This document shows, one piece after another, positions 1 through 64,000 of a DNA stretch of 64,000 nucleotides (the stretch's first letter is position 1; the number at the start of each line of letters is the position of its first letter). The translations under genes were made by a program, and so were the position numbers. The DNA is from an uncultured delta proteobacterium (lineage in GTDB: Bacteria; Myxococcota_A; Polyangia; Polyangiales; Polyangiaceae): the NCBI GenBank assembly GCA_963763745.1, contig CAVXQJ010000016.1, positions 257,029 to 321,028 of the forward strand, read 5' to 3'. Under the pieces are notes generated by a model. It made no database searches and was not told the DNA's origin. It saw only the letters and a program-made list of their open reading frames with translations.

Positions 1-1355
1 AGTACCAAGCGCGCGCGACGGCCGGGAGCATTCCGTTCAGCGCGATTGGCAAGGTGTACATCGGCTCGTTCCTCACGCCCGTTGCGATCACCGGTCCGCA
101 AGGAACGCTCGACGTCACGAACCCACAAGTCGAGCCCGTCTCGTTCGTCCTCTACTTGCCCGCGTTTCCGGCGCCCTCGGCGGGTTACGCGCTGACGATC
201 TTCGATCACGGCCTCACGCGTACGCGCAACGACTCGATCGCGATCGCGAACGCGCTCGCGCAAGGCGGGCAGGCGACGATCGCGATGGACATTCTGTTCC
301 ACGGCGACCGCTCGTCGTGCACGGGATCGACGGCGGCGACGATGCAGGCGTCCGACGACGCGGCGTGTGCGGATCCGATCAATCAGAAGTGCGACGAGAA
401 TGCTCTCATCGGTCGGTGCATCGCGCGCGACTCGTCCACGCGCGCTGCGTGCACCGGCGCGACGGGGGACCTCGTGTGCGCGGCGCAGGGTCAAGGTCGT
501 TGTGTGACGGCGGACCAAAAGTGCGAAGGCGGAGACTTCCTCCGCGACGCGAAGGGCGTCCCGGTGATCTCGGGGTGGAACATCTTCAACCTCACGAACT
601 TCTTCGCGACGCGCGACAACTTCCGCCAGCACGTCATCGATTCGTCCGAGCTCGTGCGACTCGTTCACGGTCAAGGCGCGGGCAGCCTCTCGACGCTGGC
701 GGCGACGTCGTTCGACCCGACCGCGCTCGGTTACCTCGGAGAGAACCTCGGCGGTGCGCTCGGCTCGCTCGCGCATGCGGTCTCGCCGTACACGACTCAC
801 GTCGTGTTCAACGCGAGCGGCGGCGCGCTCGTCCAGCTTCTCCTTCAATCGCCCGCGTTCGCCGCGAAGAAAACGGAGCTCCTCGCGACCCTCGCGCTGC
901 TCGGTCTCCAACCGGGAACGCCCGCGTTCGATCAGTTCCTCGGCATCGCGCAGTGGATTTTGGATCCCGCCGATCCCGCGAACGTCGGCTATCGCCTCAC
1001 GCACTCCGTGTCCGTCACGCAGAACAACGTGACGTATGCAGCGCCAAACGCCGGGCGCGCGGCCTTCGTTCAGTTCATCGAAGGCGACCAGCTCGTGCCG
1101 AACACGTCGAGCTTCGCGCTCGTCGCCTCGGCGAATCGTTCGTTCGTTCCGACGCCGCCCTCGTTCGGGTGTGTCGCGCCGCTCGCTTGTTACGAGTTCA
1201 CCGAGACGGGTGACGCGTTCGACGCGACGAGTGCCGTGCCCGCCACGCGCTCCATGTTCCTCATTCAACCGCCGCAAGGCAGCCGCGGCCTTGCGCTCAC
1301 GGGCAAGGCGCAGCTTCAAGTCGCGACGTTCCTCGCGACCGGACAAGTGCCATGA
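1..1355 (+). CDS. Secreted cysteine-containing hypothetical protein, 5'-truncated at the window edge (reading frame open to nt 1)
   Basis: Long ORF with high GC3; frame stays open upstream of the first in-frame GTG at 54; many Cys residues; stop overlaps next start (ATGA at 1352-1355). No family recognised. Confidence 0.5.
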   Translation, partial: YQARATAGSIPFSAIGKVYIGSFLTPVAITGPQGTLDVTNPQVEPVSFVLYLPAFPAPSAGYALTIFDHGLTRTRNDSIAIANALAQGGQATIAMDILFHGDRSSCTGSTAATMQASDDAACADPINQKCDENALIGRCIARDSSTRAACTGATGDLVCAAQGQGRCVTADQKCEGGDFLRDAKGVPVISGWNIFNLTNFFATRDNFRQHVIDSSELVRLVHGQGAGSLSTLAATSFDPTALGYLGENLGGALGSLAHAVSPYTTHVVFNASGGALVQLLLQSPAFAAKKTELLATLALLGLQPGTPAFDQFLGIAQWILDPADPANVGYRLTHSVSVTQNNVTYAAPNAGRAAFVQFIEGDQLVPNTSSFALVASANRSFVPTPPSFGCVAPLACYEFTETGDAFDATSAVPATRSMFLIQPPQGSRGLALTGKAQLQVATFLATGQVP

Positions 1356-2596
1356 AAACGCTCGCCGCGCTCACCACCACGTTCGCCGTCATCACCGCCG
1401 CGAGCGCCGCGCACGCCGCTGGGATCTCCGTCGATGTCCAATCGGCGCGCGCAACCGGCATGGCAACCGCCGTCACGGGAATGATCGATGACTCGTCGGG
1501 CATCTTCTACAACCCAGCGGGCATCGCGCGCGGTCGCATCATCGACGCGCAAATCAGCGACTCGCTCATCATGCCGATGGTGACGTTCAAAGATCTGAGC
1601 GGGACGTCGACGACGACGCCGTTCAGCGTCATCCCTCCATTCCAGACGTACATCGCGGGCGGCATCACCGATCACTTGTCGGCCGGCATCGGTATGTTCG
1701 AGCCATACGGGCTCACAGTGGGGTGGCCGGGGGGTTGGGAGGGACGCTCGCTCATCACGTATGCGGCGCTCGCGTCGTATTACATCAACCCGACGCTCGC
1801 GTATTCGATTGGTCCGCTGCGCATCGGCGCGGGCGTGCAGGTCGTCTACTCGACCGTCGACTTGAAACGCGACATCGCGCTTCCAGGCGGATCGTTCGGC
1901 GCGACGGAGCTCGGCGCGTCGACGTGGGGCATCGGTGGCAACGTCGGAATACAGCTCGACATCGTCCCCGACATGCTCACGTTCGGCGCGCACTATCGAA
2001 GCGCCGTCGAGCTCGACTTCGATGGCAACGCGCACTTCGACGGGATTCCGCCGACGCTGAGCGGAACGCTCCACGATCAACCCGGCTCGACGCGCATCGT
2101 GCTGCCCGACACGTTCGCGTTCGGCCTTGCGATTCGCCCGACGAAGAAGCTCGTGATCGATCTCGACGCCGTCTACTACGGATGGAACCACTTCCGATCG
2201 ATCGACATCAATTTCCCGAACGACGCATCGGGCACACTGTCATCGACGCAACCAAAGAATTGGTCGAGCACGGTCAACGTTCACCTCGGCGCCGAATATG
2301 CCATCAACGACACGTGGCGCGTTCGCGGCGGCGCGTTCTACGACCCGACGCCTTCGCCGCGCGAAACGCTCACACCGGACACACCCGATGGATCGCGCGT
2401 GAACTTCGCGCTCGGCGCGACGTACAAACACAAGAGCGGCGTCCACGTCGACCTCGGCTACGAGCTCGTCGTGATCATCCCGCAAGAGAGCACCGCGCCG
2501 CAGCTGCCCGGCACGTACAGCGGATTCGCCAACATCGTCGGGCTCGCGGTGGGCTACACGTCGAAAGCGCCGCCACCACCACCGGCGAAGCAGTGA
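1352..2596 (+). CDS. FadL/OmpP1/TodX-family outer-membrane long-chain fatty acid / hydrophobic compound transporter
   Basis: Signal peptide MKTLAALTTTFAVITAASAAHA, then the FadL N-terminal motif GISVDVQSARATGMA...DSSGIFYNPAGIA; beta-barrel-like sequence. Confidence 0.8.
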   Translation: MKTLAALTTTFAVITAASAAHAAGISVDVQSARATGMATAVTGMIDDSSGIFYNPAGIARGRIIDAQISDSLIMPMVTFKDLSGTSTTTPFSVIPPFQTYIAGGITDHLSAGIGMFEPYGLTVGWPGGWEGRSLITYAALASYYINPTLAYSIGPLRIGAGVQVVYSTVDLKRDIALPGGSFGATELGASTWGIGGNVGIQLDIVPDMLTFGAHYRSAVELDFDGNAHFDGIPPTLSGTLHDQPGSTRIVLPDTFAFGLAIRPTKKLVIDLDAVYYGWNHFRSIDINFPNDASGTLSSTQPKNWSSTVNVHLGAEYAINDTWRVRGGAFYDPTPSPRETLTPDTPDGSRVNFALGATYKHKSGVHVDLGYELVVIIPQESTAPQLPGTYSGFANIVGLAVGYTSKAPPPPPAKQ

Positions 2597-2742
2597 TGAT
2601 CTCTTCGCGCAAGACGGCGTTCATTCTCCTCTTGCTCGTCGCGGCATGCGGACCACCCGTCACGCCCACGCGGCCCAACGCGCCGCCGCTCCACCCGACG
2701 CCCGTCGCTCCCGCAGCCTCGGCTTCGGCCTATTTGCAATAG
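2596..2742 (+). CDS. Tiny (48 aa) Pro-rich lipoprotein, start coupled to the FadL-like stop (TGATG)
   Basis: MISSRKTAFILLLLVAAC: signal peptide plus lipobox, followed by a 27-residue Pro/Ala-rich tail. High GC3. Confidence 0.4.
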   Translation: MISSRKTAFILLLLVAACGPPVTPTRPNAPPLHPTPVAPAASASAYLQ

Positions 2743-3314
2743 TACCAAGCTTGCGGCAGACGCGTCGTGTCCGTAACGGGCGAGCACGTCTGGTTGCCAG
2801 GGCATGACTTGTCGTTCGGGCCGGAGCACAAGATGAATGCGCTCTGGAACTGCCCGGAGACGCAGGACGTCGATGCAGTACACGTGGAGAAGTAGCCTTG
2901 CGGCCCCGAGTCCCCGACGCTCAAGTTGGATTGCGACGCACAACACACTTGGTTCGTACCGCATTGGCTCGTTTGCGAGCATCGAAGCCAAGACGTGCCG
3001 TACGAGCAAGGGTCGCCGCCATCGTTGAAATCGCACGTGCCCGTATTCTTGAAGCAGCAACCCTCGGAGCCGAGCGTGCACGTGACGAGGCCGCAGTGGA
3101 AGCTCGCCGCATCCTGCGCAGCGTCGGTCCCGGCGTCGTTTTGCGCCACATCGGTCGCGGCGTCGTTCGGATTCGGGGAGTCGGTGGTCGTATCCGTGAC
3201 GACATCCCCGGTCGTCGCATCGACCGATGCGTCCGGAAGCGTCGAATCGCCGACGCATCCGGCGAGGAGGAACACGCTCACGACAATCGAGCCTTGTCCG
3301 ATGATCTCGTGCAT
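2730..3314 (-). CDS. Cys-rich secreted lipoprotein (hypothetical)
   Basis: MHEIIGQGSIVVSVFLLAGC lipobox; Asp/Thr-rich linker; C-terminal region with about 16 Cys. Confidence 0.6.
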   Translation of the reverse strand: MHEIIGQGSIVVSVFLLAGCVGDSTLPDASVDATTGDVVTDTTTDSPNPNDAATDVAQNDAGTDAAQDAASFHCGLVTCTLGSEGCCFKNTGTCDFNDGGDPCSYGTSWLRCSQTSQCGTNQVCCASQSNLSVGDSGPQGYFSTCTASTSCVSGQFQSAFILCSGPNDKSCPGNQTCSPVTDTTRLPQAWYYCK

Positions 3315-3357
3315 GCATGGATCTTATGCGCGGTATGCGAGACGCGCCAGCATCGAG

Positions 3358-3957
3358 TCACTGGCGCGAGAGCGCGTCGAGAAGGACGTCGAGGCCGAAC
3401 TCGAACAAGTCGTCGAAGTACTGTGGCGCGAGCCACTTCGACACCGCGCTGAGGCGCTCGAATTTCGCGCGCTCTTTTTGATCCTTCTTCTCGCCGTGCG
3501 ACGCGAGCTCGTTCAACGCGATACCGCTGCAATACGAGCTCACCGCGCGGAAGAATCGCGCCGTCGTTCGATCGTCGATGCCCTGCGCGTGCGCGAGCTC
3601 GAAGAGCCGTTCGAGAAACGCAAACGTGCCTTCCGTCGCGAACCTGCGCGTCGCCACGAGCGGAAACGCGTTCGGGTGTTTGCGCGCCAAACCGCGGTAC
3701 GCGCGCGCGACGTCGCGCAGCGCCTCCACCCAGTCTCGTTGGGTTTGTTCGACCGTGATGCGCGACATGAGCTCGTCGACGACCGCATCGAGCAGCGCGT
3801 CCTTGCTCGGGTAATACCAGTAGATCGCCATCGCTTCGCATCCGAGCGCCGTGCCCAGCTTGCGCGTGCTGAAGCCATCGAGCCCGTCCGCGTCGATGAG
3901 CTTCAACGCTTCGCGACGGATTCTTTCGTGCGTGAGGCTCGCGGGCTTCTTCCTCAT
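3358..3957 (-). CDS. TetR/AcrR-family transcriptional regulator
   Basis: N-terminal [62 protein letters not shown] at 3957 overlaps the upstream stop (ATGA). Confidence 0.85.
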
Positions 3958-4505
3958 TGCCGCGGTTCGGCGAGCACGAACGTGTGTGCGTGCTCGGCGC
4001 GGATGGCTCCCGTCGCAGGATCTTTGAGCCACGCCATGCACAGCCGCGGCGGCACCTTGATGATCCCGGGCTTCTCGTAGGTGCGGAACACGAGATCCCA
4101 TATCGGCGTAGTGACGCCGTGGTTCACGCGCGCAGACACGAAGTGATGATGAAAATGATGCCTGCGCGCCCAACGTGCATAAGGCCCGATTCCCGCGTGC
4201 GTATGCTCGAGCCTATGGAGCAATTCGTAAACGCCATAAAAACCGATGAGCCCGAGGACATACGCGATGCCGGGCGCGGTGCCGGCGATCGCGATCGCGG
4301 GCACGCACAAGATCGCGATGGCGAGCGCCGCGATGATCGACTTCTTCCACGTCGGCGCGAAGTAGTTCCCCTCGATGTGATGCCGCACGTGCTCGACGCC
4401 GAATGGGCTCTTGCGAAAGCGCTTGTCGTGGCCCATCCAGCGATGAATCAAATATTCGAGCAGCGTCCACGTGAAGACGCCGAGCAAAGCTGCAATCACG
4501 ATCAC
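3954..4505 (-). CDS. Fatty acid hydroxylase / sterol desaturase-family integral membrane protein
   Basis: His boxes HRWMGH, HRLEH and HHFHHH; about 184 aa, 3-4 TM helices. GTG start at 4505 preceded by GGAGG and overlapping the aminoacylase stop (GTGA). Confidence 0.7.
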
Positions 4506-6257
4506 GATGCACCTCCCATGCGAACGAGCCGGCCGGGTCGCGCGGGCGTGAGCGCGCCGTGCTCGGCGATGACGTCGCCACGGACGAGCGTCGCGATGTA
4601 ACCCTCCGCGCGCTGCACGAGCCGGCGGCCGCCCGCGGGGAGATCCCGCTGAATCGTCGGGCCGGAGGAGCGACAGGCGCTCGAGGTCGACGACGTTGAG
4701 ATCCGCGCGCATGCCGGGCTCGATCGTGCCGCGGTCTTCGAGGCCGATGAAGCGCGCCGTGTCGCGCGCTTGCATCGAGACGACGCGCTCGAGCGGGATT
4801 CCGTTTTCGCGATCGCGCGCCCAGTGCGTGAGGAGAAACGTCGGCATGCTCGCGTCGCACACCGTGCCGACATGCGCGCCCGCGTCGCCGAGCCCGGCGA
4901 GCGCGCGCGGATGCACGAGCATCTCACGGACGGCGTCGAGGCTGAGGCCCGTGTAGTTGTAGATGGGGAAGTAGATGAGCGCTTTCCCGTCGTCCTCGAG
5001 GAGCGCGTCGTACATGCGCTCGAGGATCGGAACGCCCGCGCGCATCGCCTCCGCCGCGAGACACGTGTCCATCTTCGGCTCGTAGAGCGGGCGCTCGCCC
5101 ATCGGGTAGAGGCGCATCGAGAGCATGTCGAGGTTCGCGAGAAAGAAATCCGCGAGCGGCGGAATGGGCGTGCCATCGCCCGCGACCTTGTCGCTCTTTT
5201 CGGAGAGGATGCGCGCGCGAAGCTCGGGGTTTTGCATCTTCGCGACGCGCTCCGCGAGCGGGAGCGACGCGATCGCTTTGTAAGAAGGAAAACCCATGAA
5301 CGGATGAAACGTCGCCTCGAGCCCGAGCAGCACGCCGATGCCGCGCGCTCCGACTTGGCAACGCACGTCGAGGCCGCGTTCGACTGCGCGCTCGGCGCGC
5401 GCGAAGATCCTCCGCCACTGATCGGGCGCGTGATCGCGCTGCATCGTCGAGATGGAGAGCGGGCGACCGCTCGCGCGCGCCATCTGCTCGAGCAGATCGA
5501 ACTCCGGATCGAATCGCTCCGGTCCCATCATCAAATCGAAATCGCTCACGGCTTGAACCACGCCGTGGTCGAGCCCGCGAAACGCGTAGGCGATTCCAGC
5601 GAGCTCGCGGTCGCCCGCTTCGGAAGCCGGCGTCGCCGCGCCGCGCGCGGTGCGGTGATTGTCGCTGCGGCCCGTCGAGAATCCCGCCGCGCCCGCTTGG
5701 AGCGCCTCGCGCAAGACGTCGCGCATCGTCCGGATCTCGTCGTCGGTCGCGATCTCTCCAGCGACGGCGCGCTCGCCCATCACGTACATGCGAAGCGGGT
5801 CGTGAGGAACTTGGAGAAGAAAATCGATCGCGTGCGGCATCGCGGCGACCGCGGTCATGTAGTCGGCGAACGACTCCCATCCCCACGGGATGCCTTCCGC
5901 GAGCGCCGATCCGGGGATGTCCTCGACGCCTTCCATCAGCTCGACGAGCTTGTCCTCGCGACCCGGAACGACCGGCGCGAATCCGACGCCGCAGCTTCCC
6001 ATCACGCACGTCGTGACGCCGTGGAGCGAGCTCGGCGTGAGCTCTTCGTCCCACGACACTTGCCCGTCGTAGTGCGTGTGGATGTCGACGAAGCCCGGGA
6101 GCACGTGCGCGCCGCGCGCGTCGATCGTTCGACGCGCGGGCTCGGAGCACTTGCCGACTTCCACGATTTTCCCATCGCGGATCCCGACGTCGCCAGAGAA
6201 AGAAGGCGCGCCCGACCCGTCGACGATGCGCCCACCGACGATTCTCACATCCAACAT
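4502..6257 (-). CDS. N-acyl-D-amino-acid deacylase (D-aminoacylase, amidohydrolase superfamily) with an apparent 1-nt frameshift near 4650
   Basis: N-terminus [16 protein letters not shown]...[12 protein letters not shown] in one frame to ...[16 protein letters not shown]-terminus [32 protein letters not shown]... continues in the adjacent frame. Junction lies in ...CGGCCCGACGATTCAGCGG.... Confidence 0.75.
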
Positions 6258-6260
6258 GCT

Positions 6261-6283
6261 CTTCTTTTACACTGTAAAAGAAG
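6261..6283. promoter_or_regulatory. AT-rich perfect palindrome CTTCTTTTACA-C-TGTAAAAGAAG, a candidate operator 4 nt upstream of the aminoacylase start codon
   Basis: Perfect 11-bp inverted-repeat arms, read directly. AT-rich in a ~70% GC background. Lies in the 56-bp divergent region between the 6257 (-) and 6314 (+) gene starts. Confidence 0.4.
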
Positions 6284-6313
6284 CGAGCGCCACGAAAATG
6301 ATATCGTCGCGAC

Positions 6314-6754
6314 ATGACCCTTCTCTCGAAGTTCTCGGAGCCCATCGAGGAGCGATTGCGTGAGTGGCCGCAAGGCGCGCGGGACGCCCTCGGGCGCGTT
6401 CTTCACGAGGTCTACAACGCCGACGGCAACTTCACCGCGCTCGAGCGAAAGGACTTCGACGGCTTTCTCTCGCGCGTCGGCTCGAACGCCGGCGCCGTTC
6501 AAGCGCTCGATCTCGGCGCGTCGCTCGCGCTCCTCGAGAAGGATCCGAAGCAGCGCAGCGTTGCTTACGCGTGGATCGCGCACGCGCTCTTCGCGGACGG
6601 CGCGCTCAACAAAGAAGAGAAGAGCTTCATCGAGCGCATCATCGAGAAGTACGGTCTCGACGGCGCGAGCCTCCACGCCGCGATCAAGAAGACGCAATCG
6701 GACAAGATCGAAGAAGGGATGAAGGCGATCCTCGCAGAGCTCGGCGCGCTGTGA
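6314..6754 (+). CDS. TerB-like / DjlA-N-terminal-like small protein (hypothetical)
   Basis: 146-aa ORF with good GC3; helical. The segment ...AYAWIAHALFADGALNKEEKSFIERII... resembles TerB-type domains. Weak call. Confidence 0.45.
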   Translation: MTLLSKFSEPIEERLREWPQGARDALGRVLHEVYNADGNFTALERKDFDGFLSRVGSNAGAVQALDLGASLALLEKDPKQRSVAYAWIAHALFADGALNKEEKSFIERIIEKYGLDGASLHAAIKKTQSDKIEEGMKAILAELGAL

Positions 6755-6770
6755 TGCGTCGTCGCGCGCG

Positions 6771-7433
6771 TCAGCGAGGCGCGCCGGTGGGCGGACCGCG
6801 CTGATTCCAATCTTCGAGGAACGCGATCTCCTCCGGTGTCGACTGTCGCCCGAGGAGAGCGTTCCGATGCGGAAAGCGCCCGAACTGCGCGATCACTGCT
6901 TCGTACTTCGCCGCCTGCTCGAGATTCATCGCGGCCATCTTCGCGTAGAGCGGCGGAGGCTCGTGCGTTTTCGCGTATGCGTTTCCACGGCGCTGCAGCG
7001 CGAGGTCTTCCGCGTGGAGTAGCGGCGTCGAAAGAAAGAGGCGCTCGCAAAACCCGAGCTCGGCGTCCATCCCGCGATCGAGCGCGTCGACCGCGAGGCG
7101 TTGCGCCTTCGGATCGCCCGCGTGCGTCCTCGTGTCGTTGCGAAACATGTTGCGCGTGAATTGATCGAGCACGATGACGAGCGCGAGACGCGAGCGCGGC
7201 GCATCCGCCCACGCATCGAGCTCGCCCGCGAGCGCCGCTTCGACCGTCTCGCCGAACTTCTCGCGAACCTCGGCGTCCATCTCCGGTCCGCCACGAAACC
7301 AGCGTTTGACGGCTGCCATCATCGACGCTTCGTCCGTGATGGGCTTTCCAAACCAGTACGAGAGAACGTCTTCGAACGATGCTCGCCCCATGACCCATGA
7401 ATACAGAACTTCGCGCGCCTCGTGTGACCTCAT
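6771..7433 (-). CDS. DUF924-family protein
   Basis: MRSHEAREVLYSWVMGRASFEDVLSYWFGK...RWFRGGPEMDAEVREKFGETVEAA...LALVIVLDQFTRNMFR... matches DUF924 conservation. ATG at 7433 overlaps the upstream stop. Confidence 0.6.
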   Translation of the reverse strand: MRSHEAREVLYSWVMGRASFEDVLSYWFGKPITDEASMMAAVKRWFRGGPEMDAEVREKFGETVEAALAGELDAWADAPRSRLALVIVLDQFTRNMFRNDTRTHAGDPKAQRLAVDALDRGMDAELGFCERLFLSTPLLHAEDLALQRRGNAYAKTHEPPPLYAKMAAMNLEQAAKYEAVIAQFGRFPHRNALLGRQSTPEEIAFLEDWNQRGPPTGAPR

Positions 7434-8734
7434 TGAAACGGCGGAAGCGCGAGCCGCAGAATCCGAGAGCCGTACGCTTCCTCGGGACCGCGCGCGAACG
7501 TCCACACTTCGCCTTCGTCGACGTAAAAGGGTTGATCGAAGTGGATGCTCGGATCGGGTGATTGGATGGTAGCGGTCCACCCGTCGCGACGAACCGCGTA
7601 GAGATAAGGCTGCTTGTCCGGAACTTGGAGTGCGAAGATGCCGCGAAATGCGACGCCAGTCGCGTAATAGGAATAGAGCGGAATCGTGACGAGCGAATGG
7701 GCTTCGATGTTGATGGCCGCTGGGTCGTTCGAATAGCCCGCAGCCCAAACTTCCGCGAGCGGCGGCGCGGCGTCGGGCACGTCATCGACGTTCTCGATCC
7801 AAAAGAGAGTTTCTCCGTCCGTCGCGGGTGCTGCGACGTGACGACCACCGTGCTCGCGCGCAACCGCCGTGCTCCCATCCGCGCGCAGCAAGATGACCGC
7901 ACCGCCAACCGTGGTGAAGAATGCGTCGTCACCCTCGACGAACGAGGGCATGGCATCGAACCATCCCGCTACATGAACCGAGCTGCCCGTCCCGACGGGC
8001 AAACGAAGCAAACTACCTTGAACCGCGAGCGCGAGCGTCGTGTCCGACGATCGAACGCCCGAGACGTTCGGCGCTTCAGTGCCTGCAAATCGCACCATCG
8101 ATGGCGAATCGAGCATGTCGTCGACGGTGCCATGCGCGGAGTAAAGCGCGTAGGGCAAGGTCGGCCGCTGGTCGATTGCGAAGAGCGTGACGCCGCTCGG
8201 CGTCGGAATGGGCTCTATCGTGCACTGTGCAGCGACGAACAGCGTGCTCTCGTCGACGCGCCACGCGCCGACTGCGACGTTCGTCGAAACGTCGTAAACG
8301 TCATGTTCCCAGGTCACCTCGTTGCCTTGCGCGAGCCAGCGGACGACATCGAAGTAGCGGATTCGACCGTCTGCCCCGCGCGACACGAAGGCGCCGCGAA
8401 AAATCGGATCGATCCCGACGCTCTGCCAAGTCATGTCGAGCATCGAGCAGCCCGCGCCGGCGTCGTCGCACGGTTTCCACGCGAGGGGCGGAATGCTCGC
8501 GAGGTCGTCGGGCACGCTCGTCATGCAACATCCATCGAGCCCCGTCGTGCGATGCCAACCAGGCCAATCGGAGACGGGCCCGCCATCGACGAGGCAACTC
8601 GGGAGCGTGCTCGTCTCCGGCGCGCGAACGTCGTCGGCACGGGCGTCTTCGAAAGACGCTTCGATGGGTGCCTCGTGCGTCCCGCCGCACGCAGCCACCG
8701 CGCCGACGACCGCCGTGAGGAGTGCGCGCCGCAT
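7430..8734 (-). CDS. Lipoprotein, hypothetical (434 aa)
   Basis: MRRALLTAVVGAVAACGG lipobox; intact long ORF with high GC3. Confidence 0.6.
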   Translation of the reverse strand: MRRALLTAVVGAVAACGGTHEAPIEASFEDARADDVRAPETSTLPSCLVDGGPVSDWPGWHRTTGLDGCCMTSVPDDLASIPPLAWKPCDDAGAGCSMLDMTWQSVGIDPIFRGAFVSRGADGRIRYFDVVRWLAQGNEVTWEHDVYDVSTNVAVGAWRVDESTLFVAAQCTIEPIPTPSGVTLFAIDQRPTLPYALYSAHGTVDDMLDSPSMVRFAGTEAPNVSGVRSSDTTLALAVQGSLLRLPVGTGSSVHVAGWFDAMPSFVEGDDAFFTTVGGAVILLRADGSTAVAREHGGRHVAAPATDGETLFWIENVDDVPDAAPPLAEVWAAGYSNDPAAINIEAHSLVTIPLYSYYATGVAFRGIFALQVPDKQPYLYAVRRDGWTATIQSPDPSIHFDQPFYVDEGEVWTFARGPEEAYGSRILRLALPPFQ

Positions 8735-8742
8735 CCCGTAGA

Positions 8743-9870
8743 CTACCTCGAGATCGCCCCCGCGGAGCGCAGCGTGATCTCCACGACCGCCGGCGCGACG
8801 CCCACGCGCACGGGTGGCCCGCTCGTCCCGAGACCGGGGTGAACGAAGAGCGTGCTCTTGCCGTCGCGATAAAGTCCGAGCGTGTGCGTTCGATGAAGTC
8901 GTCCGGCGTTCACGATGCGTTCGAAGAAGGGGAGCGCCACTTGTCCGCCGTGTGTGTGACCGCTCAGCATCAGATCGACGCCGTGCGACGCGGCCGCGGG
9001 AAAATCGGCTGGATCGTGCGCGAGCAAAATCGTCTTCGCGTTTTCGGGTCGATCGCCGAGCGCGCGTGCGATGTCGGAGCGGCGCGTCCAGCGATCGTCG
9101 ACGGCTGCGAGGTAGAGCGATTCGCTTCCGCGCAAACGCACACCCGCGTTGCGAAGCACGGAGACGCCGCTTGCTTCGAGCATGACGACCAGCGTCTCCG
9201 CGTCGCCGCGCGCGTCGCGAAAATAATCGTGATTGCCGAGCGACACGACGACGCCGTCTTTCGCGCGCAGCGACGCGACGACGTCCGCGATGTCTTCGTG
9301 GAACGCGCTTCCATTCGACACCATGTCGCCCGTCACGACGGCGAGATCCGCGTCGAGCGCGTTCGCCGCGGCGGTCCATCGCATGCCCCAATCGCGCGGC
9401 GAGAACGGTCCGATGTGCATGTCCGACAAATGCGCGATGCGATAACCGTCGAAGCGCGGGTCGAGCCCCGCGATCTCGATCTCGACGCGCGTCGTTCCGA
9501 AGTAGCGCCTCCGAACGTACGCACCCCACACGGCGAGCGCGCACGCGACGCCGTACGCGCACGCGATCGCCGTTCCGATCGGCGTGCGCGTCGCGAGGCC
9601 GATCGCGATCGCGACGAGCGCGAGCGGAATCGAGATGAGCCCTGCGGCCCAATGCGTGAAGTACGCGACGTCGACGCCCACGGCGAGCGCGGAGCGCTTC
9701 TCTCCGCGCAAATAGTGATTCGCGCGCGACACGAACGCGAGCACCGACGCGATCGCGATCGCGATGCCAACCCATCCGAACAGCACGTAGAGCGCCACAA
9801 TCGGAACGACATGCCCGAGCAGCGTCAGCCCGAGCATGCGCGTCATGTACCGACTGAGACGAAGCACCAC
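8743..9870 (-). CDS. Membrane-anchored metallophosphoesterase (calcineurin-like phosphoesterase)
   Basis: N-terminal TM helices, then the metallophosphatase motifs IAHLSDMH, GDMV, GNHD, GHTHGGQ. Start may be the internal Met at 9846. Confidence 0.8.
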   Translation of the reverse strand: MVLRLSRYMTRMLGLTLLGHVVPIVALYVLFGWVGIAIAIASVLAFVSRANHYLRGEKRSALAVGVDVAYFTHWAAGLISIPLALVAIAIGLATRTPIGTAIACAYGVACALAVWGAYVRRRYFGTTRVEIEIAGLDPRFDGYRIAHLSDMHIGPFSPRDWGMRWTAAANALDADLAVVTGDMVSNGSAFHEDIADVVASLRAKDGVVVSLGNHDYFRDARGDAETLVVMLEASGVSVLRNAGVRLRGSESLYLAAVDDRWTRRSDIARALGDRPENAKTILLAHDPADFPAAASHGVDLMLSGHTHGGQVALPFFERIVNAGRLHRTHTLGLYRDGKSTLFVHPGLGTSGPPVRVGVAPAVVEITLRSAGAISR

Positions 9871-9896
9871 CGAGATGTGCTATTTGGGCGCTCGAA

Positions 9897-11624
9897 ATGC
9901 AATTCACACGCGCGCTGATCCCCACGCTGAAAGAGGCACCGCAAGACGCCACGTTCGTGAGCCACGCGCTCCTTCTTCGCGCGGGTTACATCCGCCGCGT
10001 CGGCGCGGGCATCTACGATTTTCTCCCGCTCGGTCTCCGCGTGCTCCGCAAAGTGGAGCGCATCGTGCGCGAAGAAATGGATCGCGCGGGCGCGCTCGAG
10101 ATCCTCATGCCGGTGCTCTTGCCCGGCGAGTACTACAAAGAGACGGGGCGCTGGGACGTGTACGGCGACGTGCTCTTCCGTCTCAAGGATCGCAAAGGCG
10201 GCGATTACAACCTCGCGCCGACGCACGAAGAGATCGTCACCGACATCGCGCGACGCGAGATCAAATCGTATCGCGACATGCCGAAGAATCTCTATCAGAT
10301 CCAAACCAAGTTCCGCGACGAGCCGCGCCCGCGCGCCGGTCTCCTTCGATGTCGCGAGTTCTTGATGAAGGACGCGTACTCGTTCGACGTGAGCGAGGAG
10401 AACGCCCTCGCGAGCTACGAGAAGATGCGTGCAGGATACAACAACATCTTCACCCGAATGGGCCTGAAATTCCGCATGGTCGCAGCCGACAGCGGCGCGA
10501 TGGGCGGCAACACGAGCGCCGAGTTCCAAGTCCTCGTCGACTCGGGCGAAGACGCCATCGTCGCATGCGACAAGTGCGACTACGCGGCGAACGTCGAAGT
10601 CGCCGAGGTGAAGGTCGTCGACCCCGGCCGCCGCGCGATGGCGACGACCATCCGCATGATGAAGGTCCACACGCCCGGACAAAAAACGATCGCCGAGGTC
10701 GCCGCGTTCATGAACGTGAAGCCGAGCGAGATGTTCAAGTCGCTCTTGTACGTCGCCGAGGGTTCGAACCAACCGGTGATGGCCATCATGCGCGGCGATC
10801 ACGAGCTCAACGAAGTGAAGCTCGCGCATGCCCTCGGAGCATCCGCCGTGCACCTCGCAACCGAGGCCGACGTGAAAACGGCGACGGGCGCCGAGGTCGG
10901 ATTCGCGGGCCCCATCGGCTTCAAGGGAAAGATCTACATCGATCGCGCGGCGGCGCTCGTGCGCAACGGCGTGTCGGGCGCGAACGAAACGGATCATCAC
11001 CTCGCGAACGTGAACCATGGTCGCGATTTCGAAGCCGAGGTCGTCGACGTGCGCCTCGCGCAAGACGGCGATCTGTGTCCGCGCTGCGATGAGGGCCGCT
11101 TGCACGCGTACAAAGGCATCGAGGCGGGACACATCTTCGTCCTCGGCACGCACTACTCCGCGAAGATGGGCGCAACCTTCCTCGACGAGCAGCAGCAGTC
11201 GAAACCGGTCGTCATGGGCTGTTATGGAATCGGCGTGTCGCGTCTCGTCGCGACGACGATCGAGCAACACCACGACGAAAACGGAATCAGCTGGCCGATG
11301 CCCATCGCGCCGTATCACGTGCACCTCTGCACGCTCGGAAACGACGACGCGGTGCAATCCGCCGCGCGAACGCTCCATGACGGTCTCGAAGCGGCCGGCG
11401 TCGAAGTGATTTGGGACGATCGCGACGAGAGGCCCGGCGTGAAATTCAAAGACGCCGATCTGCTCGGCGTGCCGCTCCGCGTGACGATCGGGAGCAAGGG
11501 GCTCGCGCAGGGCGGAGTCGAGCTCAAGCCGCGCACGGAGAAAGATCCGAAGAAGGCGGAGATCATTCCGCTCGATTCGGCCGTCTCGGTCATCGCGTCG
11601 CGCGTGAAAGCCGCGCTCGCGTGA
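9897..11624 (+). CDS. proS: Proline--tRNA ligase (bacterial type with editing domain)
   Basis: MQFTRALIPTLKEAPQDATFVSHALLLRAGYIRRVGAGIYDFLPLG...RDEPRPRAGLLRCREFLMKDAYSFD...; 575 aa; full-length class II aaRS. Confidence 0.95.
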   Translation: MQFTRALIPTLKEAPQDATFVSHALLLRAGYIRRVGAGIYDFLPLGLRVLRKVERIVREEMDRAGALEILMPVLLPGEYYKETGRWDVYGDVLFRLKDRKGGDYNLAPTHEEIVTDIARREIKSYRDMPKNLYQIQTKFRDEPRPRAGLLRCREFLMKDAYSFDVSEENALASYEKMRAGYNNIFTRMGLKFRMVAADSGAMGGNTSAEFQVLVDSGEDAIVACDKCDYAANVEVAEVKVVDPGRRAMATTIRMMKVHTPGQKTIAEVAAFMNVKPSEMFKSLLYVAEGSNQPVMAIMRGDHELNEVKLAHALGASAVHLATEADVKTATGAEVGFAGPIGFKGKIYIDRAAALVRNGVSGANETDHHLANVNHGRDFEAEVVDVRLAQDGDLCPRCDEGRLHAYKGIEAGHIFVLGTHYSAKMGATFLDEQQQSKPVVMGCYGIGVSRLVATTIEQHHDENGISWPMPIAPYHVHLCTLGNDDAVQSAARTLHDGLEAAGVEVIWDDRDERPGVKFKDADLLGVPLRVTIGSKGLAQGGVELKPRTEKDPKKAEIIPLDSAVSVIASRVKAALA

Positions 11625-12805
11625 CGAAACGAACGATCACATCGACGGACGCCGTCCACGCGGGTGATCCACGCAAGCACGCGTTCGACGCGGTCCCCGA
11701 GCCCGTCGCGCTCACGTCGACGTACACGTTCGATGACTCCGCGGAGATCGTCGCGCACACCGAAGGCACGCACGCGCGTCCCGATCGCGAAGAGTACGGG
11801 CGCTACGGAAATCCCACCGCGCGCGCAGTCGAGCTCCGCTTGGCCGCGCTCGAAGGCACCGAAGACGCGGTCCTCTTCTCTTCGGGCATGGCCGCGATCA
11901 CGACGGCGCTGTTCGCGCTGACGAAGAGTGGCGATCACGTCGTCTTGTTCTCGGAGTGCTACCGCATGACGCGCGAGTTCGTCCAAACGACGCTCGCGCG
12001 TTACGGCGTGACATCGACGCTCGTGCCGATGGACGCGAACGCGATCGCTGGCGCGCTCGCGCCGAATACGCGCCTCGTCGTCGGCGAGATGCCCACGAAC
12101 CCGCACCTCCGCTGCATCGATCTCGAGAAAATGGTTGCATCATGCAAGGGTCGCCGCGGGCTGAAGACGCTCGTCGACTCCACGTTCGCGACGCCCGTGA
12201 ATTGCCGGCCCGCTTCGTTCGGAGTCGATCTCGTCGTGCACAGCGCGACGAAGTATCTCGGCGGCCACCACGACGTGCTCGGCGGCGTCGTGTGCGGAAC
12301 GAGCGCGCTGTGCTCGCTCGTCCGCGAGCTCCGTGGCGTGCTCGGCAACGTGTGCGATCCGCATGCGGCGTTCTTGATCGCGCGCGGATTGAAGACGCTC
12401 GCGCTCCGCGTCGAAAAACAAAACCGCACGGCGCTCGCGATCGCCGAGTGGCTCGAGACGCGCAAAGAGGTCGAGAAGACGTTCTATCCCGGCCTCGCAT
12501 CGCACCCCGATCACGCGCTCGCGCGCGGGCAGATGAGCGGCTTCGGCGGCGTCGTGAGCTTCATCGTGCGCGGCGGAATGGACGGCGCGCGGCGCGTCGT
12601 CGATCGCATGCAGATTGCACGCATCGCGCCGAGCTTCGGCGGCGTCGACTCGCTCGTCGAGCAACCCGCCGTGATGAGCTTCTACGAAATGACTCCGGAA
12701 GAGCGCCGCGACGAAATCGGCATCGCGGACGGGCTCGTGCGTCTCGCGGTCGGGATCGAAGAGCCGGAGGATTTGATCGCGGATCTCGAGAGGGCGCTGT
12801 CGTGA
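11621..12805 (+). CDS. Cys/Met-metabolism PLP-dependent enzyme (cystathionine gamma-synthase / beta-lyase family)
   Basis: GTG start overlaps the proS stop (GTGA). ...YGRYGNPTARAVELRLAALEGTEDAVLFSSGMAAI...HSATKYLGGHHDVLGGVV... matches the trans-sulfuration PLP enzymes, including the K of the SATKY PLP site. Confidence 0.85.
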   Translation: MTKRTITSTDAVHAGDPRKHAFDAVPEPVALTSTYTFDDSAEIVAHTEGTHARPDREEYGRYGNPTARAVELRLAALEGTEDAVLFSSGMAAITTALFALTKSGDHVVLFSECYRMTREFVQTTLARYGVTSTLVPMDANAIAGALAPNTRLVVGEMPTNPHLRCIDLEKMVASCKGRRGLKTLVDSTFATPVNCRPASFGVDLVVHSATKYLGGHHDVLGGVVCGTSALCSLVRELRGVLGNVCDPHAAFLIARGLKTLALRVEKQNRTALAIAEWLETRKEVEKTFYPGLASHPDHALARGQMSGFGGVVSFIVRGGMDGARRVVDRMQIARIAPSFGGVDSLVEQPAVMSFYEMTPEERRDEIGIADGLVRLAVGIEEPEDLIADLERALS

Positions 12806-14182
12806 TCACGGCGCGACGCTGAAGCGATAGAGCGTCGCGGGCTGGTTCACGCGTGCCGCGAGGATCCAAAGCTTGCCCGGCGTCCGTGCGGCGCTCATGC
12901 GCTCGAGGTTGATGACCGGCGTCATCGTCACGCCGGACGAACCGAACGTGGCGTCCGCGTTGCCGTCGAGATCGCTTCGCCATACCCAAATCGTCGAGTC
13001 CGTGGTCTTCGCGATCGTCGTGATGCCGACGACGATGAACGAGCTCCCGCCGTTCGGCACGAGCATCGAGCCCGCGAAGGGAAGCGCGCGCGTGCCGTTC
13101 GTTCCGAACGTCGCGTCGATCTGTCCGAGCGCGTCGATGCGCGTCATCGAGCCCGACGCGCCGAGCACGTACGCGCGATCTTGACCGTCGACCGCGATGG
13201 CCGTGCCGCCGACGCTCGCAGCGAAGGACAAATCGAGCGCGAAGCTGCCGTCGTTTTGCGGAACGAACCGCCGCGTCACGGCGGGGCCGAGCGCGAGGAT
13301 CGAACCATCGCTGCGAACCGCGAGCTCTTGCGGCGCGAACGAACCGGGCAGCGCCGTCGTGATGGCGCTCGGAAAGGATTCGAGGATGTGCGGACCGAAG
13401 CCGACGAGCGCGCTTTTGCTCCACGTCGCAGGCGCGGTGTCGGGCGTCGCGATCGGCGAGAGCGCGCCGCCGTTCGCATCGAAGAGCACGAAGCCCGCGG
13501 GGCTCTCGGGGCCGCCGTCCGTGCGCACGCCGCTCGCGATCGCGATCGTGCCGTCTTGTGCGATCGCGATCGCGTCGGCGTCCGTGCTCGACGCGACGGC
13601 GCCAACCGCGAATCCGTTCGCGCCGAAGGTCTTGTCGAACGATCCATCGTCGGCCAGCCTGACCGCTGCGACCTCTGGGCTCGTCGTGATCGTCGTCGCG
13701 ACGAACACGCGTCCGGCGAATGCGGCGATCGCGCGTGGATTCGCGCCCGGCCACACGAGCGAGAGCGCGCCGTTCGTGCCGAACGTCGAATCGGGAGCGC
13801 CGTCGCTCTCGACCGCGAGCGAGATCGCCACGTCGCTGTCCGCGAAACCCTTCGCTTGCGCGTGGAGATCGATCTTCGATTCGCTCGTGGGCGCGACGAG
13901 CGAAGCGTGAACGCGAATGCTCGAGTGCCCCGACGCTTGCGTCATCGGATCTTGAGTCACGCCGTCGGGCAATCCGAGGAGCGCGACGGTCGCGCCGTCT
14001 TGCGCGTCGAAGAGGACGTCCGTGTACGAGCCGATCGCGACGATGGCGGTCGTGGTCACCGGCGCCAGCTGCACGAACGGCCCCCCCACCACAACATCGA
14101 TGCTCGCATCGGGCGGAGAAAGCGTCGGAGCTGCCTGTGTGCACGCGGCGACGAACACGAAGAGCGCGCCGCGTGAGTACAT
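12806..14182 (-). CDS. Secreted delta-60-repeat-type beta-propeller protein
   Basis: Signal peptide; recurring D.TFG.NG motifs (DSTFGTNG, DKTFGANG, DATFGTNG, DATFGSSG) typical of the myxobacterial delta-60 repeat. Confidence 0.6.
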   Translation of the reverse strand: MYSRGALFVFVAACTQAAPTLSPPDASIDVVVGGPFVQLAPVTTTAIVAIGSYTDVLFDAQDGATVALLGLPDGVTQDPMTQASGHSSIRVHASLVAPTSESKIDLHAQAKGFADSDVAISLAVESDGAPDSTFGTNGALSLVWPGANPRAIAAFAGRVFVATTITTSPEVAAVRLADDGSFDKTFGANGFAVGAVASSTDADAIAIAQDGTIAIASGVRTDGGPESPAGFVLFDANGGALSPIATPDTAPATWSKSALVGFGPHILESFPSAITTALPGSFAPQELAVRSDGSILALGPAVTRRFVPQNDGSFALDLSFAASVGGTAIAVDGQDRAYVLGASGSMTRIDALGQIDATFGTNGTRALPFAGSMLVPNGGSSFIVVGITTIAKTTDSTIWVWRSDLDGNADATFGSSGVTMTPVINLERMSAARTPGKLWILAARVNQPATLYRFSVAP

Positions 14183-14191
14183 CGCCAGATT

Positions 14192-16297
14192 TTACCCGAG
14201 ACCCTCCAGCGCGGCGAGGAGCGCATTCGCTTGCACGGTGGACTCCTCCGCCGTCATCGGGCGCGCATCGCGACACACGGCGAGCGTGACGAAATCCTCC
14301 GGCACGTCGGACAAGAATCGGCTCGGCGTGCGCGGAATTCCCTTCCCCCGCATCGACCGCGCTTCGCATCGCGAGATCGTGAGCTTCTCTCGCGCGCGCG
14401 TCACACCCACGTAAAGGAGGCGCCGCTCTTCTTCGACATCGGCCTTCACGCCGAGCTCGTTTGCGATCTCGCTCGTGGCCGCGTCCGTCGCTTTGTCCAT
14501 CTGCGTGCGCGCGTGCGGGAGATAACCCTCTTCGACGCCGATCAAGAACACGTGATCGAACTCGAGACCTTTCGATCCGTGGAGCGTCGAGAGAAGGACG
14601 AGCTCTTTGGGTTTGTCGTCGCCGTCGCCCGAGTCGCTCTGGTCGAGCATCATCGCTTGCACGAAATTGCGAAGACCGTCTTCGCTCGTCGGATCGCGGC
14701 CCGCCGCGCGCTCGCGCTCTTCGCGCCGCGCGAGCGTCGACGCGAGCGACTCGACGTTTCCGAAACGTCGCGCCGCCGCTTCGTTCGACGCCGAGCTCTC
14801 GTCGATGTCGCCGCGGAGACCGATGCGCTCGCACAGCCATCGCACGACGACGCTCGCGGGCGTTCGCTCGATGACGAGCTTCTTGCGCGCCTCGCCGATC
14901 ACCTTCTCGAGATCCGCGCAGCCCGATCGCGCCGCGCTCGGCACGTCGTCGATCGCGTTCACGCGCTCGACGGCTTCCCAGAGCGTCCACCCGTTCGCGG
15001 TTGCGTGCGTCGCGAGCCGCGTGAGGCTCTGCTCGCCGATGCCGCGCGCCGGATAATTCACGACGCGGCGAAGCGCGATCTCGTCCATGCGATGAAGCGC
15101 GAGCTTCACGTACGAGAGGATGTCCTTCACTTCTTTGCGCTCGAAGAACTGTTGCCCGCCGACGACGCGATACCCGATGCCTTGCTCGCGCATCGCCTCT
15201 TCGATCGGCCGCGCTTGCCCGTTCGAGCGGTACAAAACCGCGATCTGCGAAGGGCGCACGTGCTCGTCGTGAACGAGCCGGCGGATTTCGCGCGCGACGT
15301 GCGCGGCTTCGGCTTCGGGTGTGGAGCACGCGAGGACGATCGGTTTTTCGCCGGCGCCTTTCGTCGAGAACAAAGTCTTCTTGTGCTTGCTGCCGTCGGT
15401 GCGTTTTTCGATCACGGCGTTGGCGACGGCGAGGATCTCGGGGCGCGAGCGATAGTTCTGCTCGAGCTTCACGACCTCCGCGCCCGGAAAGTGCGTCTCG
15501 AACTCGAGGATGTTGCGCACGTCCGCGCCGCGCCAGCCGTAGATGGCTTGATCATCGTCGCCGACGACGCACACGTTCTTGTCGCGCGAGCCGAGCAGGC
15601 GCAAGAGCTCGAGCTGGGCGACGTTCGTGTCTTGGTACTCGTCGACGAGGATGAAGCGGTAGCGATCGTGGAAGCGCGCGAGCACGTCTTCGCGCGTCTT
15701 CAAGAGGCGCGCGAGCTCGCACACGAGATCGTCGAAGTCGAATGCGCGAAACGCGCGCAGCGCGGCTTGATACTTCGGGTAGACCTCGCGCGCGATGACG
15801 TCGTACTCGTCGTCTTCGTTCGCGACGTAGTCCTGCGGCTCCACGAACGCGTTCTTCGCGAGCGAGATGCGCGCGAGGACGGCCGGCGCGTCGAAGCGGC
15901 GACCCGCGTCGGTGCGTCGCATGCACTCCTTCACGACGCCGAGCGCGTCGCCTTGATCGAAGATCGTGAACGCGCCGCCGATCGCCGCGCGCTCGCGCCC
16001 GAGCGACGCGAGGCCGAACGCGTGGAACGTGGAGACGGTGAGCTCTTTGTGCGCGAGCTTGCGCGCCTTCGCGATCGCCGCGACGCGCTCGGCCATCTCG
16101 CCCGCCGCTTTGTTCGTGAACGTGAGCGCGACGACGGACCGCGCGGGGATCCCGCGCTCGAGCAGGCGCGCGATGCGCTCGGTGATCACGCGCGTTTTGC
16201 CCGATCCCGCGCCCGCGAGGACGAGCAGCGGCCCCGCAAAATGTTCGACGGCGCGCTTCTGCGCGGGATTGAGCGGGATCGCCATTCCAGTGTTCAT
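14192..16297 (-). CDS. uvrD: UvrD/PcrA/Rep-family ATP-dependent DNA helicase
   Basis: Walker A LLVLAGAGSGKTRVITERIA and the helicase motifs FTNKAAGEM, DEYQDTN, YRSN...; about 700 aa, intact. Confidence 0.9.
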   Translation of the reverse strand: MNTGMAIPLNPAQKRAVEHFAGPLLVLAGAGSGKTRVITERIARLLERGIPARSVVALTFTNKAAGEMAERVAAIAKARKLAHKELTVSTFHAFGLASLGRERAAIGGAFTIFDQGDALGVVKECMRRTDAGRRFDAPAVLARISLAKNAFVEPQDYVANEDDEYDVIAREVYPKYQAALRAFRAFDFDDLVCELARLLKTREDVLARFHDRYRFILVDEYQDTNVAQLELLRLLGSRDKNVCVVGDDDQAIYGWRGADVRNILEFETHFPGAEVVKLEQNYRSRPEILAVANAVIEKRTDGSKHKKTLFSTKGAGEKPIVLACSTPEAEAAHVAREIRRLVHDEHVRPSQIAVLYRSNGQARPIEEAMREQGIGYRVVGGQQFFERKEVKDILSYVKLALHRMDEIALRRVVNYPARGIGEQSLTRLATHATANGWTLWEAVERVNAIDDVPSAARSGCADLEKVIGEARKKLVIERTPASVVVRWLCERIGLRGDIDESSASNEAAARRFGNVESLASTLARREERERAAGRDPTSEDGLRNFVQAMMLDQSDSGDGDDKPKELVLLSTLHGSKGLEFDHVFLIGVEEGYLPHARTQMDKATDAATSEIANELGVKADVEEERRLLYVGVTRAREKLTISRCEARSMRGKGIPRTPSRFLSDVPEDFVTLAVCRDARPMTAEESTVQANALLAALEGLG

Positions 16298-16354
16298 CAA
16301 GCACGGCCTCGCCGCGGAAGGAAGATTGCTTTTTCGAGGTATGCTCCTTTGCCC

Positions 16355-18274
16355 ATGCGCCGCTCGATTGTCCTTTCCGTGCTCGCTTTCTCAGCCGTAC
16401 CGATGTTCGTGTTCGCGTGCGGAGGCCCGCCGCAGCCGACGAAAGAAGTGACGACGCTTCCCTCCGCGAGCGCTTCGGTCGCGGTCGTTCCAGCGATCGA
16501 CCTTTCGCCGGTCGCGATGCCCTCGTCGGTCGTCGTCCTCATTCACGCGGCGCACATCGGCGCGTCGGCGGACATGGTGTCCGAGTGGGCAGGGCAGCAG
16601 CTCGAGGTGGACCAGGCGCTCGGCGAAATGGTCGGCGAGAAGCTCGCGAAGCTCGTCGATCTCGACTCCCCCGCGGACATGACGATCACCGCGGAAGATC
16701 GCGGTGGGCGTCGCGAGCCCGACGCGCGCTTCGCGGTGTCGCTTCCGGTGAAGGACTTCGAGGGCGCGAAATCGCAGCTTCAAGGCGAGTACGGGCTCCT
16801 ACCCATCAGCAACGGCGCGTTCGAGATTTCGCGCTCGGGCAAACATCACCGCGACGGCGACTCGGATTTTCGATCGTGCGCGCTCGCGCCGAGCGGACAC
16901 GGCGGTCGCCTCGTGTGCAGCAAGGACGCGACGGCGCGCGACGCCGTGCTGCCGTTTCTCACGCGCGGCACGTCGAACCTCGCTTCGCTGAAGAGCGATC
17001 TCCACATCGACGCGCGTCCCGGTCCGTTTCGCGAGCTCGTTCGGCGCGAGCGATCGAGCATCACGCAGAGCGGCGCGCGCTTCATGGGCGGCGGCCGCGA
17101 TCTGCGCGTCGCGTGGGAGTCGGCGGTCGCGGATTTGTGCGACAGCTTCCTCGACGTCGAGCGCGCGTCGCTCGACGCGACGATCGACGCAAAGCAAGGC
17201 ATGGCCGATTTGAAAATCTCCGCGAAGGGATCGCAAGGTCTCCTCACGCGCGTCCTCTCCGCGCATCCCGAGCGCGCCGAGCCGCCGCCCGCCGCATTCC
17301 TGCGCTTGCCCGACGACGCGGACATCGCCCTCTTCGCGCACGGCCTCGACGCCGATCAGATCGCGGGCCCGCGCACGCAGCTCATCGCCGCGACGGAGGC
17401 CCAGCTCGCACAAGAGGACAAGCTCACGCCCGGCGATCGCAAAGCATTCGTCGATGCGCTCGCGCACACGATCGATCTCTTCACGATGCCCGTCGTCTAC
17501 GCACGCGGCGTGGATTTCGCGAAGGCCGTTCCCGCGGTCTCGGGCCTCACGGAGGCTTCCGACGCGTCGAAGATTCGCGCCGGGATCGAGCAAGCCGCGG
17601 GCTGGGACGTGTTCGGCGTCGAAGGCGCGCCGGACAAAATCGCGGCCGTGTTCAAAGAGTGGACGGCGGCGATCGGTCGACCCACCGTGGCGTCGCAGAT
17701 GAAGGACACGAAATGGCGCGTCGCCGGCGCATCGCGCAACGCGCCTGCCGGCTCCGTGCATCTCACGCTCATCCACGAAATCGAAGACATCGATTTTCAA
17801 ACGCGCGGGCCGAACGGCCAACCGAAGAAGCGCCCGCCCATCGTCATCACGATGCACACGCTCATCGTCCCCGACGGACCGCGCGCGTGGATCGTGAACG
17901 CGCTCGACGAGACGACGGCCGTGAACAAGGCGCGCGCCATCATGGCGAGCGCGCCGGGCGGCGCGGGGACGCTCGCGACGCGCGCCGGGCTCGACGCGCT
18001 GAAGAACGCGCGCCTCAACGCGGGCGGTTTCATCACGCCGCGCGGCGCGGGGCTCGGCATGCCGATGTGGTGGATGTTCACGTGGAACCCGCGCTACAAA
18101 ATTTCGAACGACCCGCTCGTCGGCGTGTCGTCGCAATCGCAATACACGACGCCGATCATCTTCACGGCCGCCGAGAGCGCATCGAACGACGAAAAATCGC
18201 TCACGATCGGCCTCCGCGTTTCGCGCAGCGCGCTAGCCGATGCGCTCGCTGTCGCCCCCCACCTTTTCCACTGA
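16355..18274 (+). CDS. Large lipoprotein, hypothetical (639 aa)
   Basis: MRRSIVLSVLAFSAVPMFVFACGG lipobox. The rest of the 1347-aa track ORF upstream of this Met is antisense to uvrD and is not coding. Confidence 0.6.
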   Translation: MRRSIVLSVLAFSAVPMFVFACGGPPQPTKEVTTLPSASASVAVVPAIDLSPVAMPSSVVVLIHAAHIGASADMVSEWAGQQLEVDQALGEMVGEKLAKLVDLDSPADMTITAEDRGGRREPDARFAVSLPVKDFEGAKSQLQGEYGLLPISNGAFEISRSGKHHRDGDSDFRSCALAPSGHGGRLVCSKDATARDAVLPFLTRGTSNLASLKSDLHIDARPGPFRELVRRERSSITQSGARFMGGGRDLRVAWESAVADLCDSFLDVERASLDATIDAKQGMADLKISAKGSQGLLTRVLSAHPERAEPPPAAFLRLPDDADIALFAHGLDADQIAGPRTQLIAATEAQLAQEDKLTPGDRKAFVDALAHTIDLFTMPVVYARGVDFAKAVPAVSGLTEASDASKIRAGIEQAAGWDVFGVEGAPDKIAAVFKEWTAAIGRPTVASQMKDTKWRVAGASRNAPAGSVHLTLIHEIEDIDFQTRGPNGQPKKRPPIVITMHTLIVPDGPRAWIVNALDETTAVNKARAIMASAPGGAGTLATRAGLDALKNARLNAGGFITPRGAGLGMPMWWMFTWNPRYKISNDPLVGVSSQSQYTTPIIFTAAESASNDEKSLTIGLRVSRSALADALAVAPHLFH

Positions 18275-18286
18275 GCAGGGAGGATT

Positions 18287-18367
18287 GGGCTTTGGGCTTT
18301 AGGCTTTTGGGAAGAATGAGATTCTGAGCCAAAGTCCAAAGTCCAAAGCCGAAAGCCCATTTTTTGG
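18287..18367. terminator. Long hairpin with tandem-hexamer arms and a T-run; a REP-like element and likely terminator of the 16355-18274 gene
   Basis: Left arm GGGCTTTGGGCTTTAGGCTTTTGGG; loop AAGAATGAGATTCTGAG, itself a palindrome; right arm CCAAAGTCCAAAGTCCAAAGCCGAAAGCCC; then ATTTTTTGG. Confidence 0.6.
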
Positions 18368-18398
18368 CCTCTTCGGCCCACGTAGGTAGATGTAGGAC

Positions 18399-20075
18399 AT
18401 GCTTCGGCGTGTCCTCCTCCTTCTCCTCTTGTGTCTCTGCGCGGGAGAAGCACGTGCAAACTACACGGAAGCGCACGTGGGCGGCGAGGATGCGCGCGTC
18501 GTCATCGAACGCGACGGGCGCATGGTCGTCACGCACGCGCTCGCGTATCGCGTGCTCGCCGGGACGCTTCGATCGATCGCGCTGAGCGGGTTCGAAGACG
18601 ATTTGCGGTTTCGTCCGACGGCGACCGTGACCGCGTCCGACGGCCACACGTACGGCGCGTCGGTCGTGCGCGACGACAAAGACATCGTGCACGTCACCGT
18701 CGACGATCCCAAAGGTCTCAAGCGCGGCGACTATCGATTCGAGATGAGCTACGAGGGCTCGCTCACGGGTCGCCGCGTCACACGCGACGGCGCATTCGAC
18801 CGCGTGCGTTTCGCGCTCCCGCCGATGCGCGAAGGCGTCGACAGCGCGCGCGTCGTCTTGGATCTTCCCTCTGCGCCGACCGAGCCGCGCGCGGCCGGCG
18901 ATCAAAACGAAGCGGACATCGCGACGCTTCGGCGCAGCGCCGAACGTGACGAGCTCGAGCTCGTGCGCCCGCACGTGGCGAAGGCGGAGGCTGCGACGTT
19001 CTTCGCGCGCGTCGATCCGAAGGCGCTGTCGCTCGTCGACGATCCCGCGCTGCGCGTACCCGTGGTCGCGCCAAAGACATTCGACGAAGAGCCCGCGCGC
19101 ACGCCGATCGGAACGTGGACCTTGGTCGCCGCGTGCGCGCTCGCGGTGTTCGGCATTGCGCTCGCGAAGGGGCGCATCACCGAGGGCATGAGAGGGCTCG
19201 TTCCGGTCCATGGGACCGTGCGCGCCGTGATCGCGGCTGCGCTCTTCGCGGCGGGCGTTCGCGTGCAGATCGATGGACGACTCGTCGTCGGCGCGGCGCT
19301 CGTCGCGTGCGCGCTGCCGCTCCTCGCGTGGCGCGCGCGATCCGCTCCGCAAAAGGGCGCGCTCGGCCCCGCGACGTGGGTCGCGATGAAACCCGACGAC
19401 GCGTTCTCGGAGGAATCCTCGCGCGCGGATTTCCTCGACGGGACCACGATGCGCGGTGCGATCGTTTCATCGGTCATCGCCATCGCCGTGCTCGTCGCCA
19501 CGCGCTTCGTCGCTCCGTACGTCGTCGCGATGGACGCGCTCGTCCTCGTCCCGATTTTCTTCACGGGGACGTCGTGCCAGCGGCCCGCATCGGCGGCGCG
19601 CGAGGCCACGGCGCTCGCACGCATCGGCCGTGCGCTCGAAGGCGTCGACGTCGCCGCCTACGCGCGCGTCGCGCAAACGGGGAACATCGAACAAACGCGT
19701 TTGCGGGTGATGCCGACCGTGGCGATGCCGGGCTTGCTCGCGATCGAAGTGGGCGTCGCGTGGGAGTGGCGCGGCGCGTGGCTCGCTGCGTTCGACGTGC
19801 TCGTTCGCGTGACCGACGGGAGCTTCGCTTCCGCGAAAATGACCACGGCGTTTCCCAGAAAGCGCGCGCTACCCGGCCGTCAGCCCGAAGAGCGCGTCTT
19901 CCGCTTCGAGCCCGACGGCTGGACGGATGCATCGTGTGCGGCGCGCGTCATGGAGCTCGCCGACGTCCTCCGCGACCGTCGCGTCGTCATCGCCGGGAGC
20001 ACCGAACGCGCATTCGACGGCATCGAGCGGCGCCTTCCGCCGAACCGTCGTCCGGCGCAACAAGCTGCTGCATAA
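18399..20075 (+). CDS. Membrane protein with N-terminal signal peptide, hypothetical (558 aa)
   Basis: MLRRVLLLLLLCLCAGEARA; several predicted TM segments in the central region; intact ORF. Confidence 0.55.
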   Translation: MLRRVLLLLLLCLCAGEARANYTEAHVGGEDARVVIERDGRMVVTHALAYRVLAGTLRSIALSGFEDDLRFRPTATVTASDGHTYGASVVRDDKDIVHVTVDDPKGLKRGDYRFEMSYEGSLTGRRVTRDGAFDRVRFALPPMREGVDSARVVLDLPSAPTEPRAAGDQNEADIATLRRSAERDELELVRPHVAKAEAATFFARVDPKALSLVDDPALRVPVVAPKTFDEEPARTPIGTWTLVAACALAVFGIALAKGRITEGMRGLVPVHGTVRAVIAAALFAAGVRVQIDGRLVVGAALVACALPLLAWRARSAPQKGALGPATWVAMKPDDAFSEESSRADFLDGTTMRGAIVSSVIAIAVLVATRFVAPYVVAMDALVLVPIFFTGTSCQRPASAAREATALARIGRALEGVDVAAYARVAQTGNIEQTRLRVMPTVAMPGLLAIEVGVAWEWRGAWLAAFDVLVRVTDGSFASAKMTTAFPRKRALPGRQPEERVFRFEPDGWTDASCAARVMELADVLRDRRVVIAGSTERAFDGIERRLPPNRRPAQQAAA

Positions 20076-20103
20076 CGGCTCGCGTCTCTGGCATATTGCG
20101 CGG

Positions 20104-21030
20104 ATGCGAACCATCCGTTTGCGTGTTTTTCCTGCGCAAGCGCCCTCGCGCCGCGACGTGCTCCGCTACATCGGTGGCGCGGTCGTCGCGACCGCAGTGC
20201 CGCCCGTCACGTTTCTTGGTTGCAGCTCGCCGCCCGCGCCCGTGCAAACGGGTTTCTTCACGGACGCGGAGCGCGCGGCGCTCGGCGCGCTCGCCAACGC
20301 GGTCGTTCCGCCCGACGACAAGCTCGGTGGAAAAGATCTCGGCGCGGTCCAGTTCATCGAACGATACCTCACGGCGTTCGATGCCGCCGACGCCACGCAC
20401 CCACCGCTCATCTACGGCGGCGGTCCGTTCTCGGGACGTGCGCCCTTCGCCGACGCGGACGGAAATCCATCGACCAACTTCCCGCAAAATTCCTTCGCGA
20501 AGTACTTGCCGCTCGATCAAGTGAAGGATGCGGGCTGGCGCATCCAACTCTTCGGCTCCGCCGCATTCAAGGCGGGCGCACCGAACGACGCGCTCCTCGG
20601 AACCGTCACCGGTTTGCGCGATCAAATGAAGGCGGGCCTCGCCGACGCGATCAAAGGCGCGACGGACAACGGCTACGGCGATCTCGCGACGCTCGCGCCC
20701 GCCGATCTCGCCGCATACTTCAACACGCTCGAGCTCCCGTTCAAGAACCTCATCATCGATCTCGTCTCGCAAGCGTGCTTCTGTCCGCCCGAGTACGGCG
20801 GCAACTTGAACCTCGCGGGATGGGAGATGTGCCACTTCGAAGGCGATCAGCTCCCGCTCGGTTACAGCGTGTGGAGCACGTCGAAGAACGCGTACGTCGA
20901 GCGCGCCGACGCGCCGATGTCCACGCTCGGCGGACCCGATCCCGAGCCGCTCTCGCCAGACGTCGTCTCGTTCATCGACACGGTCGTCGCAACGCTCGGC
21001 TCGATGACCTACGGAGCAAAATTCTCATGA
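20104..21030 (+). CDS. Gluconate 2-dehydrogenase subunit 3-family protein (Tat-signal small subunit of a GMC oxidoreductase)
   Basis: Twin-arginine signal SRRDVLRYIGGAVVATAV; family-typical ...GGNLNLAGWEMCHFEGD... region; stop overlaps the start of the next gene (ATGA). Confidence 0.7.
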   Translation: MRTIRLRVFPAQAPSRRDVLRYIGGAVVATAVPPVTFLGCSSPPAPVQTGFFTDAERAALGALANAVVPPDDKLGGKDLGAVQFIERYLTAFDAADATHPPLIYGGGPFSGRAPFADADGNPSTNFPQNSFAKYLPLDQVKDAGWRIQLFGSAAFKAGAPNDALLGTVTGLRDQMKAGLADAIKGATDNGYGDLATLAPADLAAYFNTLELPFKNLIIDLVSQACFCPPEYGGNLNLAGWEMCHFEGDQLPLGYSVWSTSKNAYVERADAPMSTLGGPDPEPLSPDVVSFIDTVVATLGSMTYGAKFS

Positions 21031-22788
21031 GCGCGCGCATCGTTGGAAATTCCTCTCTGAGCGGCGGCACGTTCGACGTCATCGTCATCGGCAGCGGCGC
21101 GGGCGGTGGACCCGTCGCGTACCTCTGCGCGAAGAGCGGCCTCAAGGTGCTCGTCATCGAAGCGGGCCCGAACCACTATGACTCGCTCGACGATCCGAAT
21201 CAGCAGCCCGTTCCCGAGCACGCGAACGACGAGCTCAAGTACCAAGTGCGGAGCTTCATCGACGTCGACGAGCGCATGGACCCGCGCGCGTGGCGCACGG
21301 CGCCGAGCGACGGCGATCGCCTCTCCGTCGGCGACGTGAACGGTCTGCCGAAACACGTCGGCGGCGGCATGGTCCACGCGGACGTGAAGATGCCGCGCTT
21401 CGAGCCGCAAGATTTCATGATGGCGACGCTCCTCGGAAACAAGGTGCAGAATGCAAGCTTCGCCGATTGGCCGATCGCGTACACGGATCTCGAGCCGTTC
21501 TACGCGTACGCGGAGGTGCAGCTCGGCGTGCAAGGACTGAAGGGCGCGAATCCTTTCGAGCCGACGCGCAGCACCGACTACCCGATGCCGCCTGGCGTGC
21601 CGATGTACCTCTCGACGGTGATGAAGACCGCGCTCGCGTCGAGCGGGTACACGGGGTTTCCATATCCGACCGCGGTGAACTCGCAGCCGTACGACGGCCG
21701 GCCCGCGTGCGCCGACTGCGGCTACTGCAGCGACTACGGCTGCCCGATCAACGCGAAGGGCTCCGCCGCAGTCACGATGCTCCGCAAGGCGCTGCTGACG
21801 AACAATTGTCTCCTCCTCGCGGAGACGCGCGTGACGAAGCTCGTGATGAACGGCGCGAAGGACACCGTCACCGCCGTCGAGTGCATCGATCCGAACGGCA
21901 ACGTCGTTCAATACTCCGCGACGCGCTACGTCCTCGCCGCGAGCCCGATCGAAGACGCGCGACTCCTCTTGCTCTCCGATCCGGGAGGATCCGGCGTTGG
22001 AAACTCGAGCGACATGGTCGGTCGCAACTTGATGTTCCACTTGCAGACGTCGTGTGTCGGCATCTTCAACGACCGCTTGCATGGTCACCGCGGTCGCACG
22101 GTCGATCACGGCTTCGCGCGATTTTCGCGGGAGCGCCGCGAATTACGATCCGAACGATGCATCGACCGCGCTCGGCGGCATCGTCGAGATTTCCGGGAGC
22201 GAGCGCCCGATCAACGAGGCGCAGTACTACGCGCAGATCATCCGCATCGCTTTCGCGTTCGACGGTGGTCTCTTCAAGAAGATGATGCGGCAGTCGCCGT
22301 TCCGCGATCGCATCATCGTGCTCACGATGCAGGCCGAGGACGCGCCACAGTTGACGAACCGCGTCGATCTCGATCCGCAAGTCGTCGACTGGTTCGGAAC
22401 GCCCGCGCCGCGCGTCACGTACGCGAACCATCCGTACGAGCTCGCGGCGAGCGCTTATCGCGGCAAGATGATGGTCGACGTCAAGGACACGAACGGCAAG
22501 GGCGCGATCTTCAAGAACGCGGGCGCGCGTTGGGCCGCGGTCACCCCGCGCGACACGATCCCCGGAAGCGCGCACATCATGGGCACGCTTCGCTTCGGGA
22601 GCGATCCGGCGCAATCCGTCTGCGACAAGACGGGCAAGCTCCACGACATCCAGAATTTGTACTGCAGCGACGGCGCTCTCTTCCCGACGTCGAGCGGCTA
22701 CAACCCGACGATGACGATCTGCGCGCTCGCGTGCTGGGTCGGCGCGAACATGGTGTCGCCGAACAATCCGCTCCAGGCGCTCACGTGA
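21027..22788 (+). CDS. GMC-family FAD-dependent oxidoreductase (gluconate 2-dehydrogenase-like large subunit) with an apparent 1-nt frameshift near 22118
   Basis: FAD-binding fingerprint DVIVIGSGAGGG. N-terminal part in one frame to ...LHGHRGRTVDHGF; the C-terminal part ...RDFRGSAANYDPNDA...GSAHIMGTLRFGSDP... continues in the next frame. Junction is at GGCTTCGCGCGATTTTCG. Confidence 0.8.
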
Positions 22789-24125
22789 CCAGCGATCTCG
22801 CTCGCGCGCTCGTCGTGCTCGCCGAGGCGCTCGTCACGGGCAAGCGCGTGCTCGTCATCGGCGATTCGTCGCTCGCGCTGCACGAGCTCTTGACCGAAAT
22901 GGGCGCGCGCCTCGTTCATGTTTACGATCCCGACGAGAGTCGCGCGCTCGCGCAGACGCCCCCGCACGCGCGCGGAACGGTGCTCCGCGGAATGCCCGAA
23001 GGGGACTTCGACGTGCGCGACGGCGCGTTCGATCTCGCGATCGTTCCGGATCTCGCCGCGATGTCGGACGCCGCCGCGCTCCTCGCGCGTCTTCGTCGCG
23101 TCGTCGGCGCGGAGGGCGCGGTGCTGTGCGCCGCGCTCAATCGTGATGGGCGCGACGCGGAAGACGCGAAGGGCTCGACGCTCGACTATTACGAGCTCTA
23201 CGATCTCGTCTCGCTGCAGTTCGCGAGCGTGCGCATGATCGCGGCGATGCCGTTCGTCGGCGTCACGCTCGCGGAGCTCGGACAAGACGAGGTCGACAGC
23301 GCCGTGCGCGTAGACGCGCAGCTCGTCACGGAGAGGCCGCCGCCGAGCGCGTTCTTGGCGCTCGCATCGCAGGCCGACGTGGCCCTCGATGCGTACGCGG
23401 TGATCGAGACGGGCGCGCCGGCGACCGTCGCTGCGCCGCGCGACGATTCGCACGCCGCGGAGCTCGCACAGGCCCGCTTGCGCGCCGATGCGCTCGCGGC
23501 GCAAGTCGACGAGCTCGCTCACGCGCGGAGCGCTCGCGTGCGCGCCGAAGAAGAAACGCGTCGCGCGATGGAAGCGCTCGACGTGGAACGCGAGCGCTCA
23601 GCGCGCCTCGAACGCGAGCTCGATGCGGCGCGACGTCACGCAGCGGTCGACACGACCGCCGAGATCGCGGGAGAGCTCGCGCAAACACAAATCCGCGCGG
23701 CCGCGCTCGAAGAAGGCGTTGCGCTCGCGGAGAAGACGATCGTGGTTCAGCGAGAGCGCATCGCGGAGCTCGAAGCGGAGCTCGTCGCGATTCCGCCGCC
23801 CGCGCCACCGCCGCCTCCTCCTCCTCCCGAACCCGAGACGGACGACGCGCGAGAGCTCGAAGCGAAGTTGCGCGAACGCGGCGAGCACGTCGCGGAGCTC
23901 GAGGGAGAGCTCGCGCGGCGCGAGAAGCTCGTGAAGGAGCTCGTCGCGCGCCTCGGCGAAGGCGAGGTCGATCCCACGCTCGCCGCGAAGCTCGACGAGC
24001 TCGCGCTCCTCGCCGCGCATCAACGCAGCGAGCTCGAAGCGCGCGCATGGCGCATCGCCGAGCTCGAGCGCGCAGCGTCGAAAAACGCCCCGCCAAAAGA
24101 CGAGCTGAAAAACGCGACGTCGTGA
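22785..24125 (+). CDS. Hypothetical protein: Rossmann/methyltransferase-like N-terminal part followed by a long coiled coil with a polyproline insert
   Basis: GTG overlaps the upstream stop (GTGA). N-terminal part KRVLVIGDSSLALHEL...FDLAIVPD...; C-terminal part has heptad-like E/R/A/L-rich sequence and a PPPAPPPPPPPPEPE run. Confidence 0.55.
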   Translation: MTSDLARALVVLAEALVTGKRVLVIGDSSLALHELLTEMGARLVHVYDPDESRALAQTPPHARGTVLRGMPEGDFDVRDGAFDLAIVPDLAAMSDAAALLARLRRVVGAEGAVLCAALNRDGRDAEDAKGSTLDYYELYDLVSLQFASVRMIAAMPFVGVTLAELGQDEVDSAVRVDAQLVTERPPPSAFLALASQADVALDAYAVIETGAPATVAAPRDDSHAAELAQARLRADALAAQVDELAHARSARVRAEEETRRAMEALDVERERSARLERELDAARRHAAVDTTAEIAGELAQTQIRAAALEEGVALAEKTIVVQRERIAELEAELVAIPPPAPPPPPPPPEPETDDARELEAKLRERGEHVAELEGELARREKLVKELVARLGEGEVDPTLAAKLDELALLAAHQRSELEARAWRIAELERAASKNAPPKDELKNATS

Positions 24126-24166
24126 ACAGCTGATAGAATGTGGGCTGCGCTTCCCGTGCGCGGCCG

Positions 24167-25561
24167 ATGAGCAATCTCCACCAGTCCGTCGTCGACCAAG
24201 TGCGTGCACGCCTCGGCACGACGCTGAACACGTGGCGCGTCGACGCGCTCATCGGCATGGGCGGAATGGCGGCCGTCTACGCGGCGACGGATAGCAGCGG
24301 CAGACGCGTCGCGATCAAAGTGCTCCACACGGCGCTCTCGATCAACGACGGCGTGCGCAAGCGCTTCGCGCGCGAAGGCCAAGCCGCGAATTCAATCGGA
24401 CACGCCGGCATCGCGCGCGTGATCGAAGATGGCGTCGCGCCCGACGGCTCTGCGTTCTTGGTGATGGAGCTCCTCGAAGGCGAGACCGCCGCCGCGCGCG
24501 CCGAGCGTCACGGCGGAAAGCTCCCCGTGCACGAAGTCGCGTATATCGGCGAAGCCGTCGCCGAGGTCCTCGCCGCCGCGCACGCGAAGAACATCATCCA
24601 TCGCGACGTCAAACCCGACAACGTGTTCCTCACGTCGAGCGGGCGCATCGTCGTGCTCGACTTCGGCATCGCGCGCATCGAGGACGCGATGGGTCGCAGC
24701 GAATCCGGCACGCGCACCGGAACGATGATGGGCACGCCCGCGTTCATGCCGCCGGAGCAAGCGCGTGGCCGCGCGAACGAAATGGATCAAGCGAGCGACG
24801 TTTGGGCGCTCGGCGCGACGCTCTTCTGGCTCGCGTCGGGTCGCGTCGTGCACGAAGCAGAGACGCCCAACGAGCAGCTCGTCGCGGCCGCGACGCTTCC
24901 GGCGGCATCGCTCGCGCGCATCGCGCCCGACGTGCCCGCTCCGCTCGTCACCGTCATCGACAAGGCGCTCGAGTTCACGAAAGAGAATCGATTCGCGGAC
25001 GCCGTCGCGATGAAGCACGCGCTCCACGCTGCGGTGCTCGCGGTCTCGTGGGGCGTTCTCCCGAGCCTCGACGGCGATTCGACCGTCGCGGAGCCCGCGA
25101 AGAAATACACGCCGCTCGCCGCGAAGCTCAAGCCGTCGGGTCTCGACGACGCGACGACGCTCGCGATGAAGAGCCCGATCGGCTCGATGGGAGCGAGCGC
25201 GCGCGGACCGACGATCGGCCCGGTCGAAGTTCCGCCGGAGCAGCGCACGTCGAAGTTCCTGCGCGCGGCGGCGCTCGGCGCGCTGTTCGGTGCGGTGGTT
25301 CTCGTCGTCGCGGGTTTGATCGGACGACGCATGATGACGCACGAGCCCGAGGTCGCCGCATCGAGCGTCAGCGCGCCGGCGCTCGCGTCCGCGCCCGCGG
25401 CTGCATCCATCGGGTCGGCGACTACGGTGGCGAGCGTGAGCTTGCCCGTCGTCGAAGCCGTGCCGAGCGCGACGGCGAGCACATCCACGAGCACGACCAC
25501 GACCACGGTCACGACCACACCTGTGACGACGAGGAAAAATTGGCTCGATCGTCGAAAGTGA
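24167..25561 (+). CDS. Hanks-type Ser/Thr protein kinase with a C-terminal TM anchor and Ser/Thr-rich tail
   Basis: GMGGMAAVY...AIKVL (P-loop and Lys), HRDVKPDNVFL catalytic loop, DFG, ...GTPAFMPPE; TM segment FLRAAALGALFGAVVLVVAGLIG. Confidence 0.85.
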   Translation: MSNLHQSVVDQVRARLGTTLNTWRVDALIGMGGMAAVYAATDSSGRRVAIKVLHTALSINDGVRKRFAREGQAANSIGHAGIARVIEDGVAPDGSAFLVMELLEGETAAARAERHGGKLPVHEVAYIGEAVAEVLAAAHAKNIIHRDVKPDNVFLTSSGRIVVLDFGIARIEDAMGRSESGTRTGTMMGTPAFMPPEQARGRANEMDQASDVWALGATLFWLASGRVVHEAETPNEQLVAAATLPAASLARIAPDVPAPLVTVIDKALEFTKENRFADAVAMKHALHAAVLAVSWGVLPSLDGDSTVAEPAKKYTPLAAKLKPSGLDDATTLAMKSPIGSMGASARGPTIGPVEVPPEQRTSKFLRAAALGALFGAVVLVVAGLIGRRMMTHEPEVAASSVSAPALASAPAAASIGSATTVASVSLPVVEAVPSATASTSTSTTTTTVTTTPVTTRKNWLDRRK

Positions 25562-26445
25562 TCGCAGCGCTGCTCTTCACTGCGGCGACGGCGCGCGCGG
25601 ACGGCAGCGCGGTCGATCAGGCCGACCGCCTCTTCAACGACGGCCGGCGCGCCGCGGAGACGCGCGACTACGCGCGCGCATGCAAGCTCTTCGAAGAGAG
25701 CTTTCGCCTCGATCCCGCCATCGGCACGCTCATCAACCTCGGCGATTGCGCCGAGCATACGGGTGACCTCGAGCGCGCAATCGCCGCGTATCACACCGCG
25801 CAGGCGCGCATGACGCCGGGCGACGATCGAGCGCCGCGCGTTCGCGAGCGCATCGAGCACATCGAAGCGCACGCGGCGAAGCTCACGCTCAACCTCGAAG
25901 GCGCGGAAGGCGCGGTCGCCACGCTCGACGGCGCGATCGTCGATCCGAAGAAATCGCCGCTGCATGTCGCGGCGGGCGCGCACGTCGTCCTCGTGACCGC
26001 CGTCGGTTACAGCGGCGCGCGCTTCGCGCTCACGCTCGCGGATGGCGAGTCGCGCGCGCTCTCGCTCTCGCCGGGCGGACCGCTCGAAGCCGTCCTCCCG
26101 ACCACCTCCGTGAGCACCGGCGCGCCGTCGTGGATGACGCCCACCGCGATCGGCGCGCTCGGCGTCGGCGTCGCGAGCGCGTGGATCGGAAGCCTCGCGG
26201 GCTTGACGGCGATCGATCGGCGCGACGTACAACGCGCAAGCTGCAACGCCGCAAACGTGTGCACGCAAGCGGGATTCGACGCCGCGCGCGATGGTGCGGC
26301 GTGGGCCACGGCGAGCACGATCGCGTTCGTCGTGAGCGGAGTGCTCCTCGCGGCTGGCGGCTCGCTCCTCGTGATTTCGCTCGCACACCGCGGCAAGACC
26401 ACGATCGCGTTCGGTCCTTTCTTCGCGCAAGGGCGGTTCGAATGA
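25558..26445 (+). CDS. Membrane protein with an N-terminal TPR-like helical domain, hypothetical
   Basis: GTG overlaps the kinase stop (GTGA). Signal peptide; helical repeat region ...ACKLFEESFRLDPAIGTLINLGDCAEHTGDLERAIAAY...; C-terminal TM helices. Confidence 0.5.
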   Translation: MIAALLFTAATARADGSAVDQADRLFNDGRRAAETRDYARACKLFEESFRLDPAIGTLINLGDCAEHTGDLERAIAAYHTAQARMTPGDDRAPRVRERIEHIEAHAAKLTLNLEGAEGAVATLDGAIVDPKKSPLHVAAGAHVVLVTAVGYSGARFALTLADGESRALSLSPGGPLEAVLPTTSVSTGAPSWMTPTAIGALGVGVASAWIGSLAGLTAIDRRDVQRASCNAANVCTQAGFDAARDGAAWATASTIAFVVSGVLLAAGGSLLVISLAHRGKTTIAFGPFFAQGRFE

Positions 26446-27323
26446 AGCGCGCGTTCGTCCTCGTGCTGGTCCCGCTCTTCGGGTGCGCTGCGATCATTGG
26501 CGCGAGCTTCGACGGTGCGACGCTCGTCGATGCAAGCGACGACGCCGAAGGCGGCGCGATCTTTTCGGAGGGCTCGACGGACGTGCAGAAGCCCCCGTTC
26601 GATCCCAAGTCGATCGCAGGTCTCGAGTTTTGGATCGATGCGACACGCAGCGTCGACACGAACGGCGGTTCCGGTCCCGTCACGAGATGGCACGACCTCA
26701 GCACGTTCGCGCGCGATGCGCTCCCGACGAACGTGCCGAACACGAACGCACCGACGCTCGTCCCGAATTCGATCAATGGATTGCCCGCCGTCCATTTCAC
26801 CGCGAGCCAGCTCGACATCTTGCAGTCGAGCTTCACCGGTCCCGGCACCTCGAGCCTCACCATCTTCCTCGTCGCACGCGGTTACGCGGAGTCGGCGATT
26901 CGCTTTCAGAGCGCGACGAACACGTACCCGTTCGTGCTTTTCCCGGTCGACCTCAACCAAGATGCGTCGTCGCCGAGCTTCGCGCTGCTCGTCGGCGTTC
27001 CCGCGCAAACCTACACGACCATCCACGCCCACCTCGACGGCGGCGTCGCGCTCGCGAGCATGACGTGGAACGCGAACGGAACCGCGGCCGCGTATGACGA
27101 CGGCTTGGTGGTGGAGCAGCGTGTCGGGCTCGATCCCACGCTACCCGCCAACCAGACGTTGTGTCTCGGCGGGGTAGTGCCGCTCCTGGCGCAGCCCTAC
27201 ACGACGATCCCGTTCATGAACGGAGACCTCGCCGAAGCTTTGATCTACGGTGCGGCGCTCGGAAGCACCGACCGCGCCGCGGTCGAAGCGTATTTGCGAG
27301 CGAAATGGGGCATCTTTCCGTGA
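26442..27323 (+). CDS. Lipoprotein, possibly LamG/concanavalin-like fold, hypothetical
   Basis: ATG overlaps the upstream stop (ATGA). MKRAFVLVLVPLFGC lipobox; beta-rich sequence. The fold assignment is a guess. Confidence 0.5.
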   Translation: MKRAFVLVLVPLFGCAAIIGASFDGATLVDASDDAEGGAIFSEGSTDVQKPPFDPKSIAGLEFWIDATRSVDTNGGSGPVTRWHDLSTFARDALPTNVPNTNAPTLVPNSINGLPAVHFTASQLDILQSSFTGPGTSSLTIFLVARGYAESAIRFQSATNTYPFVLFPVDLNQDASSPSFALLVGVPAQTYTTIHAHLDGGVALASMTWNANGTAAAYDDGLVVEQRVGLDPTLPANQTLCLGGVVPLLAQPYTTIPFMNGDLAEALIYGAALGSTDRAAVEAYLRAKWGIFP

Positions 27324-27332
27324 GGATGAACG

Positions 27333-27338
27333 TTGACA
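27333..27338 (+). promoter_or_regulatory. TTGACA hexamer 43 nt upstream of the dnaJ start; a candidate -35 element
   Basis: A canonical sigma70 -35 hexamer is rare in this GC-rich DNA. No convincing -10 is seen at 17 bp spacing (ACCTTG), so the call is weak. Confidence 0.2.
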
Positions 27339-27380
27339 CCTTAAGCTATCGACTTACCTTGCCCATCGGCGATTTGCGTC

Positions 27381-28478
27381 ATGGGTGAGAAGCGCTGTTT
27401 CTACGAAGTGCTCGGCGTCGAACGCGACGCCTCCAATGATGACATCCGCCGCGCGTACAAACGCGAAGCGCTCAAGCACCACCCCGACCGCAACCCCGGC
27501 GACGGTGAGGCTGAGGCCAAATTCAAATCGGCCAACGAAGCGTATCAAGTTCTCTCCGACGAAGAGAAACGCGGCGTCTACGATCGCTTCGGCCACGCAG
27601 GCCTCGAGGGCGGCGCAGGTCCGGGCGGCGGAATCGGCGACGTGCTCTCGCACATGCAGGATCTCTTCGCGGAGATGTTCTCGGGTCCGTTCGGCTTCGG
27701 CGGGCGCACCGCGCGGCGCGGCGGCGACCTGCGCGTGCAAGAACGCATCACGCTCGTCGAGGCCGCGTTCGGTTGCAAGCGCGAGGTGAACGTGCGCGCG
27801 CCCGGTCGCTGCGACGACTGCGAAGGCATGGGCGCAGCGAAGGGGACGAAGCCCGAGCAGTGCAGCGCGTGTCGCGGAACGGGGCAAGTATCGAACGCGC
27901 GCGGCTTCGTGATGTTCACCGCGCCGTGCGCCAAGTGCGGCGGGCGCGGCGTGTCGATCAAGACGCCTTGCAAGTCGTGCGCGGGTCAGGGCGTCGTCGA
28001 AAAGGCGCGCACGGTCACCGTCACGTTTCCCGCGGGCATCGACGCGGGCCAGCGTCTTCGCGTTCCCGGTCAGGGCGTCGCCGGGCCGAACGGCAGCGGT
28101 GATTTGTACGTCGACGTCGAAGTCGGCGACGACCCGCGCTTCGAACGCGACGGAGTCGATCTCGTCACGCGCGTGCACATCCCGTTCACCGTGGCTGCGC
28201 TCGGCGGCGAAGTGAGCGTTCCCGTGCTCGATCACGAGGACGCCACCAAAACGGAGACGGTGAAGATCTCCGCGGGCACACAGGGCGGACACGTCCTCAC
28301 GCTCAAGGGTCGCGGCGTGCCGCGGCTCGACGGTCGCGGTCGCGGCGCGCTGGTCGTGGAAGTGCGCGTCGACGTTCCAACCAAGCTCTCATCGCGCGCG
28401 AAGGAGCTCCTCGGCGAGCTCGACGACGAGCTCAACGGCCGCACGGCGACGGAGAGCCGCAAGATCGCGACGAAGTGA
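27381..28478 (+). CDS. dnaJ: Molecular chaperone DnaJ (Hsp40)
   Basis: J-domain with HPD (YKREALKHHPDRNP); Gly-rich region; four CxxCxGxG zinc-finger repeats (CDDCEGMG, CSACRGTG, CAKCGGRG, CKSCAGQG). Confidence 0.95.
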   Translation: MGEKRCFYEVLGVERDASNDDIRRAYKREALKHHPDRNPGDGEAEAKFKSANEAYQVLSDEEKRGVYDRFGHAGLEGGAGPGGGIGDVLSHMQDLFAEMFSGPFGFGGRTARRGGDLRVQERITLVEAAFGCKREVNVRAPGRCDDCEGMGAAKGTKPEQCSACRGTGQVSNARGFVMFTAPCAKCGGRGVSIKTPCKSCAGQGVVEKARTVTVTFPAGIDAGQRLRVPGQGVAGPNGSGDLYVDVEVGDDPRFERDGVDLVTRVHIPFTVAALGGEVSVPVLDHEDATKTETVKISAGTQGGHVLTLKGRGVPRLDGRGRGALVVEVRVDVPTKLSSRAKELLGELDDELNGRTATESRKIATK

Positions 28479-28483
28479 GAAAC

Positions 28484-28576
28484 CGCCAAGGCGCCAAAGC
28501 GCCAAGGAAACGCCAAAAGAATATTTAGGTGTAATCTACACCCACCTACTTCTTTTGGCGTCTTGGCGCCTTGGCG
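28484..28576. repeat. REP-like hairpin with tandem CGCCAAGG-type repeat arms between convergent dnaJ and the DUF1801 gene; the right arm encodes the last 9 codons of the DUF1801 gene
   Basis: Left arm CGCCAAGGCGCCAAAGCGCCAAGGAAACGCCAAAAGAA; loop TATTTAGGTGTAATCTACACCCACCTAC with an internal GGTGTA/TACACC palindrome; right arm TTCTTTTGGCGTCTTGGCGCCTTGGCG. Confidence 0.6.
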
Positions 28577-28935
28577 ATCTTCCTCTTCGTCTTCCCGATC
28601 TCCGCAAGGCGCGCCTTGACGAGCTTCTTCACGAGCGTTGCCGGCAGCGGCTCGTCGAGCGGGAAGTGGATCGCGCCGCTCGTCGTCTCGTACGCGGCGA
28701 GATCTTTCGCGAGCGCGCGGATCACTTTTCCGCTCATCGGGTAGTAGCTGCAGAACTTCGCGCCCGCGGAGTAACCGGCGATGCCTTTTTCGCCGACGAA
28801 CGCGGGAACGCCATACGAGAATCGTTCGACCGCGTCTTTGGGGCACGCCGCGCGCAGCGCGCGACGCACGCGGGTCAGCGTCGTACGCGCCGGCTCCCCG
28901 AGCTTCGCGAAGTACGCGTCGATTTCGCTCTTCAT
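28546..28935 (-). CDS. DUF1801 (YdhG-like) domain protein
   Basis: MKSEIDAYFAKLGEPARTTLTRVRRALRAACPKDAVERFSYGVPAF...; GGAGG RBS 6 nt upstream; Lys/Arg-rich C-terminal tail encoded by the repeat arm. Confidence 0.65.
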   Translation of the reverse strand: MKSEIDAYFAKLGEPARTTLTRVRRALRAACPKDAVERFSYGVPAFVGEKGIAGYSAGAKFCSYYPMSGKVIRALAKDLAAYETTSGAIHFPLDEPLPATLVKKLVKARLAEIGKTKRKIAKAPRRQKK

Positions 28936-29360
28936 GTTCGCCTCCTGAACCCGACGATCCACGCGATCGCCGCGGCGATCATCGGCACAACGACGAAGAT
29001 TTGCAACGCGACGAACACGCCGTCGTTTGCCGCTTTGCCTTGCACGTCGATCCCCGCCACGAACAGCGCCGCCTTCACCGCGGTGATGATCCAATTCGCA
29101 AACGACGACACGACGAGCACGATCGCGAGTCGCTTCTTGCCGGTCTCGCCGTACGAGAGCATCGGCATCGTCCAACCGACGGTCCCGAGGAGGAACGTTC
29201 CCATCAGCGCGTTCAAGTGCGACGCGAGCGCGGCGTGTCCGTCCACGTGGAGCTTCCCGCTCATCGCAGCCGCCGCGTAGATCCCCGTGAGGAGCGCGAT
29301 GAGCAGGAGCCACGCCGCGGCGAGCCCGACCGTGCGCTGCGCGGGTGATGATTCGGTCAT
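28932..29360 (-). CDS. Small integral membrane protein (4 TM), hypothetical
   Basis: MTESSPAQRTVGLAAAWLLLIALLTGIYAAAAMS..., 142 aa. Stop overlaps the DUF1801 start (ATGA). The N-terminal remainder of the 453-aa track ORF is antisense noise. Confidence 0.5.
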   Translation of the reverse strand: MTESSPAQRTVGLAAAWLLLIALLTGIYAAAAMSGKLHVDGHAALASHLNALMGTFLLGTVGWTMPMLSYGETGKKRLAIVLVVSSFANWIITAVKAALFVAGIDVQGKAANDGVFVALQIFVVVPMIAAAIAWIVGFRRRT

Positions 29361-29390
29361 GGCGATGGATGATACGCTCGAGGCTCGCGC

Positions 29391-30690
29391 ATGGATCTCG
29401 ACGCGCTCCGCGCACGTCTCGCTGCAACACCGACGACTCGTCCCACCGGGCGCGTGCTCGGCGTGACGGGTTTGTCGCTGCGTTTCGCGATGCCCGGCGT
29501 TCGCGTCGGCGACGTCGTTCACGTGAAGCGGCGCGGCGAGCCACTCGCGTGCGAGGTCGTCGGATTCAACGCGGGCGAAGCGATCGCGATGCCACTCGGC
29601 GCGCTCGCGGGCGTCGGACCGGACGACCTCGTCGAATCGACGGGAGGACCCTTCACGGTGCGCGCGTCGAACGCGCTCCTCGGTCGCGTCGTCGACGGGC
29701 TCGGCCGCGCGATCGACGGCGGACCGGAGACGAACGAAGGCGACGTCGTGCTCGTCAATCGCGATCCGCCCGACGCGCTCTCGCGTCGCCCCGTCGACCG
29801 CGCGATCCCGACGGGCGTGCGCGTGCTCGACGGGCTCCTCACGCTCGGCGAAGGACAGCGCATCGGTCTGTTCGCGGGCTCCGGCGTCGGCAAGAGCACG
29901 CTGCTCGGCGCGGTCGCGCGCGGCGTGGAAGCCGACGTCGTCGTCGTCGCGCTCGTCGGCGAGCGCGGTCGCGAGGTCGGCGAGTTCCTCGAGCACTCGC
30001 TCGGCGCGGAGGGCCGGAAAAAGAGCGTCGTCGTCGTCGCGACGAGCGACGTCGCCGCGCTCGAGCGCCTGCGCGCTGCGCAGGTCGCGACGGCCTACGC
30101 GGAGCATTTCCGCGATCGCGGGCAAACGCGTGATGCTCCTCGTCGACTCCGTCACGCGCTTCGCGCGCGCGCAGCGCGAAGTGGGTCTCGCGGCGGGCGA
30201 ACCACCCGCGCGTCGCGGATATCCGCCGAGCGTGTTCGCGATGCTCCCGCGCCTGCTCGAGCGAAGCGGGCAGGGTGAGAAAGGTTCGATCACCGCGATC
30301 TACACGGTGCTCGTCGAAGGCGGCGACATGGACGAGCCCATCGCCGACGAGGTGCGCGGCATGCTCGACGGGCACGTCGTGCTCGATCGCACCATCGCCG
30401 CGCGCGGTCGTTACCCCGCGGTCGACGTGACGGTCTCGCTCTCGCGCGTGATGGACGCGGTCGTGACGAAGGAGCACCGCGAGGCCGCGCGGAAGCTTCG
30501 CGCTCTCCTCGGCGTATACGAGGCCAAGCGCGACTTGGTGATGATGGGAGCCTACGCAAAAGGAAGCGACAAAGAGCTCGACGAGGCGATCGCGAAGATG
30601 CCGAAGATCGAGCAGCTGCTTCGCCAGAACGCGCAAGACAAAGTCGCGTTCGAGGACACGGTGGCGCTGCTCCAGCAAGCGGTGCGTTGA
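29391..30690 (+). CDS. FliI/YscN-family (type III secretion / flagellar export) ATPase with an apparent 1-nt frameshift near 30124
   Basis: Walker [16 protein letters not shown]; ...[13 protein letters not shown]...; the FliI-typical ...HFRDRGQ in frame 1 continues as ...[37 protein letters not shown]... in frame 2. Junction is at CGCGGGCAAACGCGTG. Confidence 0.8.
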
Positions 30691-30691
30691 C

Positions 30692-31498
30692 GTGCGAACT
30701 GCGCTCTCGCTCGCTGACTTTCTCGCCCATCGCGTCGGGTCCGCGCTGCGCACGCGGCACTGGAGCTATGTCGTTCCACGCGCGGATCTCAGCATCGGCG
30801 TGGCCGTTGGCCGCTTCGACCAAGAGGATCTCCACGCGCTCGTCCCGCTTCTCGAAGCCGTGCGCTCGTTTCCGCCGCACGTCGCGATTTGGGATACGTC
30901 GCGCATCGAGGACGTCAGCGCGGACGCGTTCGGCGATCTCGAACGGTTCTTCGTCGAGCGGTTTCGCAACCAGCTCACCGTGCAGAAGGTCGCGATCATC
31001 GCGCCGCCCAGCGGACCGCTGCGCGCGACCGCCGCCGGAATGTTCGCGCTGCTCGATCCGCCGTACCCCGCGTCGGCGTTCGCGAACATCGAGGACGCGC
31101 TCGCGTGGCTCGCGATCCCATGCGGAGAGTTTCCCGCGCTCGTGGAGAGCGAAGCAGCCGCGCTCGTCGAGAACGCGTTCGACGACGTCGTGTGTGCGTG
31201 GCTCGAGGGTCACCTCATGAACCCCGACGTCGATCGCTGCGCGCGCGACCTTCGCGTTTCCGTGCGCACGCTCCAACGCCGCCTCCGCGAGCTCGATACG
31301 AGCTTCGCGGAGGAGACCACGCGAGCGCGCGTTCGCGCCGCGGAAGAGCGGCTGAAGACCGAAGCCTCGCTGACGGAAATCGCCTACGAGATCGGCTTCT
31401 CTTCGCCGCAACGCTTCGCGAGCGTGTTCCGCGAGGTGAAGGGCGAAACGCCGTCCGAAGCGCGCAAGCGCATGCGTTTGGCGTCCACGAATAAGTGA
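30692..31498 (+). CDS. AraC/XylS-family transcriptional regulator
   Basis: C-terminal dual HTH ...VRTLQRRLRELDTSF...SLTEIAYEIGFSSPQRFASVFREVKGETPSEARKRM. Confidence 0.85.
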   Translation: MRTALSLADFLAHRVGSALRTRHWSYVVPRADLSIGVAVGRFDQEDLHALVPLLEAVRSFPPHVAIWDTSRIEDVSADAFGDLERFFVERFRNQLTVQKVAIIAPPSGPLRATAAGMFALLDPPYPASAFANIEDALAWLAIPCGEFPALVESEAAALVENAFDDVVCAWLEGHLMNPDVDRCARDLRVSVRTLQRRLRELDTSFAEETTRARVRAAEERLKTEASLTEIAYEIGFSSPQRFASVFREVKGETPSEARKRMRLASTNK

Positions 31499-31555
31499 TT
31501 GGCGGGCGAGAGAAAGCGCCCCATCCCGTTCGAGCGTACCTCTAGGACCACACAA

Positions 31556-31573
31556 CATCCGACATGTGGGATG
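31556..31573. promoter_or_regulatory. Imperfect palindrome CATCCGACA|TGTGGGATG upstream of the amidohydrolase gene
   Basis: 9-bp arms with 1 mismatch; lies in the 101-bp intergenic region, 27 nt upstream of the ATG at 31600. Confidence 0.25.
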
Positions 31574-31599
31574 CGGATGTTTTCCCCTGGAGAATCGCG

Positions 31600-33030
31600 A
31601 TGTTCCATCATGCTCGCGTCTTGACCGTTCTTGCTCTTGTTGTTGGTGCTGTTGCTTGTTCGGGTGAATCCGTCGACGGGAGCAGCGACGAGGCTTCGTC
31701 GACGTACAAAGCCGGTTGCAAGCCGCTCGCTGGACCGAGCTACGCGCTTCACGGAATGACGATCATGCCCGGCGGCGCCGCGGACGCGTTCGTCGTCGTG
31801 CAAGCGGAGAAGATCGTCTCGGTCGTCACGAGCCGGTCGAAGGTGCCGAGCGGCACGAACATCATCGAGACGGGCGGCGTCATCGCGCCAGGGCTCGTCG
31901 ATCTCCACAATCACGTCGCGTACGACTTCATCCCGTTCTGGAACTCGGGCAAGCGCTGGCAGAATCGTTATCAGTGGGCGCGCGCGAGCGCATACACCAC
32001 CGCGGTGAAAAATCCGTACAACGCGGTCAAAGGCGGCGGGCACATGTGCGAAGCCGTGAAGTACGGCGAGTTCCGCGCGATCGTCGGCGGCACGACGAGC
32101 GTCGAAGGCTCGGAGGATCTTTCGTGCACGCGCTCGTGGGCGCGCAACGTGGAGTTCGGGAACTTCTGCGCCGACCACGTTCGTCAAGACGTGCTCCCCG
32201 TGACGGCGCTCACGCAAGCCGACGCGGACGGGCTCAACGCGCAGTTCGCGAGCGGCGCGACGAAGGCGTTCGTCGTGCACCTCGCGGAAGGCATCGACGA
32301 TTCGTCGCGCGCCGAGTTCGACTACATGAACAAGATCGGCCTCGTGAAGCCGCAGCTCGTCGCGATTCACGGCACCGCGCTCACGGTCGCGCAGCTCCAG
32401 CAGATGGGCTCGGTCGGCGCGAGGCTCGTGTGGTCGCCGCTCTCGAACCTCGCGCTCTATGGTCAAACGACGAACATCCCCGCGGCCGTCGCGGCGGGAA
32501 TCACGATCTCGATCGCGCCGGACTGGTCGCCGTCGGGCAGCGCGAACGTGCTCGGCGAGCTCAAGGTCGCCGACCGCGTCAACCGCGAGCGCTTCTCGAA
32601 TTTGCTCACGGATCAAGAGCTCGTCGCGATGGTCACGTCGAACCCCGCGAAGACCGTCGGCATGGATGACAAGATCGGATCGATCGCAACGGGGCTCTAC
32701 GCGGACCTCGTCGTCGTGCGCGGCGACGTCACGCAGCCGTACCGCGCGCTCATCGACGCACAGCCGGCCGACGTGCTCCTGACGACGGTGTCGGGGCAGG
32801 CGTTCTATGGAACGAGCGACATCGTGACGGCGATCGGCGACGGTCGCACGTACGAGACGGTCGATGCGTGCGGCGAGCCGCGCAGCCTCGCGGCGCAGGA
32901 AACCTCGATTCCGATCCCGAACGGACAAGAGACGCTCGAAGACGTGACGGGGACGTTCACGTCGGCGGGTGTGACGAACACGATTCCGCTGTTTCAGTGC
33001 GGCGCGGCGCCCGAGTTCGCGTTTCACTGA
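31600..33030 (+). CDS. Secreted amidohydrolase-family lipoprotein
   Basis: MFHHARVLTVLALVVGAVAC lipobox; amidohydrolase metal-site segments ...GLVDLHNHVAYD... and ...AIHGTALT...SIAPDWSPSGS.... Confidence 0.7.
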   Translation: MFHHARVLTVLALVVGAVACSGESVDGSSDEASSTYKAGCKPLAGPSYALHGMTIMPGGAADAFVVVQAEKIVSVVTSRSKVPSGTNIIETGGVIAPGLVDLHNHVAYDFIPFWNSGKRWQNRYQWARASAYTTAVKNPYNAVKGGGHMCEAVKYGEFRAIVGGTTSVEGSEDLSCTRSWARNVEFGNFCADHVRQDVLPVTALTQADADGLNAQFASGATKAFVVHLAEGIDDSSRAEFDYMNKIGLVKPQLVAIHGTALTVAQLQQMGSVGARLVWSPLSNLALYGQTTNIPAAVAAGITISIAPDWSPSGSANVLGELKVADRVNRERFSNLLTDQELVAMVTSNPAKTVGMDDKIGSIATGLYADLVVVRGDVTQPYRALIDAQPADVLLTTVSGQAFYGTSDIVTAIGDGRTYETVDACGEPRSLAAQETSIPIPNGQETLEDVTGTFTSAGVTNTIPLFQCGAAPEFAFH

Positions 33031-33076
33031 TTGTTGATGAGGACGGGCGTCTCGAGCGTTCTATGCTCGAACGCCG

Positions 33077-35566
33077 ATGCGACGCTCCGTCTGGATGTCC
33101 CTTGCGATTCTCGCGTGCGGGCCGAAACCCGCCGCGACGACTTCGCTCGATGCCTCCGTCGCGGTCACGCCCGCGTGCATGACCGCGCGCGAGGCGCGTA
33201 GCAAAGCGACGGAGCTCGAGCGCGGTGGGCACGAAACCCTCGCGCTCGCGAAGATCGCCGAAGCGAACGCGGCGTGTCCGTCGGAGAGCGCGCAGAGCGC
33301 AGAGCTCGAGAAGCTCGTGCGTGCGAACCTCGCCGGGCCGGGAGGCGCGCCCAAGGGAACCGACGCGTCGATGCGCGCGAAGATGCGCGAGGCGTACAGC
33401 GCCGAGCGCGCGAAGGATTTCCCGCGAGCGAAGTCGCTCTACGAAGCCGCGTGGGGCGAGATGCATCCGAACCCGCGCGCGCTCGAAGACGCGGCGCGCA
33501 TGGCGGCACTCGCCGGCGATTCGGCCGCATCGCGACGCATCCGCGATCGCGCGCTCGCCGAAGCGGAGACCGCGGAGCACGCCGTGGCGCGCTTGACGGA
33601 TCGCATTCGCGTCGCGCGCGGCTCGGCGATTCTCTCCGGCACGACGCTCACGCTCGCGCACAATGGCAACGTCGTCGCGCGCGACACGGCGACGGGCGAG
33701 ATACGCGTCCTCGTCGATGGCCCGAGCGACATGGCTTTGTCGCGATACGGAACGCTCGCGTTCCAAACGCCGAGCGGCCACACCGCGAGCCCGCTCACCG
33801 TCTACGACGTGCTCACCGGCGCACGGCTCTTTCGCATCGACAAAATCACGCGCTATGCGGTCTCGCCCGACGACGCGCTCATCGCGGTCATCGACGAAGA
33901 CGCAACGCCGAATTCGCCCGAGACGCACGCGCGCGTGTTCGACGTCGCGACGGGAGAGGTGAAGACGAAGCTCACGGGCAAATGGCGACAGAGCTCGGAG
34001 CTCGTCGGCTTCGGGCCCGACGCGTCGCACGTGATCTTCTACGGCGACGACACCGACCTCGTGTTTCGCCCGTACGATCTCGACAAGGGCGCATACACGG
34101 GAACGCGGATCGCATCGTCTTATGGAGTGTCTGCGCTCTCGAGCAACGGACATTACCTCGCGTACCTCGAGACGACGGGCGACGGCGCGCCGCTCCACGT
34201 GCGCGATCTCGTGGCGAACAAAGACGTCGGGATGTGGGCGGGAAGATTTCACAGCGTCGAAGCGCTCGCGGTCTCGAACGATGGAAAGACCGTGGCGACC
34301 GGGTCGTACGGATCGCTCAGGCTCTGGGACGTCGCGCAGAAGAAACAGCTCTTCGTCCACAACACCGAATCGCGGCTCGCGGGCGCGACCGACTCGCGCC
34401 TCGCGGACGAGTACTCGTTCAGCGACGACGGCAAGACGATGGTGCTCGCGGGCTACGGCGTCGCCACCGCGTGGGACGTGACGACCGGCGCCGAGAAGCC
34501 GTTCGTCTCCGACGTGGGCCCCGAGAACGTGCTCGCTGTCGTGAAGGCGCCGGACGGCGTCGCGATCATCGCTGAAGACTTGGTGCAGATCGTTCCGACG
34601 ACCGGAGATCCGCGCGTCGTGTGCAAGGGATTGCCGCAGCCGTATTCGCCGATCATCGGACCCACGAACGTCGCGTTCTCCGCGAGCGGGAAGTCATTTG
34701 CGTGCGTGATGTCGGACGGATGGGCGCACGTCTTCGACACGACGACGTGGACGGAGCGCGCCGTGATCAAGAAGGGCGCAGCGTCGCCGATCGCGCATCC
34801 CGTCGACCTCGCATTTTCGGCCGACGAAAAAGCGCTGACGATCGTGTCGAACGCGGGCTCGATCGTCTACGACGCGACCACGGGCGCGGAGACGAAGCGA
34901 GCTCCGTTCCGACATCCCAAGTCGCTCGGTTTCGCGCCGCGACACGCGCGCTTCGACGATGGCAGCGCGCTCGTGCGTTTGTGGAACGGGTCGGCGTCGA
35001 TCTTCGGCGCGGACGGCGCGTGGCAGCGCGACGTGAAGCTCGTCTCCGCGGCGCCCGCCGACGCGCTCGATGCGTTCGCGAGCGGCGGCGCGACGTACGC
35101 GGTCGCGCTCGGAAAGACGGTGCACGTCGTCGATCTCGCGAGCGGCGAAGATCACTCGACGGATCTCGCGAGCGCGCCAAAGAGCCTCGCGGTTTCGTCC
35201 GACGGCAAGACGGTGCTCGCCGCGTCCGCCGATGGTTCGATCTCGACGATCGCGGGCGGCGTGGCGACCGCCCTCGCGCACGCGACGGGAATTCGCGTTG
35301 GCTTCGCGGGCAAGTCCATGCTCGTGTGGCGCGCGAAGGACGTCCTCGATCTCTACGCGCCCGGCGCCGCGTCGCCATTCGAGCTCGACGTGGACGGCGT
35401 GGGCGTCTTCGCTCAAGACGCAGCGGGCGCGTTCGACGTGCGTGGCAAGCCCGAGCTCGTGTGCGTCGTCGGCCAAGAACACGCCAAGACGTTCCTCACG
35501 CGCGAGACATGCGGCGAACGCGCGAAAGACGGCCTCGTCGGCGATTGGCTTCGCGCAGCGCGCTAG
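33077..35566 (+). CDS. WD40 / beta-propeller repeat lipoprotein (829 aa)
   Basis: MRRSVWMSLAILAC lipobox; N-terminal helical region; multiple WD-like repeats (...GSLRLWDV..., ...ATAWDV...). Confidence 0.65.
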   Translation: MRRSVWMSLAILACGPKPAATTSLDASVAVTPACMTAREARSKATELERGGHETLALAKIAEANAACPSESAQSAELEKLVRANLAGPGGAPKGTDASMRAKMREAYSAERAKDFPRAKSLYEAAWGEMHPNPRALEDAARMAALAGDSAASRRIRDRALAEAETAEHAVARLTDRIRVARGSAILSGTTLTLAHNGNVVARDTATGEIRVLVDGPSDMALSRYGTLAFQTPSGHTASPLTVYDVLTGARLFRIDKITRYAVSPDDALIAVIDEDATPNSPETHARVFDVATGEVKTKLTGKWRQSSELVGFGPDASHVIFYGDDTDLVFRPYDLDKGAYTGTRIASSYGVSALSSNGHYLAYLETTGDGAPLHVRDLVANKDVGMWAGRFHSVEALAVSNDGKTVATGSYGSLRLWDVAQKKQLFVHNTESRLAGATDSRLADEYSFSDDGKTMVLAGYGVATAWDVTTGAEKPFVSDVGPENVLAVVKAPDGVAIIAEDLVQIVPTTGDPRVVCKGLPQPYSPIIGPTNVAFSASGKSFACVMSDGWAHVFDTTTWTERAVIKKGAASPIAHPVDLAFSADEKALTIVSNAGSIVYDATTGAETKRAPFRHPKSLGFAPRHARFDDGSALVRLWNGSASIFGADGAWQRDVKLVSAAPADALDAFASGGATYAVALGKTVHVVDLASGEDHSTDLASAPKSLAVSSDGKTVLAASADGSISTIAGGVATALAHATGIRVGFAGKSMLVWRAKDVLDLYAPGAASPFELDVDGVGVFAQDAAGAFDVRGKPELVCVVGQEHAKTFLTRETCGERAKDGLVGDWLRAAR

Positions 35567-35576
35567 CCGCCGCGAA

Positions 35577-37280
35577 GTGTGTATCCTGCAAGTCGGCGTG
35601 GACCTCGATCCCCAACTTCCCCAACCTGGGGCGCTCGTCGCGGAGAAGTTTCGCATCGAGCGCGTGCTCGGCATCGGCGGCATGGGCGTCGTTTACGCGG
35701 CGAAGCACGAGCTGCTCAATCAACAGGTCGCGCTGAAGCTCCTCTTGCCGGAGGTCGCGAAAGACAAAGAAGCGGTCGCGCGATTTCTCCACGAGGGCCG
35801 CGCGACCGCGCGCCTTCAGAGCGCGCACGTCGTCCGCGTGATGGACGTCGGCATGGTCGGCGATGCGCCGTTTCTCGCGATGGAGCTTTTGTCCGGCGAG
35901 GATCTCTCGGTGGTGCTCGAGACGCGCGGACGATTCCTGATCACCGAAACCGTCGACTATCTCCTCGAGGCGATGGAGGGGCTTTCGCACGCGCACGCCG
36001 CGGGGATCATCCACCGCGATCTCAAGCCGTCGAATTTGTTTCTCGTGCGCGAGGGCGAGACGCGCACGATCAAGGTCGTCGACTTCGGGATTTCGAAGTC
36101 GATGGGCACCGAGGCCGGCAACATCACGTCGACGTCCGCGGTGCTCGGCTCGCCCGCGTACATGGCGCCCGAGCAGCTCCGGAGCTCGAAGCACGTCGAC
36201 GCGCGCGCAGACGTTTGGTCGCTCGGCGTGATCGCATTCGAGCTTTTGACGAACGCGGTTCCATTCGACGGCGAGACCGTCGGGCAAATCTTCGCGAACG
36301 TTCTCGAGAAGCCGCCCACGAGACCCGGGACGCTGCGCGTCGAGATCCCCGGCAAGCTCGAAGAGGCCATTTTGCGGTGTTTGCAGAAGTCGGCGGACGC
36401 GCGGTTCTCGAGCGTCGGCGAGCTCGCGAGCGCGATCGCGCGGTTCGGAACGGGTCGATGCGATCCGCTCGTCGCGAGCATCGAGAAGAGACTGAGCGCG
36501 CCGGGCGCGGCGCCGCTCGTTCAATCGCGGCCGTCGATTCCCGATCTCGAGCCGAGCTCGCCGAAGCTACGCACCACGTCCGCCGCTCCGAAAGCGGCGC
36601 CACCGCCCATCTCCACACCCGGCTTCGAGTTCGACGACGAACCGATGGGACCGAGCCTCATCACGGTGGATGAAGCGCGCGCGAAACCGGCGTCCACATC
36701 CGCGAGCGCGAGCGGCGCCTCGAGGGCCGCGCAAGTCACGATCATGACGCGACGCGCGGCGCCGCCATCCGACTTCTTGCGTTCGTGGCTCGCGCCCGCG
36801 GTGCTTCACGCATGCATCACGGCCGCGACGTTCTTCTTGCTACGTCGCGTCGCACCGCCGCGGCCCGCGTGGGACGTCTTCGCGCTTCTTCCCGGCACGA
36901 CCGAAGGCTCGCCATCTTCGACGAGCGCGATCGTCGGCGGCGTATTCGCGGCGGCGTGCATCGGTTGCTCGGTCGCCGCGATCGCGAGCCACTCGGCGCG
37001 ATGGGGCTTCGTGATCTCGACGCTCGGTTTCTTCGCGATCTCGCTCGGCATGTTCCTCATCATGGGATCGGCGTCGGGCGGCGTGATCGGCGTGCCGTCG
37101 GGCGAGAAGATGTTCGTGAACGTGGGCTCGCCGCTCATCGCAGCGGGTCTCGCGATCGCGTGCCTCGGCAAGGCGCGCGACGCGTGGCGAGATTACGGCC
37201 GTGTGCTCCCACCCATCCTCGCGGCGGTCGCAGGTGCGCTCTTCTACGTCGCGCTCAGGCTCGTCACGCTCACGGTTTGA
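35577..37280 (+). CDS. Hanks-type Ser/Thr protein kinase with a C-terminal multi-TM domain
   Basis: GIGGMGVVYAA...ALKLL, HRDLKPSNLFL, DFGISK, ...GSPAYMAPEQ; Pro-rich linker; C-terminal TM helices. The start could instead be the GTG at 35598. Confidence 0.8.
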   Translation: MCILQVGVDLDPQLPQPGALVAEKFRIERVLGIGGMGVVYAAKHELLNQQVALKLLLPEVAKDKEAVARFLHEGRATARLQSAHVVRVMDVGMVGDAPFLAMELLSGEDLSVVLETRGRFLITETVDYLLEAMEGLSHAHAAGIIHRDLKPSNLFLVREGETRTIKVVDFGISKSMGTEAGNITSTSAVLGSPAYMAPEQLRSSKHVDARADVWSLGVIAFELLTNAVPFDGETVGQIFANVLEKPPTRPGTLRVEIPGKLEEAILRCLQKSADARFSSVGELASAIARFGTGRCDPLVASIEKRLSAPGAAPLVQSRPSIPDLEPSSPKLRTTSAAPKAAPPPISTPGFEFDDEPMGPSLITVDEARAKPASTSASASGASRAAQVTIMTRRAAPPSDFLRSWLAPAVLHACITAATFFLLRRVAPPRPAWDVFALLPGTTEGSPSSTSAIVGGVFAAACIGCSVAAIASHSARWGFVISTLGFFAISLGMFLIMGSASGGVIGVPSGEKMFVNVGSPLIAAGLAIACLGKARDAWRDYGRVLPPILAAVAGALFYVALRLVTLTV

Positions 37281-37782
37281 TTCGCTCGCGCACGACGGCC
37301 CCGTTCGAAGCCGCGCCCACGACTTCGACATAGTCGACGCCCAAGAGCTTCTGTTTGACGAACACGCTCGTCACGCGCGCGCGCGTTCCGGAGATCGTCA
37401 TCGTCGCGGACGACGTGCACGCGCCGTCGGGCGCTTTGTTCGTGTGAATGACGATGTCGCGCGATGGGAGCCCGCGCAGGACGACGCGAACTTCGGCGCC
37501 AGAGGCGGATTGGCTTTCGACGCCGAACGCGCGCTCTTCGATCCCAGCGGCGAGCGGCTCCGTCGCGTCCGGCGAACGCTCGAGCATGCGCCAATACGGA
37601 TGAACCGGCGATGGCCCAGCTGGGTTGCAGTCGTCGTCGACGCGCACCGCGTAGTGCACTTCGTTCTTGTTGCCGCTCTTCGCGATCGACAGCGCGCTCG
37701 GGATTTCTCCGGGCGACGCGTGCGAAACGTTCGAGACGAAGACATTGGCGACGGTGAGCGTGATGACGTGGAGCGAGCGCAT
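37270..37782 (-). CDS. Secreted DUF4833-like protein (hypothetical)
   Basis: Signal peptide MRSLHVITLTVANVFVSNVSHA. ...SIAKSGNKNEVHYAVRVDDD... resembles the DUF4833 core from memory; unverified. Confidence 0.45.
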   Translation of the reverse strand: MRSLHVITLTVANVFVSNVSHASPGEIPSALSIAKSGNKNEVHYAVRVDDDCNPAGPSPVHPYWRMLERSPDATEPLAAGIEERAFGVESQSASGAEVRVVLRGLPSRDIVIHTNKAPDGACTSSATMTISGTRARVTSVFVKQKLLGVDYVEVVGAASNGAVVRERIKP

Positions 37783-37856
37783 CGGATGACCTCTCATCTT
37801 CCGTTGCGCGCGCCTCGCGATCGATTCGTCACGGTTTTGCAACCGAGCTCATGCGT

Positions 37857-38318
37857 CTACTTGCGCGCGAACCACGGGCACTTCGTGAGGAGCTCTTTCG
37901 TCGGCTTGCGATCGCAGTGAAAGCCCGCTTTGTTCCCGTTGACGATCACGTCGCCGCACGATTGCACGACCTCGTACGAGCGCGCATCGCGCGGATCGCG
38001 CTTGCGCGGGCAGTCGCCGAGCCGGGTGATCTCGGAGTCGTAGTGACCGTAGTCGGTCGGGCCCCATTCGATCGTCGCGGGGATCACCTGACCGACTTTG
38101 AACTTCGACGCGCACTGCGTGAACTCCTGATTGCCTTGCAACGTCTCGAGCTGCTCGCCGGGACAATCGGGATACTCGACGTTGATCTCGACGATGCGCG
38201 GATCGTTCGTCTTCGGATCGCGCGCGACGATCTCGACGCTCCTCAGCGTCACCGTCGTGTCGAACATGCGCGGCTTGCTCTCGCACGAAACGAGCGCCAA
38301 ACACACGAAGGCGAGCAT
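37857..38318 (-). CDS. Small Cys-containing lipoprotein, start overlaps the channel gene stop (TGATG)
   Basis: MLAFVCLALVSC lipobox; 8 Cys; the alternative upstream ATG at 38330 would give MRGVMLAF.... Confidence 0.5.
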   Translation of the reverse strand: MLAFVCLALVSCESKPRMFDTTVTLRSVEIVARDPKTNDPRIVEINVEYPDCPGEQLETLQGNQEFTQCASKFKVGQVIPATIEWGPTDYGHYDSEITRLGDCPRKRDPRDARSYEVVQSCGDVIVNGNKAGFHCDRKPTKELLTKCPWFARK

Positions 38319-39445
38319 CACACCACGCATGCGATCACCATGATGATGACGGTCGCCACGGGGACGACGGTTCGCGCGATGCGGAAGACGCGGTCGATGT
38401 TCTCTTCCTTCACGATGAAGAACCACCACGTCGAGAGCATGTTGAGGAAGAGCGACAGGTAGACGCCCACCATGAGCTTGTCGGCGCGCGTGAGGTAGCT
38501 CACCGCGGGTAGCGCTTGCATGAGCGCGAAGTGGAAGAGCACGGCGGCGGCGAGCATCGGCGCGCCCGCGTTGGATCGCACGTCGACGCGATGGAAGGGG
38601 ATCCACATCGCCATGAGCGAGATGAGCACGATGACGATCGCGGGAACGTAGACCGTGAACACCGCGCTCGTGCCGTATCGCTCGATGCCGAGGCGGAACT
38701 CGTAGCGACCGTAATAGAGATCGTCGTTGTCGAAGCGATCGGGAAAGTTGTGAACGATGGAGACCGCCTCGAGATAGATGACGTCCCAGCCGATCACCTC
38801 GAAGCCGGCCTCGAGGTGCGTGTGGCCTTGGTCGGGGATGAGGCGGATCTGATCGATGCCCTCGGTGTTCTCTTCGACTTGAATCGTGAGCTGTTGATCG
38901 TCGAATGGGTAATGCCGCAAGTCCGGAGGCGAGTTGAACGTGCCGGTGAAGCGATAGAGCTTGAAGGTCGGCTTGTCCGCGATGACTTGTTTCTCGTCGG
39001 GCTTGCCGTTCGGGAACATCAAGTCCATCGATGGCATCTCGCGCTCGCTCGTCAGGCTGAGATAAAAATCCGCGACGAACGAGCCGGTGTGGATGTCGTA
39101 GTTGGTGATGTCGTTGATGACGATACCGACGCGCACGTCGGCGATTTTTCCCCATTTCGGATTCGCGAACGGCGAGCGGTACTCGCCGTTCGTGTGAATG
39201 GGGACTCCGCCGTCGGCGCCGACGACGGCGTCTTCCATTTGATCCTCGGGTGGTTTGCCGGAGTCGGCGCCGGCGTCGGCGCCAGCGTCTTGTTCGGTGT
39301 CTGCGCCACCGCCTTTCGGGGCGACCTTCGGCGGCGCGTCGGCGTGCACGCGCTTCGCGAACAGCATGCAGCCGAGAACCACCGCTGCGAGGAGCGACAA
39401 GATCTGGACGATGATCGTCCACGGACGGAGCCGCGCCGAGGCCAT
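38318..39445 (-). CDS. Pentameric ligand-gated ion channel (Cys-loop receptor superfamily, GLIC/ELIC-like) homologue with an N-terminal acidic linker
   Basis: ECD motif ...RHYPFDDQQLTIQVE...; M1 YVPAIVIVLISLMAMWI; M2-M3 ...AVLFHFALMQALPAVSYLTRADKLMVGVYLSLFLNMLSTWWFFIV matches the LP.VSY..AID consensus; M4 IARTVVPVATVIIMVIACVV. Confidence 0.8.
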   Translation of the reverse strand: MASARLRPWTIIVQILSLLAAVVLGCMLFAKRVHADAPPKVAPKGGGADTEQDAGADAGADSGKPPEDQMEDAVVGADGGVPIHTNGEYRSPFANPKWGKIADVRVGIVINDITNYDIHTGSFVADFYLSLTSEREMPSMDLMFPNGKPDEKQVIADKPTFKLYRFTGTFNSPPDLRHYPFDDQQLTIQVEENTEGIDQIRLIPDQGHTHLEAGFEVIGWDVIYLEAVSIVHNFPDRFDNDDLYYGRYEFRLGIERYGTSAVFTVYVPAIVIVLISLMAMWIPFHRVDVRSNAGAPMLAAAVLFHFALMQALPAVSYLTRADKLMVGVYLSLFLNMLSTWWFFIVKEENIDRVFRIARTVVPVATVIIMVIACVV

Positions 39446-39466
39446 CGCGCGGACGATACATCAAAC

Positions 39467-39910
39467 TCAAAACGATTTGAACGACGCCACCGCGACGCCG
39501 ATGGACGCGACGACGAGCGCGAACGAAAACGCGACGACGTACGCGAGGTGCGCGGTGCGCGCGATGCGCTCGCGAGCGGGCTCCGGCGTCATCGGCGCGA
39601 CGAAGTGCGCGATGCATCCGACGAGCGCGAACGCGACCGCGGCCACGGCGAGGTGCTCTTTGCGCTCGAACGCCCAACCCCACGAGGGCGCTTCGATGAA
39701 GATGCGTTGCTTGAGGCGCGTCCGATAATCCGGATACATCCACGCGCCGAGCGAGGCGGTCACGACGAGGAGCACCGTCGTGAGCCCGACGGAGAGACGC
39801 GCGCGCCGCTTCGGGTTCCGCAAGACGACGACCGGATGCAGCAGCGCGACGACGGCGAGCCAGCCGAGGTGACCATGAATGCGCTCGAGGAGCCTGAGCG
39901 TTTGGATCAC
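39467..39910 (-). CDS. 4-TM His-containing membrane protein, possibly cytochrome b561-like (weak)
   Basis: VIQTLRLLERIHGHLGWLAVVALL... resembles the ...R..HW..A... opening of cytochrome b561/NiFe-hydrogenase b subunits; conserved His in TM1, TM3 and TM4. GTG start overlaps the upstream stop (GTGA). Confidence 0.35.
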   Translation of the reverse strand: MIQTLRLLERIHGHLGWLAVVALLHPVVVLRNPKRRARLSVGLTTVLLVVTASLGAWMYPDYRTRLKQRIFIEAPSWGWAFERKEHLAVAAVAFALVGCIAHFVAPMTPEPARERIARTAHLAYVVAFSFALVVASIGVAVASFKSF

Positions 39911-40209
39911 GGCAAGAACAATCCTTGAATGCCGGCGAGCGCGGCGACGGCGATCACGGCGACTTCGAGCATGCGCGCGGCGCGCGCGAGATCGCGCCGC
40001 GCGACTTCGAACGCACCGATGCCGACGATGGGCGCGACGTACACGCCGATCCACAAACGCCAGAACGTCGCGATCTTCACGGACGCCGTGATCACCGCTG
40101 GGTTCGGCTCTGCGACGAAGAAGACTTCATACCCGCGCATGACGGCGTACACGGCGGGAACCGTGAGGACCGCCGACGCGAGCGCGACGCCGAGCGCGGG
40201 TTTGTTCAC
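39907..40209 (-). CDS. Small (about 100 aa) integral membrane protein, hypothetical
   Basis: VNKPALGVALASAVLTVPAVYAV..., three hydrophobic segments; GTG start 8 nt after the preceding stop. Confidence 0.35.
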   Translation of the reverse strand: MNKPALGVALASAVLTVPAVYAVMRGYEVFFVAEPNPAVITASVKIATFWRLWIGVYVAPIVGIGAFEVARRDLARAARMLEVAVIAVAALAGIQGLFLP

Positions 40210-40216
40210 GTGCGCA

Positions 40217-41020
40217 TTAGAACCCGAAGCCGACGAGCGTGCGAAACCAAATGGGGCCGTACGAATCGACGCCCGCATCGAGCACGCGGCCGAAGTTCGA
40301 CACGCGCATGTAGATGCCCGACGTCCAGAAGAAGTTGCCGAACGAGAGTCGCAGCGTCGGGCCGATGTAATGATGCGGTCCGCCGTTGAAGTCGCCGGAC
40401 TCGGGCGCGTCGGAGCGCACCTCCGCGCGCATCCAATATTCGAAGCCTGGAAAAACGTTCGGCGTCGCTTGCACCGTGAAACCCGCCGTCGGGTTGAAGA
40501 CCCACTCGCGGCGGCCGGTGTAATAAAATTCGTATTCGAACCACGCGTTCGCGAGGAGCCGCACGGGACCAAAGCGGCGCTCGAGGATGACCTTCCACTC
40601 GAGCTCGACCTCCGTGTTCGCTTCGCTCACCTCGCCGTAGAGCGCGACGTCGATGGGCCAGTCGCCTTGATCGGCGAGCCGCCATCGGACGCGCTGCTTT
40701 GCGCCGTTGCCTTCCGTGAGCGAAGGGATCGCAAAATATCCGGAGGCCTCGGGCGAGAGCGTCACGTAGAGGCCGAGCTCGACGCGATTCGACAGGCCGT
40801 ATTCGACTTCGGTTTGGAGCTGCGTCGCGAGGTAACGTTCGGGTAGGCCGTTCGCGTTCAGCGCCATCACGGGAACGAGATCGACGTACTGCTCGACTTC
40901 GCCTTGGCCCTTCGGGTTCGTGTCCGTTCCGTACGTGAAGGGAAGGGGCTTCGGCGTCGCGCCCGCGGTGCTCGCGAGCGTGATGATGCACGCGCCAACG
41001 AGCGGACCACGCACTACCAT
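40217..41020 (-). CDS. Outer-membrane beta-barrel protein, hypothetical
   Basis: Signal peptide MVVRGPLVGACIITLASTAGA; alternating amphipathic beta-strand pattern; C-terminal ...TLVGFGF aromatic terminus typical of OMPs. Confidence 0.55.
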   Translation of the reverse strand: MVVRGPLVGACIITLASTAGATPKPLPFTYGTDTNPKGQGEVEQYVDLVPVMALNANGLPERYLATQLQTEVEYGLSNRVELGLYVTLSPEASGYFAIPSLTEGNGAKQRVRWRLADQGDWPIDVALYGEVSEANTEVELEWKVILERRFGPVRLLANAWFEYEFYYTGRREWVFNPTAGFTVQATPNVFPGFEYWMRAEVRSDAPESGDFNGGPHHYIGPTLRLSFGNFFWTSGIYMRVSNFGRVLDAGVDSYGPIWFRTLVGFGF

Positions 41021-41568
41021 TGCGACAGCGACAGCTCCGGCGCGAAGACGCAGTCGTTGTTCTGCGCGCTCGAGTGGCAGCTCGTACACGCGCCGCAGCT
41101 CGCATACGGCGAGCCGGCATTGGGCTCCGTGCCGCTCCATTCGAAGCCCGTGCCGGCGTCGGGCGCGAAGAGTCCGTACCACTCCCAACCTTCGCAGCCG
41201 CTTCCCGCGTTGAATCCGCCGCCGCGCTTTGCCATGGCGAACACTTGCCAAGTCGACGGATCGCTCGTCACGCGGATTTGCTTCACGATCATCGTTCCGA
41301 CGGGAAATGCGGTCGATCCGTGCGCGGGCGATTCGTTCATGAACGCGACGCGCGGGACGTTCGCGGTGTGCGCGCATGCGTCGCCGATCATTCCGCCGTC
41401 GCCGCCGCCGAGATCGTACGACGTCCACGATTCGTAGCTCGCGAAGTCGCTCGGGAACGCGACGAACTCGCCCGCGTCGTCCGCCTGATGCACGTCGGGC
41501 GCGCACGCGGATGCGAGCGCGCATACGGCGATCTCAAAAATGAATCGTGATGCTCTCGATGTCGCCAT
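41014..41568 (-). CDS. Cytochrome P460-like haem-c lipoprotein
   Basis: Lipobox VCALASAC; single CXXCH (CTSCH) near the C-terminus followed by NDCVF. ...AFPVGTMIVKQ... and ...GGGFNAGSGCEGWEWYGLF... resemble cytochrome P460 conservation from memory. Confidence 0.5.
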   Translation of the reverse strand: MATSRASRFIFEIAVCALASACAPDVHQADDAGEFVAFPSDFASYESWTSYDLGGGDGGMIGDACAHTANVPRVAFMNESPAHGSTAFPVGTMIVKQIRVTSDPSTWQVFAMAKRGGGFNAGSGCEGWEWYGLFAPDAGTGFEWSGTEPNAGSPYASCGACTSCHSSAQNNDCVFAPELSLSQW

Positions 41569-42046
41569 AGCCGCAGTCGGTGGTGGGTGGTGCGTGGAGA
41601 TACGCGTCACTGGCGATCGTGCCGTGCGCGGTCATGCTGGGTGCGTCGAACGCGTCGAGCGTGAGCGTGAGCGTGCCGTTCGGAGCTTCGGTGCTCCCGG
41701 CTTGGAACACGCACGCCGACTTCGCGGAGATCGCGGTCACGTCCCACGACGAGGCAGAGTCGTTCGTGAGCTGACCGATGGTGGGAGCGCTGCCGAGATC
41801 GATCGACGCCGCGATGCGCTCGAGCCCGGTCGTCTTCGTGTCGATCTTCAGCATCCAATCGCCGCCGGCGTCTGCGTCTTGCGAGACCGTCACGCACGCG
41901 GGCTCGCTCGACGCGCTGTACACGTTGCCCGTGAGCACGAAGTCGCACGTGCTCGGCCCGGCGTCGTTCGCGGAGGGCGAAGAGCTGCACGCGGAGAGCG
42001 CCAAGAAGGCGAGCTCACAGACTCTTGAGATATTCCGTGAGCGCAT
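41534..42046 (-). CDS. Lipoprotein, hypothetical (170 aa)
   Basis: MRSRNISRVCELAFLALSAC lipobox; overlaps the 3' end of the upstream disrupted CCP-like gene by 32 nt. Confidence 0.5.
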   Translation of the reverse strand: MRSRNISRVCELAFLALSACSSSPSANDAGPSTCDFVLTGNVYSASSEPACVTVSQDADAGGDWMLKIDTKTTGLERIAASIDLGSAPTIGQLTNDSASSWDVTAISAKSACVFQAGSTEAPNGTLTLTLDAFDAPSMTAHGTIASDAYLHAPPTTDCGYGDIESITIHF

Positions 42047-44250
42047 TCAGATCCTCTGGCGAGAGCGTGATGTTCTTCGTCGCGGCGAGCATGCGCGCGG
42101 CGGCATCCGAGAGCGTCGCCGCGCTCCCGTCGTGGAAATACGGCGGCGTCGACCACACGCCGCTCAGCGACGGCGTGTCGAAGAGACACGCACCGCGCGC
42201 GTTCCCGTCGATGTCGGTGTGCGCGACGTCGGGAAACACGCCGCCGTTCACGCACGTGCCGACGTCGTGCAGCGTGATCGGTCCCGACAGATCGAGCGTC
42301 GGATTGTCAAAGCCCGAATCGGTGAAGCGCGGGCCCGAGTGACACGTCGCGCATCCGTTGTTTTGGAAAATCGCCTGACCCTTCGCGACGAGCGTCGCGT
42401 CGGTCGTCGGCGGGATCGGCAGCGGGATGCCGAAGTTCACGTACGTCGCGATCGCGTCGAGCAGTTTTTGCGATCCCCGAATCCGTCGCGTCGAAGCGCC
42501 CGCCTTGCTCGATGTTGATCGTGCGCCAGTAGTCTTGGACCTCGGTTGCGATCCGCCGTGCGAAACAGGAACCCCGTGCCGAGCATGCCGCCCGCGTTCG
42601 TCGGCGTGTCGCGCGGGCCGGGCGTCGAAGCGCCACGTGACCGCGTCGCTGCGTCCTTCCATGTGACACGTCGCGCACGCGACCCAGTGGTTCGTCGTGA
42701 TGGGATACTCGTCGCTGTTCGCGGAGTAGAAGAGGTGCTGCCCGAAGCGCATCTCGGTGGGCATCGGATCGGACGCGAGCGTCGCGATGGGCGCGCCGTC
42801 CACGGTGAGCGTGAGCGCCCCGTCCGTGCGATTCACGTCGAGCACGACGACGTCGTTCGTGTTGCGCTCTTCGACGTAGGCGAATGTCTCGTCGGGCGAG
42901 AACGCGATCGCCTCCGGTTGATGACCCGGAAGCGGCCGCAGCATCGACGACTCGACGTGACGCACGGCGTCGACGACGAGCACGTCCTCGCTGTTCGTGT
43001 CGACCATCAGCGCGAACGCGCCGTCGCTGCGTGAACGCGACCGCATGCGGACCGGACACGACGTCGGCGAACGCGCCGTTCACGCCGGGCACGTCCTGCG
43101 CGTTGATCGACATGAGCCGCTGCACGTTTCCTTCGGGCGTCATCACCGCGAGCGCCGCGAACGTGGTCGACTCGAAATCGAGATCGGGCTGCGCGGTTTC
43201 GGTGCCGAGGAGCGAGAGTGCGACCCAGAGCTCCGTCGTCGCCGGGTCTTGGCGCGATGTCGTAGAGACCGCGCGGCTGTCCGTTCGCGAGACGCTTGTC
43301 TCCGCGCGGGTCGACGTCGGGAATGACGAACGGCGGCTTCGCGGTCATGGTGGCTCGGATCGATCGCCGTCACGCCCGCGGTGAGAAAGTGCGATCACGT
43401 AGAGCGTGCGCCGCCGGACCACGCGAGCGCCCATGGCTCTTGTCCGACGAGGGCGCTCGACTTCACCGTGAGCGACGCGGCGTCGAGCCGCGCGACCGTG
43501 TTGTCTTGCGAGCAAGCGACGTAGAGCGACGCGCCGTCGCGGCGAGAGCAAGATGCCAACGGGCTCGCTGCACACGGCGACGCTGCTCGTCGCCGACGCC
43601 GAGCCGACGTCGACCGCGTGCACTTTTCCGGAGCGCTCGCCGGTCACGTAGAGCGTCTTCTCGTCCGCGCGAGAGCGCGAGCGCGCGCGGCATGACGCAC
43701 GGCGCATACGCGCCGTTCGCGTCGACCTGCGGATGCGCGCGGCGCGAGGAGGACTTCGCGCTTCAGCGTTCGCGCGTTCGCGTGTCGAGGATCGAAACCG
43801 AATCGGCGTCGGGGTTCGACGACGAAGAGCGTCGCGCCGTCGCTTGGTGATCGCCATCGCCGACGAATGCAAGAACGGTCCCGTCACGCCGCGCGTCGGG
43901 GCCCGCGTCGTTCGTGCCCGCTCCACCGTTGCACGCGCACACGAGCCACGAGGCGCGATCGAAAGCGCGCTCCTCACTGCGCCCTCGCGACGTGGAAGGT
44001 GATCTGCGACGCGAGCGCGGCGGGCAGCTTCGCGTCGTCGATCTCGGGCACGCAATCGTGCTCGCGATCCGACGTCGTGCGTGCGCTGTCCGCCGATCGG
44101 AATTTGTTCTTCCGCCGCTGCCGCTCTCGCCCGTCAGCGTGCGCTCGGCCATCTGGAGCCCGCCGCGCGGAAGATTGCCGACGACGTTGACGCACTCGCC
44201 CGGCCAGTCGACGAGGCGGTTGTCGTTGCGATCGTCCCAGCCGTTGAGCA
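42015..44250 (-). pseudogene. Multiply frameshifted gene for a YVTN-type beta-propeller fused to a di-haem cytochrome c peroxidase/MauG-like domain (upstream boundary approximate)
   Basis: Two CXXCH motifs (CATCHMEG, CATCHSGP). Between them the coding sense passes through all three frames within about 200 nt (...AVTWRFD | TPGPRDTPTNAGGMLGTGF | EVQDYWRTINIEQGG | GSQKLLDAIATYVNFGIPLPIPP). Propeller fragments (FSPDETFAYVEERNTNDVVVLDV, KTLYVTGERSGKVHAVDVG, NPDADSVSILDT) are scattered over at least 4 frame segments. Confidence 0.55.
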
Positions 44251-44259
44251 CGAGCTTGT

Positions 44260-46452
44260 TCAGCCGGCCGACGCGCTCTTCGAGGATCGGCTCGAGCGTC
44301 TTGTCCGCCGGGTCGCGCCGCGACGAGCTCGTACACGTCGCGCAATGCGCTCTGCAGCAGCGCGAAGCGCAGCGGCGTGTACTCGACGTCGGTCATCGGC
44401 GCGGGCGTCGGCGAGTAGATGCGCGCGTCCGCGTCGTAGAACGTCGCGTCGAGTCGCGCATACACGGCCATCGCGCGGTCGCGGTATTTCACGTCGCCCG
44501 TCGCGAGGTACATCGCGAAGAGCCCGCGAATCGCCGCCGCGTGCGCGTCGAGCGTGTCGTTCGTGATCCGTCGGCTGCGAGGTCGCGACGTCCCAACCGG
44601 AGTACGCGCGGCCCGTCGCGTCGGTGAGGTGATCGTAGAGCAGCGCGCCTTGCGCGCGGAGCATCGTCCTCACGCGCTGCGAGAACGTCGCGCTCGACGG
44701 ATGGTTGATCGGGAGCGCGTCGAGCGGCGTCGAGACGATCGCGGTGTCCGGCGTGTTGTTCGAATAGAGCTCGAGCTGCGAGCACAGCGCGCGGAGCGCC
44801 GTGCGCATCGCGATGATCGCGTACGCGACCGACGTCGTCGCGACGGTCGTGCCGCGCGCCGGCGTGGTCCCGTTCATCGTGACGTCGTCGACGAGCACGC
44901 CCGACGGGTCGCGCGTGGATGCGATCCATGTCGACGAGCGCGACGCGCAGCATCGCGAGCGCGCGATCGTGCAGCGTGGGCTCGCCGTCGGCGTTCTGAT
45001 TGTCGGCCGCGAACGGATCGCCGTCGAATACGCACTGCGCGGTCTGCGAGCCGCCGACGTCGGCGTTGTTCGCGTCGCGTGATCGCGTAGAACTCGGAGT
45101 AGCCGAGCACGAGCCCGGCGAGATCGAGCAAGCTCGCTGTCGGCGACGAGAGCGCGTACGCGGGCATCGGAAAGCCGCTCGCGTCGTCGCTCTCGGTCAC
45201 CGCGATCGCGCGCGGGAACCAGCGCAGCGGCGCTTGGTAGTCGTACGCGAGCGCGTCGCAGCGTCGTCGCGAAGCCCGAGAGCGTCGCGCCGTCGCGCGG
45301 TCGTGAGGTTGCATGAGCCAATCCTCGGCGCGGTTGTCGAGCTCCTCGATGAACATCTGCGCCTGGAAGCCTTCGATGTCGCTCGAGCCGAGGAACGTGC
45401 CCGGCGCAGTCGCCGCGCCCGTGTCGTCGGCGCCGACGATTTGATTGCCCGGCGCGCCGACGTTCGCGAGATCGCTCGCGGCGACGCGTCGCGACGCCCG
45501 CCTCGGTCGAGTCGTGCATCACCTGCAGGTAGTTGAGCACCCAGAGCCCGTACTTCCACGCGCTGAAGCCGTCGGCGCCGGGCGTGATCGACCGGTTCGA
45601 TCTGCGACGCGCGATCGCGCAGGTGCAGCGTCGTCGCGTCGCACTCGTAGTCGGCGCACGTGAGCGCGCCCGCCGATCCCGGATCGTCGTCGGAGCTGAT
45701 CGAGCAGTACGAGGTCGACCGGCGCTGGTGGGCGCGATCGTCGGATCGAAGCTGCGGAACACGTGCACCGTGGGCCAGATGCCGGGCCAGCCGAGCGGGT
45801 TCTCCGACGCCTGTCCTTTCGCCGAGCGGGTTGGCGTCGCCCGGTCCGCGCGGCTCTGCCGCGAGGTTCGGTTGTCGCGGAAACGTGCTCGCCGGAAACA
45901 CGAACGCGCCGAGCGCGTTCGCTGCCCTGCGCGAAGTGCTGAACGAGCGTCGCGAGCGCGCGCCGTCGCTTGCGCGCCATGCAGCGCGCCGCCCGCGTTG
46001 ACGAGCGGACCGTAGACGAGCGAGGTGCCCGCGCCCGACTCGAACGCGATGTTGTTCATCGGTTGCTTCGAGTACTCGTACGACTCGACGCCGGTGGAGA
46101 AGCCGGGAAGATCGATCCACGCGCCGCTGCGCGTTCGGTGCCGTCGTCGAAGTAGAGATCGTCGGGGACGTGATCGCGGCTGTAGTCGGTGAGCTCGCGA
46201 CCCATCGACTCGGCGAACGGCTCGCCGGAGATCTGCATCTCGCCCGACGCGAGGAAGTGCTCGCGCGTCACGAAGCGCGTGCTGCCGACGCGTCGCGGTG
46301 ATCGTCACGAGCGGCGGCGGTGGAGGGGCTTCGACCGATGCGTCGAATCCACCATCGGTCGGGGTCGGCGCGCTTGGACCACATGCCGCAAACCCAATCC
46401 CAGCGAAAACCGCTGCCGAGAAGTTGAAAGCGACTTTCATCTTCATGTTCAT
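44260..46452 (-). pseudogene. Heavily frameshifted large lipoprotein gene, possibly an (alpha/alpha)6-barrel glycosidase/epimerase-like protein
   Basis: Lower-GC N-terminus MNMKMKVAFNFSAAVFAGIGFAAC (lipobox). Real-looking segments alternate with frame breaks: HFLASGEMQISGEPFAESMGRELTDYSRDHVPDDLYFDDGT, WIDLPGFSTGVESYEYSKQPMNNIAFESGAGTSLVYGP, GADGFSAWKYGLWVLNYLQVMHD, ...ALLYDHLTDATGRAYSGWDV.... At least 8 frame changes. Confidence 0.45.
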
Positions 46453-46460
46453 TTACTGTT

Positions 46461-46506
46461 CTTTGCGGGATTCGCAAAGACAAAACCTCAAGTTCGGATC
46501 CGAACT
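46461..46506. promoter_or_regulatory. Two palindromes between tandem minus-strand genes: CTTTGCG-GGATT-CGCAAAG (46461-46479) and a perfect 16-mer AGTTCGGATCCGAACT (46491-46506)
   Basis: Read directly. On the minus strand the 16-mer hairpin is followed by GAGGTTTTGTC (terminator-like for the 46533 gene). The second hairpin ends 9 nt before the ATG of the 46452 gene. Confidence 0.4.
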
Positions 46507-46532
46507 TACGGGTGAGGTGCCGACCGATGGCG

Positions 46533-47453
46533 TTACGGCGCGTCGCAGAAGTCGGCGTAGCGCTCCACATCGAGCGCGGCGATGACGGCGCTGCGCTCGC
46601 CGGGACGGTAGCTCTCGTAGAACGCGACCTCGGCGTCGCGATATGCGGGCCACACCACGACGGCGTCGTTGATCGCGGGAAGCGTATCCGGCTCGGCGTC
46701 CGCGCGCGCGGTCGCGAGCGCGCGCGCGGCGTTCTCCTCGGCGATCGCGAGCTCGGGCGCGCGTGGGATCCAATTCGATTGCATGAGTCGCTCGATGCGC
46801 GTGTGGCGCCTCTTCATTTGCGCGAGGATCGCGGCGCGCATCGCGGGATCGCGCATCGTGCCGCCAGCGAATCGCGCGTAGGTGATCGCGCCGACCTTGA
46901 ACGCGTAGGCGTCGTGCGCCTTTGTCGCCGCGGCGAACAGCGCCGCGCGATCGCTCGACATGGTGCGCTTGACCACGCGAAGCCAGATGTCTTCGTTCTC
47001 GACGTGCTCGGCGATGCACGCGCTCGATGCGAGCGTCGTCATGGCGAACGCATCGCACGACCCGAACGCCGCCTCGTGCTTCGCTTCGTGCTCGCGCACG
47101 GTTTGGACGGATGCGTCCTCGAAGCATCCGTCGAAGAGCGCGAGACCGCGCTTCGAATCCGCGGGGCCTCCCGTTCCGTCGATGAGCGACACCGCGAGCT
47201 CGAGGCGCGCGAGCGATGGCGATACGTGGTCGCCGCACGGATCGGATTTCACCTCGCGCTCGAGACACGCACGTGCCTTGGTTGCGTCGGGTGATGCGCC
47301 GTCGGGAGCGTACGCGCCGCACGGAAGCTCTTCTTCGTATGCAGCGATGGGAGCGGCCGCGTCGATCGCCGGCGCGGCGAGCGTGACCGATGGAGCCTCC
47401 GCGGCGCGACAACCGATGAAGAGGACAGCCCACCAAACCCGCACGCCGTTCAT
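46533..47453 (-). CDS. Secreted hypothetical protein, possibly DUF1311/LprI-like (weak)
   Basis: Signal peptide MNGVRVWWAVLFIGC; about 300 aa, helical, several conserved-looking Cys. Family call is a guess. Confidence 0.45.
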   Translation of the reverse strand: MNGVRVWWAVLFIGCRAAEAPSVTLAAPAIDAAAPIAAYEEELPCGAYAPDGASPDATKARACLEREVKSDPCGDHVSPSLARLELAVSLIDGTGGPADSKRGLALFDGCFEDASVQTVREHEAKHEAAFGSCDAFAMTTLASSACIAEHVENEDIWLRVVKRTMSSDRAALFAAATKAHDAYAFKVGAITYARFAGGTMRDPAMRAAILAQMKRRHTRIERLMQSNWIPRAPELAIAEENAARALATARADAEPDTLPAINDAVVVWPAYRDAEVAFYESYRPGERSAVIAALDVERYADFCDAP

Positions 47454-47473
47454 GCTAATGGAACGCTCGGCTC

Positions 47474-49390
47474 ATGACCGTGCTTCAAGTCTCCGACGTA
47501 CGATTTGGTTACGGCGGCGACGTGCTCTTCGAGAACGTCACGTTCACGCTCGCGATCGGCGAGCGGGCCGCGCTCGTCGCGCCGAACGGGGCAGGGAAGT
47601 CGACGCTGCTTCGCATCGTGGCTGGCGAGATCGAGCCCGACGCGGGTAACGCGGTGATCAAGAAGGGAACGACGGTCGGCTACTACCGGCAGTCGCACGA
47701 GATCGACGCATCGGGCGACGTCCTCTCCGCGCTCTTGTCCGGTTACGGCGACGTGCTCGCGCTGCGCGAGAAGCTCGCCGAGGCACAGCGCGAAGTCGGC
47801 ACGGGCGACCACGACGCGCTCGAGCGGCTCGCGCGCGTCACGGACGAGTACCACGTGACGGGAGGCGACGCGGTCGAGCACGAGGTCGCTGCGATCGCGC
47901 ACAAGCTCGGTTTCACCGAAGCGGATCTCGCGCGCCCCGTCGAGTCGCTCTCGGGCGGCGAGCGCGGGCGTCTTCGCCTCGGCGTGGTGCTCGCACAGAA
48001 ACCAGAGCTTCTGCTCCTCGACGAGCCGACGAACCACCTCGACCTCGACACGATCGATTGGCTCGAGTCATACCTCCGGTCATACCGCGGCGCGGTGCTC
48101 GTCGTGTCGCACGACCGCGCGTTCCTCGACGACACGTGCGAGCGCACGCTGGAGCTCGGTCGCAAAGGTCTTCGCGTCTACCCGCTTCGATACAGCGACT
48201 ACGCGATCGCGCGCGAGGAGGACTTGGCGCGCGAGCGCGCGCTGCTCGAACGGCAAGAGGCCTTCATCGACAAGACCGAAGACTTCATTCGCAAGAACAT
48301 CGCGGGACAAAAGACGAAGCAAGCGCAGTCGCGTCGCAAGATGCTCGAGAAGCTCGACAAGCTCGAGCGGCCCGAGGACGTGTGGCGCGTCGCGGACAAG
48401 ATGAGCGTGCGCTTCGCGCCCGCGGCGCGAACGGGCGACATCGTGCTCGATTGCAAAGACGTCGGCGCGGCACGCGGCGGGCGCACGTTGTTCGACGGCG
48501 TCGAGCTGCTCGTGCGACGCGGCGAGCGCATCGGCATCGTCGGTCCGAACGGCGCGGGCAAGACGACGCTGCTGAAGATCGTCGCCGGTCGCGGCGACCC
48601 GAGCGATCGCGGGAGCGTGCGGCGCGGAACGAATCTTCAAGAAGGGTATTTCGATCAGCATTTGGGAGAGGTCGATCCGTCGCGCACCGCGGTGGAAGAA
48701 GTGCGGCGCGTGCGCGGCGACTTCACCGTCGAGAAAGCTCGCGAGTACCTCGCGCGGTTCCGCTTTTGGGGAGACGACCCGCTCCGCGTCGTCTCGGGCT
48801 ACTCCGGCGGCGAGCGATCGCGCCTCGCGCTGGCCAAGCTCCTCCTCGAGCCGCGGAATCTATTGTTTCTGGACGAGCCAACCAACCACCTCGACATCCC
48901 CGCCGCGGAGATCCTCGAGGAAGCGCTCGTCGCGTTCGAGGGCACGGTGCTCTTCGTCTCGCACGACCGGCGCTTCCTCGAGAACGTCGCGACGCGCATC
49001 GTGTCGGTGCGGGACGGTCGCGTCGAGATCTACAACGGCGGCTTCCGCGATTACGTGCAAGATGCACACAAAATTCGCGAAGAATCCCCTCCGAAACCGC
49101 AGAAAAAATCAGCGCCGCCTCCGCCTCCCAAGAAGGACGAGGCGCGCGCGACGTTCGAAGCGCAGAAGGCGCGCGCGCGGGAAGAAGAGAAGAAGAAGCG
49201 CCGTATTGCAGAATTGGAGAGCTCGATCGCGGTCGCGGAGACGGAGCTCGGCTTGATGCGCGAGAAGCTGAAACAGGACCCAGGCGGCGATTGGTCGCGT
49301 CTCGCGGAGCTCGCCGAGCGCGAACAGGAGCTATCGCGTAAAGTCGATGGGATGATGGCCGAGTGGGCGAAGCTTTCGGAGGCGTCGTGA
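47474..49390 (+). CDS. ABC-F family ATPase (tandem ATP-binding cassettes, EttA/Uup-like translation factor)
   Basis: Two Walker A motifs (APNGAGKST, GPNGAGKTT), two LSGGE signature motifs, and a charged inter-domain linker and C-terminal coiled coil typical of ABC-F. Confidence 0.9.
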   Translation: MTVLQVSDVRFGYGGDVLFENVTFTLAIGERAALVAPNGAGKSTLLRIVAGEIEPDAGNAVIKKGTTVGYYRQSHEIDASGDVLSALLSGYGDVLALREKLAEAQREVGTGDHDALERLARVTDEYHVTGGDAVEHEVAAIAHKLGFTEADLARPVESLSGGERGRLRLGVVLAQKPELLLLDEPTNHLDLDTIDWLESYLRSYRGAVLVVSHDRAFLDDTCERTLELGRKGLRVYPLRYSDYAIAREEDLARERALLERQEAFIDKTEDFIRKNIAGQKTKQAQSRRKMLEKLDKLERPEDVWRVADKMSVRFAPAARTGDIVLDCKDVGAARGGRTLFDGVELLVRRGERIGIVGPNGAGKTTLLKIVAGRGDPSDRGSVRRGTNLQEGYFDQHLGEVDPSRTAVEEVRRVRGDFTVEKAREYLARFRFWGDDPLRVVSGYSGGERSRLALAKLLLEPRNLLFLDEPTNHLDIPAAEILEEALVAFEGTVLFVSHDRRFLENVATRIVSVRDGRVEIYNGGFRDYVQDAHKIREESPPKPQKKSAPPPPPKKDEARATFEAQKARAREEEKKKRRIAELESSIAVAETELGLMREKLKQDPGGDWSRLAELAEREQELSRKVDGMMAEWAKLSEAS

Positions 49391-50118
49391 TGAGGCGCGC
49401 CCTCACGATCTTGCTCGCGGTGCTGCTCGGCCTCGGTCTCGCGGCTTGCAAGAAGAAGGGCAGCGGCGTCGCCACGGCCGACACGACGATCGTCGTGAAG
49501 GACTCGAGCGAAGGGCTTCTCTTCACGTGGGTCGACGACAAGGGCGATTTCCACGTCGAGCAAAAAGTCGCGGACGTTCCGATGATGGGGCGCGACGCGG
49601 TGCGCGTCGTCAATCCGAACAGCGACGAGGGGACGCACGAGGACAAAGTCTTCGTCGCGGATCTGCGCCAAGCGCACCCCGACGGGACGTACAGCGTGTC
49701 GGTGATGTCGAAGCACGACTTCGAGAACATCGCGGAGGCGCGGCGCGAGAAGAAGGGACCGACGCTCGCGACGGCTGCATCGGCGCTCGCGTCCGCGGCC
49801 GCTTCTGCATCGTCAGCGCCGGACACGCGCGCGGATCAGACGGGCGGCGGCGCGGACACCGGTCGCTCGACTGTCATCATCTACGGCGCGGAGTGGTGCG
49901 GCGCGTGCCACGAAGCAGCTGCGTACCTGCGTCGCAAGGGGATCCCCTTCGTCGAGAAGGACATCGAGAAAGATCCGCAAGCCGCGCACGAGATGCAGAG
50001 CAAGCTGAAGATGAACGGCATTCGATCGGGATCGATCCCCGTGATCGACGTGCGCGGAAAAGTGATGGTCGGTTTCAGCCCGACGTCGGTGGACGAAGCG
50101 CTCGGCCACGCAACTTAG
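49390..50118 (+). CDS. Glutaredoxin/thioredoxin-fold lipoprotein
   Basis: ATG overlaps the ABC-F stop (TGATG). MRRALTILLAVLLGLGLAAC lipobox; C-terminal ...IIYGAEWCGACHEAAAYLRRKGIPFVEKDI... with CxxC. Confidence 0.65.
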   Translation: MRRALTILLAVLLGLGLAACKKKGSGVATADTTIVVKDSSEGLLFTWVDDKGDFHVEQKVADVPMMGRDAVRVVNPNSDEGTHEDKVFVADLRQAHPDGTYSVSVMSKHDFENIAEARREKKGPTLATAASALASAAASASSAPDTRADQTGGGADTGRSTVIIYGAEWCGACHEAAAYLRRKGIPFVEKDIEKDPQAAHEMQSKLKMNGIRSGSIPVIDVRGKVMVGFSPTSVDEALGHAT

Positions 50119-51419
50119 TTTTCGAAACGGTAGAGCGCGCCGTCCTTCTGCGAGCCCGCGTAGAGCGCGTCGTCGTAGACGGCGAGCGGGGCCGCGCAGA
50201 AGAAGTCGTCCGCGGCGAAGAGCTTCTTGTCGTCCCAAGTCGCGACGGGCGTCAGCGTTTCTCCATCGAGCGCGAAGAGGGCGCGCTCGGCGAGCACGAC
50301 GAGCCCGTCGCGGAATCGTACGACGTCCGTCGGGCGACCGGCGCTCGTGGGCACGTCAATCGTCTTCCATGTCTTCGCGTCGTGCGTCACGCGGATTCGG
50401 CCACGGCCGTCTTTGTCGATCGTGATCCAATACAGCGCGCCGGTGTCGGCGTACCAGCGAAGCGTCTCCGCGCCGCCTTCGTCCGTCACGCGCCGCGGCT
50501 CGAGCTTCTCGCCGTCGAACACGACGAAGTCGTTCGGCTCGCGTGGATAATATTCTTGGATACCCGCGTAGAGCTTGTCGCGATATCGAACCATGTACGT
50601 GAGTCGCCACACGTCCGATGTCGCGTTTTCGGGATAACCCACGACGTATTCGAAGCGATGCGTCGTCTCGTTCAAGACGTTGAGCGCGCCGGGCGACGAG
50701 CCGTGCCATGCGCGCTCGGTCGGCGGCACCGAGCCCGTCGAGGCCCACGTCTTTCCGCGAAAGCGAATGACGTCGAGATCGTGATACGCGCGCGGGATCA
50801 CGAGCGCGGTCTTCGGTGGTCTGAAATGCGCTTTGCGCGGACGGTCTTCGTCTTTGGTCGGATTCAGCGCTTTGGCGAACGCACCGTGCTCGTCCGAGAC
50901 GAACACGTAGCCCTCCGTGCCTTGATCGACGATGCCGAAACCGTCGTACGGAGGGTCTGCGTCGGCGACCCATAGTTTGCCGTCGAACGCGTGGACGCGA
51001 ATGAAACCTTGTCCCGCGCCGCCGCCGCCCGTGGGCTCGCCGGGTCTGTTCCAGTCGAACGCGACCGAAAACTGATTCGTCGCGTGATCGTATTTCGTGA
51101 TTGTGGCGCCATCGATGCCGAGCGGTTGATACGCGTGCGCGGCGTAGAGCGCGCCATCGAAGACCGTGAGATCGCAAACGCGAGAGAGGCTGAGCCAGGT
51201 GCGGCCGACGCGAGCGAATTTTCCGCTCGTCGGGCGTGTGCCGTGGCCGGGATCCGTGAGGTCGTCGTCGCCGTCGGGATCGAGCTGGGTGGTGGCGGAG
51301 CTGGAGTCGGGGGCGGGGACGGGGACGGAGGCGGAGACGGAGGCGGGCGCGGAGACGGAGACGGGGGCGGGTTTGTCGCACGCGACGAGGAAGGCGAGAA
51401 CGCAGAGGTTGGTGCGCAC
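50115..51419 (-). CDS. Lipoprotein, beta-propeller-like, hypothetical
   Basis: VRTNLCVLAFLVAC lipobox from the GTG at 51419 (the track ORF extends to a TTG at 51470). Low-complexity SVSAPASVSASVPVPAP linker, then beta-rich domain. Confidence 0.55.
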   Translation of the reverse strand: MRTNLCVLAFLVACDKPAPVSVSAPASVSASVPVPAPDSSSATTQLDPDGDDDLTDPGHGTRPTSGKFARVGRTWLSLSRVCDLTVFDGALYAAHAYQPLGIDGATITKYDHATNQFSVAFDWNRPGEPTGGGGAGQGFIRVHAFDGKLWVADADPPYDGFGIVDQGTEGYVFVSDEHGAFAKALNPTKDEDRPRKAHFRPPKTALVIPRAYHDLDVIRFRGKTWASTGSVPPTERAWHGSSPGALNVLNETTHRFEYVVGYPENATSDVWRLTYMVRYRDKLYAGIQEYYPREPNDFVVFDGEKLEPRRVTDEGGAETLRWYADTGALYWITIDKDGRGRIRVTHDAKTWKTIDVPTSAGRPTDVVRFRDGLVVLAERALFALDGETLTPVATWDDKKLFAADDFFCAAPLAVYDDALYAGSQKDGALYRFEN

Positions 51420-51470
51420 GATCGATCTTCGCGGGAGACGAACGAAGTGTGACACGCGTCGACTTGGCAA

Positions 51471-52326
51471 CTATCGTTTCTTCCGGCGGACGACGCGCTC
51501 GTACACATCCCGGCGCGGACGCCCGCTCCACGCGGCGACGCGCTCGGCGATGGTCTTTGCGTGCGCGCCAGCGGCGAGCTCCGCGTCGATGCGCGCGTCG
51601 ATCGCGTCTTCGCCGATCGCCACTTCGCGCGCCGCGGGCTCCCACGCGCCGAGCACGATCGTGATCTCGCCGCGCCAGTCACGGTCAACGGCTTCGCCCC
51701 CGACGCCACCAAGCGCGATGTCGGTCAGCGTTCCGCGGAGAAATTCTTCGTGCACCTTGGTGATTTCGCGCGCGACGCACGCCGCGCGCGTCGGCATCGC
51801 TTCGCACAAGTCGCGCAGCGTCGCCGCCGCGCGTTCGGGCGACTCGTACATCACGACGGGCTCCGCGGTCGCCGCGACGAGCGCGATCGCGCGCGCGCGC
51901 GCCGTCCCATCTCGCGGCATGAAACCGATGAAGCGAAACCCCGAGTCTTCCGCGAGGCCGCTCGCGGTGAGCGCCGCGAGCGCCGCGCTCGCACCCGGAA
52001 TCGGAACGACGCGAATGCGCGCCGCGATCGCCGCGCGCACGAGCTCCGCGCCGGGATCGCTCACGCTCGGCGTGCCCGCGTCCGTCACGAGCGCGACCGT
52101 CTCGCCCGCGATCATCCTTTCGACGAGCTTCGCGTGCGCGCGCTCGGACGAATGCGCGTGGAGCGCGACGAGCGGTTTTCCCGCGATGCCGTGCGCGGCG
52201 AGGAGCTTCGACGTTTGACGCGTGTCCTCCGCCGCGATGACGCTCGCCTCGCGCAGCGTCTCGAGCGCGCGCAGCGTGATGTCCTTCAAGTTCCCAATCG
52301 GCGTCGCGACGATGAACAGCAACGCG

Positions 52327-52334
<8 letters not shown>
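51471..52334 (-). CDS. rsmI: 16S rRNA (cytidine1402-2'-O)-methyltransferase RsmI
   Basis: [45 protein letters not shown]... is the tetrapyrrole-methylase-fold RsmI signature. Confidence 0.9.
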
Positions 52335-53408
<1,074 letters not shown>

Positions 53409-53464
53409 GTGCTCCCGACCCTTTCTAGTTCACCGCATGCTAAGAAGCCAGAGCCAGGCGGAGG

Positions 53465-54493
53465 ATGGAACTCGAGCTTTCCGAAGCGGATTTCGACGCC
53501 TACGCTGCCGAGCGGACGCGCGCGACCACCATGACGGCGCCGCGCGGAGCGCTCAAGCGCAAGCTCGACGCGTGGATCGGCGCAATCGCGGCGGCTCTTT
53601 CGGCGGAAGGAATCGCGCTCGACGCATCGGCGACCGACGAGCACCCGAGCGCGCGCAACGGGCACCGCGTCGAAATGCAGTCTGCGTATTTATTTCGCGC
53701 CGAGGCCGCGCGCCGCGAGATGCAGAGCGTGCTCGGCGTGAGCGCGCCGCGCGAGGAAGTCGATCGACCCGACCTCGGACACGCGCGCCTCGAGGTTCGT
53801 GTCGACGCGAACGCCGCGTCGCTTCTCTTGTGGCTCGGCGGCGATGCGCGCGTCGATCTCGAGCACGCGCACGCGATGCTCTCGCTCGACACGGAAGAGG
53901 TGTTCGCCGCGTGGGAGCCGTTGCCTCTCGCCGTGGGTGTCGAAGCGCGCGCGAGCTTGTCGCCGCGCGCGCGGCTCGCCGTCGATCTCGCGCCGCGCGA
54001 CGCATCGGCGATGGCCAAGCAAGCGATCGAATCCGAGGTTCCGCTCGTGATCGGTTTGCGCGTCCTTCGCGACGAAGCCACGAAGCCGCACGCGCTCGCC
54101 TCTTGGAACGACGCGGCGCTGGCCCTAGGTCGTCTCCTCGACGTGATCGCTTGGTCCCCGGAAGGCGCGGCGTTCGTCGCGGCGCGCATGAGCGAGCGTC
54201 CGTCGCGACGCGCGAAGCGTGGCGTAGTGCGCGCGTCAGCGCCGGTGCCCGAAGAACGTCCGTCGTCTGCAGCGATGAACAAAGTGGCGATCGATCGCGG
54301 CGCGCACGTTCGCGCGCTCGCCGGCCCGTTCGCGGGGCAAGCGGGCGTCGTGCAAGAGCTCGATGGCAAAGGCGGCGCGCGCGTGCTCTTCGGCTTGCTC
54401 GCGGCGCGCGTCGAGCTGCGCGATCTCGTCGTGAAGGGAAAAGAGCGCGGGCGTCCGGTCCTCGCGAGCTCGCATCGGAAGCCCGGCTCGTGA
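53465..54493 (+). CDS. Hypothetical protein with a C-terminal KOW-like domain, translationally coupled to the ABC exporter
   Basis: RBS GGCGGAGG upstream; C-terminus ...IDRGAHVRALAGPFAGQAGVVQELDGKGGARVLFGLLAARVELRDL... is a NusG-type KOW-like motif; N-terminal part unrecognised. Confidence 0.5.
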   Translation: MELELSEADFDAYAAERTRATTMTAPRGALKRKLDAWIGAIAAALSAEGIALDASATDEHPSARNGHRVEMQSAYLFRAEAARREMQSVLGVSAPREEVDRPDLGHARLEVRVDANAASLLLWLGGDARVDLEHAHAMLSLDTEEVFAAWEPLPLAVGVEARASLSPRARLAVDLAPRDASAMAKQAIESEVPLVIGLRVLRDEATKPHALASWNDAALALGRLLDVIAWSPEGAAFVAARMSERPSRRAKRGVVRASAPVPEERPSSAAMNKVAIDRGAHVRALAGPFAGQAGVVQELDGKGGARVLFGLLAARVELRDLVVKGKERGRPVLASSHRKPGS

Positions 54494-56268
54494 TTCGCAC
54501 GGAGGCCACGCTCGGCGGCCACTTCCGCCGTCACTTGCCGTCGTACGTCTTCGGCGCGCTGTTTCTCGCGGGTTTCCAGCTCGCGATGAACCGCGTCGAT
54601 TGGTCATCGAAGTCGGCGATCGACGCGGTGTTCTCCGGGCGCGCCGAAGCCGCGATGCACACGGCCGTCATCATGCTCGGCCTCGCCGTGTTCGCGTTCA
54701 TCACGCGCATCGCGAGCCGCTTCTACGTCTTCAACGCGGGCCGCGACGTCGAATACGATCTCCGCCGCGATCTCCTCGCGAAGCTCCACGAGCTCGGCAG
54801 CGCCTTCTACCGAAAAATGTCCGCCGGCGAGATCATGAGCCGCGCGACGAACGATCTCGGCCAAGTGCGATTGCTCTTCGGCTTCGGCGTGCTCAACGTG
54901 GTCAACGTCGTCTTCGCGTTCGCGAGCGCGCTCCAAGTCATGCTCGCGATCTCGGTGCGCCTCACGCTCGCCGCGTTCGTGATGGTGCCGATCGTCGTTC
55001 TGTCGACGCGCGGGTTCTCGAAACAACTGTTTCTACGCACACGAAAGAACCAAGAGACGCTCGGCAAGCTCGCGGCGCTCGTTCAAGGAAATCTCGCGGG
55101 CGTGCGCGTCGTCAGGAGCTTCGCGCTCGAATCGAGAGAGCTCGAGCGCTTTCGCGCCACGAACGAAGAGTATCTCCAAGCGAGCTTGTCGCTCGCGCGC
55201 TTGCGCGGTTCGATGTTTCCGACGCTCGGCGCGGCGAGCGCGGTCGGCGTTCTCCTCTTCTTTTGGTACGGCGGGCTCTTGCTCCTTCGCGACCAGGCCC
55301 ACGGCGGCATCACCAAGGGCGATTTCTTCGCATTCAATCTCGCGCTCGGGCGCATGACGTGGCCGATCATCGCGCTCGGATTCGCCTTCTCGATTTTGCA
55401 GCGCGGACGCGCCTGTTTCGACCGGCTCAAGGAGATCCTCGACACCGAACCGGAGATCAAGGACGAAGGCGAGCGCGAGCCGAAGGGCACGGCGCTCGAG
55501 GTGCGCGGCCTCTCGTTCTCGTACGGGAAGAACGACATCCTCCGCGATGTCTCGTTCGAGGTGGAAGCGGGGCGGTCCGTGGCGATCGTCGGTCGAACGG
55601 GCGCGGGCAAGTCGACGCTCGCGCAGCTCCTCGTCAGGCTCCTTCCGACTCCGGCGAAATCCGTGTTCGTCGGCGGCGTCGACGTGTGCGACATGCCGCT
55701 CGCCGAGCTTCGTCATCGCCTCGGTTACGCGCAGCAAGACGCATTTCTCTTCTCGACGACGGTCTCTAGAAACATTGGTTTCTCCATCGATGACCCCGAC
55801 GCGCCCGCCGGAATGGAGAAGATTCGCGCGGCGGCTGGCGAAGCGCAGGTGCTTCAAGAGGCGCTCGAGCTCCCCGAGCAATTCGACACGGTCGTCGGCG
55901 AGCGCGGCGTTCAGCTCTCGGGCGGACAACGCCAGCGCATCGCGCTCGCGCGTGCGCTCGCGTGGGAGCCGCCCATCCTTCTCCTCGATGATCCGCTGAG
56001 CGCCGTAGACGCGAAGACCGAAGCCGCGATCCTCGAAGCGATCGAGCGCCAAACCGAGCGCCGCACCGTCGTGCTCATCACGCACCGCGTGGCCGCGGCC
56101 GCGAAATGCGACGAAGTCATCGTGCTCGATCAAGGCCACGTCATCGCGCGTGGAACGCACGACGCGCTCGTGCGCCAAGGCGGTCTCTACGCGACGTTCG
56201 CCGAAGAGCAGCGCGCCGCGCGCGAGCTCGAAGAGCTCGAGCAAGAAGCCGCGGAGGTCGCCGAATGA
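54490..56268 (+). CDS. ABC exporter, fused TMD-NBD half-transporter (MsbA/type-I exporter fold), subunit 1
   Basis: GTG overlaps the upstream stop (GTGA); six TM helices; Walker A GRTGAGKST; signature LSGGQRQR; Walker B LLLDDPLSAVD. Confidence 0.85.
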   Translation: MIRTEATLGGHFRRHLPSYVFGALFLAGFQLAMNRVDWSSKSAIDAVFSGRAEAAMHTAVIMLGLAVFAFITRIASRFYVFNAGRDVEYDLRRDLLAKLHELGSAFYRKMSAGEIMSRATNDLGQVRLLFGFGVLNVVNVVFAFASALQVMLAISVRLTLAAFVMVPIVVLSTRGFSKQLFLRTRKNQETLGKLAALVQGNLAGVRVVRSFALESRELERFRATNEEYLQASLSLARLRGSMFPTLGAASAVGVLLFFWYGGLLLLRDQAHGGITKGDFFAFNLALGRMTWPIIALGFAFSILQRGRACFDRLKEILDTEPEIKDEGEREPKGTALEVRGLSFSYGKNDILRDVSFEVEAGRSVAIVGRTGAGKSTLAQLLVRLLPTPAKSVFVGGVDVCDMPLAELRHRLGYAQQDAFLFSTTVSRNIGFSIDDPDAPAGMEKIRAAAGEAQVLQEALELPEQFDTVVGERGVQLSGGQRQRIALARALAWEPPILLLDDPLSAVDAKTEAAILEAIERQTERRTVVLITHRVAAAAKCDEVIVLDQGHVIARGTHDALVRQGGLYATFAEEQRAARELEELEQEAAEVAE

Positions 56269-58134
56269 CCGCGCAGGCAACGAAGACATCGGCGACCGAG
56301 GCGCGCCTCCGCGCGTTCCACGAAGAAAGCGCGCTCGGCAAAGCGTACGACGCGCGCCTCCTGAAGCGGCTCTGGCCGTTCGTCCAACCGCACGCGCGCC
56401 ACCTCGTCGTGTCTCTCTTGGTGCTGCTCGTCATCGGCGGGCTCAACCTCGTGCGCCCGCTCGTGATGGGCGACGTCGTGCACCACGCGGCCGATCACGA
56501 TCGCGATGGTCTCTTCCGCGACGGCCTCTTGCTCACGGGTCTCGTCTTCTTCGCGCAGGTGCTCGGCTTCGTGCAGATCTACCAAATGCAGATCGCCGGC
56601 GCGCGCGCGATGGCCGACCTGCGCGAGGCGGTGTTTCGATATCTCCAGAGACTCACGCTGCGCTTCTTCGACAAGACGCCCGTCGGGCGACTCGTCACGC
56701 GCGCGACGAACGACGTCGACGCGCTCGGCGAGCTCTTCGCGCAAGGCGTCGCCAACGCGCTCGGCGACGTCGTCTCGCTCGCTGGTTACGTCATCGCGAT
56801 GACGCTTCTCGATTGGCAGATGGCGCTCATCGCCTTCGCGGCCATGCCCATCGTGCTCCTCATCGTCACGTTCGTGCGCAAGCGCTCGCGCGAAGCGTAC
56901 CGCGACATCCGCGCGAAGACGGCGCGCCTCAACGCGTTCTTGGGCGAGCAGGTGAACGGCGTGTCGGTGGTGCAAGCGTACGGTCGCGAACGCGCCGCGC
57001 AGGCCGAGTTCGACGTGATCAACGAGTCCTATCGCGACGCGAACAAACGCTCGATTTATTACGAGGCCGTGCTCGATGCGGCGATCGAAATGGTCGCGAC
57101 GCTGTGCATCGCGAGCGTGCTTTTGTGGGTCGCATTTCACCGTGCGCACATTGGTCATGCGCGCGACGCGGCGGGCGCGTTCGCGCTCGTCGTGACGTTC
57201 ACGCGGTTACATCAAGCAATTCTTCGAGCCGATCAGCTTGCTCTCGCAGCGCTACACGATCTTGCAGAGCGCGATGGCGGGCGCCGAGCGCATCTTCCAA
57301 CTCCTCGACACGGGCGACGTCGAGCGCGACGTGGACGCGAAAGAGTGCGCGGCGGATCGAAAAGACGAAGCGCTCTCGCTCGACGCCGTGACGTTCGAAT
57401 ACAAACCGGGCGTGCCGGTGCTCCGCGACGTGTCGATCACCGCGGCGCCCGGCGAGAAGATCGCGCTCGTCGGCGCGACGGGCTCGGGCAAGACGACCAT
57501 CGCGAGCTTGTTCCTCAGGCTCTACGAAGTGACGAGCGGCGTCGTGCGCGTGTCCGGCCGCGACGTTCGCCTTTTCGATCGTATCGCGCTACGCGAGCAG
57601 TTCGCCGTCGTCCCGCAAGACGTCTACTTGTTCTCCGGCACGCTCCTCACGAACGTCGCGATGGCCGACGCGAAGCCGGACCGCGCGCGCGCGATCGAAT
57701 CGCTCGAGCGCGTCGGCGCGGCGGCGCTGTTCAAACGTCGCGCCGGCGACGAGGAGACTTGGATCGATACGCCCGTCGACGAGCGTGGATCCAATTTCAG
57801 CGCGGGCGAGCGCCAGCTCATCGCGTTCGCGCGCGCGCTTTATCGCGACGCGCCGTACGTGATCCTCGACGAAGCCACGGCGAGCGTCGACTCCGACACC
57901 GAAGCGCGATTGCAGAAGGCGCTCGACGCCGTCCTCGAGAAACGCACCGCGGTGATCATCGCGCACCGGTTGTCGACGATCAAAGCCGCCGACCGCATCG
58001 TCGTCTTGCACAAGGGCGTCGTCGTCGAGCAAGGCACGCACGAATCGCTCCTCGCGCAAGGCGGCTTCTACGCGAAGCTCCATCGCCTGCAGTTCGCGCC
58101 GCAGGAGCTGACGCCCGCGCCTTCACTTGCGTGA
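56265..58134 (+). CDS. ABC exporter TMD-NBD half-transporter, subunit 2, with an apparent 1-nt frameshift near 57206
   Basis: ATG overlaps the upstream stop (ATGA). TMD in one frame to ...AFALVVTFTR; then ...YIKQFFEPISLLSQRYTILQSAMAGAERIF... and the NBD (GATGSGKTT, FSAGERQL, ILDEATASVD) in the next frame. Junction is at CGCGGTTACATC. Confidence 0.8.
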
Positions 58135-58653
58135 GAGCGCGTAGAAGACGTAGCCGAGCGGGATGCGGAGCTTGCCGACCAGGGCGAAACCATAGTTTCC
58201 GTCGAACGCCGGCCGCACCTCGTCGTATCCGCGCACCTGCGCCTCGACGCCGAAGATGCTCCATCCGACCGAGAGGAGACCGCCGAAGTTTCCGCGCCCG
58301 TCGACGAGCGCGCCGAGTTGCGCCCAGAAGCCCCACTCGAAATGCGTGAGCTCGACTTGCGCGCCGTACGTGGCCAGCGAGAGGTTGTTCACTTCGAACG
58401 TCGCGCCGATCGACATCGCGACCGGCCAGCCGACGAACATGATTCCGGAGCGGACGCGCCCGAAGCCGATGCCGCTCGCCTGGTGACCCCAAAAATACCC
58501 GGCGCCACCTTCGAGGTTCAGATCGAGCGTCGTCGCGCGGTAATACCCACCGAGCGATCCGCGATAGCGCGTGTGAACGACGACGTCGTCGGCGTGCGCA
58601 GTCGATGCGGCGACGATCACGGAGAGCGCGAGGACGCGCGCGATCCAGGTCAC
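58123..58653 (-). CDS. Secreted/outer-membrane small beta protein, hypothetical
   Basis: GTG start; VTWIARVLALSVIVAASTAHA signal; Gly/aromatic-rich beta sequence ending ...YVFYALSRK. Upstream track-ORF residues are antisense noise. Confidence 0.5.
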   Translation of the reverse strand: MTWIARVLALSVIVAASTAHADDVVVHTRYRGSLGGYYRATTLDLNLEGGAGYFWGHQASGIGFGRVRSGIMFVGWPVAMSIGATFEVNNLSLATYGAQVELTHFEWGFWAQLGALVDGRGNFGGLLSVGWSIFGVEAQVRGYDEVRPAFDGNYGFALVGKLRIPLGYVFYALSRK

Positions 58654-59027
58654 TTCGAGGCCTTGGGCGCGATCTGCACGAGGAGCTTCATCGCTCCAAT
58701 TGTCTTCATCGGTTTGCCGTCGATCGCGCGCGCGACGCAAGCGCTCGCGGGGTCCATCTTCGCGTCGGCGGGCGCGGAGATTTTTCCGTCCTTCACTGCG
58801 ACATTGAGCGAGCCGAACTTGTCGACGGTGCACGCCTGCGCGCTCGCGAACGCCGTCGCGAGCTCGGGCACCGCGGTTCCTGGAATCTCGTGACCCTTCT
58901 CGGGCGCCACGGCGACCATCCAGCTCGCACCCGCGAGCTCGATCCCGATCGGCTCGCCGAACTCTTCCACGGCCGGCGCAGGCTTCGAGCAACCCACGAC
59001 GATCAAAAGCGCAATCCACGAACGCAT
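58650..59027 (-). CDS. Lipoprotein, hypothetical (125 aa)
   Basis: MRSWIALLIVVGCS lipobox; stop overlaps the next start (GTGA). Confidence 0.5.
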   Translation of the reverse strand: MRSWIALLIVVGCSKPAPAVEEFGEPIGIELAGASWMVAVAPEKGHEIPGTAVPELATAFASAQACTVDKFGSLNVAVKDGKISAPADAKMDPASACVARAIDGKPMKTIGAMKLLVQIAPKASK

Positions 59028-59044
59028 TCTGGTCCTCGAAAATG

Positions 59045-59072
59045 GAGAAAGGGCTGAGGGACGCAAATCCCT
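59045..59072 (-). terminator. Rho-independent terminator hairpin GGGCTGAGGGA-TTTGCG-TCCCTCAGCCC followed by a T-rich tract (minus strand)
   Basis: Perfect 11-bp stem read directly; on the minus strand it is followed by TTTCTCCATTTTCG; 30 nt downstream of the 59105 gene stop. Confidence 0.55.
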
Positions 59073-59104
59073 CAGCCCTCCACCCCACTACTCGATTCAA
59101 CGAA

Positions 59105-59311
59105 TCAGGGCGAGTCAGCGCTCTGACACGAAGCCACGCCGCCGTCCGTCACCTTGCAGACGAAGACCTTGCGGAGCGCACCGAACAGGAAGCTGTCGTT
59201 GCGGGTGATCACGACCTTGCCGTCCGTGGTCGTGGCGATTGCGCCGTACGCGCAACCCGTGAGGGGGGCAAGCGTCGCGAGCGCCAGAACGAGAACGAGA
59301 CCTTTCTTCAT
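59105..59311 (-). CDS. Small (68 aa) lipoprotein, hypothetical
   Basis: MKKGLVLVLALATLAPLTGC lipobox; GGAGG RBS 6 nt upstream of the ATG at 59311. Confidence 0.45.
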   Translation of the reverse strand: MKKGLVLVLALATLAPLTGCAYGAIATTTDGKVVITRNDSFLFGALRKVFVCKVTDGGVASCQSADSP

Positions 59312-59413
59312 TGAAATCCTCCAGTCGAGACCAAAAGCGTGAAACAGCGTTTGGGGCATGCTCATCAAACGCGGCCGAACCGTCAAGTCCAAACCGTTTC
59401 TGTCACGTTTCGG

Positions 59414-60058
59414 TCATCCGAACGGTTCGCTTATCGCGTGCTTGAAGCTCGCAAGTGCCACGAAAAGCTCGTCCACCGCGGCCTGCAAGTCCTCGGGGAG
59501 CGTATCCGCGACGCGATCGAGCTTTCGCTGCTCGACGAGCGTGCGTTCGTAAATCCAGTCGGCCGCGCGGAGGCGATCGCGCAACGCGCACCAATCCGGC
59601 GAGAGCGCGTTCAGATCGCGCGCGAGATCGGAGAGCGTTTCGGTGATGTCGGCGGTCCACATGTGGACGCCCGCGAGGTACGGCTCGAGGAGACCGCCGT
59701 GCGCGAAGAGCTCGCGGTGATCCGCGCTGAGGACGAACCCGCACGTCGCGCGGAGCGCGTTCGAGAGCATCGCAAGCGCGCCGACGCGTTTGCGCAGCGA
59801 GAGCTCCGCCGCGTGCGCCGACGGATCGACCGAGTCGAACGCTTCGCAGATGATCTCGAGCTTCGCGATCGACGAGGCGAGCGCTTCGTCTTCGTGACGC
59901 ACGTGATCTTCGAGCGTCGCCTCTTGTGGGAGCGTCCCGACGAACGACCCCGCGCTGGGCTCCCACGCAGATGCGTCGAGATCGGTTTCGATGTCTTCGT
60001 CGTCGAGCGCGAACATGACGACTTGGTCCGGATCCATTTTCGCGACGTTGAGCTTCAT
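59414..60058 (-). CDS. Acidic cytoplasmic hypothetical protein (214 aa)
   Basis: Intact ORF with high GC3; no signal peptide; no family recognised. Confidence 0.45.
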   Translation of the reverse strand: MKLNVAKMDPDQVVMFALDDEDIETDLDASAWEPSAGSFVGTLPQEATLEDHVRHEDEALASSIAKLEIICEAFDSVDPSAHAAELSLRKRVGALAMLSNALRATCGFVLSADHRELFAHGGLLEPYLAGVHMWTADITETLSDLARDLNALSPDWCALRDRLRAADWIYERTLVEQRKLDRVADTLPEDLQAAVDELFVALASFKHAISEPFG

Positions 60059-60186
60059 GACTTTTTCGTACGCGCGCGCTTCGCAAATCGCAGGTAAATG
60101 GGCATAAAATGCCTGCTGCGGACACGGAATGGTGCGCTGACGCTGAACGTTTTCGATGTGCTAAGAAGAGCGAGACTTTCGTGACA

Positions 60187-61341
60187 GAAATGCGAGTCCT
60201 CAAGCCGCGCCGCGCCGCACCGTCGGACGCGGTTCGCCCGACGCGCGCGGAGATCAACCTCGAGGCGCTTCGCTCCAATTTGCATTCTGCAAAGAAACGC
60301 GCGGGCGGCGCGAAGGTGTGGGCCGTGCTCAAGGCGGACGCATACGGACACGGCGCGCCCGCCGTCGCGCGCACGCTCGAGCGCGCCGGCGCGGATGGTT
60401 TTTGCGTCGCGCTTCTCGAAGAAGGCGTCGAGCTTCGCGAGGCGGGAATCGTCGCGCCGATTTTGTTGATGGGCGGCTACTACCCTGGCGCGCACGCCGA
60501 GGTGATCGCGAAGAACCTCACGCCCGTCGTCTACGACGTGTCGCAGATCGATGCGTTCGCGCGGCTCGCGCGAAGCGGTGAAGCGCAGCGTCCCATACGC
60601 GTGCATCTCAAAGTCGACACGGGCATGGCGCGCCTCGGCGTCACGATGCAAGCGCTTCCGGATCTCGCCGCTGCGCTCGACGATTTTCCCGAGATCGAAG
60701 TCTCCGGTTTGATGACGCACCTCGCGTGCGCGGAGGACGGGCCCGACGCGACGACGGAGCAGATGACGCTCTTCGACGAAGCGACCGCGCTCCTCGCCGC
60801 ACGCGGCATTCGCCCGCCGGTTCGTCACGCCGCGAACAGCGCCGCGCTCTACGCGAACGTCTCGCCGCTCGATGCGGTGAGGCCCGGCATCGCGATCTTC
60901 GGCGCGGCGCCCGGCGTGCCGGATCTGAAGCTCGTCATGCGCGTGCGCACGGAGATCGTGTCGCTGCGCGATCTCCCCGCGTCTGCGCCCATCGGTTATG
61001 GCGCGACGTTTCACACGAAGCGCCCCTCGCGCATCGCGACCATCCCGATGGGCTACGCCGATGGCCTCTCGCGCGCGCTGACGAATGTGGGCCACGTGCT
61101 CGTGCGCGGCAAGCGCGCGCCGATCGTCGGCGCGGTTTCGATGGACATGACGATGATCGACGTGACCGACATCGCGGGCGCCTGTCTTCGCGACGAAGCC
61201 GTCGTCCTCGGCGCGCAAGAGGGCCCGCTCGGCAAAGACGCGATCAGCGCCGATGAAATCGCGCGCGCCATCGGGACGATCCCGTGGGAGGTCCTCACGG
61301 CCGTCTCGCGCCGCGTCCCGCGTTTTTACCGCGAGCCCTAA
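60187..61341 (+). CDS. alr: Alanine racemase
   Basis: PLP-Lys motif VWAVLKADAYGHGA; ...GFCVALLEEG...; C-terminal ...MDMTMIDVTD.... The start could instead be the GTG at 60178. Confidence 0.9.
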   Translation, partial: EMRVLKPRRAAPSDAVRPTRAEINLEALRSNLHSAKKRAGGAKVWAVLKADAYGHGAPAVARTLERAGADGFCVALLEEGVELREAGIVAPILLMGGYYPGAHAEVIAKNLTPVVYDVSQIDAFARLARSGEAQRPIRVHLKVDTGMARLGVTMQALPDLAAALDDFPEIEVSGLMTHLACAEDGPDATTEQMTLFDEATALLAARGIRPPVRHAANSAALYANVSPLDAVRPGIAIFGAAPGVPDLKLVMRVRTEIVSLRDLPASAPIGYGATFHTKRPSRIATIPMGYADGLSRALTNVGHVLVRGKRAPIVGAVSMDMTMIDVTDIAGACLRDEAVVLGAQEGPLGKDAISADEIARAIGTIPWEVLTAVSRRVPRFYREP

Positions 61342-61346
61342 AGTCG

Positions 61347-62174
61347 ATGGCGAGCACGACGATGAAGGCCGAACAGGAAGAAGAAGAGACATCGTCGTCG
61401 TCGTCGGTGTTCTTCACGGTGTTCTCGCCGCTGCTCGACATGCTCGACGACATCGGCGGCACGGTCTCGCTCGCCGCGCGCACCATCGCGTGGATGATCA
61501 GGCCGCCGCTCCGCATCGCTCAGCTCTTTTCCGCGCTCGATTTCATCGGCGCGGGCTCGACGTTCATCGTCGCGCTCGTCGGCATCTTCACGGGCATGGC
61601 GTTCACCGTGAGCACGATCGTCGGATTCCGGCAGTTCTCCGCGGAGAACATGGTCGGCGGCGTCGTGTCGCTCGCGCTCGCACGCGAGCTCGCGCCCGTC
61701 CTCGCGTGCGTCGTGCTCACGGCGCGCGCAGGCAGCACGATGGCGAGCGAGCTCGGCAACATGCGCGTCACCGAACAGATCGACGCGATCACGACGATGG
61801 GCGTGAGCCCCGTGCAGTATCTCGTCGTGCCGCGCGTCGTCGCGAGCATCATCGTCGCGCCGATGCTCGCGATCGTCTTCGGTCTCGCGGGCATGTTCGG
61901 CGCGTGGATCGTCGGCGTGATCTGGCAGGGCATCGACCCGGGCCTCTTCATCGATCGCGTGCGGCAGTTCCTCATGTGGCGAGACATCCGCATGTGCATC
62001 GTGAAGGCGCTCGTGTTCGGCGGGCTCGTCAGCATCATTTGTTGCAAGAAGGGTTTCTACGCGACGGGCGGCGCGCGCGGCGTGGGCGAGGCGACAGCCA
62101 AAGCTGTCGTCGCGAGCATCGTCGTGATCTTTTGCGCGGACTACGTCTTGACCACGTTGATGACCGACATCTAA
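61347..62174 (+). CDS. MlaE/YrbE-family ABC transporter permease
   Basis: ...FTVSTIVGFRQFSAENMVGGVVSLALARELAPVLACVVLTARAGSTMASELGNMRVTEQIDAITTMGVSPVQYLVVPRV... matches the MlaE permease core. Confidence 0.8.
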   Translation: MASTTMKAEQEEEETSSSSSVFFTVFSPLLDMLDDIGGTVSLAARTIAWMIRPPLRIAQLFSALDFIGAGSTFIVALVGIFTGMAFTVSTIVGFRQFSAENMVGGVVSLALARELAPVLACVVLTARAGSTMASELGNMRVTEQIDAITTMGVSPVQYLVVPRVVASIIVAPMLAIVFGLAGMFGAWIVGVIWQGIDPGLFIDRVRQFLMWRDIRMCIVKALVFGGLVSIICCKKGFYATGGARGVGEATAKAVVASIVVIFCADYVLTTLMTDI

Positions 62175-62207
62175 GACGAGGAACGAAAACGACAACGGGA
62201 GGGACCG

Positions 62208-62768
62208 ATGCGTATCGCAGCTTGCGTGATGTTCTTGATCGCTTGTGGGAATCAAGCAGCGCCCGAGGCGACGACGCCGACGGCGACCGCGCAGGCGAGC
62301 GCGACGGCGCCGGCGACCGCGTCGGCTGCACCCAGCGTGACCGCGAGCGCGGCACCGAGCGCGACTGCGAGCGCGACGCCGCCCGCACCGAGCAAGACCG
62401 TGGGCGAAGTCCTCGCCACCGCCAAAACGATCAAGCTCACGTGGCGCCCCAAGCTCGACTCGACCGACGCAAAGCTCGTCGATGTCACGACGGCCGCGAC
62501 GATCAAAGCGATCGTCGACGCGATCGGCGGCGATCAATCTCCGCAAGGTAACGGCCCCGGCTACATGGCGACGTTCGAGCTCAAGTTCGTCGATCAGGGC
62601 GGAAACCCGCTCGCGACGATCTCGCTCTACTCGTCCGCCACGATGAGCGACTCGAACAAGAAATACGGCCGCATCAACGTCGCCGATGGAACGTACGGCG
62701 GGATCACGGTCGCGAAATACGCCGACCTCCAGAAAAAGCTCAAGTCGCTCGGCGTCGAGCTTCCGTAG
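62208..62768 (+). CDS. Lipoprotein with Ala/Thr/Ser-rich linker, hypothetical
   Basis: RBS GGGAGGG; MRIAACVMFLIACG lipobox. Confidence 0.55.
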   Translation: MRIAACVMFLIACGNQAAPEATTPTATAQASATAPATASAAPSVTASAAPSATASATPPAPSKTVGEVLATAKTIKLTWRPKLDSTDAKLVDVTTAATIKAIVDAIGGDQSPQGNGPGYMATFELKFVDQGGNPLATISLYSSATMSDSNKKYGRINVADGTYGGITVAKYADLQKKLKSLGVELP

Positions 62769-63011
62769 TCAGCCGCTGAGGTCGACGGGCAAACCGTCGT
62801 CGCCGTACTTGCCGTCGCCGTTGTGCGCCTTCTGATGCCTGTGATGCATCGTCGAGTCTGCGAGCGCGGAGCGCACGCGTTGCACGCCGAACGCCACGAT
62901 TGCAGCACCGGCGAGCACGCCAGCGCCAATCAACAACGTCTTCAGAGGCGAACGCCGGCGTTGGATCGGCGGCCACACAATCCGGACGGAGGGGAATTTT
63001 CGAAGGTCCAT
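62769..63011 (-). CDS. Small (80 aa) single-TM protein with His-rich tail, hypothetical
   Basis: MDLRKFPSVRIVWPPIQRRRSPLKTLLIGAGVLAGAAIVAFGV...MHHRHQKAHNGDGKYGDDG; weak. Confidence 0.3.
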   Translation of the reverse strand: MDLRKFPSVRIVWPPIQRRRSPLKTLLIGAGVLAGAAIVAFGVQRVRSALADSTMHHRHQKAHNGDGKYGDDGLPVDLSG

Positions 63012-63039
63012 GCCTAGGGCGAAGCAAACCGCGCGCCGC

Positions 63040-63501
63040 TCACATCGGCTCGTGCGGCGGTCGAACGACGAGCACGGGGCGCGTCGTCGATCGAAGAATT
63101 TTTTCCGCGGCGCTCCCGAGGAGCATGTGCGCAACGCCTTTGCGGCCGTGCGTGCCGATGACGACGAGATCGGCGTTGATCTCGCGCGCGACGGCGCTCA
63201 CGTGATCCCAGATCGCGCCTTCGCGAAGCGCCGGCGTGAGCCGAACGTTCTTGTTCCTGTTCACGCGCGACTCGCACGCGTGGGACAGCGACGCGCGCGC
63301 GGCCGAGAGGATGCGCTCGCTGACGTCTTCCGTCGAGACCATCCGCCCATCCGGATACGCGTAGATGGGAACCTCGACCGCGTGCAAGACGGTGATGTGC
63401 TTCGCGCCGACGACGCTCGCGAGATCGATCGCGTAATCGAGCGCGTAGTCGGAGATGTGGCTGAAGTCGGTCGCGACGAGAATGGTTCGAATGGAGTCCA
63501 T
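63040..63501 (-). CDS. Universal stress protein (UspA family)
   Basis: MDSIRTILVATDFSHISDYALDYAIDLA...ADLVVIGTHGRKGVAHMLLGSAAEKILRSTTRPVLVVR is the classic Usp fold sequence. Confidence 0.85.
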   Translation of the reverse strand: MDSIRTILVATDFSHISDYALDYAIDLASVVGAKHITVLHAVEVPIYAYPDGRMVSTEDVSERILSAARASLSHACESRVNRNKNVRLTPALREGAIWDHVSAVAREINADLVVIGTHGRKGVAHMLLGSAAEKILRSTTRPVLVVRPPHEPM

Positions 63502-63578
63502 GAATCACCTCCTGGACGCATTCCTGCATGGACATCGGAGCATTCGTCATGCCAAGGACTTCGCGAAAGGATTCGGCC

Positions 63579-63971
63579 ATGCCCAAAAAGCTCATCGTTG
63601 GTCTCGCGCTCGTGCTCGCGTGCGGAGGCTCGAGCGCTGCGACCCCAGCCAGCACGACCGCCGCGACCACCACGACGGTTGCGACGCCGAGCGTCGATCA
63701 CGTCGACGGACCGGCCGCGAAAGATCTCGTGAAGAAAGGCGCGATCCTCGTCGACGTGCGCTCGCCCGAAGAGTTCGCGGAGAAGCACATCGAAGGAGCC
63801 ATCAACGTGCCGCTCGATTCGATCGCGTCGCACGACTTCGGCGGCAAGGACAAATCGCTCGTGCTCTATTGTCGCTCCGGCCATCGCAGCGGACAGGCGG
63901 CCGATGTGCTGAAGGCGAACGGCTACACGAACGTGCATCTCCTCGGCGCGATGTCGGCGTGGGGCGACTGA
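63579..63971 (+). CDS. Rhodanese-domain lipoprotein (single-domain sulfurtransferase)
   Basis: MPKKLIVGLALVLAC lipobox; ...ILVDVRSPEEFAEKHIEGAINVP...LVLYCRSGHRSGQAADVL with active-site Cys in the CRSGHRS loop. Confidence 0.8.
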   Translation: MPKKLIVGLALVLACGGSSAATPASTTAATTTTVATPSVDHVDGPAAKDLVKKGAILVDVRSPEEFAEKHIEGAINVPLDSIASHDFGGKDKSLVLYCRSGHRSGQAADVLKANGYTNVHLLGAMSAWGD

Positions 63972-64000
63972 AGCTCGGTCACGGCCGTTCGAACCGGGCG

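Follow-up and report, generated by a model that had tools for sequence, protein, structure and literature searches.

A divergent pentameric ligand-gated ion channel subunit and a co-inherited cysteine-rich lipoprotein in a member of the Polyangiaceae

The window, a stretch of 64,000 nucleotides from an uncultured member of the Polyangiaceae (Myxococcota), contains eight co-directional, minus-strand open reading frames with very short junctions at positions 37270-42046, as the first-pass annotation had described (Table 1). With overlaps written as negative values, the junctions measure -32 nt from the upstream gene to g1, -35 nt from g1 to g2, -7 nt from g2 to g3, +8 nt from g3 to g4 (with the tabulated GTG start of g4), -4 nt from g4 to g5 (GTGA), +21 nt from g5 to g6, -13 nt from g6 to g7 (ATG at 38330, where the TGATG described earlier is also found), and +74 nt from g7 to g8. 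An alternative ATG start for g4, at 40278, would give a 62-nt overlap with g3; the g4 orthologues in two other genomes, at loci L090 and L091, are called at 102 aa. Promoter and terminator scans across the eight genes returned signals at chance level.

Table 1. Genes and sequence features of the channel region and the adjoining cluster, in window coordinates.
Feature	Coordinates	Strand	Evidence or remark
Homologue of 310-aa first gene, module A, intact	46536..47441	-	tblastn
Homologue of 840-aa lipoprotein-like gene, module A	43977..46452	-	at least 6 frame changes
Beta-propeller and di-haem cytochrome c gene (RoxA/CCP-like), module A	42018..43945	-	Pfam, tblastn
g1: lipoprotein, 170 aa	41534..42046	-	50-58% identity, collinear with L090 and L091 orthologues
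g2: lipoprotein, C-terminal CXXCH (C161, C164, H165)	41014..41568	-	Pfam Cytochrome_P460
g3: OMP-like secreted protein, 267 aa	40217..41020	-	signal peptide, C-terminal LVGFGF
g4: small hydrophobic, probably membrane-spanning protein, about 100 aa	39907..40209	-	start GTG 40209
g5: small membrane protein, several histidines, 147 aa	39467..39910	-	last gene of module A
g6: divergent pentameric ligand-gated ion channel subunit, 375 aa	38318..39445	-	
g6 Pro-loop (Cys-loop equivalent without cysteines), FNSPPDLRHYPFDDQQL	38888..38938	-	
g6 M1-M2 loop and pore-lining helix M2	38507..38590	-	residue conservation, 94 sequences
g7: Cys-rich lipoprotein, 157 aa, conserved genomic partner of channel	37857..38330	-	
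g8: secreted DUF4833 protein, 170 aa	37270..37782	-	Pfam DUF4833 1.3e-18, 68 bits vs gathering score 23.1

The first five genes belong to a larger cluster, designated module A. In both L090 and L091, a 310-aa gene, an 840-aa gene, the cytochrome c gene and g1 to g5 run collinear with positions 39467-47441 of the window and are followed by a Band_7 gene, with no channel. Identity to the L090 and L091 orthologues is 80-83% for g3 and 64-71% for the likewise collinear g5. Module A is a conserved envelope cluster, separate from the channel and terminating at g5. Its two largest genes are frame-disrupted in this genome. The beta-propeller/di-haem cytochrome c gene carries at least two frame changes and an out-of-frame patch of about 130 nt; Pfam finds Cytochrom_C (2.3e-9), RoxA-like_Cyt-c, a CCP_MauG fragment and Lactonase there, and tblastn with an intact 658-aa orthologue spreads its matches over several reading frames, confirming the interruption proposed earlier for this upstream gene. 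The 840-aa product of L090 likewise matches in seven segments across all three minus-strand frames, and the 310-aa homologue is found in a single frame, with 58% identity over 307 residues.

Database searches bear unevenly on the roles first proposed for the products of module A. The CXXCH lipoprotein g2 holds as a remote relative of cytochrome P460: it matches the Pfam Cytochrome_P460 model at 1e-4 and 23.1 bits (gathering score 27), the model matches 16 of 27 members of the g2 family, and the family profile finds nine matches in PDB, all of them P460 proteins, the best at 7e-4. Like cytochrome P460 and cytochrome c'-beta, g2 is of similar size, has its CXXCH near the C-terminus and shows profile similarity over almost the whole domain; it differs in scoring under the Pfam gathering score, in its lipoprotein anchor, and in belonging to module A rather than to the channel. 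Description of g3 as an outer-membrane beta-barrel is founded on the signal peptide and C-terminal GFGF, and Pfam, NCBIfam and PDB sequence searches returned no match to it. Neither g4 nor g5 gained support in Pfam or NCBIfam as the cytochrome b561-like protein that had been suggested; g5 has no cytochrome b HMM match, its Pfam similarities being sub-threshold ones to DUF6338 and Cyt_bd_oxida_II. No family match was found for g1 in Pfam or NCBIfam.

The first-pass annotation had read all eight genes as one operon encoding a trans-envelope chemosensory or redox-gated ion-flux system, in which the P460-like lipoprotein, the OMP and the small membrane proteins act together with the channel. The co-directional genes, their overlapping or very short junctions and terminator-like signals that never rise above chance between them agree with that reading, and the 21-nt gap between g5 and g6 makes a common transcript plausible in this genome. 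When the products of all eight genes were searched by tblastn against 87 loci that carry a channel homologue, however, g1, g2, g3, g4, g5 or g8 lay beside the channel in none, and the two closest relatives added later, for a total of 89 loci, also lack g1 to g5 and g8. A lack of synteny in related genomes is what the first-pass annotation itself had named as refuting its reading. The same g1 to g5 recur in a different cluster that ends at g5 and continues into Band_7, the two largest genes of the cluster are frame-disrupted here, and g4 and g5 carry no cytochrome b signature. By the comparative data the eight-gene system appears largely refuted, and we hold it to be very improbable. Because g1 to g5 travel with the beta-propeller/di-haem cytochrome c and 840-aa genes, the redox theme is assigned to the neighbouring cluster rather than to the channel. 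On balance, the 4.8-kb stretch is probably three independent units side by side: module A (g1 to g5), module B (g6 and g7), and g8, a stand-alone DUF4833 gene that is a neighbour unrelated to the channel. Local read-through from module A into g6 across the 21-nt gap, and hence some co-regulation, may nonetheless occur.

The product of g6 is a genuine but very divergent bacterial relative of the neurotransmitter-gated ion channels, as originally proposed. A signal peptide with an AxA site is followed by a disordered linker of about 30 residues, and the protein carries a conserved motif, GGVP.H..G.YRSPFA.P. [quoted passage not shown] The Neur_chan models of Pfam, which had been named as the check on this assignment, gave no match at E<=0.1, nor did any other Pfam model match, and NCBIfam returned LGIC_1 at 7.5e-8 (LGIC_1/TIGR00860 at about 1e-7), far under the cut-offs of those models. 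A phmmer search of PDB matched GLIC and a chimeric construct of the alpha1 GABA-A receptor, at 1.6e-11. An AlphaFold (AF2) model, with pLDDT 80, retrieved only pLGICs in Foldseek, with E 9e-20 and TM 0.73 to GLIC. The identification rests on the agreement of PDB phmmer, the AF2 model and Foldseek, together with signatures invariant across 94 family sequences. All of the motifs first cited are found: YPFD at residues 179-182, VYVPAIVIVLISLMAMW in M1 and LPAVSYLTRADKLMVG at M2-M3. The Pro-loop aligns with VLSPLDFRRYPFDSQTL of GLIC in the PDB phmmer result, and P180 and D182 are conserved in 94/94 family sequences, Y179 in 91/94 and F181 in 87/94.

Pore-helix positions take their prime numbering from an alignment with GLIC and with the chimeric alpha1 GABA-A receptor construct 6cdu. 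In every one of the 94 sequences -2' is acidic (E or D), 0' is R and 6' is P; 2' is N in 90 of them, 9' is A in 93 and 13' is L in 91, while 16' is F or Y and 20' is Q. In nAChR, 5-HT3 and GLIC, a ring of acidic residues at -1'/-2' is established as the determinant of cation selectivity. Because the acidic ring at -2' is invariant, the g6 channel is predicted to be cation-selective, which we take as the best reading of the sequences. Proline at 6' and alanine at 9' are atypical in conducting pLGICs, so conduction by this family is not to be assumed from homology.

The lipoprotein g7, listed with the channel from the start, is a conserved partner of it. Its lipobox reads LVSC, its mature domain carries six conserved cysteines, and its motifs include YPDCPGEQ, GHYDSE and GFHCDRKP...KCPWF. 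Its fold is mostly beta, an OB-like barrel, and begins about five residues past the lipidated cysteine, which would place the domain at the membrane surface. The tblastn search found g7 in 72 of the 87 channel-bearing loci, and an HMM search found it in 74 of 89. Counted by channel gene, g7 abuts on the same strand in 33 cases and tail-to-tail in 19; in L010 the arrangement was confirmed by reading the ORFs. Such adjacency, on the same or opposite strands, is an observation of linkage, not of contact. In the closest relatives (77-87% identity), g6 and g7 are all that is present of the eight genes; the neighbours on both sides are different, and the 13-nt overlap recurs in four cases. Across the Polyangia the cassette is conserved, either co-directional, often with the 13-nt overlap, or tail-to-tail. 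In the reverse direction, with g7 as query, 10 of 11 metagenome loci have a channel next to it. The family of g7 proteins is very small and stands alone, and a search for g6-g7 fusion proteins found none. Distances among channels and among their paired g7 proteins are correlated (Mantel r 0.82, 0/2000 permutations as high), part of which is to be expected from shared vertical descent. The two genes are co-inherited. A sister channel clade of 32 members shows a variation: the channel is always followed by P2, a membrane-anchored (TM) protein unrelated to g7, with g7 farther downstream in most. Both partners are absent from only three untruncated loci with flanks long enough to tell (L026, L035 and L082), so the channel may be able to do without a partner.

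In our best reading, module B encodes a channel selective for cations and, in a gene of its own, a periplasmic accessory protein dedicated to that channel. By homology, g6 would assemble into a homopentamer that forms a channel in the inner membrane, with its beta-sandwich domain in the periplasm; g7, held at the membrane surface, would bind that domain as a dedicated accessory subunit, and P2 would take the same role in the sister clade. The partner might provide or modify the stimulus for gating, or be required for assembly. It is also conceivable, though unlikely, that the two are co-inherited without forming a complex. In that case g7 would act at a distance in the same pathway, for example on a metal or small molecule of the periplasm, which it would bind or process and the channel would sense, or by dealing with an effect of ion flux; or the adjacency would serve co-regulation only. 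Adjacency that survives strand inversions and persists within paralogous clades, along with co-varying distances, is tighter than usual for loose pathway partners, and the occupation of the same position in one clade by the unrelated, membrane-anchored P2 fits a structural role better than a specific chemistry. We regard as decidedly unlikely a second alternative, in which g7, rather than sensing or modulating, helps with assembly or quality control, or acts as an inhibitory "plug" that holds a potentially toxic channel shut until release. The 13-nt overlap in the subclade of the window implies translational coupling and roughly matched synthesis, and a pore with Ala at 9' instead of the usual hydrophobic Leu/Ile gate might leak and need control; many pairs, however, are convergent with separate promoters, g7 matches no known toxin-antitoxin or defence family, and toxicity is without support.

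The pair of channel and lipoprotein is the part of the region that deserves attention, and our literature searches showed no comparable dedicated periplasmic partner of a pLGIC. GLIC and ELIC share with g6 the beta-sandwich ECD, four TM helices, minimal M3-M4 loop, absence of Cys-loop cysteines, YPFD Pro-loop, M1 and 23' prolines, and acidic residue at -2'. Identity to them is only about 20%, however, and g6 differs in being missed by Pfam models, in its N-terminal extension with the conserved GGVP-containing motif, in a pore with Pro at 6' and Ala at 9' where GLIC and ELIC have Ser/Thr and Leu/Ile, and in its conserved, separately encoded partner protein; no counterpart of that partner is known to us in either GLIC or ELIC. 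DeCLIC, from Desulfofustis, is a pLGIC to which N-terminal periplasmic domains are fused (PMC9897478, PMC12664993). It resembles the g6 system, as we read it, in that an extra modulatory module enlarges the periplasmic part of a prokaryotic pLGIC. Animal Cys-loop receptors have lipid-anchored, disulfide-rich accessory proteins, the Lynx1/Ly6 prototoxins, and further auxiliary subunits such as GARLH/LHFPL4 (PDB 9faw). Like Lynx1/Ly6, g7 is small, extracytoplasmic, disulfide-rich, lipid-anchored and dedicated to a pLGIC, a functional analogy only, whereas in sequence and fold it is unrelated to either Lynx1/Ly6 or GARLH, and its interaction with the channel is putative. The top Foldseek match of the g6 model contains GARLH4 as a bound partner.

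Eight co-directional genes, g1 to g8 in order from upstream to downstream, form a tightly packed block, as the first-pass annotation had described: the junctions from g1 to g8, read from the sequence, are short or overlapping (-35, -7, +8, -4, +21, -13 and +74 nt), and g1 overlaps the gene upstream of it by 32 nt. The region has a G+C content of about 62-70% and contains numerous spurious ORFs on both strands; for g4 through g8, the same genes were called independently on a Logan contig of identical sequence. A consensus scan of the block detected nothing promoter-like, and its terminator-like sites occurred at the frequency expected by chance, so scans of this kind cannot decide transcription units. 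Rfam, applied at its gathering threshold to window positions 30-50 kb, returned no RNA element. A phage-defence or toxin reading was considered and set aside, as PADLOC matched none of the eight proteins. Coordinates for the block, its neighbours and the related loci (L numbers) are collected in the table.

Genes and gene clusters in the window and in related loci
Feature	Sequence	Position	Strand	Description
g1	window	41534-42046	minus	lipoprotein
g2	window	41014-41568	minus	lipoprotein with CXXCH
g3	window	40217-41020	minus	secreted protein, C-terminal end GFGF
g4	window	39907-40209	minus	small, hydrophobic, probably membrane protein
g5	window	39467-39910	minus	small membrane protein
g6	window	38318-39445	minus	channel subunit
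g7	window	37857-38330	minus	Cys-rich lipoprotein
g8	window	37270-37782	minus	secreted protein
Module A	window	39467-47441		eight genes, conserved overlapping junctions
Module A	L090	1463-10124		eight genes, conserved overlapping junctions
Module A	L091	2022-10126		eight genes, conserved overlapping junctions
Broken module A genes	window	42018-46452	minus	two adjacent large genes
P2	L055	9190-9807		directly after channel
P2	L072	9031-9618		directly after channel
P2	L080	2516-3124		directly after channel
Extra g7-family copy	L002	7303-7854		directly upstream of channel
Tandem channel paralogue	L019	5188-6471		
Tandem channel paralogue	L019	7524-8924		
WD40/beta-propeller gene	window	33077-35566	plus	lipoprotein-like N-terminus
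Ser/Thr protein kinase gene	window	35700-37280	plus	C-terminal multi-TM region

[quoted passage not shown] Pfam is silent on g6, with no match to Neur_chan_LBD or Neur_chan_memb at E<=0.1, and the identification was therefore drawn from a phmmer search of PDB sequences, sub-threshold NCBIfam matches, and the fold. None of the 120 g6 homologues listed carries a precomputed Pfam domain. The NCBIfam models LGIC_1 and TIGR00860 each match g6 at about 1e-7, with 32 and 31 bits versus cut-offs of 500 and 280; g6, though clearly homologous, lies outside every curated pLGIC subfamily model. The phmmer search returned 226 matches at E<=1; the best (1.6e-11), which cover residues 155-368, are to a chimeric alpha1 GABA-A receptor construct, to GLIC and to chimeras of GLIC with GABA-A. 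An AlphaFold2 model built from 42 homologues (pLDDT 80) shows an N-terminal hydrophobic helix, a disordered linker, a beta-sandwich at residues 102-256 and four helices at 261-374. Foldseek found more than 1000 PDB matches for this model (best E 9e-20), all 50 of those listed being pLGICs, and the model superimposes on GLIC over its whole length, with a TM score of 0.73 across 313 columns. The Pro-loop of g6, FNSPPDLRHYPFDDQQL, aligns with VLSPLDFRRYPFDSQTL of GLIC; P180 and D182 are invariant among 94 family sequences, and Y179 and F181 nearly so. The M1 proline P268 and the M2-M3 pair L312-P313 are likewise invariant or nearly so (42 and 94 family sequences), and all these signature residues (Pro-loop, M1 Pro, M2-M3 LP) align with their GLIC and GABA-A counterparts.

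The M2 segment, with prime positions numbered from the alignment in the PDB phmmer search, is nearly invariant across the 94 sequences: E or D at -2' (94 of 94), R at 0', N at 2', P at 6' (94 of 94), A at 9' (93 of 94), L at 13', F or Y at 16' and Q at 20'. An acidic ring at -2' predicts cation selectivity in pLGICs, and from its invariant acidic -2' residue g6 is predicted to be cation-selective. Pro at 6' and Ala at 9' are unusual for a pLGIC pore, so the pore behavior of g6 should not be assumed. The N-terminal helix precedes a conserved AxA-type site (VHA/D, AFA/A in homologues), on which ground we read it as a signal peptide, probably cleaved, whose hydrophobic core is unusually long; alternatively, the helix may be retained as a fifth transmembrane segment. 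The core spans about 21 residues and is followed by basic residues ahead of the AxA site. The mature N-terminus, within residues 1-100, includes a variable acidic, Ala- and Pro-rich linker, and it carries a conserved motif, GGVP.H..G.YRSPFA.P, that GLIC lacks.

More than 800 g6 homologues occur in the protein database, all annotated as hypothetical, and every named one comes from Polyangia (Labilithrix, Polyangiaceae, "Myxococcales"). With each species represented by a single genome, a scan recovered 102 relatives, and 80 loci were retrieved; judged by record title, nearly all belong to Polyangia. They include Polyangiales and Polyangiaceae MAGs as well as the cultured Labilithrix luteola DSM 27648 (L013, NZ_CP012333.1:8315944-8332927) and Minicystis rosea DSM 24000. 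Several genomes, such as that of Minicystis rosea (L027, L082), hold at least two channel copies at separate loci. At L019, L024, L030 and L036, channel paralogues from different clades stand side by side in tandem, each with its own partner gene or genes.

The first-pass annotation had treated all eight genes as a single redox-linked envelope system around the channel, a reading to which the tight packing lends itself but which synteny contradicts and refutes. When the eight window proteins were searched by tblastn against 87 channel-bearing loci, g7 was found in 72, while g1, g2, g3, g4, g5 and g8 were found in none. The closest relatives, whose channels are 77-87% identical, share g6 and g7 with the window and nothing else, and the genes flanking the pair there are unrelated to those of the window on both sides: an H+-pyrophosphatase at L005, urease accessory genes and ABC ATPases at L007, an RND pump at L088, and an acyltransferase at L089. 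Conversely, g1 through g5 recur without a channel in two long contigs, L090 and L091. Channel loci that lack g1-g5 and g8, together with a g1-g5 cluster that occurs elsewhere without a channel, mean that the eight genes are a juxtaposition of three units: a cluster ending at g5 (module A), the g6-g7 pair (module B), and a stand-alone gene, g8. The last encodes a DUF4833 protein (PF16117, 68 bits versus a gathering threshold of 23.1, E 1.3e-18), in agreement with the Logan gene call. In a genome of high G+C content, genes packed closely on one strand need not make up an operon-level system, and the comparison corrects a tempting over-interpretation.

The Cys-rich lipoprotein g7, alone among the other seven genes, proved to be a genomic partner of the channel, and on this lipoprotein the first-pass annotation was right. 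HMM searches find it in 74 of 89 loci, and three disulfides are predicted in it. Its family is tiny: a search of 1.84 billion representatives gives 89 clusters at 50% identity. Stand-alone proteins of 150-200 residues make up nearly all of it, and no g7-channel (Rosetta-stone) fusion occurs among the 89 clusters. Partner arrangement was classified for each of 93 channel genes. For 33, g7 abuts on the same strand, with a 13-nt overlap in the subclade of the window; for 19, it abuts tail-to-tail on the opposite strand (stop to stop at L010, by ORF reading). A further 32 channels, at loci L048-L084 and others, are followed directly by a second partner family, P2, with g7 in turn lying downstream in most cases. 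These 32 channels form a distinct clade, in which P2 is always directly downstream. The P2 protein has about 190 residues, an N-terminal transmembrane anchor and a periplasmic domain with two conserved Cys; its family, with motif GxELHVxVENRGxC...GVAYGFDAxGRP...VAHVD..TCxDG, is unannotated, and comparison with known families gave sub-threshold DUF5780 matches only. The possibility that g7 and P2 are distant homologues was rejected (hhalign probability 3.7%). Only three loci with adequate flanks (L026, L035, L082) have neither partner. Extra g7-family copies lie directly upstream of the channel as well at L002, L009, L019, L021, L024 and L031, which gives some channels two or three paralogous lipoproteins of this family as neighbors.

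The association holds in the reverse direction. With g7 as the query, the channel is adjacent in 10 of 11 metagenome loci, the eleventh contig being only about 1 kb long. Channel distances correlate with distances between the paired g7 proteins (Mantel r 0.82, a value reached by 0 of 2000 permutations), and g7 evolves faster than the channel (mean distance 0.63 versus 0.43). The two genes have stayed adjacent where strands were inverted, where paralogs arose by duplication, and where every surrounding gene was replaced, a pattern that argues for a functional link not dependent on co-transcription. That link might take the form of contact between the two proteins, but a rival reading places g7 in a pathway shared with the channel, without contact, and another gives it a role in assembly or as an inhibitor.

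What the comparisons establish directly is that g6 is a membrane protein of pLGIC fold and that the lipoprotein g7 shares its inheritance. In the working that we consider most likely, g6 would assemble as an inner-membrane homopentamer that conducts cations and has its beta-sandwich on the periplasmic side. Tethered near the membrane, g7 would dock on the periplasmic domain of the channel as an accessory subunit, for which the invariant loop C (R237, F238, D241, D242, L243) is one candidate surface and the N-terminal extension, also conserved, another; it would either mediate or tune gating or be needed for assembly, and P2 would have the same role in the sister clade. Contact with the channel base would predict that g7 is retained in the inner membrane. 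A stronger form, which we advance tentatively and with somewhat less than even confidence, is that auxiliary subunits, obligate and encoded by genes of their own, are met for the first time among prokaryotic pLGICs in the Polyangia channels. In it, g7 or P2 would dock on the periplasmic domain and act as the true sensor or gate-keeper, and gating would come through a partner protein in place of a free small ligand.

Separately encoded accessory proteins exist for animal Cys-loop receptors, and Lynx1-type proteins are lipid-anchored, Cys-rich modulators of those receptors; one accessory protein, GARLH4, is present in the top structural match of the g6 model. If the auxiliary-subunit proposal is true, g7 and P2 represent a bacterial counterpart of this accessory-subunit biology. 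Structural work on human neurotransmitter receptors has GLIC and ELIC as its main models, yet, to our knowledge, little is understood of the native stimuli and physiological role of bacterial pLGICs. The partner protein offers a concrete experimental handle on a bacterial pLGIC, with Labilithrix luteola and Minicystis rosea both culturable. Extra periplasmic modules on prokaryotic pLGICs are known as fusions, as in DeCLIC (PMC9897478, PMC12664993); the partner of the Polyangia channels is separately encoded. In the literature covered, which is partial and leaves novelty unproven, nothing relevant was found on pLGICs in Myxococcota or on any lipoprotein or accessory protein that partners a prokaryotic pLGIC, nor any published account of a Polyangia pLGIC clade or a separately encoded bacterial pLGIC partner. 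The text and those supplements examined of a 2016 pLGIC inventory (PMC4795631) include no Myxococcota. What emerges is a variant within the known superfamily, a Polyangia-wide pLGIC clade that is invisible to Pfam and has a dedicated partner protein. Standard domain models miss the whole clade, across more than 100 species-level Polyangia genomes and more than 800 database proteins, and its hallmarks are a pore whose unusual residues, Pro at 6' and Ala at 9', do not vary, and a genomically locked partner of a new family.

Module A, a conserved envelope cluster, might serve independently of the channel in oxidation or detoxification in the periplasm. Both g2 homologues in long contigs, at L090 and L091, lie inside a collinear cluster encoding, in order, a 310-aa protein, an 840-aa protein, a beta-propeller/di-haem cytochrome c of 611-658 aa, g1, g2, g3, g4 (102 aa) and g5 (148 aa). 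Its junction overlaps are those of the window, tblastn shows the window region to be collinear with it, and a Band_7 gene, with no channel, follows it in both contigs. The cytochrome c gene upstream of g1 has Cytochrom_C, RoxA-like and CCP_MauG fragments plus the propeller. In the window, this gene and the 840-aa gene are broken relative to their intact L090 orthologues, with at least six frame changes in the 840-aa gene and, in the cytochrome gene, at least two plus an out-of-frame patch of about 130 nt; the two have either become true pseudogenes or been disrupted by a cluster of assembly indels. Genes g1 through g8, downstream of the two, are intact.

The resemblance of g2 to cytochrome P460, also proposed at first pass, held up as a remote one. 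The Pfam score falls short of gathering (PF16694, 23.1 bits versus 27, E 1e-4, profile positions 39-124 of 125), and 16 of 27 g2 homologues match that model at E<=0.01, the best at 1.1e-5. As a single sequence, g2 had no specific match among solved structures; P460 is reached by the family profile only, for which all nine PDB matches are cytochrome P460 proteins, the best (7e-4) pairing residues 45-177 with 13-140 of 144, nearly the whole domain. The CXXCH residues C161, C164 and H165 are invariant in the family. On this weak but specific support, g2 is a remote relative of cytochrome P460, in which the nearly invariant K96, aligned with a Lys of 9hrk_A, is a candidate for the Lys-haem cross-link. 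The cytochrome b561-like character proposed at first pass for one of the two small membrane proteins found no support for either g4 or g5: neither Pfam nor NCBIfam gave a cytochrome b family match, and the only HMM matches are sub-threshold (DUF6338, 0.0023; Cyt_bd_oxida_II, 0.025). For g3, Pfam, NCBIfam and PDB sequences gave no match; the protein appears OMP-like from its signal peptide and its C-terminal ...LVGFGF.

Beyond g8, on the plus strand, the WD40/beta-propeller gene is followed by the Ser/Thr protein kinase gene, which converges on g8 such that the two stops overlap by 11 nt.

Follow-up and report, generated by a model that had tools for sequence, protein, structure and literature searches.

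A 3.8-kb insertion-only tract across a Polyangia lipoprotein/di-heme cytochrome gene pair is most likely an assembly artifact

Two overlapping genes on the minus strand of the 64-kb stretch of DNA analyzed here (the window) are interrupted by ~36 frame breaks, and the evidence of the sequence and its orthologs makes it most likely (probability roughly 0.85) that this tract is a local consensus or basecalling artifact of long-read assembly, with both genes intact and mis-sequenced. A preliminary description had offered either gene decay or a low-quality or collapsed assembly; the single lesion type and the intact orthologs described below favor the assembly-quality alternative over decay, and collapse in the sense of merged alleles is not favored either. 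The region from 42015 to 46452 resolves into gene A followed by gene B, with the GTG start of gene B overlapping the gene A stop codon (GTGA):

46452-43974, minus strand: gene A, lipoprotein of ~820 aa, read through 19 single-nucleotide insertions
43977-42015, minus strand: gene B, YVTN beta-propeller plus MauG/CCP-like di-heme cytochrome c domain, ~650 aa, read through ~16-19 extra nucleotides
42471-46290: insertion-dense tract, ~36 extra C or G in 3.8 kb (~1%)

With 19 "+1" shifts allowed, gene A aligns end to end (aa 1-831) with the intact 831-846 aa orthologs of three syntenic loci (L009, L010, and L012) at 75-78% identity, and its corrected length (2479 nt - 19 = 2460 = 820 codons) agrees with the frameshift count. 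Read directly from the translation, the N-terminus is a signal peptide that ends in a lipobox cysteine (MNMKMKVAFNFSAAVFAGIGFAAC|GPS), the hallmark of a bacterial lipoprotein, and the orthologs carry the lipoboxes ...AFSAC|SG and ...AFAAC|GN; the remainder of gene A corresponds to no known domain, with no match in Pfam or NCBIfam. Gene B aligns over aa 5-652 with the intact ortholog P0001 of L009 at 79% identity, shifts again allowed, and matches the Pfam families Lactonase, Cytochrom_C (32.5 bits; cut-off, 21.3), RoxA-like_Cyt-c (27.1; cut-off, 26.7), and CCP_MauG (19.9; below the cut-off of 25.6). The NCBIfam YVTN repeat model exceeds its cut-off, and the MbnH, MauG, and CCP models of NCBIfam fall far below theirs. 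Gene B harbors two CATCH heme motifs (CXXCH type), and its 896 homologs are mostly 600-660 aa long and intact. These features bear out the identities first proposed, a propeller/di-heme protein for gene B and a lipoprotein for gene A.

We followed the coding frame through the window with a GC3 frame plot and a seven-state codon-usage Viterbi segmentation, which agree that the minus-strand frame changes every ~100-250 nt between 42.0 and 46.3 kb; in the rest of the window, frame segments are ~1 kb long and end at gene boundaries. The breaks were then placed by frameshift-aware protein-to-DNA alignment against the three intact syntenic orthologs (75-79% amino acid identity). This analysis, one of the checks originally recommended, places ~36 breaks between 46290 (first) and 42471 (last), ~8 per kb, with 19 in gene A and ~16-19 net extra nucleotides in gene B, essentially each of them one extra nucleotide. 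The dense frameshifting reported at 42015-46452 is real by all three methods, and the original count of "at least 12" was too low. The insertion sites given by the alignment are:

Gene A, minus strand: 46290, 46145, 46126, 45957, 45920, ~45820, 45717, 45710, 45589, 45486, 45311, 45295, ~45256, ~45078, 44911, ~44563, ~44300, ~44117, ~44077
Gene B, minus strand: 43891, 43842, 43817, 43776 (double), ~43740, 43669, 43539, ~43410, 43395, 43352, 43240, 43026, 42626, 42544, 42471

One further insertion probably lies at ~43950, in the signal-peptide region of gene B, and the final three sites (42626, 42544, and 42471) account for the three frame changes previously noticed between the two CXXCH motifs.

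All 19 lesions in gene A and nearly all of those in gene B consist of one extra nucleotide, and the frameshift-aware alignment reveals no clear deletion and no indel longer than 2 nt in either gene, nor any in-frame stop after frame correction. The shifted frames remain open for hundreds of codons, as in a 730-aa Arg/Ala-rich ORF (44260-46452); this ORF and other deposited fragments of the region, such as the 210-aa P0136, are spurious. The earlier advice against annotating intact genes here is sound in that the ORFs should not be taken at face value, but both genes beneath them are most likely whole. The final 456 nt of gene B, the opening 162 nt of gene A, and the adjacent genes are free of insertions; because the tract breaks off 456 nt before gene B ends, its limits are not those of the genes. 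The 11 flanking syntenic genes (39470-42046 and 46536-53408) contain one frameshift in total, a T-run deletion at 52804. Outside the region we find five to seven candidate frame breaks in 59.6 kb, in line with the initial estimate of about one per 9 kb, and the local excess in the tract is roughly 80-fold.

Several observations would fit genuine pseudogenes, in which both genes were inactivated in the lineage and real frameshifts accumulated under relaxed selection: the breaks are present in the deposited sequence, the record's own gene calls are fragmentary (P0136), genes A and B form one overlapping unit, so that loss of a single module is conceivable, and two further contigs, L013 and L014, also harbor broken copies of the pair. 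Natural decay is nevertheless expected to leave indels of varied size, as a rule biased toward deletion, and many more substitutions and nonsense codons than are found here, and L013 and L014 are broken at different positions of the genes, both contigs being error-prone throughout. Once corrected, both proteins regain full length and collinearity with intact orthologs, and their distance ratios to the three orthologs (1.28 for gene A and 1.19 for gene B) fall within the span of 0.88-1.50 shown by 10 flanking intact genes; the suggestion of relaxed selection on a redox module is therefore not upheld, the corrected proteins being no more divergent than their neighbors. GC3 is undiminished at ~0.9 in every fragment of both genes. 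The comparison with orthologs that had been called for finds the genes unbroken in 11 of 11 cases (the three syntenic loci and eight further relatives, short-read, JGI, or otherwise intact), so the interruptions are not shared. Because every lesion is a +1 insertion of C or G tied to a specific context, unlike the products of slippage or random mutation, and because deletions, stops, and excess substitutions are lacking, we favor an artifact over decay and regard genuine pseudogenes as unlikely.

The sequence context of the extra bases is distinctive. The extra base is C or G, nearly always a C before G or a G after C, and unambiguously creates a new CpG at 15 of 22 evaluable sites, where 3000 simulated random insertions passed through the same procedure give an expectation of 9-11% (P about 1e-10). 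Only 3 of the 22 are compatible with a homopolymer, versus about 50% expected (P < 1e-3). A consensus context of G[C]GACG emerges, 18 of the sites lying on the minus strand and 6 on the plus, and one context recurs almost deterministically, G|GACGGCGCG having gained an extra C in four of five copies inside the tract and in none of five outside it. One example of this recurrent context is as follows:

43017-43044, minus strand: ...CAG[C]GACGGCGCG..., with the extra C

The same 10-mer context carries the extra C at 43539, 43842, and 45295, and these recurrent contexts surface in a repeat analysis as the direct-repeat families D1, D2, and D6. Deterministic conversion of GGAC was considered and rejected, as GGAC is not depleted in the tract, where 19 copies remain. 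No repeats or hairpins bound the tract, the only repetition found being DNA similarity among propeller blades, and the window contains no paralog that might explain failed short-read polishing.

The lesions track assembly type rather than gene or lineage. Reference-free frame segmentation of relatives yields two candidate frameshifts in about 140 kb of MEGAHIT or JGI sequence versus 25 in about 94 kb of Flye-style "contig_N" sequence. Furthermore, L014 (ENA ERZ25039556 contig_6928, an independent Flye-style metagenome contig) harbors a second insertion-only tract in an unrelated gene, a heavy-metal P-type ATPase, with 14 "+1" and two "+2" shifts in 2 kb, no clear deletion, and contexts that partly coincide with those in genes A and B (GCG|GTC to GCGCGTC; CGC|ATC to CGCGATC). 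The assembly of the source contig is itself indel-prone in general: single frameshifts elsewhere in the window interrupt a sigma-70 gene (the T-run deletion at 52804), a T3SS/flagellar-type ATPase (~30103), an ABC transporter (~57202), a GMC oxidoreductase (~22117), and an amidohydrolase (~4662), those at ~30103 and ~57202 being readable as short-run extensions. Exact protein matches are confined to two short Logan contigs of run ERR11594405 that cover only the flanks (window positions 40673-42432 and 46240-47585). Two short-query protein searches returned no near-identical intact fragment and no other match at or near 100%, a DNA pattern that allowed two of the insertions to be present or absent found no match in JGI metagenomes, and a scan of GTDB species representatives gave relatives at 51-59% identity only. 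No genome or contig above 80% identity was found, and the closest orthologs (75-79%) are intact.

We also considered that two haplotypes differing by SNPs in a recombined 4-kb segment were collapsed, with both alleles emitted in tandem so that each variable site gained one base. The lesions are localized and insertion-only, no inserted base matches both of its neighbors, third-position G/C differences are common in high-GC genomes, and one of the Logan contigs stops 39 nt short of the last site, as expected if the assembly graph branched at the border of a variable segment. Against this, two-fold degenerate codons are affected about as often as four-fold ones. At approximately 9 of 21 well-defined sites the insertion comes after a two-fold degenerate codon (AAG, CAG, GAC, AGC, ATG, or ATC), and there the implied second allele would be nonsynonymous at a residue conserved in all orthologs (such as K to N at 43842, or Q to H at both 44563 and 44077). 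Transition-type pairs (A/G or C/T), expected between close strains at least as often as G/C transversions, are absent, and recurrence at four of five copies of one 10-mer is not anticipated for SNPs. Given the codon degeneracy and the missing transition pairs, we reject merged strain alleles as the main cause and give them very little weight.

The context specificity and strand bias also fit a sequence-directed process, and the second insertion-only tract in a related organism might be read in the same way. It is scarcely credible, however, that the extra bases are real and tolerated, whether through programmed +1 recoding, nucleotide deletion at the RNA level, or sequence-specific insertional mutagenesis. 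Some 36 recoding events per two proteins would leave a negligible yield; programmed frameshifting operates at one or a few conserved sites that have a slippery sequence or stop-codon trigger along with a stimulatory element, and here none of the ~36 sites is conserved in orthologs and neither slippery sites nor stop-codon triggers are present. Indel RNA editing is not known from bacteria. The second tract, moreover, affects an unrelated gene, on a contig that is plainly error-prone, and short-read relatives lack such tracts. A related proposal, that the DNA of Polyangia genomes truly acquires single C or G residues over kilobase tracts through a context-directed process (G|GAC to GCGAC), is highly improbable; if true, such a process would inactivate whole gene pairs at once, leave no further mutation, and have separately struck the P-type ATPase gene of a related population.

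On the favored reading, both genes are intact in the organism, and a 3.8-kb consensus patch carries ~36 spurious single-base insertions, each shifting the frame by +1. The 607-kb source contig, in which conserved genes show occasional homopolymer indels, appears to derive from a long-read metagenome assembly, and the reads in the patch may have been few, one-stranded, or otherwise poor in support, such that a systematic read-level insertion error survived consensus or polishing. A low-depth consensus that favors insertions, for example the heaviest path in a partial-order alignment graph, would leave an insertion-only residue of ~1%.

If so, long-read metagenome contigs can hold kilobase patches of ~1% insertion-only errors that mimic massive gene decay, which is relevant to genome scans for pseudogenes or relaxed selection. 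Such patches should be recognizable from sequence alone by a single lesion type, a specific context, and no excess of substitutions; the CpG-creating, non-homopolymer signature falls outside commonly described long-read error classes and may interest developers of assemblers and polishers. The locus itself should be read as an intact, translationally coupled lipoprotein and beta-propeller/di-heme cytochrome pair that is widely conserved in Polyangia.

Like bacterial pseudogenes formed by gene decay, the tract has frames interrupted many times and fragmentary gene calls; unlike them, it shows no deletion bias, nonsense codons, accelerated substitution, or loss of codon-position signal, and its lesions are of one type in one context. 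Gene-fragmenting indels of long-read (ONT or PacBio) assemblies, the targets of ARAMIS (PMC8574707) and Kastor (PMC12007338), likewise split genes that are intact in relatives by single-base changes; they are common in Flye-style metagenome contigs, and short-read assemblies have almost none. The signature nevertheless fits none of the documented classes compared. In high-GC genomes, PacBio consensus errors take the form of deletions in G/C homopolymers (PMC8574707), and ONT errors, concentrated in homopolymers, are deletions, then mismatches, then insertions (PMC8486125), whereas the lesions here are insertions only, keep clear of homopolymers, generate CpGs, and fall within 3.8 kb at ~1% density; the one classical homopolymer indel is the sporadic deletion at 52804. 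Nanopore basecalling errors at modified motifs (PMC11610603) share context dependence and strand bias (18:6 in the tract) and would survive consensus only where one strand dominates, but these methylation-induced errors are strand-specific substitutions (C to T and G to A) at methylation motifs genome-wide, whereas the tract contains insertions and the same contexts outside it are unaffected. Our literature search found no description of an insertion-only CpG error class. Finally, gene B resembles the YVTN beta-propeller/MauG-CCP-like di-heme proteins of Polyangia, with an N-terminal YVTN-type propeller followed by two CXXCH heme sites, in a domain order that recalls the hydrazine synthase beta-gamma fusion. 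It weakly matches hydrazine synthase beta and gamma, MbnH, MauG, and CCP, each specific family model scoring far below its curated cut-off, and it adjoins a lipoprotein gene in conserved synteny, as in its relatives.

Across 42015-46452, both a GC3 frame plot and a codon-usage Viterbi segmentation show the minus-strand reading frame switching every 100 to 250 nt; outside this segment, frame switches coincide with gene boundaries. The segment, in a window of ~66% G+C, holds two genes that are most likely intact, and its insertion-dense tract (42471-46290) most likely reflects a local artefact of the long-read consensus.

46452-43974, minus strand: gene A, lipoprotein with a lipoprotein signal peptide at its start (MNMKMKVAFNFSAAVFAGIGFAAC)
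43977-42015, minus strand: gene B, GTG start

The gene A stop and the gene B start share 4 nt (43974-43977, GTGA; ATGA at 10001-10004 in the related contig L010). None of the Pfam and NCBIfam models searched matched gene A. In the gene B product, a YVTN-type beta-propeller precedes a di-haem cytochrome c domain that carries two CATCH motifs; the protein matches the Pfam families Lactonase, Cytochrom_C, RoxA-like and, weakly, CCP_MauG, and scores above the cut-off of the NCBIfam YVTN repeat model and far below those of the hydrazine synthase, MbnH, and MauG models. Its orthologue in contig L009 (10001-11956) weakly matches models for hydrazine synthase beta, gamma, and the beta-gamma fusion, as well as chains B and C of PDB 5c2v; the likeness is one of architecture alone (propeller then di-haem), with all scores far below family cut-offs.

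The order ABC-F ATPase, 306-aa protein, gene A, gene B, and five small proteins is conserved, and three metagenome contigs, L009 (JGI), L010 (ENA MEGAHIT), and L012 (ENA/NCBI), have it in common around A and B. Both genes are unbroken in all three (A, 831-846 aa; B, 611-658 aa). Among eight further relatives in Kofleriaceae MAGs, gene B is matched in a single continuous frame in every one and gene A in seven, six of them in a single continuous frame; nearly all of the listed gene B homologues (896 detected) are 600 to 690 aa long. Contigs from Polyangia/Kofleriaceae keep A and B in synteny, and several paralogous copies occur per genome (two of gene A in locus L004; the gene B loci L005 and L008 belong to one MAG). 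The 4-nt overlap and the synteny suggest that A and B are a putative co-translated two-protein module. A 189-aa gene B homologue fragment from another dataset (P0132, on a 625-nt ENA contig; 80% identity) continues past "AVMPRAL" into unrelated, apparently out-of-frame sequence and may be another frameshifted copy.

The breaks were placed with a purpose-written frameshift-tolerant protein-to-DNA aligner and three orthologues per gene, an alignment that the preliminary description had proposed. Gene A requires 19 shifts, each a single extra nucleotide, and its length less 19 nt is exactly 820 codons. Gene B requires 13 to 15 single extra nucleotides and two places with two extra (net, 16-19), of which the one at 43776 is naturally taken as a pair of neighboring single insertions; one further extra nucleotide probably lies in the signal peptide. 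The sites run from 46290 to 42471, and the earlier count of at least 12 breaks thus held but was understated about threefold. Across 11 syntenic genes on either side (39470-42046 and 46536-53408), the same aligner finds a single frameshift, at 52804, and the remainder of the window contains five to seven candidate breaks, in agreement with the background of about one per 9 kb estimated previously.

In natural pseudogenes, deletions and insertions of differing lengths build up together with nonsense codons and, most of all, with substitutions that far outnumber indels. Frame-corrected A and B are full-length, collinear with their orthologues at 75 to 79% identity, and free of in-frame stops in these alignments. 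The ratio of mean distance to three orthologues over inter-orthologue distance is 1.28 for A and 1.19 for B, within the range of ten flanking intact genes (0.88-1.50), and third-position G+C stays close to 0.9 across all fragments; substitutional decay has thus left no trace. The preliminary description had offered gene decay or a locally low-quality or collapsed assembly, and the evidence favors low assembly quality. Decay, under which the lesions would be real, is unlikely: ~36 context-specific insertions of one type and nothing else do not fit it, and the orthologues have none of these interruptions. That the tract stops 456 nt short of the gene B stop also speaks against decay, but weakly, since gaps of 350 to 400 nt occur inside the tract as well. 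No signal supports recoding or editing at ~36 sites, and the frames after the shifts remain open.

Essentially all lesions in A and B are +1. In codon-by-codon comparison with orthologue DNA, the typical event is an extra C, either flanked by Gs or just ahead of a G, or an extra G just behind a C (slash, insertion point):

43842: AAG/GAC to AAGCGAC
43539: CCG/GAC
46290 and 45486: ACG/GTC
44563 and 44077: CAG to CACG
45920: AGC/AAC to AGCGAAC
42471: ATC/CAA to ATCGCAA

At each site, every single-base deletion restoring the best protein alignment was enumerated, and 3000 simulated random insertions were processed identically as a control:

New CpG created by every best candidate: observed 15/22, simulated 9-11%, P about 1e-10
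New CpG created by one or more candidates: observed 17/22, simulated 30-32%, P about 1e-5
Homopolymer-compatible: observed 3/22, simulated about 50%, P < 1e-3

With every site oriented as C inserted before G, the consensus is G[C]GACG (minus strand, 18; plus strand, 6). In the 10-mer context G/GACGGCGCG, four of five copies within the tract carry the extra C and none of five outside it; GGAC is not depleted in the tract, and penetrance is therefore partial except in this context. Merged strain alleles would likewise leave a local, insertion-only pattern, but this origin is very improbable: twofold degenerate codons are affected as frequently as fourfold ones, many implied alleles alter conserved residues, transition-type pairs are absent, and SNPs are not expected to recur in one 10-mer.

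Frame segmentation without a reference, applied to all retrieved loci, finds two candidate frameshifts in ~140 kb of MEGAHIT/JGI contigs and 25 in ~94 kb of Flye-style "contig_N" contigs. The A-B pair is also broken in the Flye-style loci L013 (7977-12323) and L014 (8058-12378), with just six to eight mixed +1/-1 breaks at positions unlike those of the window. In L014 (ENA ERZ25039556 contig_6928), an unrelated gene for a heavy-metal P-type ATPase (3645-5696, minus strand) carries another dense tract, where alignment to a 72%-identical plasmid homologue gives 14 single and two double extra nucleotides over 2 kb and no clear deletions. Several of these insertions fall in contexts also hit in the window tract (GCG/GTC to GCGCGTC, CGC/ATC to CGCGATC, GCG/GGA to GCGCGGA). 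An insertion-only patch of ~1% density thus recurs with this kind of assembly and is not a property of the locus. No near-identical intact fragment came up in protein searches with short corrected queries, and a JGI DNA pattern search gave no match to the tract. In run ERR11594405, two short Logan contigs agree exactly with the window in the flanking proteins and cover just 40673-42432 and 46240-47585; the end at 42432 falls short of the last insertion site by 39 nt, and the end at 46240 lies 50 nt past the first insertion site.

The window belongs to a contig of 607,100 nt, present in NCBI and ENA, that is indel-prone in general, and single frameshifts break five further genes, the last four otherwise continuous:

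52804, in 53408-52330, minus strand: sigma-70 gene, one T fewer in a T run than in all three orthologues (CTA TT- TTC versus TTG/TTA TTC/TTT TTC)
~30103: T3SS/flagellar-type ATPase, looks +1
~57202: ABC transporter (TM plus NBD), looks +1
~22117: GMC-type oxidoreductase, looks +1; readable as GCG/GAT to GCGCGAT, a context shared with the tract
~4662: amidohydrolase, looks +1

The event at 52804 is a classical homopolymer deletion, unlike the tract insertions.

A context- and strand-dependent read-level insertion error, normally outvoted, would survive at very low depth or where one strand supplies the reads. A consensus that maximizes path weight in the alignment graph would then retain minority-read insertions and drop deletions, leaving an insertion-only residue, and we infer that the tract may have arisen by such a route. 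The biological interest is low and the methodological interest modest, given the unusual CpG-creating, non-homopolymer, insertion-only signature. The error classes checked match the tract inexactly, and about a tenth of the probability is kept for real lesions. For PacBio, the consensus errors of high-GC genomes are deletions in G/C homopolymers (PMC8574707), whereas the insertions here mostly avoid homopolymers; ONT read errors rank deletions above mismatches above insertions, half of them in homopolymers (PMC8486125), which the insertion-only tract avoids; and the ONT errors that methylation induces are substitutions specific to one strand (PMC11610603), in contrast to the insertions described here.
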